NCBI GenBank assembly: GCA_016291995.1
Contig: JAEEZV010000061.1
Coordinates: forward strand, 1-39,214
Direction: 5' to 3'
Source: Bacillales bacterium
GTDB taxonomy: Bacteria; Bacillota_I; Bacilli_A; RF39; UBA660
Length of the DNA: 39,214 nucleotides
Part shown: positions 1 through 39,214 of the stretch, in pieces
Position numbering within the stretch: position 1 is the first letter of the stretch
Layout of the letters: each line of letters opens with the position of its first letter
Notes under the pieces: generated by a model
Told to the model about the DNA's origin: nothing
Seen by the model: the letters and a program-made list of their open reading frames with translations, nothing else
Database searches by the model: none
Program-made: the position numbers and the translations under genes

Positions 1-807
1 GCTTTGTTCTTCTGTTCCATTTCTTTCAATTACCTCCTTAGCCAAATTAAGATATGCTTTAGTACCTTTTCCTCTTGGATCATAATCCAATATTGTCTTT
101 CCATGACTAGGCGCTTCAGCTAACTTAATAAGTCTTGGTATAATCGTATCATATACCCTTTCTTTAAAGAATTCTTTTATATTACTTATAACTTCTAATC
201 CTAAATTAGTATTTACACTTAACATTGTAAGAAGAACGCCTTCAATATCTAATTTTGGATTTATCCTTCTTTGTGTCATCATTATTGTATTTATTAATTG
301 CATAATACCTTCAAGTGCATAATATTCACATTGTACTGTTATTAACACTGAATCAGCAGCTGCAAGAGCATTTAATGTTAAGAAACCAAGTGATGGTGGA
401 CAGTCAATTAAAATATAATCATATTTGTCTCTTACTTTAACTAACTCATCTTTTAATCTCATTATACGATTAAACTGCATATCCGTATCTTTATACCTTT
501 TTTCAAGTTCTAGGAGTTCCATTTCAGCTCCTGCTAAATTTAAATATGCTGGTATAACGCTTAAATTTACACTTTTGGTTTTTACAATTGCATTTTCAAT
601 AGATGTCTTCATCGTCAACACTTCATAAATACTATTCTCAATTGCTCTTTTATCAAGTCCTACTCCTGTCGTAGCATTTCCTTGAGAATCTAAATCTATC
701 ATAAGTACTTTCTTACCATACATTCCTAAGGCAGCTGCCAAATTTATACTTGTTGTTGTTTTACCAACGCCACCTTTTTGATTTACTACCGCAATTACCT
801 TTCCCAT
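1..807 (-). CDS. soj: ParA/Soj-family chromosome partitioning ATPase (C-terminus runs off the left edge)
   Basis: Absent from the ORF track because no stop is reached. The reverse complement of 807..751 reads MGKVIAVVNQKGGVGKTTT (deviant Walker A KGGxGKT), with DCPPSLG further in. A GAGGTGA RBS lies 6 nt upstream of the ATG. The frame stays open to base 1 (269 codons). Confidence 0.85.
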   Translation of the reverse strand, partial: MGKVIAVVNQKGGVGKTTTSINLAAALGMYGKKVLMIDLDSQGNATTGVGLDKRAIENSIYEVLTMKTSIENAIVKTKSVNLSVIPAYLNLAGAEMELLELEKRYKDTDMQFNRIMRLKDELVKVRDKYDYILIDCPPSLGFLTLNALAAADSVLITVQCEYYALEGIMQLINTIMMTQRRINPKLDIEGVLLTMLSVNTNLGLEVISNIKEFFKERVYDTIIPRLIKLAEAPSHGKTILDYDPRGKGTKAYLNLAKEVIERNGTEEQS

Positions 808-996
808 GACATTTCACCTCATCTAGTAATTAACATATGTCATACATATTCACATATATTTTACCAAATATTTTACAAATTGAAAAGAGATAAATGTCTT
901 TTACCTCCAATATTTCTAAAAATATTATAATTTCTATATAGAATATTATAACACTCACATAACATCATATATTTTACACGTAAATAATTATCAAAT

Positions 997-1025
997 TTGA
1001 CAAAATTAATGTTTTTTGCTATTAT
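997..1025 (+). promoter_or_regulatory. sigma-A-type promoter for the RelB/DinJ-like gene
   Basis: TTGACA (997-1002), a 17-nt spacer, then TATTAT (1020-1025). The AAGAGGTG RBS and the ATG at 1049 follow. Confidence 0.45.
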
Positions 1026-1048
1026 ATACAGCCTGAAAGAGGTGCATT

Positions 1049-1315
1049 ATGGAAAGTATCACTAGTGCCATAAGCGTTCAAGTAGATATGCAAGACAAAG
1101 AAAAGGCCAATGATATCCTTAAAAGCTTAGGGCTAAATATGAGTACTTATGTCAATATGGCAATTAAGCAATTACTATATATGAATGGTTTACCTTTTGA
1201 AGTAAAAAGCCCTGCCAAAGAATCAACTTTTTCTGATAAAGAAATTAATAAATCAAATAATTTTGAAGAACTTGCTAATATGCCAGATTTAGGGACATTT
1301 CTAAATAATGAATAA
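1049..1315 (+). CDS. RelB/DinJ-family (ribbon-helix-helix) antitoxin-like protein with no adjacent toxin gene
   Basis: 88 aa. The N-terminal SVQVDMQDKEKANDILKSLGLNMSTYVNMAIKQLLYMNGLPFEV matches the DinJ/RelB pattern (vriDeelK...GlslS.ain.fl.q......lPF). It has a good RBS and its own terminator. Confidence 0.6.
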   Translation: MESITSAISVQVDMQDKEKANDILKSLGLNMSTYVNMAIKQLLYMNGLPFEVKSPAKESTFSDKEINKSNNFEELANMPDLGTFLNNE

Positions 1316-1337
1316 TAATTATATACTATAGAAGAAG

Positions 1338-1363
1338 AATACTGATTTATATCAGTATTTTTC
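1338..1363 (+). terminator. intrinsic terminator after the RelB/DinJ-like gene
   Basis: AATACTGAT-TTAT-ATCAGTATT hairpin followed by a T-run. Confidence 0.6.
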
Positions 1364-1425
1364 TATTGCTTTTATTTACTTATTACTATTATTTTGCTAT
1401 AATACTAACGAGTTGGAGGTGAATT

Positions 1426-2733
1426 ATGTTTAAGTTACTAAAAGATATAAAAGATGACTATTTAGTAGTTGGAGTTTCTGCAGGACCAGATTCAATGGCA
1501 TTACTCCATATGTTAATTGAAAATGGTAGCAAAAAACTAGTTTGTGCTCACGTAAATCATAATGTTAGAAAAGAAAGCCAAGAAGAAGAAGAGTACTTAC
1601 GTGATTTTTGTAAAAAGAATAACGTTATTTTTGAATGTATGAAAATTGAAAAGTACCATGAAAATAACTTTGAAAACGAAGCTAGAAAGAAAAGATATGC
1701 GTTCTATGAAGAAATACTAAAAAAATATAATTCACACTCTTTATTCTTAGCTCATCATGGTGATGATTTAATTGAAACAGTTCTAATGAAAATAGTCCGT
1801 GGTTCTAACCTTGAAGGATATGCTGGTATTAAGACTATTTCAAAACAAAAAGATTATATTATTCATAGACCACTATTAGAATTTACTAAAGAAGATCTTA
1901 TTAAATATAATAAGGATAATAATATTAAATATTATATTGATAATACCAATACTGATGATAATTATACTAGAAATAGATACAGGAACACCATTGTACCACT
2001 TCTCAAAAAAGAAGATAATGCTGTTCATAAAAAATTCTTGAAGTATTCACACACATTACAAGATTACTACAACTATATCGAAGATGTTGTAAATGAAAAA
2101 ATAGATAAATATTATAAAAACAATACTATTGATATTGATATATTTAATGAAGAACACCCTTTTATGCAAAGAAATATCATTTTCTATTTACTTAGTGCTA
2201 CATATAATAATGAAAGCAATATTATTAAAGATAAACATATCGATGATATTCTCTCATTAATTCAAAGTAACAAACCAAATCAAATCATTTCATTACCAAA
2301 AGGATATTTTGCCAAAAAAGAATATAACATTGTCTCTATTACTAATAAAGTTAAAAATAATGCAGAATATAACATAGAATTTAATGAATATCTTAAAATA
2401 GACGACATGATTATTGAAAAAGTAAATCACTATAACACTGATGGAAATGATGTGTGTAGATTAAATTCTAAAGATATTAAATTACCACTATATATAAGAT
2501 GTAAAAGAGATGGTGACATAATTAGCCCATTAGGTCTAAATGGCACCAAAAAGATAAAAGATATCTTTATTGATGCTAAAATACCTACTGAAGTAAGAAA
2601 CAACTATCCTATCTTAACTGATAGCGAAGATAAAGTTTTATGGATACCTAATATTAAAAAATCAAAATACTGTATCAAAAAAGATGGAAAATATGATATA
2701 ATACTAATTAGTTATAGCGAAAGAGAGGAATAA
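1426..2733 (+). CDS. tilS: tRNA(Ile)-lysidine synthase
   Basis: 435 aa with an N-terminal PP-loop (VGVSAGPDSMALLHML). It lies immediately upstream of ftsH, as in the Bacillus tilS-hprT-ftsH cluster. Confidence 0.9.
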   Translation: MFKLLKDIKDDYLVVGVSAGPDSMALLHMLIENGSKKLVCAHVNHNVRKESQEEEEYLRDFCKKNNVIFECMKIEKYHENNFENEARKKRYAFYEEILKKYNSHSLFLAHHGDDLIETVLMKIVRGSNLEGYAGIKTISKQKDYIIHRPLLEFTKEDLIKYNKDNNIKYYIDNTNTDDNYTRNRYRNTIVPLLKKEDNAVHKKFLKYSHTLQDYYNYIEDVVNEKIDKYYKNNTIDIDIFNEEHPFMQRNIIFYLLSATYNNESNIIKDKHIDDILSLIQSNKPNQIISLPKGYFAKKEYNIVSITNKVKNNAEYNIEFNEYLKIDDMIIEKVNHYNTDGNDVCRLNSKDIKLPLYIRCKRDGDIISPLGLNGTKKIKDIFIDAKIPTEVRNNYPILTDSEDKVLWIPNIKKSKYCIKKDGKYDIILISYSEREE

Positions 2734-2734
2734 A

Positions 2735-4627
2735 ATGAAGAAAAAAGCAAATAGTTTAATGCCATATGTGTTCTTACTATTATTCATCATAACATGTATG
2801 GTTTTTGCAACATTAGGAAGTAAAAAAATTAATGAATTTAATGCCAGTGAATTTATTAGTCACTTAGAAAGTGGTGATATCACTGAATTAACTGTTGTTA
2901 CAAAAGTAAGATCACAAAATTATGAAATTACTGGTAAACTTGATGGATATAAAGACAATGAATCATTTATCCTATATCTACCAGTATCTGAAGAATTTAT
3001 GAAAAAGATTGTAACTGCCCATGATACAAACACTTTTGAACTTACTGTCAAAAAAGACCCTGAAACATCATCATGGCTTACTATCTTAATTGAATATGTT
3101 CCATTATTACTGTTAGGAGTTGGAATGTTCTGGTTATTTACCAGACAACTTGGTGGTAATGGTAAATCAATGGATTTTGGAAGAAGTAAAGCTGTCCTTG
3201 TCGATGGAGAAAAAACTACAACATTTAAAAGTGTTGCCGGTTTAACTGAAGAAAAAGAAGAAGTACAAGAATTAATTGATTTCTTAAAGAATCCAAAGAA
3301 ATTCCAAAGTATGGGAGCAAGAATTCCAAAAGGAGTATTACTTGTTGGCCCTCCAGGAACTGGTAAAACTTTATTAGCAAGAGCTGTTGCTGGTGAAGCA
3401 AAAGTTCCATTCTATTATATTAGTGGTTCTGATTTCGTAGAATTATTCGTTGGTATCGGAGCAGCTCGTGTTAGAGATATGTTCAAACAAGCTAAAATGA
3501 ATGCTCCATGCTTAATCTTTATAGATGAAATAGATGCTGTTGGTAGACAAAGAGGTACTGGACTTGGTGGTGGACATGACGAAAGAGAACAAACACTAAA
3601 CCAATTATTAACAGAAATGGATGGATTTAGTACTAACGAAGGAATAATCATCATTGCTGCAACAAATAGACCTGATGTCTTAGATCCAGCATTACTTAGA
3701 CCAGGAAGATTTGATAGACAAGTAACTGTATCACTTCCAGATAAACAAGCTAGAAAAGAAATTTTAGCTGTTCACGCTAAAAACAAAGTTTTAGATAAAA
3801 GCGTTACACTTGATAATTTAGCAAAAAGAACTCCAGGATTTTCTGGAGCAGATCTAGAGAATTTATTAAATGAAGCTGCTCTTCTTACTGTAAGAAGAAA
3901 TAAAAAAGCTATTACAATGTCTGAAATAGATGAAGCTACTGATAGAGTCTTAATGGGACCTGCTAAGGTAACTAAAAAATATACTGAAAAAGAAAAGAAA
4001 TTGGTTGCTTATCATGAGGCTGGCCATGCCGTTCTTGGTATTAAATTAGATGGTGCTAATGAAGTTCAAAAAATAACTATTATACCTAGAGGACATGCTG
4101 GTGGATATACGATGATGACACCAAAAGAAGATACATTCACATCAACAGAAAATGAATTACTTGAAGCTATTTGTGGCTTACTTGGTGGACGTGTATCTGA
4201 AGAATTAACATTTAAAGAAGTTACTACCGGTGCACACGATGACTTTAAAAAGGCTACCGATATTGCCAGAAGAATGGTTACTGAATATGGTATGTCATCA
4301 CTTGGACCAATCATGTATGATGAACCAAATGAAAATACCTTCTTAGGTCGTGACTATGCTAAAAATAAGAATTTTTCTGAAACAATATCACAAGAAATTG
4401 ATTCAGAAATTAGAAGAATTATTAATGAATGTTACGAAAAGACAAAGAAGATACTTAAAGAAAATAGTAGTCTATTAAAACTAATAGCTGAAACTTTATT
4501 GGAAGAAGAAACAATTACAAAAGAACAAATAGATTCATTGGTAGAAACAGGACATCTTCCTCAAACTGAATCAGTAGATAAAGAAGAAGTTAAAGAAGAA
4601 AAAGAAATAGAAAAAAAGAGTGAGTAA
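2735..4627 (+). CDS. ftsH: ATP-dependent zinc metalloprotease FtsH
   Basis: 630 aa with two N-terminal TM segments, Walker A GPPGTGKT, Walker B LIFIDEID and the zinc motif HEAGHA. Confidence 0.97.
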
Positions 4628-4640
4628 TCACTCTTTTTTA
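4611..4640. terminator. bidirectional terminator between convergent ftsH and divIC
   Basis: AGAGTGA-GTAA-TCACTCT hairpin with an A-run on one side and a T-run on the other. It overlaps both stop codons. Confidence 0.6.
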
Positions 4641-4949
4641 ATCGTCAATTCTAAGTATTATTTCATCCTTCTTTGAATAAAAATACTTTTCTCTAACGTA
4701 TTTTGCAATATAATCTGAATCATTAAGTTTTAATATATCTGCTTCAAGTGTCTCTTTTTCACTAGCTAGTTCATTAATCTTAGCTAAAAGTTCTTTCTTT
4801 GAATCATTCATTCTTTTGATGCTTAACACATTACTAAACAAATTATATCCTAATATGGCAGTAATTGTACCAAATACGACAAAAGCTAATAAGAATCTAA
4901 TTTTACTCTTTGAAGTTTTTCTGCTTTTTTTCTTCATATTTGTCTTCAC
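4638..4949 (-). CDS. divIC: septum formation initiator FtsB/DivIC family
   Basis: 103 aa with a basic N-terminus, a single TM segment (FLLAFVVFGTITAILGY) and a coiled coil. It follows yabP-yabQ as in B. subtilis. Confidence 0.7.
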   Translation of the reverse strand: MKTNMKKKSRKTSKSKIRFLLAFVVFGTITAILGYNLFSNVLSIKRMNDSKKELLAKINELASEKETLEADILKLNDSDYIAKYVREKYFYSKKDEIILRIDD

Positions 4950-5015
4950 CGCCTATCCGTCTATTCTCATTATAGCACAGCCCGTAAAATTTACAAGAAA
5001 AAAAAGAATACTTTT

Positions 5016-5303
5016 TTACATTTTCTTTTTTATGTGTAAAGAAGACTTTGTTAATAAATAAGAAAATATATAACCAACCAATATTGAAACAATGAAATAA
5101 ATATGTAAATAACCATTATTTATATAAAGTAAACCCACAAAATAAAATATTGCCATACCCATAGTAAATATAAAAGAAAAAATTATTCTTAAAATAACTT
5201 TTTTCACATAAACAAAATTATAAAATATATCAAGTAAAATATAAAATATACATCCAAATAAAAAAGAATATCCTAATGAATATATTTGTATATCAAGTTT
5301 CAT
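5016..5303 (-). CDS. yabQ: spore cortex biosynthesis membrane protein YabQ
   Basis: 95 aa polytopic membrane protein. It is start/stop-coupled to yabP and sits in the yabP-yabQ-divIC order. Confidence 0.6.
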   Translation of the reverse strand: MKLDIQIYSLGYSFLFGCIFYILLDIFYNFVYVKKVILRIIFSFIFTMGMAIFYFVGLLYINNGYLHIYFIVSILVGYIFSYLLTKSSLHIKKKM

Positions 5304-5623
5304 TACTTAAATAACTTACCAAAGAAAGATTCTTCTTTATTTTTACCATTTAATGTATCGCTATATGATAAACTATCAATTTCTCCTTTAATAGATACAG
5401 TTCCCTGATATGTATCTAATTTAACAATTTCCAAATCTTTCCCTTTAATATGTAAAAAACCTAATGTCGTATCCATTAAAAATTCTTCACTATCAAACGT
5501 TTCTATTTTTTTTACCCCTGTAACTACGATGTTCTTTCTTTCAGCCATACTAATACCATGATTAAAATTTGTTTCTAATTCCTTTACTTTGTCCATATAA
5601 TCACCTAGTAAAGTATATGCCAA
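5303..5623 (-). CDS. yabP: sporulation protein YabP
   Basis: 106 aa. The beta-rich repeat pattern (VTGVKKIETFDSEEF...LHIKGKDLEI..LD...GTVSIKGEI) is typical of the YabP/YqfC family, and the synteny fits. Confidence 0.75.
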   Translation of the reverse strand: MAYTLLGDYMDKVKELETNFNHGISMAERKNIVVTGVKKIETFDSEEFLMDTTLGFLHIKGKDLEIVKLDTYQGTVSIKGEIDSLSYSDTLNGKNKEESFFGKLFK

Positions 5624-5637
5624 CTATTTTTATATAT

Positions 5638-5662
5638 AACAAAAAAACACCAAAAGGTGTTT
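5638..5662 (-). terminator. intrinsic terminator after spoVG
   Basis: The minus strand reads AACACC-TTTT-GGTGTT followed by TTTTTT. Confidence 0.6.
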
Positions 5663-5918
5663 ATTCTGCTTTTTCATAAGCTTCAACTATTTCTTTTTCA
5701 AATACTTGACGAGTTTCAGAATTAATTGGATGAGCTATATCTCTATATCCACCTGTAGATGTTTGTCTACTTGGCATAGCGATAAACAATCCATTGTCAC
5801 CCTCGATAATTCTAATGTCATGTACTGCAAAACAATCATCTAATAGTACTGAAGCGATTCCTTTCATTCTTGAATTCTCTTTGTCAATTTTCTTAACTGT
5901 AACTGACGTAATCTTCAT
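5661..5918 (-). CDS. spoVG: septation/sporulation regulator SpoVG
   Basis: 85 aa. MKITSVTV...[31 protein letters not shown]......YRDIAHPIN is a near-canonical SpoVG sequence. Confidence 0.95.
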
Positions 5919-6005
5919 TGTGCTTACACTCCTCTTCTAGAAAATATCATTTTCTAATTACATTTTAATCCATATAAACATTAAAAGTCAAGTAATTTGT
6001 CACAA

Positions 6006-6221
6006 TTATATGTATATTTGAATAGTTTTTGTAATAATATCGATATAATTAAAACTCTTAATTTCTCCACTCGGTAATTTAATTATAAAAAGATTAGCAT
6101 ATAATTTCCATAGTATACCCTTATAATGCTCTTTTTTATTTCTTCCTCCATAATAAATAACATATATTTTTGAACCAATTTTAGTACATAAATATTTTTT
6201 AATATAACATACGTTCATCAT
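6006..6221 (-). CDS. veg: Veg-family (DUF1021) small protein
   Basis: 71 aa with the pattern GGRNKKEHYKGIL...Y...FII.L..GE.KSF.Y.DI.T. It lies immediately downstream of yabG as in B. subtilis, with a 4-nt start/stop overlap. Confidence 0.7.
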   Translation of the reverse strand: MMNVCYIKKYLCTKIGSKIYVIYYGGRNKKEHYKGILWKLYANLFIIKLPSGEIKSFNYIDIITKTIQIYI

Positions 6222-6973
6222 CTTGGATACCCAATATACATACTACCCTTTGTTATAATGCCGCCCATTCCTGATGGACCATATTTCGTTTTACTTAATA
6301 TTTTAATTATATCAATATCTTCACTTTTATTTGAAAAAGAAAGCGATGCTGCCACAATTGCCGGATCTAATGCATGAATGTTAATTCTTTTAGGACTAGA
6401 AGCAAAATTAGCTCCCGCTTTAATTAAATCCTCATAATTAGATTGACAAGCACCAGCAATAATAAATAATTTTTCATGATCTTTTTCATATTTTCTAGCA
6501 TTCGTAACTGCTAATACAAAATTAGAAGTATTTTTATATTTATCCCTTTTACTTCTAGAAAAAGAATCATGCCCAGTCAAAACTAATATATCAGGATTGT
6601 ATTGTTCCAACAACACTCCTACTTTTTCTGGCATTTCATCTTCAGATAAATATATCCCATACGCCCTTAATTTGTTTTTTTTATAAAATTCCATACATTT
6701 ATCTAGATAATCATTATCACCATCAATATGCAGTATTCTACCCGGAAGATAAAAATACTCATTTCTATCTAAATCACGATATTCATCCATTACTGGTACA
6801 AATTTATCATCTTCTTTTCCATTATATAACACCAAATCTTCTACAGGACTATCAGCATATAATCTAACACTTACTCCGTTTAAATAATAAGTATTGTCAT
6901 TTACACCAATTATTTTAAAGACTATATCATTATTGTATGATTTCCTAGTAACATAATCCCCAATATTAAACAC
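6218..6973 (-). CDS. yabG: sporulation-specific protease YabG
   Basis: 251 aa. The N-terminal IGDYVTRKSYNNDIVFKIIG is characteristic of YabG, and the yabG-veg synteny fits. Confidence 0.8.
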   Translation of the reverse strand: MFNIGDYVTRKSYNNDIVFKIIGVNDNTYYLNGVSVRLYADSPVEDLVLYNGKEDDKFVPVMDEYRDLDRNEYFYLPGRILHIDGDNDYLDKCMEFYKKNKLRAYGIYLSEDEMPEKVGVLLEQYNPDILVLTGHDSFSRSKRDKYKNTSNFVLAVTNARKYEKDHEKLFIIAGACQSNYEDLIKAGANFASSPKRINIHALDPAIVAASLSFSNKSEDIDIIKILSKTKYGPSGMGGIITKGSMYIGYPR

Positions 6974-7024
6974 ATTATCACCGATATAATTCTATGTAAA
7001 AAAAAAGAAAAAATGATTTTTTCT

Positions 7025-7957
7025 TTATTTTATAATTACGGTACCAGATTTTCCTGAAATAGCATCTTTGGCCTTCTCTAGTGAACCAATAATAGCTTTT
7101 TTTGTTGGACTAGACTTAACAAATTCGACACAAGCTTCAACCTTAGGTAACATACTACCCTTAGCAAATTGTTCTTCTTCCATGTATTTTTGTGCCTCTG
7201 CGATTGTCATTTTATCTAATTCTTTTTCATTTTCTGTATTAAAATTAATACATACCTTTGGAACGGCGGTCAAAATTAATAGCATATCGGCATCTATTTC
7301 CTTAGCAAGTAAAGCTGCTGAACGGTCTTTGTCTATTACCGCAGCAACACCACAAACTTTTTCGTTTTCCTTAATAACAGGAATACCTCCACCACCGACA
7401 GCAATTACTAGATTTCCATTATCAACAAGTAATTTGATAACTTTTTTCTCTAGAATATCTTTTGGTTGTGGAGAAGCTACGACACGACGGTATCCTCTAC
7501 CAGCATCTTCGACAAATGTATATCCTTTTTCCGCTACTATTATATCGGCTTCCTCTTTTGAATAAAATTTACCTATTGGTTTCGTCGGATTTTGAAATGC
7601 TTTATCCTCTTTATCTACAAGTACCTGTGTGACAACTGTTACACAGTCTTTTTTAATATGCTGATTACGAAGTTCGTTTTGTAAACATTGTTGAAGTTGA
7701 TAGCCAATATATCCTTGGCTCATACTTCCGCATTCAGCAAAAGGCATTGATGGCGTTTTAACCTCTCCGTTGGCAGCATAATCCATAGCAAGTAAAATTT
7801 GGCCTACTTGTGGACCATTACCATGTGTTAAAACAATTTCATTCCCTTCCTTGACAAGATCTACGATTATTTTAGAAACATTCTCTAAAAGATTTAATTG
7901 TTCTTCCGGTGTATTTCCTAAAGCATTACCTCCTAGAGCAATAACTATTTTACTCAT
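7025..7957 (-). CDS. arcC: carbamate kinase (last gene of the agmatine deiminase cluster)
   Basis: 310 aa with the MSKIVIALGGNALG N-terminus, HGNGPQVG and a GGGGIPV glycine loop. Confidence 0.9.
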   Translation of the reverse strand: MSKIVIALGGNALGNTPEEQLNLLENVSKIIVDLVKEGNEIVLTHGNGPQVGQILLAMDYAANGEVKTPSMPFAECGSMSQGYIGYQLQQCLQNELRNQHIKKDCVTVVTQVLVDKEDKAFQNPTKPIGKFYSKEEADIIVAEKGYTFVEDAGRGYRRVVASPQPKDILEKKVIKLLVDNGNLVIAVGGGGIPVIKENEKVCGVAAVIDKDRSAALLAKEIDADMLLILTAVPKVCINFNTENEKELDKMTIAEAQKYMEEEQFAKGSMLPKVEACVEFVKSSPTKKAIIGSLEKAKDAISGKSGTVIIK

Positions 7958-8027
7958 AATCCACCTACTTTCATTATCAGTATAACATAGTCATTTTTTA
8001 TGGTAAAGAAAAGAATTATGGTTTACA

Positions 8028-8056
8028 AAAAAAAGACTGTGTTTTTACACACAATC
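8028..8056 (-). terminator. intrinsic terminator after aguA
   Basis: The minus-strand RNA reads AGAUUGUG-UGUAAAAA-CACAGUCU followed by a U8 run. Confidence 0.55.
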
Positions 8057-9163
8057 TTATTTTCCATTTCCTTTAGGAACTTGTTGCGTAATACAATGAA
8101 TATTTCCACCACCTAGCAAGATTTCTCTTGCATAAACAGTTTCAATCTTTCTGCCTGGATAAAGTTTTTTAAGTAATCTAATAGCCTTCTTATCGTTAGG
8201 ATCACCAAATACTGGTAAAGCAACAAAACCATTACCTGTATAGTAATTAACGTAAGAACCAGCCATTCTATCTCCTTCCATTCTAGGAAGCGTTCCATCG
8301 ACAGAATCGACGCCTTCGCTTTCCTCCTTAGTAATAACTATTGGAGATGGACAAGATAATTTATGAATTACTAACTTTCTTCCTTTGGCATCTGTTTCCT
8401 TACTTAGATAATTATATGCCTCAATACTTCTTTCGTATTGTGGATCATCTTGATTATCTGTCCAAGCAAGAACAACTTCTCCTGGTTTAACGAAATTGCA
8501 CATATTATCAATATGACCATTCGTATCAATATCGCCATATACGCCTCTTGGAACCCATAAAACTTTTTCAACATTCAAATAGTCTTTTAATTTCTTTTCT
8601 ATTTGATCTTTTGTTAAATGTGGATTTCTATCTGGAGCTAATAAACATTCAGCAGTTACCATTGCTGTTCCTTCACCATCGACATGAATTGATCCTCCTT
8701 CTAGGATAAAATCACCAGCATCATAACTATCTACAGCCTCTAGTTCAGCTATTTTTCCACCAAGTTGATCATCAAAATCCCAAGGATAATATATACCTTC
8801 GATTAGTCCACCATATGCATTGAATCCCCAATCGACAGCACGTACTGTTCCTTTATCATTTACGACAAAAGAAGGTCCACTATCTCTAACCCAAGAATCA
8901 TTATTACTCATTTCGACAACTCTAACCTTAGGTCCTACCATATTTCTAGCATTTATATATTGATCTTGATTTACAAGAATCGTTATTGGTTCATACTTTG
9001 CAATTACATTAGCTACCTCTGCAAAAACCTTTTGTGCAGGCTTTGCTCCGTTACGCCAATTATCTGGTCTTTGTGGCCATATAATATATGTACCTGCATG
9101 TTTTTCAAACTCACCAGGCATTCTAAATCCATCATGTTTTGGAGTAGATTTTAATCTTTTCAT
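8057..9163 (-). CDS. aguA: agmatine deiminase
   Basis: 368 aa. N-terminal [18 protein letters not shown], and C-terminal [11 protein letters not shown] carrying the catalytic Cys. Confidence 0.92.
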
Positions 9164-9186
9164 TCTAACCTCCTTTATTCTTTTAT

Positions 9187-10593
9187 TTATTTACTCTCTT
9201 TTTCAACTTTTACTCTTGCAACTAAAATTTCTTCAATTATAAACGAAATAACTACACCAACTATAAGAGGTATATTATCTTGAATATACTCAAGACTAAA
9301 GTCACCAAATATAGTAAATACAACACCAAGAACTAAGATTATGAACGGTACTATTGCAAGTACTTTTATCATACCTTCGCCACCTGGTACTTTATAAACT
9401 CTTTTAGTTTTTGGATCTGTTTTTCTAAGTTTAAGGAATGCTAAGAACATTGGAATATATCCAACAAGTAATGTTATCCAACTTAAGCAGAAGAATAAAC
9501 TAAATCCTGCACCAAAGTCTTCGCTAATTAAGTTAGCAATTACCCCGCCAACAACAATTACTGATGCAACTACACCATTGATAATTGCTGCGTTTACTGG
9601 AACTCCTTCTTTGTTAACTTTAGAAAATCCTTTAGGTAATGCTCCATCATCTGCTGCATATTTTGCTACAGCATTAACACCGAATGACCAAGAAGCAATG
9701 TTTGCAATAAATGTATAAATAAACATTAAACCACAAACAATTAATAATACTTTAAGTAATGCTGGAGCAATTCCTACACTAACAAATAATGTATTTAAAA
9801 CTTCAACAACATTTTCAGGATCCATTTCTGCAACTACATCAGGATTTAATGCAATGTTAAATCCTGTAGCAGGTAAAACATAGAATACTGCCATTAAAAG
9901 TCCACCAAAAATTAAAGCCTTTGGTATATCTTTTTTAGGATTATCCATATCATCTACCCAAGTACCAACAACTTCAAATCCCATGAAATTGAATAGAATA
10001 ATTGAAATAAATGATAATGATCCTAGATCAAGTGATGGCAATAAATCAGATACACTAGTAATTGGATTTGCACTATGTCCAGTTTTAATAACTGAATAAA
10101 TACCTAAAATACCAATTCCTAGAAGTAATATAATTTTAAATGCTGTTCCTGTATTAACAACTTCTTTACTTTCTCCAATTCTCTTAGTACTCAAGAAAGT
10201 TACTAACCATACATAACCTAATTGAAGTAGTAATAATGCCCATATTGGTAAATCAATACTGAATATTCCTGCAACAATATCAGTTAATGCAACAGCAAGT
10301 GAAGCAATCCATAGTGGGAAGTTAACCCAATAGTTCCATGCTACACGTCCAGCCCATTTAGGACCAAATGCTTTTTTTACCCAATCGTATAATCCTCCCT
10401 CACTTGGATAACTTGTACCAAGTTCTGCAGTAATCATACCATATGGTAAACAAAAGCCAATTAATAGTAATGCCCACCAAAAATATTGCGTATTTCCAAT
10501 TGCTGCTGTTGGCATTACAGATTCACATACTAGAGTCAAACAAACAGTTCCTAGTATGGCATCAAACAATCTAAATTTTTTCTTTTTTTCCAT
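9187..10593 (-). CDS. aguD: APC-family amino acid permease, probable agmatine:putrescine antiporter
   Basis: 468 aa and about 12 hydrophobic segments. It sits between the carbamoyltransferase and agmatine deiminase genes, as in the enterococcal aguBDAC cluster. Confidence 0.7.
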
Positions 10594-10595
10594 AA

Positions 10596-11582
10596 TTACC
10601 TTCCTAAATTCCTATTACAAATTTCTGTTGTCTCTTCCTTCTTGTCCAAAAAGTATACAAGCAAGCCTCTCATAGCTGTCAAACGATTCTCAGCTTCATC
10701 AAAACAAATTGAAACTTTTGGATCGTCCATTACTTCGTCAGTTACCTCTTCACCTCTTGTAGCTGGTAAACAATGCATAAATTTAACATTTGGTGAACAT
10801 TTAGCTAACATTTCATGATTTACCTGATATTTTGGATAGAAAATTTTCATTCTCTCTTCTTTTGGAAGTTCTGATTCATATAATCCATACCATACATCAG
10901 TATAAACAAAATCCGCATCTTTCAATGCTTCGTCAGCATCGTCCGTAATTAAGAAACTACCACCACTGACCTTACAATTCTCTTCAAGGATCTTTAGATA
11001 ATCTCCCTTTAATTGGAAATCCTTAGGACCAAAGTGAACATAATGTCCACCCATTTTTGTAATCATCATACCTAGTGATGCACAAACTTGTGTGCAATCT
11101 CCGACAAACACAACCTTGCAATCTTCAATTGTCTTTCCCGCAGGCATATGTTCAAATATTGTGATAATATCTCCCATTTCCTGAGTTGGATGATTGTAAT
11201 CGCTCATTCCATTTAAAACTGGAACTGTCGAATATTTAGCAAGTTCAACTACTGTTTTATGCTGTTGAACACGAGCCATTATAATGTCAGTAAGTCTAGA
11301 TAACACAATTGAAGTATCTTTCATACTCTCATGCTTACCTAATTGTATCTGACCAGGTGCTAAATACTGTGCATGTCCGCCAAGTTGCGTCATCGCAGTT
11401 TCAAATGAAACCCTAGTTCTTGTAGATGATTGTTCAAAAATCATTCCTAATGTTTTATGATATAAAACATTAAGTGGATATCCAGCTTTAATATTCTTCT
11501 TTATAAGCAAACTTAAATTAAGAATATCTAAAAGCTCCTCCTTAGTAAAATCTTGTGTTGTAATATAATCTTTTTTTCGCAC
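10596..11582 (-). CDS. ptcA: putrescine carbamoyltransferase (OTC-family)
   Basis: 328 aa with a GTG start and AAAGGAG RBS. It has the STRTR and HCLPA motifs. [10 protein letters not shown] and the AgDI gene context favour putrescine over ornithine specificity. Confidence 0.8.
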
Positions 11583-11682
11583 TACACAACTCCTTTCTTA
11601 GCCAATGTATAGACACACACACTTAGCTATTCTATATAAAAGTTTATCACATTAACTAATTTTTATCAATAAATTAAGATAT

Positions 11683-11712
11683 AAAAAAAGAGAATTTTTA
11701 ACATCTTCTCTT
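11683..11712 (-). terminator. possible terminator after rsmA
   Basis: The minus strand reads AGAGAA-(11-nt loop)-TTCTCT followed by a T-run. The loop is rather large. Confidence 0.4.
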
Positions 11713-11713
11713 C

Positions 11714-12499
11714 CTATTTCATTTCATCAAAAATATTAATAAATTCAGTAACTGATATCTCTTCAGCTCTACTGCTTAAATTATAGCCGTATTTGTTCAA
11801 AACTTTTTCAAGTTTTACTAAATCATATGCCTTTAAATTATTCTTTAAATTCTTTCTTTTAAATTGAAAAGCATTTTTTATAAATTTTTCAAATTCACTT
11901 AAATTTTTATTGCCTAATTTATCATTTTTTACAAGTTCTACAACAGCACTGTCAACATTTGGCATTGGAACAAAGCATTTTCTACTTACTTTAAATAATT
12001 TCTTTATATCGTACTTTGAACCAAGCATAACTGAAATCATACCATATTCCTTACCACCACTTGATGCGGATAATCTGTCTGCAACTTCTTCTTGCACCAT
12101 AATAAGTATCTTATCAGGATATATTTCATTAACTAATTTTTGAATTATTGGCGTTGTAATATAATATGGCAAATTAGCTACAACATATACTTTTTTATAC
12201 TTATATTCTTGCTTAATATTTTTAATATCTTGTTTTAAAAAATCGCCATATATTACTTTATAGTTATTATTAGCACCTAAAGTTTCATCTAATAGCGGAG
12301 CTAATCTTGTATCAATTTCATATAAAAGAGCATAGCCACATAATGGAATTATCTTTTTAGATAAACTACCTGCACCTGGTCCAACCTCAATAACCAACGT
12401 ATCTTTATCAATATTACTATATTTAACAATCTTATCAATGATATTATCATCTTTAATAAAATTTTGTCCCAATGACTTCTTAAATTCAAAGTTTCTCAT
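11714..12499 (-). CDS. rsmA: 16S rRNA (adenine1518/1519-N6)-dimethyltransferase
   Basis: 261 aa with SLGQNFI and the SAM motif VIEVGPGAGSLS. Confidence 0.93.
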   Translation of the reverse strand: MRNFEFKKSLGQNFIKDDNIIDKIVKYSNIDKDTLVIEVGPGAGSLSKKIIPLCGYALLYEIDTRLAPLLDETLGANNNYKVIYGDFLKQDIKNIKQEYKYKKVYVVANLPYYITTPIIQKLVNEIYPDKILIMVQEEVADRLSASSGGKEYGMISVMLGSKYDIKKLFKVSRKCFVPMPNVDSAVVELVKNDKLGNKNLSEFEKFIKNAFQFKRKNLKNNLKAYDLVKLEKVLNKYGYNLSSRAEEISVTEFINIFDEMK

Positions 12500-12563
12500 A
12501 GTAATCCCTCAACTAAATTATAACATATTTTTATTTCAAATAAAAATAGATAGTAAAAACTAT

Positions 12564-13328
12564 CTATTTATAACCATATCTATTTCCACCATAAACAATA
12601 TATTTATCGCTATAACTATTAACCCACCAAGCTCTAAATCCTAAATAATTGTTATTTCTAATTCCATCAAAACCATCTAGAACTGCTTGCTTAGCTATTT
12701 GATATTTACTATTTCCATAATTTTTACCACCAGGCATATATGCAAGATAATAATCTTTAAAATATACTTCAAATTGATTTGGACTAATAACTTGTTTATA
12801 TGGACTACCATTGTTATACCATTTTTTAGAATCACTTCTATTTAATATAACAGAAACAACAGCCAAAGCATCATCCAAATTCTTGTCAAATTCTCCAGCT
12901 ACAACAGCAACTACAACATTAAATTCATATTCATCTAAAGAATATGTTTTGTTTCCTTCCGTAACAACAAATCCCATTGCTGGATTACTTGAATATTTAC
13001 TAGCCTCAACTGAATGAAGTGGAGTTGTAACAATTTCTTCCTTCTTTTCCTCGATTTCTTCTTCCTCTGAAGGAGTAACTTCCGGATCTATAGAAGGTAA
13101 CTCATTTAATGTATCATCTTCTTCGTTCTGTACAGGTTGAACTAATCTTTCATCCTTAAATAACAATGTTACAGAATTTGCTATTTTATTCAAATTAGTA
13201 TTATGTACCATACTAACATGTTTTTCATTACTCATTACTTCATCAGTACTAAGTTTAGTCGTGAAAAAAAATCCTACTGCACCAACGTATACTAAAAACA
13301 TTAGTAAACAAGTAAAAAATCTTTTCAT
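12564..13328 (-). CDS. membrane-anchored cell wall hydrolase, SleB-like (Hydrolase_2) C-terminal domain
   Basis: 254 aa with an N-terminal TM segment and an acidic linker. AVVSVILNRSDSKKW.....YKQVISPNQFEVY resembles the SleB catalytic-domain signature. It occupies the yabE position between tatD and rsmA. Confidence 0.5.
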   Translation of the reverse strand: MKRFFTCLLMFLVYVGAVGFFFTTKLSTDEVMSNEKHVSMVHNTNLNKIANSVTLLFKDERLVQPVQNEEDDTLNELPSIDPEVTPSEEEEIEEKKEEIVTTPLHSVEASKYSSNPAMGFVVTEGNKTYSLDEYEFNVVVAVVAGEFDKNLDDALAVVSVILNRSDSKKWYNNGSPYKQVISPNQFEVYFKDYYLAYMPGGKNYGNSKYQIAKQAVLDGFDGIRNNNYLGFRAWWVNSYSDKYIVYGGNRYGYK

Positions 13329-13380
13329 TTATATCACCTCGCACAAATATTTTAGTAATATAATCGTAGCATATTTTCAC

Positions 13381-14130
13381 CTAAAAGTCAAACAGACTAG
13401 AAGCATTTCTATTGGTAATTTTTTCTACCTCAGATACCGAAATCTCTTTTATTTCAGCTATTTTTTTAGCAATTAATGGAATATTTGCTGGTGTATTTTT
13501 TTCTCCTCTCTTTCCTTCTGGAGGCAAATAAGGAGAATCAGTTTCAAGTAATATATATGATAAATCGATATCTTTTATTACTTCAGCTAATCTTTTAGAA
13601 TTACTATATGTAATAGTACCTCCTACACCTATATAATAACCTTTCTTAACAAATTCCCTAGCCATCTCAACACTTCCACTATAACAATGAATACTTCCTC
13701 TTACATTATACTTAGTAAGAATATCAAATGTATCTTGAATAGCATCCCTACTGTGGACTATTATTGGTTTCTTATATTTTTCTGCTAATTCTAATTGTCT
13801 CTTTAACCACTTTTGTTGCTTATTTTTATCAGTATCATCATAATGATAATCTAAACCAATTTCTCCTATAGCAACAATTTTATCATCATTTAAATGTTTT
13901 TCTAACCAAATTATATCTTCTTCAGTCACTAAAGATAATTCCGTCGGATGAAATCCTATGGCTCCATATACACAGTCATATTTTTTTATTAAATCCAATA
14001 CTTCTAAATTAGATTTCATATCACATCCATTAACAATAATTTTATTAACTCCACTTTTTAAAATTTCATCAATTGTTTTAGAAATATCTTCATAATATTC
14101 TAAAAAAATATGACAATGTGTATCAACCAT
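13381..14130 (-). CDS. tatD: TatD-family metal-dependent DNase/hydrolase
   Basis: 249 aa with an MVDTHCHI start and conserved His/Asp positions. It lies near metG, as yabD does in B. subtilis. Confidence 0.9.
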   Translation of the reverse strand: MVDTHCHIFLEYYEDISKTIDEILKSGVNKIIVNGCDMKSNLEVLDLIKKYDCVYGAIGFHPTELSLVTEEDIIWLEKHLNDDKIVAIGEIGLDYHYDDTDKNKQQKWLKRQLELAEKYKKPIIVHSRDAIQDTFDILTKYNVRGSIHCYSGSVEMAREFVKKGYYIGVGGTITYSNSKRLAEVIKDIDLSYILLETDSPYLPPEGKRGEKNTPANIPLIAKKIAEIKEISVSEVEKITNRNASSLFDF

Positions 14131-14307
14131 TTAATTTCCTTCTTTCACCATGCCAATCATAATGAGTCTTAATCCACTGCATATTATGACAAACATGTAT
14201 ACATAATCTAAAACATCATTATCTGTAATAAGATTATATAAAGTTACTGCAAATAAAAATAATAAATATAATAGTACTGCTAAATTAACATGTTTTTCTT
14301 TTTGCAT
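14131..14307 (-). CDS. small hypothetical two-TM membrane protein
   Basis: The ORF track gives 80 aa. The internal ATG (MQKEKH...) has an AAAGGA RBS 6 nt upstream, so 58 aa is more likely. I recognise no family. Confidence 0.35.
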   Translation of the reverse strand: MQKEKHVNLAVLLYLLFLFAVTLYNLITDNDVLDYVYMFVIICSGLRLIMIGMVKEGN

Positions 14308-14422
14308 TTCTATCCTTTCATTATATACTGCGTAATAAATATAGCAAATAACCTTTCTTTTGTAAATAAACAAGGCTATTATTAATATCTATTTACAATT
14401 TGTGTAAATAAAAAAAGATGTT

Positions 14423-14755
14423 TTATCTTTTACATCTTTTTTTATGGTTTCCATTAAATTTTATTTCTAAGTATTCTTTTGCTAAATATGGCATAGCACT
14501 TTCTTGATATACTCGGTATAGCGCATCTGAAAAAGAATATTCAAATGATTTTGGAACATAATCTTCTTTAGATATTTCTCTAATTAATTCTTCACTTGAT
14601 CTATCTGATACAAGCGTTTCCAAGCATTCCATTTTTTCTTCTTCAGTTCCTTTTATTACACAAGGACAAACCTCTAATACCGTTAAATATTGCTCTATTT
14701 TTTTTAAATCATATTCATATTCAGTAGCCATTCTTTTTAAATTTTCCATATCCAA
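14423..14755 (-). CDS. hypothetical acidic 110-aa protein
   Basis: Intact ORF co-oriented between metG and tatD, with no recognisable motif. Confidence 0.45.
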   Translation of the reverse strand: MDMENLKRMATEYEYDLKKIEQYLTVLEVCPCVIKGTEEEKMECLETLVSDRSSEELIREISKEDYVPKSFEYSFSDALYRVYQESAMPYLAKEYLEIKFNGNHKKRCKR

Positions 14756-14774
14756 TATAATACACTCCCTAAAA

Positions 14775-16307
14775 TTATTTCTCTATTCTCATAAACAAAG
14801 GCTTTGCCTCATTAAGTTTAGTACCATTTTTGTATTTACCAAATTCTTTAGTACTATCATAATCGTTAATATCCGTATTTAATTGACTAAATATACTACT
14901 TGCTGTATCTGGTAAATATGCTTGTAAGTATACAGAGGCTATCCTAATAGATTCAACCAAATTATATAATACTGTAGCTAATCGATCCTTTTTCGTATCA
15001 GCTTTTGCTAATACCCATGGTTCTGTCTCATCAATATATTTATTACATCTACGATAAACATCTAAAATATTTTCAAGTGAATCAGCTATTCTAAATTTAG
15101 AAATATTATCTTCGACTTTACTATTCAAATCCAATACTTCTTTTATTAAATCTTTATCGATTTCTTCAGATACATTTCTATTTTCTATGATGCCATCAAA
15201 ATATTTATTAGCCATACCAATCGTTCTATTTACTAAATTACCTAAAACATTTGCTAAGTTAGTATTGATTGCATCAATTAATAAATCTTCTGTATATGTA
15301 CCATCTGAAGCAAAAGGCATTTCATGAATCATATAAAATCTCACTGCATCAACACCGTATTTATTTACTAAATCATCAGCATATACAATATTACCTTTTG
15401 ACTTGCTCATCTTATCAGTACCAAACAAAAGCCATGGATGACCAAATATACGTTTTGGCATTGGAAGACCCAACGCATGTAACATAATTGGCCAATAAAT
15501 AGTATGAAATCTAAGAATATCCTTACCAATTAAATGAACATCTGCTGGCCAATAGTCTTTAAAAGCTTGACTACTTTCACCATTAGGATTATAACCTAAA
15601 AAAGTAATATAATTTGACAGTGCATCAATCCAAACGTATATAACATGTTTATCATTAAAAGTTACTGGTACACCCCAATTAAAACTAGTTCTAGAAACAC
15701 ATAAATCTTGTAATCCTGGTTTAATAAAATTATTCATAATTTCATTTTTTCTAGATTCTGGTTCAATAAATCCTGGATGCTCTTCAATATATTCTTCTAA
15801 CCATTTTGAATATTTACTCATCTTAAAGAAATATGCCTCTTCACATTCTTCGTGAACTTCTCTTCCACAATCAGGACACTTTCCATCTACTAACTGCGAT
15901 TCTGTCCAAAATGATTCACATGGCGTACAATATAAACCTTTATATTTATCTAAATAAATATCACCTTGTTTATATAATTTTTCAAATATTTCTTGAACAA
16001 TCTTCTTATGTTCCTTATCAGTTGTTCTTACAAATTTTGTATAGCTAGTATTCATTACATCCCAAATCTTTTTAATTTCACTAGCCTTTTCATCAACATA
16101 TTCCTGTGGACTAATATTTGCTTCTTTTGCCTTACCTTCTATCTTTTGTCCATGTTCATCAGTACCAGTTTGAAAATATACATCATATCCACATAGTCTT
16201 TTATATCTTGCAATAACATCCGCTAAAACTACTTCATAAGTATTACCAATATGTGGCTTACTAGATGCATATGCTATTGCTGTACTAATATAATATTTTT
16301 TATCCAT
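14775..16307 (-). CDS. metG: methionyl-tRNA synthetase (short form, no C-terminal tRNA-binding domain)
   Basis: 510 aa with the HIGH-type motif KPHIGNTYE, KMSKS (DKMSKSKGN) and the zinc knuckle CPDCG. Confidence 0.95.
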   Translation of the reverse strand: MDKKYYISTAIAYASSKPHIGNTYEVVLADVIARYKRLCGYDVYFQTGTDEHGQKIEGKAKEANISPQEYVDEKASEIKKIWDVMNTSYTKFVRTTDKEHKKIVQEIFEKLYKQGDIYLDKYKGLYCTPCESFWTESQLVDGKCPDCGREVHEECEEAYFFKMSKYSKWLEEYIEEHPGFIEPESRKNEIMNNFIKPGLQDLCVSRTSFNWGVPVTFNDKHVIYVWIDALSNYITFLGYNPNGESSQAFKDYWPADVHLIGKDILRFHTIYWPIMLHALGLPMPKRIFGHPWLLFGTDKMSKSKGNIVYADDLVNKYGVDAVRFYMIHEMPFASDGTYTEDLLIDAINTNLANVLGNLVNRTIGMANKYFDGIIENRNVSEEIDKDLIKEVLDLNSKVEDNISKFRIADSLENILDVYRRCNKYIDETEPWVLAKADTKKDRLATVLYNLVESIRIASVYLQAYLPDTASSIFSQLNTDINDYDSTKEFGKYKNGTKLNEAKPLFMRIEK

Positions 16308-16321
16308 ATTATCCCTCCTAA

Positions 16322-16545
16322 ATAAAAAAATAAGCTAGCACACTAAGGACGACATTGCCGCGGTACCACCTTATTTTATAATCTAAAATTATACACTCAA
16401 AGCTATAACGTAACTACCGTTTAATAAATTAAATAGCTCCAGAACCATTTATAATAATCTCCTTATCTATTTACACCAACCATAGACTCTCTATAAATTA
16501 TAATTATTACTCATTCCTTCTTCGCATCAAAATCATATTAAGTAT
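16322..16545 (-). promoter_or_regulatory. T-box leader (Met specifier) upstream of metG
   Basis: The minus strand carries the T-box core AAGGTGGTACCGCGG (plus 16359-16370 = CGCGGTACCACC). Stem I elements present are AGAGAG, GGTTGGTGTAAA and the AGTA S-turn. A candidate AUG specifier lies at 16446-16448, and a U7 tract precedes the RBS. Confidence 0.75.
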
Positions 16546-16580
16546 AACATAACTATATCGAAAAAACAATAAAAAAAGGA

Positions 16581-17108
16581 CTAAGATATGAAATAATTAC
16601 CTAGCATATTAGCTAAAATCATTCCTAACTTTTCCTCTTGTTCTAACATTGGATTAATTAATGAAAGAATAATTACCGAACCAATTGAATCACCATTATT
16701 AATAATTGTTGCAAAAGTATAGTAGCCATATTCACTATTCCCTGGACTTATCTCTATTTCACTTTTCTTCCTTAAAGTAAAATTTTCTCTTCTTTCTATC
16801 ATGTTTTCTATATTCTCACTTATCGGTTTATCTAAATATTTCTTTTGTAAATTACCAGATATTGCAACTACTCTATCTGTATCTGTCACTATAACATTAT
16901 ATTTTAGTACCTGATAAAAACTTTCTGCATACAACGTAGCCATATCTATTGCATTCTCTATCTGTGAATATTTTCTTAAATTAATATTTTCTCCATCTAT
17001 TAATATCTCTAAATTATCACCATTTTTTATTCTCAAACTTCTTCTAATTTCCTTAGGAATAACAATTCTTCCAAGTTCATCAATTCTTCTTATTATACCA
17101 GCAGCCAT
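16581..17108 (-). CDS. spoVT: stage V sporulation regulator SpoVT (AbrB-type N-domain)
   Basis: GIIRRIDELGRIVIPKEIRRSLRI SpoVT/AbrB swapped-hairpin motif. The start was moved to the second ATG (MAAG...), which has a GGAGGAG RBS. Confidence 0.9.
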   Translation of the reverse strand: MAAGIIRRIDELGRIVIPKEIRRSLRIKNGDNLEILIDGENINLRKYSQIENAIDMATLYAESFYQVLKYNVIVTDTDRVVAISGNLQKKYLDKPISENIENMIERRENFTLRKKSEIEISPGNSEYGYYTFATIINNGDSIGSVIILSLINPMLEQEEKLGMILANMLGNYFIS

Positions 17109-17154
17109 CTTCTCCTCCATTCATAATTATTATGCTTATTTAATAAATATATAT

Positions 17155-17178
17155 ACAAAAAAAGAGCTATTTGCTCTT
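17155..17178 (-). terminator. intrinsic terminator overlapping the mfd stop codon
   Basis: The minus strand reads AGAGC-AAATA-GCTCT followed by TTTTTTT. Confidence 0.5.
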
Positions 17179-20100
17179 TATTATTTCTTTAACTTTTATT
17201 AGTATAGCTAATAAATACATTAAATAATGCTTTGTAAGTCCTTCTTTTTCAAGAATAATATGAATAGACTTATTCTTGTAATTTAACTTAAAATTATGAT
17301 TAATTTTATATGATTCATAGAATAACTCATCACCCTTAATTTTATTGCTAACTTCACCCGGTAATATTATCTCTACATTTTTAGGATTATCAAATACCTC
17401 TGTAATACCTAATTCCTTAGCCATATGAGAAAACCATTCTTCATACATATATACCGTAATTTCATCATTAATCTTACCAAAACGATCTTCGAGTTCTTCC
17501 TTAACTTTACAAAACTTATCATAACTATCTACTTCATTTATTTTTTTATGAATAAGAATTTTAATATCCTCATCACCAACATAATCAGATGAAATATGTG
17601 TAGTGACATTAAGTAATGGCTTTTCATTCTTAACTTCTTCAGTTTCTTCAGGTACTTCTTCTCCTTTAGATTTACTAATAGCTTCATTTAACATCTTTAA
17701 ATATAAATCTATTCCAACAGTATCAATAAATCCCGATTGTTCTCTACCAAGAATATCTCCAGCACCTCTTATTGATAAATCTCTCATAGCTATTTTAAAA
17801 CCACTACCAAGTTCTGTAAATTCCTTAATAGTATCTAATCTTTTTATCGCTAAATCATTTAAAAACTTATGTTTATCGTACATTAAATAAGCATATCCTA
17901 TTTTATTACTACGTCCTATTCTACCTCTTATTTGATATAGTTGTGATAAACCAAATCTATCGGCATCAATAATAATCAAGGTATTAACATTAGGTATATC
18001 AATACCCGTTTCAATAATGGTTGTACATACCAAAACATTAAACTTTCCATGAATAAACTCATTCATTTTTTTCTCTAGTTGATCTTTAGTCATTTGCCCA
18101 TGAGCAAAATCTATCTTAGCTTCTGGTACTAATCTACTTATCTCCGATACTTTATTTTGTATTTTTTCAACGCTATTATATAGAATAAACACTTGACCAT
18201 TACGTGACAATTCCTTATATATTGCATCCTTTATAACAATATTTGATTCTTCCAAAACATATGTCTGAATTGGATATCGTTCCTTTGGTGGAGTTTCAAT
18301 CAAAGCAAGACTCCTAATACCTGTTAAACTCATTTGAAGTGTTCTAGGTATTGGGGTAGCTGACAAAGTTAAAACATCGACAGTTGCTTTATATTTTTTT
18401 ATTTTTTCCTTATGTGTTACACCAAATCTTTGTTCTTCATCTATGATAAGTAATCCTAAGTCTTTATATTCAATATCATCTGATAAAAGCCTGTGTGTCC
18501 CAAAAATAATATCTATTCTACCGGCTTTCAAATCTTCAAGTATCTGCTTTTGTTTTGATGTATCAACAAATCTGTTGATAAGTGCAATATTAACCGGAAA
18601 TGTTTTAAATCTTTCCTTAGCTGATTCATATTGTTGATTAGATAGAATAGTCGTAGGACATAAATATGCTACCTGTTTTCCATCATTAACAGCTTTAAAT
18701 ATTGCTCTAAAAGCAACTTCCGTCTTACCATAACCAACATCACCACACAAAAGCATATCCATTGGTTCAGGTTTTTCCATTTCCTTTTTGACAAGTTCGA
18801 CAGCTCTAATTTGATCTGGTGTCTCCGTATATACAAACTCACTATCAAATACTGCTTGATTTTCATCGTCTTTACTGTATGCATAACCTGATGTTGATTT
18901 TCTTAAAGCGGATACTTTAATTAAATCACCAGCAATACTCTCTAATTTTTCACGGACTTTGGTTTTCTTCTTTTGCCAACTATCATTAGACAAACTATTT
19001 AACTTTACACCAACACCATCTTTACCAGTAAATTTACTAATTCGATCGATATTTTCAACAGGAATATATAAAACGTCACCATCGGCATATTCTAGTTTCA
19101 AATAATCTTTCTGAAGTCCTGACTTAGTAAGTGTTTCTAGTCCTCTATATATACCTATTCCAAACATTTCATGAACAACATAGTCACCATCATTAATATT
19201 TGTAATAGATTGTACCCTAGTACCAAGTTTATATCTACTCTTATATTTAATTACCTCTTCAGTCTGACCAAGCAAATCGTTTCTACCTAAAACAACATAA
19301 TTATCATAAATAAATCCTTCGTACACATTTTTATTTAATAAATTAATTTTTCCTTTAATTATGTTATTTTCTCTTGCTAAAACAATATCCTCTATCTCTA
19401 AATATTTAACAATTCTCTTAGCGCTCTCTTTATTTGGAATACATAAAATTATCGTATATCCCTTTGATACATAATCTAACAAGTCTTTTTTTATAACATT
19501 ATAGTCTCCGTTATACTTATTAATTTTCGTATAACTATATCTAATACTCTTATGCTTACTATTAATATCATCATCAAAATGATAATAATATATTTCTTTA
19601 CTTCCAGTAATACGCGTAAATTCATGCATGTAATGTGTTTCTAATTCACTTTCATTATCACGATCATATTCAAGTATAGAATCTACCAATAATGAATAAC
19701 TATTAAGTAATGTATTATAGTCAAAATAACATATAATTCCGTTATCTAAATAATCTGATATCATCGATACATCACTTAAATAGTTTGGTAAATATTTTTG
19801 TTTTCTAATTACACTTTCATCATATTTATCTAATACAAACTCAGTAAATGGATAAATTGTTACTTCATCTATTTCTTTCGTAGATAATTGTGTATCTATA
19901 TCAAAATACTTAATTGAATCTATTGTATCTCCCCATAGTTCAATTCTAACAGCACTCTCAAAAGAAGTAGGAAAAATATCGATAACATATCCCCTAACAC
20001 CTATTTTACCTGTGCCATTTACAAGTGACTCTCTCTCGTATCCTAAATTATATAAATCATCTAACAGTTTATCTCTATCTATTTCCATTCCTTTAGACAA

Positions 20101-20481
20101 AGTTATTTTTGATTTTTGCCACAATTTCTTACTTGGCAAATACCTAAGTGATCCCATTAAATTTGTAACAACAATATATTTAGATGAATCACTAAGAACA
20201 TTCAAAGTATTAATTCTTTCCGTTTTAAATTCTGGACTGATTGCTATTGCTTCACTAGTTAAAAAATCATCCATTGGAAAAAATAATACTTTATCAGTAT
20301 AATTAAGCAAAGTTTGATATAACAAATTAGCCACATATGTACTACTAGCAACGACTAAAACACCCTTATTATTTCTAATAAAAGTGTCATAAATATTTAT
20401 ACAAGTAAGTTCATTACTAAGTCCGGTTACATTGTAACAATCCAACTCAGTATTCTTAAATAAATTATCAAAAAAATTCAT
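17167..20481 (-). CDS. mfd: transcription-repair coupling factor
   Basis: 1104 aa with the helicase Walker A GDVGYGKTEVA and the DEEQ box LIIDEEQRFG. The pth-mfd-spoVT synteny fits. Confidence 0.97.
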   Translation of the reverse strand: MNFFDNLFKNTELDCYNVTGLSNELTCINIYDTFIRNNKGVLVVASSTYVANLLYQTLLNYTDKVLFFPMDDFLTSEAIAISPEFKTERINTLNVLSDSSKYIVVTNLMGSLRYLPSKKLWQKSKITLSKGMEIDRDKLLDDLYNLGYERESLVNGTGKIGVRGYVIDIFPTSFESAVRIELWGDTIDSIKYFDIDTQLSTKEIDEVTIYPFTEFVLDKYDESVIRKQKYLPNYLSDVSMISDYLDNGIICYFDYNTLLNSYSLLVDSILEYDRDNESELETHYMHEFTRITGSKEIYYYHFDDDINSKHKSIRYSYTKINKYNGDYNVIKKDLLDYVSKGYTIILCIPNKESAKRIVKYLEIEDIVLARENNIIKGKINLLNKNVYEGFIYDNYVVLGRNDLLGQTEEVIKYKSRYKLGTRVQSITNINDGDYVVHEMFGIGIYRGLETLTKSGLQKDYLKLEYADGDVLYIPVENIDRISKFTGKDGVGVKLNSLSNDSWQKKKTKVREKLESIAGDLIKVSALRKSTSGYAYSKDDENQAVFDSEFVYTETPDQIRAVELVKKEMEKPEPMDMLLCGDVGYGKTEVAFRAIFKAVNDGKQVAYLCPTTILSNQQYESAKERFKTFPVNIALINRFVDTSKQKQILEDLKAGRIDIIFGTHRLLSDDIEYKDLGLLIIDEEQRFGVTHKEKIKKYKATVDVLTLSATPIPRTLQMSLTGIRSLALIETPPKERYPIQTYVLEESNIVIKDAIYKELSRNGQVFILYNSVEKIQNKVSEISRLVPEAKIDFAHGQMTKDQLEKKMNEFIHGKFNVLVCTTIIETGIDIPNVNTLIIIDADRFGLSQLYQIRGRIGRSNKIGYAYLMYDKHKFLNDLAIKRLDTIKEFTELGSGFKIAMRDLSIRGAGDILGREQSGFIDTVGIDLYLKMLNEAISKSKGEEVPEETEEVKNEKPLLNVTTHISSDYVGDEDIKILIHKKINEVDSYDKFCKVKEELEDRFGKINDEITVYMYEEWFSHMAKELGITEVFDNPKNVEIILPGEVSNKIKGDELFYESYKINHNFKLNYKNKSIHIILEKEGLTKHYLMYLLAILIKVKEIIKSK

Positions 20482-20482
20482 G

Positions 20483-21055
20483 CTATCCCTCTTGTATCTT
20501 ATTATTATATTTACCCATTAATAAATCTTTAGGAATGCTAACAAAATCAGTAACCAAATCATTAAGCTTAGTAAAATTATTTTTAATTAATTTTAGTTCA
20601 GTTGTTGAAAATTTACCTAAAACATAGTCCTTAGTATCAATATTCTTATTTTTAGATACCCCTATTTTAAGTCTCATAAATTCCTTACTTTTTAAATTAC
20701 TGATAATATTTTTAATTCCATTATGTCCACCATCACCATGATTATATTGAAGTTTATAACTACCAAGCACCATATCGATATCATCTTGAATAATCAAAAC
20801 ATCTTCAAGATTAATCTTATAAAAACTTACATATTTACGTACCACTTCACCAGACAAATTCATAAATGATAATGGCTTAATAAACAAAACTCTTTGATTA
20901 TCAATTTCTGTTTCATACTCTAATGCATTAAATTTCTTATTTAATGTATATTTTTTACTATCTGTAATAGAATCTAAAAACATATAACCTATATTATGTC
21001 TTGTTTTTTCATATTCCTTTCCTGGATTTCCAAGTCCCACAATTAGCTTCATCAT
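20483..21055 (-). CDS. pth: peptidyl-tRNA hydrolase
   Basis: MMKLIVGLGNPGKEYEKTRHNIGY is a canonical Pth N-terminus. The 229-aa track ORF is an upstream extension overlapping rsmI. The GAGGGGAGA RBS precedes the ATG at 21055. Confidence 0.93.
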   Translation of the reverse strand: MMKLIVGLGNPGKEYEKTRHNIGYMFLDSITDSKKYTLNKKFNALEYETEIDNQRVLFIKPLSFMNLSGEVVRKYVSFYKINLEDVLIIQDDIDMVLGSYKLQYNHGDGGHNGIKNIISNLKSKEFMRLKIGVSKNKNIDTKDYVLGKFSTTELKLIKNNFTKLNDLVTDFVSIPKDLLMGKYNNKIQEG

Positions 21056-21056
21056 A

Positions 21057-21899
21057 TCATCTCCCCTCGTGATATTCCTTATATACTTCTCCCTTAGGTA
21101 TCTTTCTTTCCTTTGCAACTCTCTTAATTGCATCCATACTAGATAAACCACTTTTAATATATCTATCGACACATTCTACAATAGGTGTATCGTCTATAAT
21201 TTTATCACTATTTGCCTCAACTACAATTACAAATTCACCCTTTACATCTATTGTCTCTAATGCTTTGCTTATTTTACCAACATAAACCATTTCATGCAAT
21301 TTAGATATCTCTCTAGATATACTGATATTTCTATCTCCAAACACTTTAAGCATTGCCTCAAGTGTTCTCAAAATTCGATGTGGTGCCTCATAAAACACTA
21401 AAGTATACTCACTATCTTTTAACATTTCAAGTTCATCATACATCTTTTTTTCTTTACTAGATAGAAAGCCATAAAATATGAAATGCTCCGCACTTATTCC
21501 TGATGCAACAAGAGCTGGTACAAATGCTGTAGCACCAGGTAAAGCAATAACATTGTATCCTTTTTCTCTTAAATATTTTACCGTTTTATATCCTGGATCA
21601 CTAATTATTGGAGTTCCCCTATCAGTAACAATTGCTACGCTTTTATTGTTTCTTAAATATTCTAGCACTTTTTCCTTAATTGTCTCTTCATTATGATCAT
21701 CCATATGAATTAACTTCTTTTTAATTTCAAAGTGATTTAACAATTGTAACGTAATTCTCGTATCCTCAGAAAAAATTACTTCAACGTTTTTAAGAATTTC
21801 AATTGCCCTAAAAGTCATGTCGCCAAGATTTCCTATTGGTGTAGGAACAACATAAACACTAGGACTATTATCATAACTTTTTTGCCACATATTATTCAC
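21057..21899 (-). CDS. rsmI: 16S rRNA (cytidine1402-2'-O)-methyltransferase
   Basis: 280 aa with the tetrapyrrole-methylase-like motif VVPTPIGNLGDMTFRAIEILKNVEVIFSEDTR. Confidence 0.9.
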   Translation of the reverse strand: MNNMWQKSYDNSPSVYVVPTPIGNLGDMTFRAIEILKNVEVIFSEDTRITLQLLNHFEIKKKLIHMDDHNEETIKEKVLEYLRNNKSVAIVTDRGTPIISDPGYKTVKYLREKGYNVIALPGATAFVPALVASGISAEHFIFYGFLSSKEKKMYDELEMLKDSEYTLVFYEAPHRILRTLEAMLKVFGDRNISISREISKLHEMVYVGKISKALETIDVKGEFVIVVEANSDKIIDDTPIVECVDRYIKSGLSSMDAIKRVAKERKIPKGEVYKEYHEGR

Positions 21900-22620
21900 C
21901 TTCTTGAAACATCTTTTTTATTTCAGGAACATATTCTCCCTTTTCATTATGAACAATTAATGGTGGTAATAACTTAAGATTACTCTTACCATTTTTTACT
22001 CCTTCAACAAGTACCATATTTGCATTTTTCCCTTCTTTAGGATATACAAAACGCATTTTCTTTGGTTCAATACCAAATTTCTGCATCATATTAATTATCT
22101 CAATTAGCCTCTCAGGTCTATGAACCATTGCAAAAGTACCACCATTTTTAAGTAGATAACTACTAATTTTAAGAATATCCTCTAACTTAATTAACACTTC
22201 GTGTCTTGCAATAGACTTACCATCATTATCATTAATTAAACTATTTTGTTGATATTTAAAATATGGTGGATTACATGTAACCACATCAAATGATTCTGCA
22301 TCATAAATTTTATTTAATTTATTTACATCTTCATTAATTAATTCTATTTGCTTATCCATATGATTTTCTTTTATTGATAATTTACCCATATCATAAATAT
22401 ATTTCTGTATTTCAACGCCAAAAATCCTAGCCTTTGTCCTAAAAGACATTAGCATAGGAACAGGTCCATTACCAGAACACAAATCAATTATCTTCTTATC
22501 CGTTAACTTTAACGTAACAAAATTAGCAAGTAATACTGAATCTAAAGAAAACAAGAAATAATCATCATCCTGATAAATAATTGTATTTGTAAAATTTAAC
22601 AATCTATTTTTTACCTTCAT
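21892..22620 (-). CDS. yabB: SAM-dependent N6-adenine methyltransferase, YabB/TrmN6-like
   Basis: 242 aa with the NPPY motif (VTCNPPYFKY) and glycine-rich SAM loop DLCSGNG. It occupies the B. subtilis yabB position. Confidence 0.75.
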   Translation of the reverse strand: MKVKNRLLNFTNTIIYQDDDYFLFSLDSVLLANFVTLKLTDKKIIDLCSGNGPVPMLMSFRTKARIFGVEIQKYIYDMGKLSIKENHMDKQIELINEDVNKLNKIYDAESFDVVTCNPPYFKYQQNSLINDNDGKSIARHEVLIKLEDILKISSYLLKNGGTFAMVHRPERLIEIINMMQKFGIEPKKMRFVYPKEGKNANMVLVEGVKNGKSNLKLLPPLIVHNEKGEYVPEIKKMFQEGE

Positions 22621-23398
22621 TACTTACTTCACACTCAACAATCTCGTTTGTTTCATTAAGTAACACTCTATATTTCTTTTTAAATACATCAACAGATATT
22701 ACCTTGCCTTCGCCATCTTTAATTTTTATTTTAGCTCCAACATCAGGTAAATCTTTCTTATATTCATTATAGTTATCATTTTCATATTTTAAACAACAAA
22801 GTAGTCTTCCACACACACCATTAATTTTTGTGGGATTTAAAGCTAAATTTTGATTTTTTGCCATATTTATAGAAACACTATCAAATTCTGTTAAAAAACT
22901 ATTACAACAAAGTTTTCTTCCACAAGGTCCTATTCCACCAATTTCTTTAGCTTTATCTCTAATTCCTACTTGTCTAAGTTCAATTCTTGTTCTAAATATT
23001 GATCCAAGATCTTTAGCAAGTTGTCTAAAATCAACCCTATCGTCTGCCAAAAACCTAAATATTAATTGCTCCCTATCAAATGTATAGCTAGCATCGATTA
23101 TTTTCATATCTAATCCATATTCTTCGATTAATTCATTACATTTTACAATTGCCTTGTCAGCATCTTTTAAATTGCTTACATATCTCTTATAGTCATTTTT
23201 AGTAGTAAGTCTAATCACTGGTTTATATTCAATTTCTGACTTAATTTCTTTTTCTGGTACTTCATATACTACTGTTCCATATTGTAATCCTTTTTCTGTT
23301 TCTACGATAACCGTAGCATTTTCATGTACATTTACATTTCCAGCATCAAAGTAATATACTTTACCATTATCACTTAATTTAACTCCAACAACTCTCAT
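22604..23398 (-). CDS. ricT: PSP1-domain protein RicT/YaaT
   Basis: The Cys cluster GPCGRKLCC...GVCGRLLCCL is typical of the PSP1/YaaT family. It lies downstream of holB. The start was set at the ATG preceded by GGAGG. Confidence 0.85.
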   Translation of the reverse strand: MRVVGVKLSDNGKVYYFDAGNVNVHENATVIVETEKGLQYGTVVYEVPEKEIKSEIEYKPVIRLTTKNDYKRYVSNLKDADKAIVKCNELIEEYGLDMKIIDASYTFDREQLIFRFLADDRVDFRQLAKDLGSIFRTRIELRQVGIRDKAKEIGGIGPCGRKLCCNSFLTEFDSVSINMAKNQNLALNPTKINGVCGRLLCCLKYENDNYNEYKKDLPDVGAKIKIKDGEGKVISVDVFKKKYRVLLNETNEIVECEVSNEGKK

Positions 23399-24272
23399 AA
23401 CTACCTCCAACATTTATAATCATACTGTCAATTATTGCTAACGTATTAACATTATATTTAATACTTTCCTTAGCTTCGAGTAAATAATTTAATTTAATTA
23501 TTAATTCTTCTTGATTATATTTTTTTGCTATCTTATCTAATTCATCATAGTATTCCTTGTTTTTAATATCCTTTTCTCCCAAACAAAGTTTAACCATATC
23601 ATAATACATATCAATCATTCTGTCAAAAAGAATTGTCAACTTTTCCCTATCCTTAACATTTATTTTATCAAATAAAATAGAATCTAAATCAAGAATAGTT
23701 TTATTTCCTTTTAAATTTATATTTTTAATTAATTCATAAGCCATATTTGATAATTCAGCATCATCATTCACAAAACTATCAGATGAAAATAATCTAATAA
23801 TTTGACATCTAGAAACAATCGTTGACAAAATATTATTTATATTATTTGTCATCAAAATTGCTACGACATCAGTTGAAGGTTCTTCCAAGAATTTCAACAT
23901 CGTATTTGCCGTCTCTACACGCATTTTATCTGCATCACGAATAATATAAAATCTCATATTACCCTCAATTGAACTCATAGAAAAATCATTTTGAAGTTCC
24001 AATATTTGTTGCTTTCTAATTATCATTCCATCCGGTTCTATAATACGAAGTTCGGGATAATTGCCACTTTCAATTCTATTAGACAAAATATTTATATCTA
24101 TTTTCTTATCATTATTAACTATTATTTCCTTAATAAAAGCTTGTACAATTTTTAGTGCTTCTGGATTATTATTTTCATCAAATAAATATGCATGACTAAT
24201 TTTACCATTTTTTATTTCGTTCATTAAAACGTCACATACTAATGGCTGTTGTTCTAAATACTCACTAAGCAT
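23379..24272 (-). CDS. holB: DNA polymerase III subunit delta'
   Basis: About 297 aa from the ATG preceded by GGGAGGTG, with the ISHAYLF motif and SRCQ sensor. The longer track ORF overlaps bofA. Confidence 0.85.
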   Translation of the reverse strand: MLSEYLEQQPLVCDVLMNEIKNGKISHAYLFDENNNPEALKIVQAFIKEIIVNNDKKIDINILSNRIESGNYPELRIIEPDGMIIRKQQILELQNDFSMSSIEGNMRFYIIRDADKMRVETANTMLKFLEEPSTDVVAILMTNNINNILSTIVSRCQIIRLFSSDSFVNDDAELSNMAYELIKNINLKGNKTILDLDSILFDKINVKDREKLTILFDRMIDMYYDMVKLCLGEKDIKNKEYYDELDKIAKKYNQEELIIKLNYLLEAKESIKYNVNTLAIIDSMIINVGGSYESCWS

Positions 24273-24283
24273 ACCGCACCTCC

Positions 24284-24472
24284 CTATATACAAACAAAAG
24301 AAAATAATATTAGCATTAAAATTGAAGGAATACCACAAATACTAACAAGAAATATTGTTATCACATTTAATGGTATTGTTACATTTAATGGTAATGCTAA
24401 TCTATTATAAGCATAAATCAGTAATACTGCTAAAATTATTTTTTTAATGACTAAAAATATTTTTTTAAACAT
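24284..24472 (-). CDS. bofA: BofA-family pro-sigma-K processing inhibitor-like membrane protein
   Basis: 62 aa with two TM segments. IPLNVITIFLVSICGIPSILMLIL resembles the BofA C-terminal motif (IPIN.iT....g.LGIPG). It lies after recR as in B. subtilis. Confidence 0.55.
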   Translation of the reverse strand: MFKKIFLVIKKIILAVLLIYAYNRLALPLNVTIPLNVITIFLVSICGIPSILMLILFSFVCI

Positions 24473-24508
24473 ACTATCACCAATAAATAATATGCTTGTC
24501 TAATAATA

Positions 24509-25102
24509 TTATGATATATCTTGCCTATCTTCAAATGCCATCTCTAATGTCATCGAATCAATATATTCAATATCTGTACCCATTGGTATACCAATTGGTA
24601 TTTTTGATACCTTAACATTATATTTTGCTAATATCTTCTTAATATATTGCATTGTTGTTTCTCCCTCAATACTAGGTTTCAAAACAACAATAACTTCTTT
24701 CACATTATTCTCTTCCACTCTTTTTTCTAAAGACTTAATATTTATATCTTCAGGATTAATTCCTTCAAGTGGTGATATTAATCCACCAAGAACATGATAT
24801 TTTCCATTATAATTACCCATTTTTTCAAACAAAACAACATCTTTAGGCTTTTCTACAACAAATATTGTTTCATTATTTCTCTTTGAATCACTACATATAT
24901 AACATTCATCCTTATCGGTAATATTATTACAAATTGGACAACGTTTAATTTTTTTAATATCTTCAATTGCCTCAGCAAATTCATCTAAACTTTCCGGTTC
25001 AAAACCCAAAACAGAAAATGCCATTCTTTCTGCCGATTTTTCTCCAATACCAGGTAATTTTTTAAATGATTCAATAATCTTTTTAATACACTCAGGATAC
25101 AT
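24509..25102 (-). CDS. recR: recombination protein RecR
   Basis: 197 aa with the HhH motif LPGIGEKSAERMAF, the Cys4 finger CPICNN...CYIC and a Toprim domain. Confidence 0.95.
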   Translation of the reverse strand: MYPECIKKIIESFKKLPGIGEKSAERMAFSVLGFEPESLDEFAEAIEDIKKIKRCPICNNITDKDECYICSDSKRNNETIFVVEKPKDVVLFEKMGNYNGKYHVLGGLISPLEGINPEDINIKSLEKRVEENNVKEVIVVLKPSIEGETTMQYIKKILAKYNVKVSKIPIGIPMGTDIEYIDSMTLEMAFEDRQDIS

Positions 25103-25103
25103 T

Positions 25104-25415
25104 CTACATCAACCCTGCTAGTCCCTGACCATATTTACCTAACTTTTTTTCCTTATCAGAAGCAATTTTCTTAACAGCCTCATTCATAGCTACCATTACC
25201 ATATCTTCAAGCATAGATACATCTTCAGAAGAAAGATCCTCTCCTTCGTTATTAATCTTAACTTCTTGTATCTCATATTTACCATTCATCTTAACAGTAA
25301 CCATTGAAGAAGTACCTTCATAAATTGTGTCTTCTAACTCCTTTTGATCTTTTTGTAATTGCATTTGCATCTTTTGTGCTTCCTGCATAAGTTTTTGCAT
25401 ATTCATATTTATCAC
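25104..25415 (-). CDS. ybaB: nucleoid-associated protein YbaB/EbfC
   Basis: 103 aa in the conserved dnaX-ybaB-recR order, with a Q/M-rich N-terminus and a C-terminal LPG-like tail. Confidence 0.9.
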   Translation of the reverse strand: MINMNMQKLMQEAQKMQMQLQKDQKELEDTIYEGTSSMVTVKMNGKYEIQEVKINNEGEDLSSEDVSMLEDMVMVAMNEAVKKIASDKEKKLGKYGQGLAGLM

Positions 25416-25420
25416 CTTTC

Positions 25421-27121
25421 CTATTTAAATTCTATTGTATCTTCACCAACTATATCAAATAGTTTATCAACAACTGTCGTTTTTTTTACTTTCTTTTCTT
25501 TTGGCTTTTCATCAGTAATTACCAAATCTTTTAAAGTATATTTAATACCCTTATTAATATTTTCAATATACTCATCACGTAATTTTTTCCATTCATCAAC
25601 AGTAATGACAGCTACATTATAATCAGCTTCAAATATCTTATCAAATAATTCCTCAACTAATTTATAATTATCATATATTTTCCCCGCAACCGCATCGTTA
25701 ACAGCAGAAAAAATAATATATCCTTCACCTGCAACTTCAATATTCGTATCAACAAGCATACCAGTTATTGATGAAAATTTTTTATCCGTCAAATAATCTC
25801 CAAGTTTACTGTATTTTTTTTGTAAATCATTTTTAATAGTCTTACTAGCAACAGCAAACGTATTATTTATAACAATTTCTTTATTCGAAGCATGATCCTC
25901 TTTTTCTTTTTTGCTTTCTAAAATTGTATCTTTAACTTCTGGTTTACTTTCAACATTCTCTTCCTTATTTGTAAAATCAAACGCCAAATCGTATTGTTCT
26001 TCTTTCTTTTCATGCTTTTCCTTTTTATTTACTACCGTTTCTTTATTATTTATTTTATACATAATTGACAAAAAATTAGAAACGACAACAACTGATTGCC
26101 TTGACACATTCTTAAGTCTATCTATCAAACTATTAACAATGTCAACAATTAAGAAAATCTCGTTAAAATCATATAAATCAGCAATTTTAGCAATATCATC
26201 TATATTTTCTTTTACTAATTTTTCATTTACATTTTTCTTATATAAAACAACATCTTTCAAATAACAAATTAGATCTTCAAAAAATTTACCATAATTTTTT
26301 CCCATCTTATCCATCATATCAAAGAATTTAACTATCTTTTCACAATTTTCTTCCTTTATATCAACAAGAAGTTCCTTAATTTCTTTTGATGAAATATTTC
26401 CACAAACCTCATATACATCATCTAAAGTAATATTTTTATTATTAAATGAACGCAATTGATCTAAGAAATTAATTGAATCTCGCATTCCACCATCGGAAAT
26501 TTTAGCAATCTCGTACAAAGCATCTTCATCAATTGCAATTTTTTCATTCTTAGATATCTCTTTTAGTTTACCAACAATCTCCTCATCAGTAAGCTTATTA
26601 AATTGAAATTTTTGACATCTCGACGTAATTGTTAATGGAATTTTATAATATTCAGTCGTAGCAAGTATAAAAATTACATGCTTTGGAGGTTCTTCAAGCG
26701 TTTTAAGTAATGCATTAAAGGCTTGTGTAGTTAACATATGAACCTCATCTATTATATATACCTTATACTTGGCACTACTTGGTACCAAATTTGCTTTTTC
26801 CCTAAGATCCCTAATTTCATCAACGCCATTATTGCTTGCTGCATCTATTTCAATTACATCATTTGAATTAAGCACATTCAAACAACTTTCACATTTATTA
26901 CATACATTTCCATCAACAGGTGAAGAACAATTTACCATCTTAGCAAATATCTTAGCCATTGTTGTTTTTCCAGTACCACGTGGACCAGAAAACAAATATG
27001 CATGTGAAATAGTTTCATTCTTAACAGAACTAGCTAATATTTGCTTAATTTCACTTTGACCAACAACCTCATTTAATTCTGTAGGACGATATTTCCTATA
27101 CAAAGCTAAATATTCCATCAA
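25421..27121 (-). CDS. dnaX: DNA polymerase III subunit tau/gamma
   Basis: 566 aa with Walker A GPRGTGKTT, the zinc module CNKCESC and SRCQ. Confidence 0.95.
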   Translation of the reverse strand: MMEYLALYRKYRPTELNEVVGQSEIKQILASSVKNETISHAYLFSGPRGTGKTTMAKIFAKMVNCSSPVDGNVCNKCESCLNVLNSNDVIEIDAASNNGVDEIRDLREKANLVPSSAKYKVYIIDEVHMLTTQAFNALLKTLEEPPKHVIFILATTEYYKIPLTITSRCQKFQFNKLTDEEIVGKLKEISKNEKIAIDEDALYEIAKISDGGMRDSINFLDQLRSFNNKNITLDDVYEVCGNISSKEIKELLVDIKEENCEKIVKFFDMMDKMGKNYGKFFEDLICYLKDVVLYKKNVNEKLVKENIDDIAKIADLYDFNEIFLIVDIVNSLIDRLKNVSRQSVVVVSNFLSIMYKINNKETVVNKKEKHEKKEEQYDLAFDFTNKEENVESKPEVKDTILESKKEKEDHASNKEIVINNTFAVASKTIKNDLQKKYSKLGDYLTDKKFSSITGMLVDTNIEVAGEGYIIFSAVNDAVAGKIYDNYKLVEELFDKIFEADYNVAVITVDEWKKLRDEYIENINKGIKYTLKDLVITDEKPKEKKVKKTTVVDKLFDIVGEDTIEFK

Positions 27122-27158
27122 ACCACCTCATAATTCATATTAATTATAACACACTTTA

Positions 27159-27590
27159 CTATTTATTTCTTTTCTTTTCAAAAAAAATTTGTAATAATTT
27201 CTTATATTTTTCGACATTTTCACTATTAGTTAACTTAACAGCATTTAAATATTTCCCAGCATCAATGCAAACATTTGTTCTATCGCACAAATAATATACT
27301 TTTTTGATCCTACTTTCAATTATAGCTCCGGCGCACATCATACATGGCATTAAAGTAACATACATTTCACAATCATCTAGTCTCCAATCACCAATATGCT
27401 TACAAGCCATCTCAATTGCATCAATTTCAGCATGCCCAATAACAGATTTAAATTTATTTCTCGTATTAAATCCTTCGCCAATAATTTTTCCATTTTGAAC
27501 CACTATAGCACCAACAGGTATATCATCATTATCGAAAGCATATTTAGACAATTCAATTATTTTATCAACATATTTATTCATAACCATCAC
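27159..27590 (-). CDS. tadA: tRNA-specific adenosine-34 deaminase
   Basis: CDA zinc motifs GHAEIDAIE and PCMMCAGAI. The start is ambiguous (GTG 27590, ATG 27587 or ATG 27581) and none has an SD. Confidence 0.9.
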   Translation of the reverse strand: MMVMNKYVDKIIELSKYAFDNDDIPVGAIVVQNGKIIGEGFNTRNKFKSVIGHAEIDAIEMACKHIGDWRLDDCEMYVTLMPCMMCAGAIIESRIKKVYYLCDRTNVCIDAGKYLNAVKLTNSENVEKYKKLLQIFFEKKRNK

Positions 27591-27726
27591 AAATTAATTA
27601 TAACACATTCGTATATCATTATGCCATATAATATTACCTTACAGTTTTTAAATTTCTGCAACATCAATAACACAGTTTTTAAATTAAATATCAACTTGTT
27701 AACAATTATCAGCAATAACATCACAT

Positions 27727-27746
27727 AATGTTTCACGTGAAACATT
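27727..27746. promoter_or_regulatory. parS: parS site 1
   Basis: AATGTTTCACGTGAAACATT. The core TGTTTCACGTGAAACA is a perfect palindromic parS. Confidence 0.85.
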
Positions 27747-27770
27747 ATTGAATCAATATATTTCCTTTTT

Positions 27771-27790
27771 GATGTTTCACGTGGAACATT
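27771..27790. promoter_or_regulatory. parS: parS site 2
   Basis: GATGTTTCACGTGGAACATT. The reverse complement of the core is TGTTCCACGTGAAACA, the B. subtilis consensus site. Confidence 0.85.
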
Positions 27791-27825
27791 GAATAAATTT
27801 AAATAATAACAAAAAAAATTAAAGC

Positions 27826-27845
27826 AATGTTCCACGTGGAACATT
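27826..27845. promoter_or_regulatory. parS: parS site 3
   Basis: AATGTTCCACGTGGAACATT. Confidence 0.85.
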
Positions 27846-27937
27846 GCCTGTATATATAATTTTTTTTGGATACTACAATATATATCTAAATTTATTAACA
27901 ACAAATAATCTAACTAATACCTTATAGTAAATGAATC

Positions 27938-27957
27938 AATGTTTCACGTGAAACATT
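27938..27957. promoter_or_regulatory. parS: parS site 4
   Basis: AATGTTTCACGTGAAACATT, inside a perfect 30-bp palindrome GAATCAATGTTTCACGTGAAACATTGATTC (27933-27962). Confidence 0.85.
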
Positions 27958-27997
27958 GATTCAAAGTTAAATCTAATAGGATACATTTATATTTTTT

Positions 27998-28017
27998 AAT
28001 GTTCCACGTGGAACATT
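27998..28017. promoter_or_regulatory. parS: parS site 5
   Basis: AATGTTCCACGTGGAACATT, inside the 32-bp palindrome T6-AATGTTCCACGTGGAACATT-A6 (27992-28023). It lies directly 3' of the SRP RNA gene. Confidence 0.85.
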
Positions 28018-28021
28018 AAAA

Positions 28022-28098
28022 AATGTGCACACAATAATAGAAAGTTAAAGCTGCTATCTTCCGATCCTGACTTGATTCCTAACATTATTGTTGCACGT
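28022..28098 (-). ncRNA. ffs: small (4.5S-type) signal recognition particle RNA
   Basis: The minus strand reads GUGCAACAAUAAUGUUAGGAAUCAAGUCAGGAUCGGAAGAUAGCAGCUUUAACUUUCUAUUAUUGUGUGCAC. AGUCAGGAUC-GGAA-GAUAGCAGC matches the domain IV consensus (E. coli GUCAGGUCC-GGAA-GGAAGCAGC). The ends form a helix of about 14 bp. The location next to tadA/dnaX matches scr in B. subtilis. The exact ends are uncertain by a few nt. Confidence 0.8.
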
Positions 28099-28102
28099 AT
28101 TA

Positions 28103-28131
28103 ATTATATTACATATTATTAAAAATTGCAA
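28103..28131 (-). promoter_or_regulatory. sigma-A promoter of the SRP RNA gene
   Basis: The minus strand has TTGCAA (28131-28126), a 17-nt spacer and TATAAT (28108-28103). The first base of the SRP helix is about 7 nt downstream. Confidence 0.6.
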
Positions 28132-28140
28132 ATAATATCC

Positions 28141-28160
28141 AATGTTCCACGTGGAACATT
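28141..28160. promoter_or_regulatory. parS: parS site 6
   Basis: AATGTTCCACGTGGAACATT, 10 bp upstream of the -35 of the SRP RNA promoter. Confidence 0.85.
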
Positions 28161-28249
28161 GTTCAAATATATTAAAAAATAAATATATATAATATAAAAA
28201 TATAAACATCTTTTATATAATTAATTCTAATAATTAAAAATTTGATGAC

Positions 28250-28269
28250 AATGTTTCACGTGAAACATT
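28250..28269. promoter_or_regulatory. parS: parS site 7
   Basis: AATGTTTCACGTGAAACATT. Confidence 0.85.
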
Positions 28270-28371
28270 GAACCATTTGTTAACATCTATCAACAGATTT
28301 TGTTAATAACATTAAAAACTGTAACAATAATAATACAGTTTTTAAATTTCTGTAATTTTATGAAGTAGTAA

Positions 28372-28398
28372 TAAAAAAAGACATTAAACAATGTCTTT
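28372..28398 (-). terminator. intrinsic terminator after gyrA
   Basis: The minus strand reads TAA-AGACATT-GTTT-AATGTCT-TTTTTTT, and the hairpin starts at the stop codon. Confidence 0.65.
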
Positions 28399-31003
28399 AA
28401 TTATTATCGGTTACTTCAGTAGCTTGATTTATATCTTCATCAGAATCTTCTTTTTCCTTATCAACAATTGATATTGAACTAACCTTTTGACCTTCACGAA
28501 GATTAATTAATCTAACACCTTGAGTAACTCTACTCATTTCTGATATCTTATCAACAGCTAATCTAATAATTATTCCCTCATTAGTAACTATTATCAAATC
28601 TTCATCATTTTTAACAGTCTTAAATGATGTAATAATACCATTCTTATCAGTGATATTAAGAGTTTTAACACCTTTGCCGCCTCTATTTGTTAAACGATAC
28701 TCGTCAATTGGTGTTTTCTTTCCATAACCATTCTCTGTAACAACAAGTACTAATACATCCTTAGCAGCTATTTCCATACCTACTAGAATGCTATCATCCA
28801 ACGTAATACCTCTAACACCAGAAGCTCCTCTTCCCATAACCCTAACAAGTTTTTCTGGGAATCTAACCATTCTACCATTTGAAGATGCCATTAATATATC
28901 ATTTTCACCATTAGTATTCTTAACAGAGATTAACTCGTCATCTTCTTTAAGAGTAATAAATTTCTTACCATTAGATCTAATATTATAGAATTCACTAATG
29001 TCAGTACGTTTAATTAAACCACGTTTCGTAGCAAATACTAAATATTTCGTATCATCGCTCTTTGAACCATTTAATAATGATGTTACAAATTCACCAGCTT
29101 CAAGATTTAACAAATTAACAATTGGTAAACCTTTTGATTGCCTACTATATTCAGGAATTTCATATCCTTTAACACGATATACCTTACCCATATTTGTAAA
29201 GAATAATACATAATCATGTGTAGAACAATTAAGCATTCTATCAACAAAGTCTTCTTCATTAATAGTCATACCCTTAATACCTACTCCGCCACGATGCTGT
29301 GTTTTGTATGTATCAACAGGTAAACGTTTAATATAACCTTTATTTGTAAGTGTAATAACAATTCTCTCTTCAGGAATCAAACTTTCATCCTCAATATAAT
29401 CAATTGCTGTCATATCAATATGCGTTCTACGTTCATCAGCATATTTATTTTTAATTTCAAGTAATTCTTTCTTAATTATTTCAAGAACCTTTTGTTCAGA
29501 TGCCAATACTGATTTTAACTCTTCTATTTCAAGTAATAACTCCTTAAGTTCAGCTTCAATCTTATCCCTTTCTAGTCCAGTCAATCTACGTAATTTTAAT
29601 TCAAGAATAGCATCAGCTTGAACATCAGTTAACCCAAAACGATCCATTAATTTAGTTTTGGCTTCCTCATCAGTTTGAGCACCTCTAATAATCTTAATTA
29701 CTTCATCAATATGATCTTGAGCAATCTTATAACCTTCAAGTATATGAACTCTCTTTTCATCTCTATCTAAATCAAATTTAGTACGTCTAATAATAACAGT
29801 CTTTTGATGTTCAATATACTTAGCAATAATATCCTTAAGACCTAAAGTTCTAGGTGTTCCATTATCAATCATTAAAAATATAATACCATATTGAATTTGG
29901 AAATTCGTATGCTTATATAAATTATTTAATACAACTTGCGGATTAGCATCCCTTTTTAAAGTGATAGTAATCTTAACACCATCTTTTAGATCAGTATGAT
30001 AGTCAGAAATACCATCAATTATCTTATCTCTAACAAGTTCAGCAACCTTATTTTTTAGTTCCATTGTATTAACACCATATGGAACCTCAGTAATAACTAT
30101 TGTATTATGATTTTGATATTCTTCTATTTCAGCTCTACTTCTGATAGTAATGCTTCCTCTACCAGTATCATATGCCTTTTTAATGCCAGAATTTCCAAGA
30201 ATAATACCACCTGTAGGAAAATCTGGGCCTTTGATATATTCCATCAATCCAAGTGTATCAATTTCTGGATTATCAATATATGCCACACATCCATCTATTA
30301 CTTCACCTAAATTATGTGGTGGAATATTCGTAGCCATACCAACAGCTATACCCATAGTTCCATTAACTAAAATATTAGGAAATCTACTTGGAAGTACCGT
30401 TGGTTCATCTAATGTTTCATCAAAGTTTTTAGTCATATCAACAGTATTTTTTCTAATATCGGCAAGTAACTCTAATGATAATTTTGAAAGACGTGATTCA
30501 GTATAACGCATAGCTGCTGCTCCATCACCTTCAATATTACCAAAGTTACCATGACCATCAATAAGTAAATAACGTTGATTAAAATCTTGTGCCATTCTAA
30601 CCATGGCTTCATATATTGAAGAATCGCCATGTGGATGGTAATTACCCATAACCTCACCGACAGTTTTTGCTGACTTACGATGTGGTTTATCTGGAGTATA
30701 TCCTGAATTATACATACTCCATAAAATACGTCTATGAACAGGTTTTAAGCCATCTCTTAAATCTGGCAAAGCACGAGAAGTAATAACACTCATTGAATAC
30801 TCAAGAAATGATGTTTTTACTTCATCAACAATATTGTTCTCTGACAAACTATCTCTTTCATGAAAATATCCATTGAATTTATTACTATCACTAACCAACA
30901 TCTCTTCATCTTCTGAAGGAGTTTCTTCTTTTTGAGAAGTATCTTCAGTTCTTTCTAATAATTCTTCAATATCATCATCTAAATTTTGTTTTTCTTCGTC
31001 CAT
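28397..31003 (-). CDS. gyrA: DNA gyrase subunit A
   Basis: 868 aa with [26 protein letters not shown] and the active-site Tyr context AAMRYTE. A GGGGGTGA RBS precedes the first ATG. There is an extra acidic N-terminal segment of about 45 aa. Confidence 0.97.
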
Positions 31004-31017
31004 AATGTCACCCCCTA

Positions 31018-32943
31018 CTAAATATCAAGATTTTGTACATATCTTGCGTTTTCCTCGATAAAACTTCTTCTAGGTTCAACTTCATCACCCATAAGTTTTT
31101 CAAATATCTTATCTGCAGCAACACAATCATCTACAGTGATTTTTCTAAGTACACGCTTTTCAATATCCATAGTTGTCTCATTTAATTCTTCTGCATCCAT
31201 TTCACCAAGACCTTTCATACGAGCAACTTCGTATTTAGTATTTGGCTGTAATGTAGCAAGATATGCATCTTTTTCTTCATCATTAAGAACATATTTTCGT
31301 GTTTTTCCATGCATTATTCTAAATAATGGTGGTTGTGCAGCATATACATGTCCTGCCTCAACTATTGGTTTAAAGAATCTGTAGAATAATGTTAATAATA
31401 ATACTCTTATATGTGATCCATCGACATCGGCATCGGTCATTATTATAATTTTATCGTACCTAAGTTTAGATAAATCAAATTCCTCGCCAATTCCAGTACC
31501 AAATGCAGTAATAATTGTTCTTATTTCTTCGTTAGATAAAGCCTTATCTAATCTAGCTTTCTCAACATTTAAAATTTTACCTCTTAAAGGAAGTATTGCT
31601 TGCGTTAAAGAATCTCTACCTTTTTTAGCAGATCCACCAGCACTATCTCCCTCGACTATAAATATTTCTGATACAGTGGGATCTTTACTCTTACAGTCTG
31701 ATAACTTACCAAAAAATGAAGTTGTAGCTAAATCAGATTTTCTTGTAATTTCTCTAGCTTTCCTAGCTGCATTTCTAGCTCTACATGCTAACATTGCCTT
31801 ACTAACAATAGTTCTAGCATCATCTGGATTTTCTAGTAAAAATCTTTCAAATCCCTGACTAAAAATACTATCAGCTAACTTTCTAACTTCAGAGTTTCCA
31901 AGCCTTCCTTTAGTCTGACCTTCAAACTGAGGATTAGGATGTTTACAAGAAATAATCATTGTTAGACCTTCTTTAACATCATCACCAGTCAAAGAATCAT
32001 CTTTTTCTTTTAATAATCCATTTTTCCTTGCATATGCATTAATAACTCTAGTTAAAGCTCTTCTAACACCTTCTTCATGTGTTCCACCATCATGTGTATT
32101 AATATTATTAACAAATGAATAAATATTGTCATTATATCCATCTGTATATTGCATTGCAACTTCTAAAAACACACCATCTTCTTCACCATTTAAATGAATT
32201 ATATCGTTATGTATTGGTGTTTTTCCTTGATTTATAAATGAAACATATTCACTAATTCCGCCTTCATAAAAGAATCTTTCACCTGTTGTATCTTCTTCAT
32301 CCCTATCATCTCTAAGTGTAATAGCAAGTCCTCTATTTAAGAAAGCTAACTCCCTAATTCTTACTTTAAGTATCTCATAATCATATATTTCACTATCAAA
32401 TATTGTTGGATCTGGTTTAAAGGTAACAACTGTTCCAGTTCTTTCTTTATCACATTCTCCGATTACTTTTAATGGTTCAACAGCATGTCCACCATTTTCA
32501 AATCTAATAAAGTGTACCTGTCCATTTTTATAAACTGTTACTTCTAACCATTTAGATAATGCATTAACTACTGATGCACCTACACCATGAAGTCCACCGG
32601 ATACCTTATATCCTCCACCACCAAATTTACCACCAGCATGAAGCACTGTATAAACAGTTTCTACTGTTGATTTTTTAGTTTTAGGATGTATTTCAACTGG
32701 AATACCACGTCCGTCATCTTTTACAGTTATAGAATTATCTTTATTGATAACTACTTCTATATCGTCGCAATATCCAGCCAATGCCTCATCTATCGAATTA
32801 TCAACTATCTCCCATACTAAATGATGAAGACCTTTAATATCGGTAGTGCCTATATACATACCTGGTCTTTTTCTTACTGCCTCTAATCCTTCAAGTACTT
32901 GAATATCCGAAGCATCATAATGTTCATTATTTTTCTCGTTCAT
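31018..32943 (-). CDS. gyrB: DNA gyrase subunit B
   Basis: [17 protein letters not shown], Toprim [10 protein letters not shown] and [10 protein letters not shown]. The start was set at MNEKNN... (AAGGA RBS), which removes the overlap with recF and matches Bacillus GyrB length. The track's 32985 start is possible. Confidence 0.95.
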
Positions 32944-32962
32944 TTCTACCACATCCTTCTTG

Positions 32963-34057
32963 TTAATCAACGATTCTTCCATCATCTATTTCATATATTT
33001 TTGAACCCCTAATAGTTCTTTTATCAACATTCTTTAAATCAGTAGTCGTAACAATAATTTGAATATCTTTATTTAAATAACCAATTACCTTATTTCTCTT
33101 TTCTACATCTAATTCACTAAATAAATCATCTAGTAGTAAAACAGGATACTCTTGAGTAATATTATAAAACACCTCTATCTCAGCCAATTTAAGCGCCAAT
33201 ATAGCCATCTTTTGCTGTCCTTGTGATCCATATAACAATAAATCATTATCTTTCAATATGAAGCTAAAATCGTCTCTATGTGGGCCTATTAAAGTTGTAC
33301 CATATATTTTTTCTTTTTCTAAATTACTCTCTAGTTTCTTTAACATAATACTACTATAATCATCATTTTTAACATCTATACTGGGTAAATACTTGATATA
33401 TAACCCTTCAACGCCAGCAATATCATTATATATATCACCTATATATTTATTAACTTCATTAACAAAATTAATACGATAATTATATATATCCGTAGCAAGT
33501 TCTACCATCTTAGAATTGAGAATATCTAAATATACATTATTGATATTCCCATTTCTAATTACTTTTAAATATTCATTTCGTTGACGTAATATCAAATTAT
33601 AATCATTTAAAACATTAATATATTTTAAATATAACTGACTGATTTCAATATTTAAAAATCTTCTTCGATTATTTGGTGATTCCTTAATTAACCTCACATC
33701 ATCTGGATTAAATAAAATAACTCTTAAATTTCCAAGATATTGTGAATGTTTTTTTATTTCTTCACCATTAACTTCCAATTTCTTACCATTGGCATTCATT
33801 AATATAGATATTTTTTTGTTACTTTCATTATTATTAATTAATCCTTCTATTTTAGAAAATAACATATCTTTCTTAATACAAGTCTTATCGTTAATAGGAA
33901 AATTAGATTTTGTAATTGATAAAAAATAAATAGCTTCTAGTATATTTGTCTTTCCTTGGGCATTATTTCCAATAATAATATTTAATTTATCGTTAAATAC
34001 TATTTCTATATCATCATAATTTCGAAAATTCTTTAATTTTAATTTTTCAATTTTCAC
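32963..34057 (-). CDS. recF: DNA replication and repair protein RecF
   Basis: 364 aa with a GTG start, [14 protein letters not shown] and Walker [15 protein letters not shown]. Confidence 0.93.
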
Positions 34058-34158
34058 CTTAATTTTACCTCTTCATATAGTACCCCACAAATATACATTA
34101 TTTATTAATTATTACATTATAATTATAACATATTTTGCTTAAAAAATAAAGAAAAAAT

Positions 34159-34608
34159 CTACTTTTCTAGACTTTTTCTTCGCTTATTTAATTCATAATC
34201 TAAAATTAAACTTCTAGTTACCTGATTATCGACTATATAATATGAAAAATCTATTGTTATTATCTTATTATTTTTGAAATAAAATATTGTTTTATTATCG
34301 TCTTTTTCATATTTTTCTAAATTATTAAAAGAAATCCATATATTATTCTTACTTCTAACTGATTTTAATGGAAAAAAGATAATATTTCTACTTTCTTCAA
34401 CAATTATTGGTGTTTTAGATGATAAATTAACAAGTCTGTTGGTAGTTTTTATTCTATCAGTAAGATTGCTACCAAAGAATTTACATGAATTATTAATAAT
34501 TTCTTTAGATGATATATTCTCAATATAATCCATATTTTCTGTAATTATCCTTGTATGACTATCGTCTATGCCTATCAACATGTCTGTTGATAAATCTATT
34601 TCATACAT
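34159..34608 (-). CDS. ComK-family transcription factor homologue
   Basis: SCKFFGSNL..R......V......TPIIVEES.NIIFFP..S.RS..N.WISFNN...........I.F.NNK...IDFSY....NQV.RS..L aligns with B. subtilis ComK (SCRFFGSS...KPPIMVDPSNQIFLFPT.S.R...C.WIS...ISYNSFENQVYRT). The start was set at MYEIDL with an AAGGGGGG RBS. Confidence 0.75.
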   Translation of the reverse strand: MYEIDLSTDMLIGIDDSHTRIITENMDYIENISSKEIINNSCKFFGSNLTDRIKTTNRLVNLSSKTPIIVEESRNIIFFPLKSVRSKNNIWISFNNLEKYEKDDNKTIFYFKNNKIITIDFSYYIVDNQVTRSLILDYELNKRRKSLEK

Positions 34609-34679
34609 AATATCCCCCCTTAACTCTTTAGTATGACACATGTCTTTGTCGAATTATGTAGAATTATGTCGGAGATATA

Positions 34680-34712
34680 AAAAAATAAAAAAGACATAAA
34701 TTAATATGTCTT
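34680..34712 (-). terminator. intrinsic terminator overlapping the dnaN stop codon
   Basis: The minus strand reads AAGACATA-TTAATT-TATGTCTT followed by TTTTATTTTTT. Confidence 0.6.
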
Positions 34713-35816
34713 AATTGGTAATACTAATTGTACTAATGAACTTTCATCATCACTCTTTATAATTATTGGTGAGTTATCATCATTCATTAATATATGAATC
34801 TTTTCACTACCAAAACTTTTAATAGCATCTAACATATATTTAGAACTAAATGATATAGATATTTTACTATCGTTATCAATAGCAATTTTTTCTTCTACTT
34901 TACCAATTTCAGGAGAATTAGATGAAATTATTAATTCCTTATTATCTAATGTTAGTTTAATTGTATTTTTATCCTTATCTGATGTAAGTAAAGAAGCTCT
35001 ATCAATCATATCATATAGAGAATCAAATTCACATTCAATATCAACATTAAATTTACTTGGAATGATATTTGAAGATACTGGATATGTTCCACTAATTAAT
35101 CTTGATAAGAAAATCATATTTTTATATTTAAATAAAACTTTATTACTAAATACATGTAGATAAATATTCTCATTATCATCATCTAGCATTCTAGATAATT
35201 CCACTAAATTCTTACTAGGAATAACTAAATTAAATTCATTTTCGTATTTATCATTTAATTTAATTTCTTTTCTAGCCAATCTATAACTATCAGTTGCAAT
35301 TACTTCTAGTTTATCTTTATTTAATTTAAAATTAATACCTGTAAGTAATGGTCTTGTCTCAGAAAGAGATGTAGCAAAGAAAGTTTGATTTACTAAACTC
35401 TTAAGTGATATTGGATTTAAAACAATTGGATTCTTAGTTTCTTCTAAATCTAAATTAGGAAATTCATTTGGATCTACTCCATTTAAATTAAATTCAGAAC
35501 CAGTTGTTTGAATAATCATATTAAATCCATCAACAACTTCAATTGAAATATCACTATCAGGTAATTTTTTAATAATTTCTACAATATATTTTCCACTAAT
35601 AACAATACTACCAACTTCTTCTATTTTTTCTATTTGATCTTTTGGTATAAATGTTCTAATAGATATATCAGAATCACTAGCAAATAAATATAATCCTTCT
35701 TTTTTTAAATCAAATTTAATACCTGTTAATATTGGAATTAAATTTCTACTGGAAATAGCCTTAGATGTATTTAATAAATTTTCAAGTAAAACATTTTTCT
35801 TAATAATAAATTTCAT
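34701..35816 (-). CDS. dnaN: DNA polymerase III beta sliding clamp
   Basis: 371 aa with an MKFII.K..L start and a three-domain length. It lies directly after dnaA. Confidence 0.95.
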   Translation of the reverse strand: MKFIIKKNVLLENLLNTSKAISSRNLIPILTGIKFDLKKEGLYLFASDSDISIRTFIPKDQIEKIEEVGSIVISGKYIVEIIKKLPDSDISIEVVDGFNMIIQTTGSEFNLNGVDPNEFPNLDLEETKNPIVLNPISLKSLVNQTFFATSLSETRPLLTGINFKLNKDKLEVIATDSYRLARKEIKLNDKYENEFNLVIPSKNLVELSRMLDDDNENIYLHVFSNKVLFKYKNMIFLSRLISGTYPVSSNIIPSKFNVDIECEFDSLYDMIDRASLLTSDKDKNTIKLTLDNKELIISSNSPEIGKVEEKIAIDNDSKISISFSSKYMLDAIKSFGSEKIHILMNDDNSPIIIKSDDESSLVQLVLPIKTY

Positions 35817-35964
35817 ATTTTTTTCCTTCTTTCTTAATTGAATTATTATAACTATTATACTTGTTGATACTGTTGATAACTTACTTAAAATCTTTATTTT
35901 ATAACGTTTTATTTATCAACAAGGTATGTTGGTATAATAAGAAATAATTAACACCAATCAACAA
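35817..35964. other. oriC: oriC part 2 (dnaA-dnaN spacer): DnaA boxes plus an AT-rich candidate unwinding element
   Basis: TGTTGATAC (35862-35870), TGTTGATAA (35871-35879) and TTATCAACA (35913-35921) flank the 33-bp AT-rich tract CTTACTTAAAATCTTTATTTTATAACGTTTTAT. The layout resembles B. subtilis incC. Confidence 0.7.
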
Positions 35965-37335
35965 CTAACTCAAACTCCTTTTTAAATCTTTTATTACATT
36001 TCTTAAATCATCATTCTTAGTAATTTCTTCTCGTATTTTTTTATCAGCACTAATTATTGTAGAATGATTTCTTCCTCCAAAATAAGAACCAATCTTAGGA
36101 AAAGATTCTGTCGTTAATTCTCTACATAAGTAAATTGCTACTTGTCTAGGAAAATTAACAGAATTATTTCTATTTTTACCTTTCATTTGTTCAATACTAA
36201 TTTTGTAGTAGTCACATACAGCCCTTTGAATTCTTTGTACATCATTCTTATAAATACTCTTACCATGCAATTGATCTTTCAAAGCTTCAACTGCAATATC
36301 TAAAGTAACCTCACCATGATTAAACATAGATGAATATGCTAATACTCTTGTAATAGCACCTTCTAACTTTCTAATATCCGAATCAAAATTATTTGCAATA
36401 TATTCAATAACTTCTATTGGTATATCACTAGCTGTTTCCTTAAATGCTAACTTATTCTTAATAATATTTACTCTAAGATCATAATCAGGTGTTGCTATAT
36501 TTGCTGTAAGTCCCCAATTAAATCTAGTAATAAGTCTATTTTCAAATGAATTTAAGTCATCTACAGGTCTATCCGAAGCAATAATTATTTGTTTATTCGC
36601 ACTATGTAATTCATTAAATGTATTAAAAAACTCTTCTTGTCCTTTTGGTGCAGTACCTAAAAACTGAATATCATCAATCATCAGAACATCTACATTTCGA
36701 TATTTTTCTTTAAAAGCATCAATCTTATCAAAATTATTTTTATCACTATATCTAAATATTCTTGTATATTCATCAACAAATTTATCACTCGTTATATATA
36801 ATACTTTCTTATCAGAGTTCTTTATTATATAATTGCCTATCGCATGCATTAAATGAGTTTTACCAACACCACTCTCACCATATAATACTAAAGGATTATA
36901 TGATCCCGGAGCTTCAGCAGTCATTACCGCAGCCTTATAAGCAAAATTATTACTTTTACCAACAACAAATGTTTCAAAAGTATAATCAGGATTTAAATTA
37001 GCATTAAAAGGAGATTGTTTCTCATGAACTACTAAATCATTAAAAGTATCATTTTTATGTTTATTCTTTTCTAATTCCTGTATTTCACTTTCTAATATAA
37101 TATTGAATGTAATATTATCGTTGGTAACTTTCGCCATAGCCTCATTCATCATATTTAGATAAAATTCTTCAATATGTTTTTTTATAAATTCTTGATTGAC
37201 GGTAATGGTAAGTACATTATTTTCCAAAGAATAAAATTTTGTATCCTCTTCATTAAACCACGTATCGAAAGACATATTAGTCAGTTCGTTTTTTAAGTTG
37301 TCTAAAAATTTATTCCATAGTTCTCTACCATTCAT
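35965..37335 (-). CDS. dnaA: chromosomal replication initiator DnaA
   Basis: 456 aa with Walker A GESGVGKTHLMHAIGN, Walker B LMIDDIQF and a C-terminal HTH (FGGRNHSTI). Confidence 0.97.
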   Translation of the reverse strand: MNGRELWNKFLDNLKNELTNMSFDTWFNEEDTKFYSLENNVLTITVNQEFIKKHIEEFYLNMMNEAMAKVTNDNITFNIILESEIQELEKNKHKNDTFNDLVVHEKQSPFNANLNPDYTFETFVVGKSNNFAYKAAVMTAEAPGSYNPLVLYGESGVGKTHLMHAIGNYIIKNSDKKVLYITSDKFVDEYTRIFRYSDKNNFDKIDAFKEKYRNVDVLMIDDIQFLGTAPKGQEEFFNTFNELHSANKQIIIASDRPVDDLNSFENRLITRFNWGLTANIATPDYDLRVNIIKNKLAFKETASDIPIEVIEYIANNFDSDIRKLEGAITRVLAYSSMFNHGEVTLDIAVEALKDQLHGKSIYKNDVQRIQRAVCDYYKISIEQMKGKNRNNSVNFPRQVAIYLCRELTTESFPKIGSYFGGRNHSTIISADKKIREEITKNDDLRNVIKDLKRSLS

Positions 37336-37379
37336 AACCGCTACCTCACATTCAGTTCTAACTTTATTTTAACACATTA

Positions 37380-37636
37380 AAAAGCTTTGTCTACAACAAT
37401 TTTCACTATCAACAAGTTGTAAACAAGTTATCAACAACTTTTCAACAATATAATACCATATAAAATAAGGATTTAAAAGAGTTTTCAACAATTTTTAATA
37501 CAAATATTTCCCTGTTAATAAAATTATCTACATTTGTTATAACATGTTGAAAAATAAGGGTTTTGTTGATAATTACAATAAACACTTAAAAATAACAAAA
37601 AAAGGTATATATTTATCAACAACATCTGTGGAAAAT
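37380..37636. other. oriC: oriC part 1: DnaA-box cluster upstream of dnaA
   Basis: Boxes 1-2 mismatches from TTATCCACA are: CTATCAACA 37406, TTATCAACA 37428, TTTTCAACA 37439 and 37482, TGTTGAAAA 37545, TGTTGATAA 37564, TTATCAACA 37613 and TGTGGAAAA 37627. Confidence 0.75.
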
Positions 37637-37666
37637 AAAACCCGGGAAATAATTTCCCGGGAAATA
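37632..37666 (-). terminator. intrinsic terminator of the HerA-like gene, containing an exact ATTTCCCGGGAAAT palindrome
   Basis: The minus strand reads CCCGGGAAA-TTA-TTTCCCGGG followed by TTTTATTTT, 4 nt after the TAG stop. See the findings for the Noc-binding-site match. Confidence 0.7.
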
Positions 37667-37669
37667 TAA

Positions 37670-39214
37670 CTATTGTCCTTTCCACTCCACAATCCACTTA
37701 TCATAGATAGATGCATTCGCACTTTGAGGTTCAGGATTAGGCATTTGCATTTTTACAATCATTGGTATTCTCATCATTCTACCAAACGCAACACAAGTTC
37801 CTGACTGTAATGATTTTTGTTTTTCAATTACATCTGAACTAATGTTAGGAACCATCTTCCTAATATATTCCAAATCTGTTGGATGATTCAACTTAAAGAT
37901 AATAAAGTTAGAACACTGTGACAAAACTGTTTCAGACAATTCGGTAGGTCTCTGAGTAATCAAATCCATAATTACACCAAATTTTCTACCTTCCTTAGCA
38001 ATTCTTTCAAAAATATTATAACCTAAAATATCAACATCTTTATCTTTTTGAACATATCTATGCGCCTCTTCCAACATTATATGGATAGGCATAGAACCTC
38101 TAGGTTGAAGTCTTTTAGAAAACTTAAATAGTATTCTAGATATTACTTTAACAATACTTTTAGCAAGTCTATCATCAACCTCTTCCAAAACAAAGTTAAC
38201 TATTTGTACTCTACCATTAGCTGGTGTTACTAATAATGAATTAATATATTGTTCTGGTGTAATAAAACTAGGAACATCAAAAAATTCTTTATTAGAACTA
38301 TTATTGATTGAATGTAATTTAACTTTTAATGCTATCGCTTCACTATATGATTTTTCATTCATAAGTAGTCCTTCACTTATCAAAGTAAAATTAAGAGCTA
38401 CTTCCAACTGATCTAAATTGAAATATAAAGGTACATAATCTTCTTTCCATACAGTATTGTTATCAACAAAACTCTGGATATATTTTGTAACCAATATTCT
38501 TTCAACAAAATCACCATGATTATCAATATCAAAACATTTTCTAAATTCTCTTGTATATCCTATACCAGGAACTTCAACATCCAAATTTAGTTCATTGGTA
38601 TAACAATCAGTCAAAATATTAAATATTTGGTCTCTTATTTTAGCAGCTACCTGATTAGAATATAAAACAGCAATAATAGCCTTAGCAATTAAATGATTTT
38701 TATATCTAATAGATTCTTCATCGTTTCTTGCAAATATAGATACGAAACTAAGCATCTTTTCAATAATATTAATTTGAAAATAATCAGTTATATCTAAAAT
38801 ATTTGCATAATCATCAACATCCATAATCCATAAAGGAATTTTAATTGGATTTCCTGAAGGATCAGATTTATCTGTCGTATATAATTTATAATTAAAATTA
38901 GAATTTAAACTATGAATATCTCTAAATGCTGCATCATATTCACTTGTATTATTAAATATAAAGAAATTACTATTAAATGGAATTTTATCTTTCATATTGA
39001 AAAAGTTTTGAACAATTCTAGCAACACCACATGTTTTACCAGAACCAGTATTACCAAATATAGCCATATGGTTACTATACATTTCATTTATATTAACCTT
39101 AACTGGATAATCATTATATAATGGACTAACACCAAGAATCATCGTTTTATTATCGTTATCACCAACGAGTTCTCCAAGTTCTTGCTGATTAATAATTCTA
39201 ATCGTGGCATTTAA
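37670..39214 (-). CDS. HerA/DUF87-family (FtsK-HerA superfamily) ATPase, N-terminus off the right edge
   Basis: The frame is open from base 39214 (LNATIRIINQQELGELVGDNDNKT precedes the track's Met). It has Walker A GNTGSGKT and Walker B IHIMLEEAHRY. AKEGRKFGVIMDLITQRPTELSETVLSQCSNFIIFKLNHPTD is the classic COG0433/HerA C-terminal signature. Confidence 0.8.
   Translation of the reverse strand, partial: LNATIRIINQQELGELVGDNDNKTMILGVSPLYNDYPVKVNINEMYSNHMAIFGNTGSGKTCGVARIVQNFFNMKDKIPFNSNFFIFNNTSEYDAAFRDIHSLNSNFNYKLYTTDKSDPSGNPIKIPLWIMDVDDYANILDITDYFQINIIEKMLSFVSIFARNDEESIRYKNHLIAKAIIAVLYSNQVAAKIRDQIFNILTDCYTNELNLDVEVPGIGYTREFRKCFDIDNHGDFVERILVTKYIQSFVDNNTVWKEDYVPLYFNLDQLEVALNFTLISEGLLMNEKSYSEAIALKVKLHSINNSSNKEFFDVPSFITPEQYINSLLVTPANGRVQIVNFVLEEVDDRLAKSIVKVISRILFKFSKRLQPRGSMPIHIMLEEAHRYVQKDKDVDILGYNIFERIAKEGRKFGVIMDLITQRPTELSETVLSQCSNFIIFKLNHPTDLEYIRKMVPNISSDVIEKQKSLQSGTCVAFGRMMRIPMIVKMQMPNPEPQSANASIYDKWIVEWKGQ

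Follow-up and report, generated by a model that had tools for sequence, protein, structure and literature searches.

Seven canonical parS sites around the SRP RNA gene downstream of gyrA: a probable origin-proximal centromere in an uncultured lineage of Bacilli

The window, that is, the whole stretch of 39,214 nucleotides analysed here, holds a short region between gyrA and a tadA-like gene in which seven parS sites surround the gene of a small RNA. The upstream neighbour gyrA is encoded on the minus strand at 28397..31003 (Pfam DNA_topoisoIV and six DNA_gyraseA_C repeats), and a hairpin with a T-run at its stop codon (28369..28406, minus strand), the probable gyrA terminator, delimits the array region on the right. 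The downstream neighbour, also on the minus strand (27159..27590), corresponds by Pfam to a tadA-like tRNA adenosine deaminase, and is followed by dnaX, ybaB and recR. Between them, ffs, the gene of the small bacterial SRP RNA, was detected on the minus strand at 28011..28105 (Rfam RF00169, 55.5 bits versus a gathering score of 40), the mature RNA probably starting at ~28098, past the -10 box, and finishing with the U6 tract at ~28018. The seven sites had been described as lying in one intergenic spacer, which is incorrect, since ffs splits the array into five sites between ffs and tadA and two between gyrA and ffs.

A promoter for ffs is predicted on the minus strand at 28103..28131, with a -35 box (TTGCAA, 28131-28126), a 17-bp spacer and a -10 box (TATAAT, 28108-28103), and the same layout is visible in aligned relatives. 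The SRP domain-IV motif GTCAGGnnCGGAAGnnAGCAGC occupies the same place in 61 of 81 genomes (80 relatives and the window), and 35 of these 61 have a parS 76-90 nt upstream of it, the same promoter-adjacent position as that of the sixth site of the window, parS6; in some relatives the parS ends just 1-2 bp from the -35 box. A helical phasing between parS and the ffs promoter, with a period of ~9.25-9.5 bp when every genome was counted as independent, was considered and rejected, its significance being lost upon collapsing repeated values (p = 0.39-0.76).

Seven exact matches to the consensus TGTTNCACGTGNAACA, all with 0 mismatches, were found at 27729-28267, against 0.04 expected and with none of 100 shuffles reaching seven, confirming the number claimed in the preliminary description; the 20-mers and the spacings that it gave (44, 55, 112, 60, 143 and 109 bp) were likewise reproduced. 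The cores start at 27729, 27773, 27828, 27940, 28000, 28143 and 28252, spanning 0.54 kb with irregular spacing (44-143 bp), and Tandem Repeats Finder returned no repeat array in the window. On allowing three mismatches to TGTTNCACGTGNAACA, three further matches appeared elsewhere in the window, all of them weak, and no further site with two or fewer mismatches was present in the 55.9 kb around oriC (the window plus 8.6 kb and 8.1 kb of flanking contig). An independent assembly (L085), 99.94% identical to the window, contains the array with identical spacing.

parS1 (AATGTTTCACGTGAAACATT, 27727..27746, core 27729-27744) has a perfectly palindromic core with 0 mismatches to the consensus, while the core of parS2 (GATGTTTCACGTGGAACATT, 27771..27790, core 27773-27788) reads in reverse complement TGTTCCACGTGAAACA, which we take to be the B. 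subtilis spo0J site. parS3 (AATGTTCCACGTGGAACATT, 27826..27845) lies within a 24-bp perfect palindrome with a T-run after it on the minus strand, giving a terminator-like match at 27849-27822 and a hairpin of -10 kcal/mol (calculated as single-stranded DNA). parS4 (27932..27963, core 27940-27955) has 8 additional symmetric bp per arm and a hairpin of -12.9 kcal/mol, and the right arm of the parS5 palindrome (27991..28024, core 28000-28015) holds the U-tract of the ffs terminator (A6 on the plus strand, 28018-28023). The long perfect palindromes reported around these two sites are thus real and slightly longer than the 30 and 32 bp given for them, measuring 32 and 34 bp, respectively. The 16-mer of parS6 (28141..28160, core 28143-28158) stops 11 bp short of the ffs -35 box, on its upstream side, and parS7 (28250..28269, core 28252-28267) again shows 0 mismatches to the consensus. 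One parS comes after the ffs terminator, and three of the seven palindromes obtain a terminator-like score on the minus strand (0.2 expected), whereas the sequence logo of 323 sites sampled in the 81 genomes displays no consistent T-tract past the palindrome.

Flanks between copies are 62-85% alike in AT-rich DNA, and all seven cores are intact despite this divergence, which argues for selection on each copy. Palindromy extending beyond the 16-mer is found throughout the lineage, with unrelated flank sequences, and in a weaker form in other phyla too; selection for cruciform DNA is hence a superfluous explanation for it. Our guess is that the extended palindromes are a mutational by-product, arising by template-switch correction of quasi-palindromes. 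Low-scoring Rfam matches over the array (rox2 and several miRNA families) arise from paired parS palindromes and were discarded as artefacts.

Both edges of the array share short motifs. The left flank (27640..27714) contains TACAGTTTTTAAATTTCTG, ACAGTTTTTAAAT and TTGTTAACAA, and the right one (28277..28355) repeats the left-flank motifs as TTGTTAACA, TTAAAAACTGT and TACAGTTTTTAAATTTCTG; a search for the array-flank motif gave three matches versus 0.56 expected, with no others in the window. The enrichment of TGTTAACAA, present at both edges, is marginal (3 versus 0.99 expected, with 9 of 100 shuffles reaching 3). A TTAAAAACTGTAA-like motif was also seen at the array edges of two relatives (L001 and L002).

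The surroundings of the array are those of a probable replication origin. DnaA-box-like 9-mers, one-mismatch and mostly TTATCAACA, flank dnaA on both sides, at 35871 and 35913 in the spacer to dnaN and at 37428-37635 on the upstream side, outlining a putative bipartite oriC at 35871..37635. The distance of about 8-9.5 kb previously given between the array and the DnaA boxes holds for the group upstream of dnaA, measured at 9.2-9.4 kb, the nearer group (35871-35921) being about 7.6 kb away. The neighbours belong to the core genes and keep a conserved order (dnaA, dnaN, recF, gyrB, gyrA, ffs, tadA, dnaX, ybaB, recR), and the gene content includes spoVT, spoVG, yabP, yabQ and yabG, as in sporulating Firmicutes. 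Neither smc nor scpAB was found in the 56 kb examined around oriC.

The parA/soj gene lies on the minus strand at 1..807, where the window edge removes its last two codons and the stop codon. The 271-residue ParA shows the KGGVGKTT motif and the Pfam domains ParA, CbiA and AAA_31. The preliminary description placed it properly at 27 kb from the array, and erred only in considering parB absent from the window: its first six codons (MEQKNK) occupy 20-1, with the start codon at 20-18, so the gene is cut by the left edge rather than missing. Two contigs 100% identical to the left end of the window (L081 and L082) encode ParA (271 aa) and then ParB (293 aa), parA being directly upstream of parB and overlapping it in a par operon 27 kb from the array. 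ParB is canonical, with ParB_N and HTH_ParB domains, the motifs GERRVRA and ENLQREDL, and a match to B. subtilis Spo0J (6sdk) at E = 5e-63; no parS was found within its gene. Inspection of the HTH specificity residues, as had been proposed, revealed R173 (GKSR) and G201 (MGHAR), the pair reported to be invariant in parS-specific ParB (Jalal et al. 2020, PMC7383237).

A second ParB-family protein is encoded next to rsmG, and its residues Q173, K179 and K201 are of the Noc type, because of which it should not read parS. At the 80 gyrA loci, a tblastn search for ParB/Noc paralogues gave none. The window has one perfect match to the Noc-binding site (NBS) ATTTCCCGGGAAAT, at oriC (37652-37665), and none within the array; perfect NBS are interleaved with the parS arrays in 18 of the 76 parS-bearing genomes of the comparison set, L075 and L003 being examples with NBS-parS modules.

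This set comprises the window and 80 relatives with GyrA 65-91% identical, at ~20 kb per genome, from Bacilli of gut and rumen that form one uncultured lineage. Comparison of the gyrA-tadA spacer, which had been recommended, shows that 76 of the 81 genomes carry between 1 and 11 parS directly downstream of gyrA, 69 of these 76 having at least two copies, and no parS was found outside that region in 1.5 Mb from the 80 relatives. One of four exact consensus cores is present in 274 of the 323 sampled sites (85%). In roughly ten relatives, Tandem Repeats Finder detected arrays with a parS in each unit (periods of 36-332 bp, 84-97% matches), some of them regular, with periods of 39 bp in eight copies (L018) or 36 bp in six (L029).

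The tight packing of the sites was initially presented as a departure from chromosomal practice, a view that turned out to be overstated, since both a metagenome scan and the literature show that parS clusters are widespread. The scan yielded at least 120 loci with two canonical parS 15-45 bp apart, in genomes of 27-74% GC, and among the matches listed at least 11 loci had four or more parS in 600 bp; the clusters include one with 15 sites within 1 kb next to dnaA (L149) and two of seven sites each (L164 and L189). Again among the matches listed, clusters mostly adjoin parA, rsmG or mnmG, and about five have the gyrA/tadA context, four of them (L097, L141, L144 and L161) in low-GC relatives. 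Clustered parS are described in most bacteria, usually near oriC, scattering being peculiar to a few lineages that include Bacilli, and it has been suggested that clustering keeps SMC complexes from colliding (Anchimiuk et al. 2021, PMC8357415). The array is probably a genuine and fairly ordinary bacterial centromere, unusual in where it lies and in having a copy number that is high and changes fast.

Considering that (i) 76 of the 81 genomes carry parS on the downstream side of gyrA and lack others in the ~20 kb covered in each, (ii) a cognate ParB is encoded, and (iii) the 20-mer is not dispersed in the 55.9 kb around oriC, the compact origin-proximal ParB nucleation centre envisaged in the preliminary description is supported. 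With a probability of roughly 0.8, judged from sequence, this genome would have its chromosomal centromere in the block, whose seven canonical parS lie close to the origin and would serve the genome's own ParB. The position of parAB, 27 kb from the array and not adjacent to it, counts against this reading, as does the lack of smc and scpAB genes in the 56 kb examined. ParB dimers of the Spo0J type would bind the seven sites and, by analogy, undergo CTP-dependent clamp closure and slide onto the flanking DNA, so that seven loading sites in 0.54 kb might act as one strong loading point, from which one ParB-DNA partition complex would form across gyrA, ffs, tadA and dnaX. The ParA (Soj) gene lies 27 kb away, and its product would drive the movement of this complex; as SMC is recruited by ParB at parS (PMC7333895), the complex would most likely also give SMC-ScpAB its entry point. 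Across the lineage, the copy shared as an anchor seems to be the parS beside the ffs promoter. The locus is inherited lineage-wide, and its copy number shifts rapidly by tandem duplication of parS-bearing units.

Since one parS allows segregation in the model species examined, including P. aeruginosa (PMC7022226), some of the seven copies may be dispensable. The working centromere might be one site, probably that by the ffs promoter, and the other six near-neutral products of tandem duplication and palindrome-driven template switching that add no function, as would agree with the absence of a fixed copy number among relatives, with their recent tandem amplifications and with the extended palindromes, which point to an active mutational process at the sites. 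We regard this as quite unlikely, because neutral copies would be expected to decay, whereas the seven cores are perfect amid flanks diverged to near-random similarity, exact consensus prevails in 85% of the sampled sites and most parS-bearing relatives (69 of 76) keep at least two copies. Very unlikely, in turn, is that the sites are mainly transcription elements, with ParB at parS6 regulating ffs, the palindromes working as terminators or insulators, and segregation being secondary. The closeness of parS6 to the -35 box, its recurrence in 35 of 61 genomes, the three terminator-like palindromes and the repression by P. aeruginosa ParB of genes downstream of the promoter-located parS3 and parS4 of that species (PMC7022226) all speak for it; nonetheless, the logo lacks a consistent T-tract, array sites also lie far from any promoter, and the 9-10 bp promoter phasing is non-significant after collapsing repeats. 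Partition is the simplest explanation, given an exact universal parS and a canonical ParA-ParB pair.

The 20-mer might also belong to a REP- or MITE-like dispersed repeat resembling parS by chance, being palindromic, intergenic, multi-copy and hairpin-forming. Its core is, on the contrary, exactly the universal parS, and zero copies occur elsewhere, either in the 55.9 kb of this genome or outside the gyrA-downstream region in 1.5 Mb from the relatives, making this origin highly improbable. Hardly credible is an integrated plasmid or phage centromere, or a mobile-element decoy: plasmid centromeres typically consist of repeats in tandem (PMC5450999) and phi29-like phages bear pairs of parS, but the array sits among core genes in conserved order, with no mobile-element genes nearby and with an array at the same locus in 76 of 81 genomes. 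Nor is it bracketed by att sites or by genes for integrase, replication or conjugation.

Beyond the centromere reading, a speculative and on balance unlikely proposal is that two CTP-switch clamps load in this lineage at one dedicated hub, the gyrA-ffs-tadA spacer, which would be evolving rapidly. This is suggested by parS modules tandemly amplified by a strong SRP-RNA promoter and by the Noc-binding sites that about a quarter of the species have at fixed offsets of ~30 or 60 bp. If true, ffs transcription would be physically coupled to the loading of two proteins, ParB and a Noc-like paralogue that has a long proline-rich tail, ParB would also be a regulator or insulator of ffs, and copy number (1-11) would tune the flux of ParB and SMC onto these small genomes. 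Two questions are listed as open in the field (Jalal and Le 2020, PMC7333895): what makes parS sites cluster, and why their number differs although a single one is sufficient. The lineage offers a natural series for both, with 1 to 11 perfect sites at an orthologous locus in 76 of 81 genomes and visible tandem amplifications that record array growth, and comparison of such clustered arrays with the scattered layout of B. subtilis could test the idea of SMC-collision avoidance (PMC8357415). In practice, the origin region can be recognised by the gyrA-parS-ffs signature in fragmented metagenome-assembled genomes of the group, and these arrays may help to explain contigs that end within or just past them.

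Among known systems, Noc and its NBS resemble the present case in that the reader belongs to the same family of ParB/CTP clamps, a Noc-type paralogue being encoded nearby, and differ in that all seven sites of the window are parS and not ATTTCCCGGGAAAT. Plasmid arrays also gather many ParB-type palindromes within a few hundred bp. In sopC of the F plasmid these are tandem 43-bp units with a 16-bp inverted repeat in each, and the arrays of L018 and L029 are equally regular; the window array is, unlike them, irregularly spaced, and it is chromosomal, embedded in a core-gene context, made of the universal chromosomal parS and not adjacent to parAB. Phage phi29, which carries five parS (PMC2731898), shares with the window canonical copies close together on one replicon, but its sites are phage-borne and exploit host Spo0J for spore entrapment, relying on the host ParB, while the window array is the host chromosome's own. 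Phi29-like contigs of ~11.8 kb were also observed, with two parS in each inverted terminal repeat.

The Spo0J/Soj/parS system of B. subtilis has the identical 16-bp palindrome TGTTNCACGTGNAACA, near-origin sites, the same CTP-binding and DNA-reading motifs in ParB, and a Soj-type ParA immediately upstream of an overlapping parB. One of its parS lies inside spo0J, whereas the window array puts seven sites in 0.54 kb, none of them in parB, with the par operon 27 kb distant. The B. subtilis sites are moreover single and scattered, the strong ones over ~60 kb and others hundreds of kb off (PMC8357415). In P. aeruginosa (parS1-4) and C. glutamicum, as in the metagenomic parS pairs of the rsmG-parA spacer, canonical copies likewise lie close together near oriC and serve one ParB complex (PMC7022226, PMC8357415), although described parS clusters usually extend over 5-40 kb (PMC8357415), compared with the 0.54 kb of the array reported here.

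A pattern scan of the whole window returned seven exact matches to the 16-bp parS consensus TGTTNCACGTGNAACA, with 0 mismatches in each, compared with 0.04 expected from shuffles, none of which reached 7. Their palindromic cores start at 27729, 27773, 27828, 27940, 28000, 28143 and 28252 (parS1 to parS7, numbered by rising coordinate), and the number of palindromes, their 20-mers and their spacings of 44, 55, 112, 60, 143 and 109 bp all agree with the preliminary description. Upon allowing up to 3 mismatches, just three additional weak matches were detected, outside the array. The same array, identically spaced, is found in L085, an independent assembly 99.94% identical to the window over 13 kb, and no parS was detected outside it in the 55.9 kb covered by the window and its flanking contigs, parB included. 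The 20-mer does not behave as a dispersed REP-like repeat in these 55.9 kb or in the 1.53 Mb compared in relatives. Considering that the cores are perfect while their flanks have diverged (62-85% alike, in AT-rich DNA), the array reads as one in which selection acts on each copy.

The region had been described as one intergenic spacer, a view that must be revised, since ffs, the gene for the small bacterial SRP RNA (28011-28105, minus strand; Rfam, 55.5 bits vs a gathering score of 40), sits inside it. Sequence motifs predict a sigma-70-type promoter for this gene (minus strand; -35 TTGCAA at 28131-28126, 17-bp spacer, -10 TATAAT at 28108-28103), and a U6 tract follows the SRP helix at 28018-28023 (A6 on the plus strand). 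Along the minus strand, gyrA (28397-31003, with a predicted terminator hairpin at 28369-28406, also minus) comes first, followed by parS7, parS6, ffs, parS5, parS4, parS3, parS2, parS1 and a tadA-like deaminase gene (27159-27590), and then by dnaX, ybaB, recR, holB and further genes. The parS6 16-mer stops 11 bp short of the ffs -35 box, on its upstream side, and parS5 is placed directly after the U-tract. Both array edges (27640-27714 and 28277-28355) share the short motifs ACAGTTTTTAAAT, TACAGTTTTTAAATTTCTG and TTGTTAACAA, the first with 3 matches vs 0.56 expected and none in the window beyond these edges; a TTAAAAACTGTAA-like motif occurs at the array edges of two relatives as well (L001 and L002).

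On its upstream side gyrA is accompanied by gyrB, recF, a ComK homologue, dnaN and dnaA. DnaA-box-like 9-mers, mostly TTATCAACA, occur both between dnaA and dnaN and on the upstream side of dnaA, which places the array 7.6-9.4 kb from a presumed bipartite oriC at these clusters flanking dnaA. The ComK-family gene (34159-34641, minus; Pfam PF06338, E = 2e-30) occupies the dnaN-recF position, which in B. subtilis is taken by the gene of a small RNA-binding protein. A HerA/DUF87-type ATPase gene (587 aa; 37670-39214, minus; complete at 7903-9666 of L085) is inserted between rpmH and dnaA, co-oriented with dnaA and abutting the oriC region. Elsewhere in the window, a T-box leader (RF00230, 103.5 bits; 16342-16531, minus) precedes a methionyl-tRNA synthetase gene (14775-16307), and genes at 7025-11582 (minus) encode a carbamoyltransferase, an amino-acid permease, an agmatine-deiminase-family enzyme and a carbamate-kinase-like protein (Pfam), a content that suggests an agmatine deiminase pathway, surrounded by origin-proximal housekeeping and sporulation genes (yabG, veg, spoVG, yabP, yabQ, divIC).

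A GyrA-based search of one-genome-per-species collections yielded 80 related loci (65-91% identity), all from uncultured gut or rumen Bacilli variously labelled Erysipelotrichaceae, Tenericutes, Mycoplasma sp. CAG:472 or CAG:877. Comparison of their gyrA-tadA spacers, as earlier proposed, located parS downstream of gyrA in 76 of the 81 genomes, window included, with 1-11 sites each at up to 1 mismatch (mean 4.3; largest span 1.8 kb), these counts being lower bounds where contig ends fall within arrays (e.g., L006, L007, L016 and L018). In the relatives the position is always directly downstream of gyrA, no parS being found away from it across 1.53 Mb, ~20 kb from each genome. The lineage consensus, (C/T)AATGTTyCACGTGrAACATT(G), exceeds 16 bp, the A and T flanking the core being ~95% conserved, and in ~10 relatives the arrays are true tandem repeats with one parS per unit (periods of 36-332 bp, 84-97% matches). 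At the equivalent place ffs is present in 61 of the 81 genomes; in 35 of these 61 the SRP domain-IV motif has a parS 76-90 nt upstream of it, placed against the ffs promoter and ending 1-2 bp from the -35 box in one group and ~10-11 bp from it in another, to which the window belongs. Twelve genomes also carry a parS after the ffs terminator.

Regarding the proteins expected to read these sites, a Soj-type parA occupies 1-807 of the window (minus strand), and parB, which had been reported as absent, starts at window position 20 and runs past the left edge into contigs 100% identical to the window's left end. Its 293-aa product carries ParB_N and HTH_ParB domains, can be aligned to Spo0J of B. 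subtilis (6sdk; E = 5e-63), and contains the motifs GERRVRA, ENLQREDL, GKSR (R173, Caulobacter numbering) and MGHAR (G201). R173 and G201 are invariant in parS-specific ParB, Noc having Q and R at these positions (Jalal et al. 2020, PMC7383237), so the proposed check of the HTH specificity residues identifies a parS-type protein. The 8.1 kb right of the window carry rpmH, rnpA, yidC, jag, mnmE, mnmG and rsmG, and then a second ParB-family gene beside rsmG (L085 1-1396, minus; ~8-9.5 kb right of the window's right end). The HTH of its product, GKSQ...NK...EKHAR (Q173, K179, K201), is Noc-type, and the protein, at 465 aa or more, greatly exceeds B. subtilis Noc in length, more than 250 aa of it forming a proline-rich, low-complexity tail at the C terminus. 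The specificity residues of both proteins therefore indicate that this genome has a parS-type reader and a separate Noc-type one.

Perfect Noc-binding sites (NBS, ATTTCCCGGGAAAT) number 86 in the 1.5 Mb compared, vs ~0.003 expected by a rough composition-based estimate, and 35 of them fall within parS array zones, which make up 4.5% of the sequence (15-fold enrichment). They are interleaved with the arrays downstream of gyrA in 18 of the 76 parS-bearing genomes (among them L002, L003, L009-L011, L013, L015, L017, L023, L033, L038, L040 and L075), often with a fixed offset of ~30 or 60 bp to a parS, as would be expected of NBS-parS modules duplicated or amplified as a unit. The window's array contains no NBS; one perfect copy, preceded by a partial one (AACCCGGGAAAT), lies at 37652-37665 inside the presumed oriC region, with the HerA-like gene on one side and the DnaA boxes upstream of dnaA on the other. 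Several relatives have an NBS upstream of gyrA at a roughly equivalent distance.

The two long perfect palindromes noticed earlier are both real, with corrected lengths of 32 bp (27932-27963) and 34 bp (27991-28024). Among the 273 exact parS sites of the 81 genomes, 114 extend their symmetry by at least 4 bp per arm (16 expected) and 30 by at least 8 (0.5 expected), under a null model that preserves position-specific composition. The flank sequences involved vary from site to site, and a weaker but significant excess surrounds parS in other phyla (metagenome loci L087-L206). Folding of the window copies as single-stranded DNA gives -7 to -13 kcal/mol, with no significant hairpin for the asymmetric parS2. 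ParB binds duplex parS, and a cruciform would therefore abolish its site. Our guess is that the extended palindromy arises by mutation, the perfect core nucleating template-switch correction.

The best-supported reading is that the array is a standard ParB loading centre, for which we infer occupancy, spreading and SMC loading. ParB dimers would bind the seven sites and then, as closed clamps carrying CTP, slide onto adjoining DNA, clamp closure with CTP and sliding having been demonstrated for other ParB proteins (PMC7053999; PMC7333895). Seven sites in 0.54 kb would act as one high-flux loading point, resulting in one partition complex moved by ParA and one SMC entry point. Having one entry point agrees with a proposed role of strong-parS clustering in preventing SMC collisions (PMC8357415). 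As a secondary possibility, ParB at parS6 may modulate ffs transcription: in P. aeruginosa, parS located in promoters allow ParB to repress the downstream genes (PMC7022226), and the conserved adjacency to the ffs promoter in relatives is suggestive, although the apparent 9-10 bp phasing of parS to that promoter is not significant after allowing for shared ancestry.

Pairs of canonical parS also occur in viruses. Among 120 such viral contigs listed, 54 belong to one family of ~11.8-kb phi29-like podoviruses (L214 and 53 similar IMG/VR contigs, e.g., L217, L224 and L233), linear, with two canonical parS per inverted terminal repeat and encoding a protein-primed PolB, a gp16-type ATPase, a connector and a phi29-type capsid protein. 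These contigs yielded no ParA or ParB homologue, and their parS pairs are consistent with the way phi29 is known to exploit host Spo0J to become entrapped in the spore (PMC2731898).

A textbook contrast opposes clustered parS in plasmids to dispersed parS in chromosomes (PMC5450999), and the tight block was earlier taken as a departure from chromosomal practice. This is overstated, since most bacteria cluster parS within 5-40 kb, scattering being limited to a few lineages, including Bacilli (Anchimiuk et al., PMC8357415). A metagenome scan for two canonical parS 15-45 bp apart gave at least 120 loci (GC 27-74%), and among those listed most pairs adjoin parA, rsmG or mnmG, while 11 of 120 have at least 4 parS in 600 bp. 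These dense loci include L178, with 6 parS, and three unrelated contigs: L149 (35% GC; 15 canonical parS in ~1 kb at 1044-2027, beside dnaA), L164 (55% GC; 7 at 446-1027, upstream of parA) and L189 (64% GC; 7 at 761-1038). Sub-kilobase chromosomal arrays are thus widespread, dense ones occurring in several phyla. The gyrA/tadA context appears in about five of the 120 loci listed, four of them low-GC relatives (L097, L141, L144 and L161). What sets this array apart is its gyrA-ffs-tadA location, separate from parAB, together with a high copy number and fast turnover within a lineage of class Bacilli.
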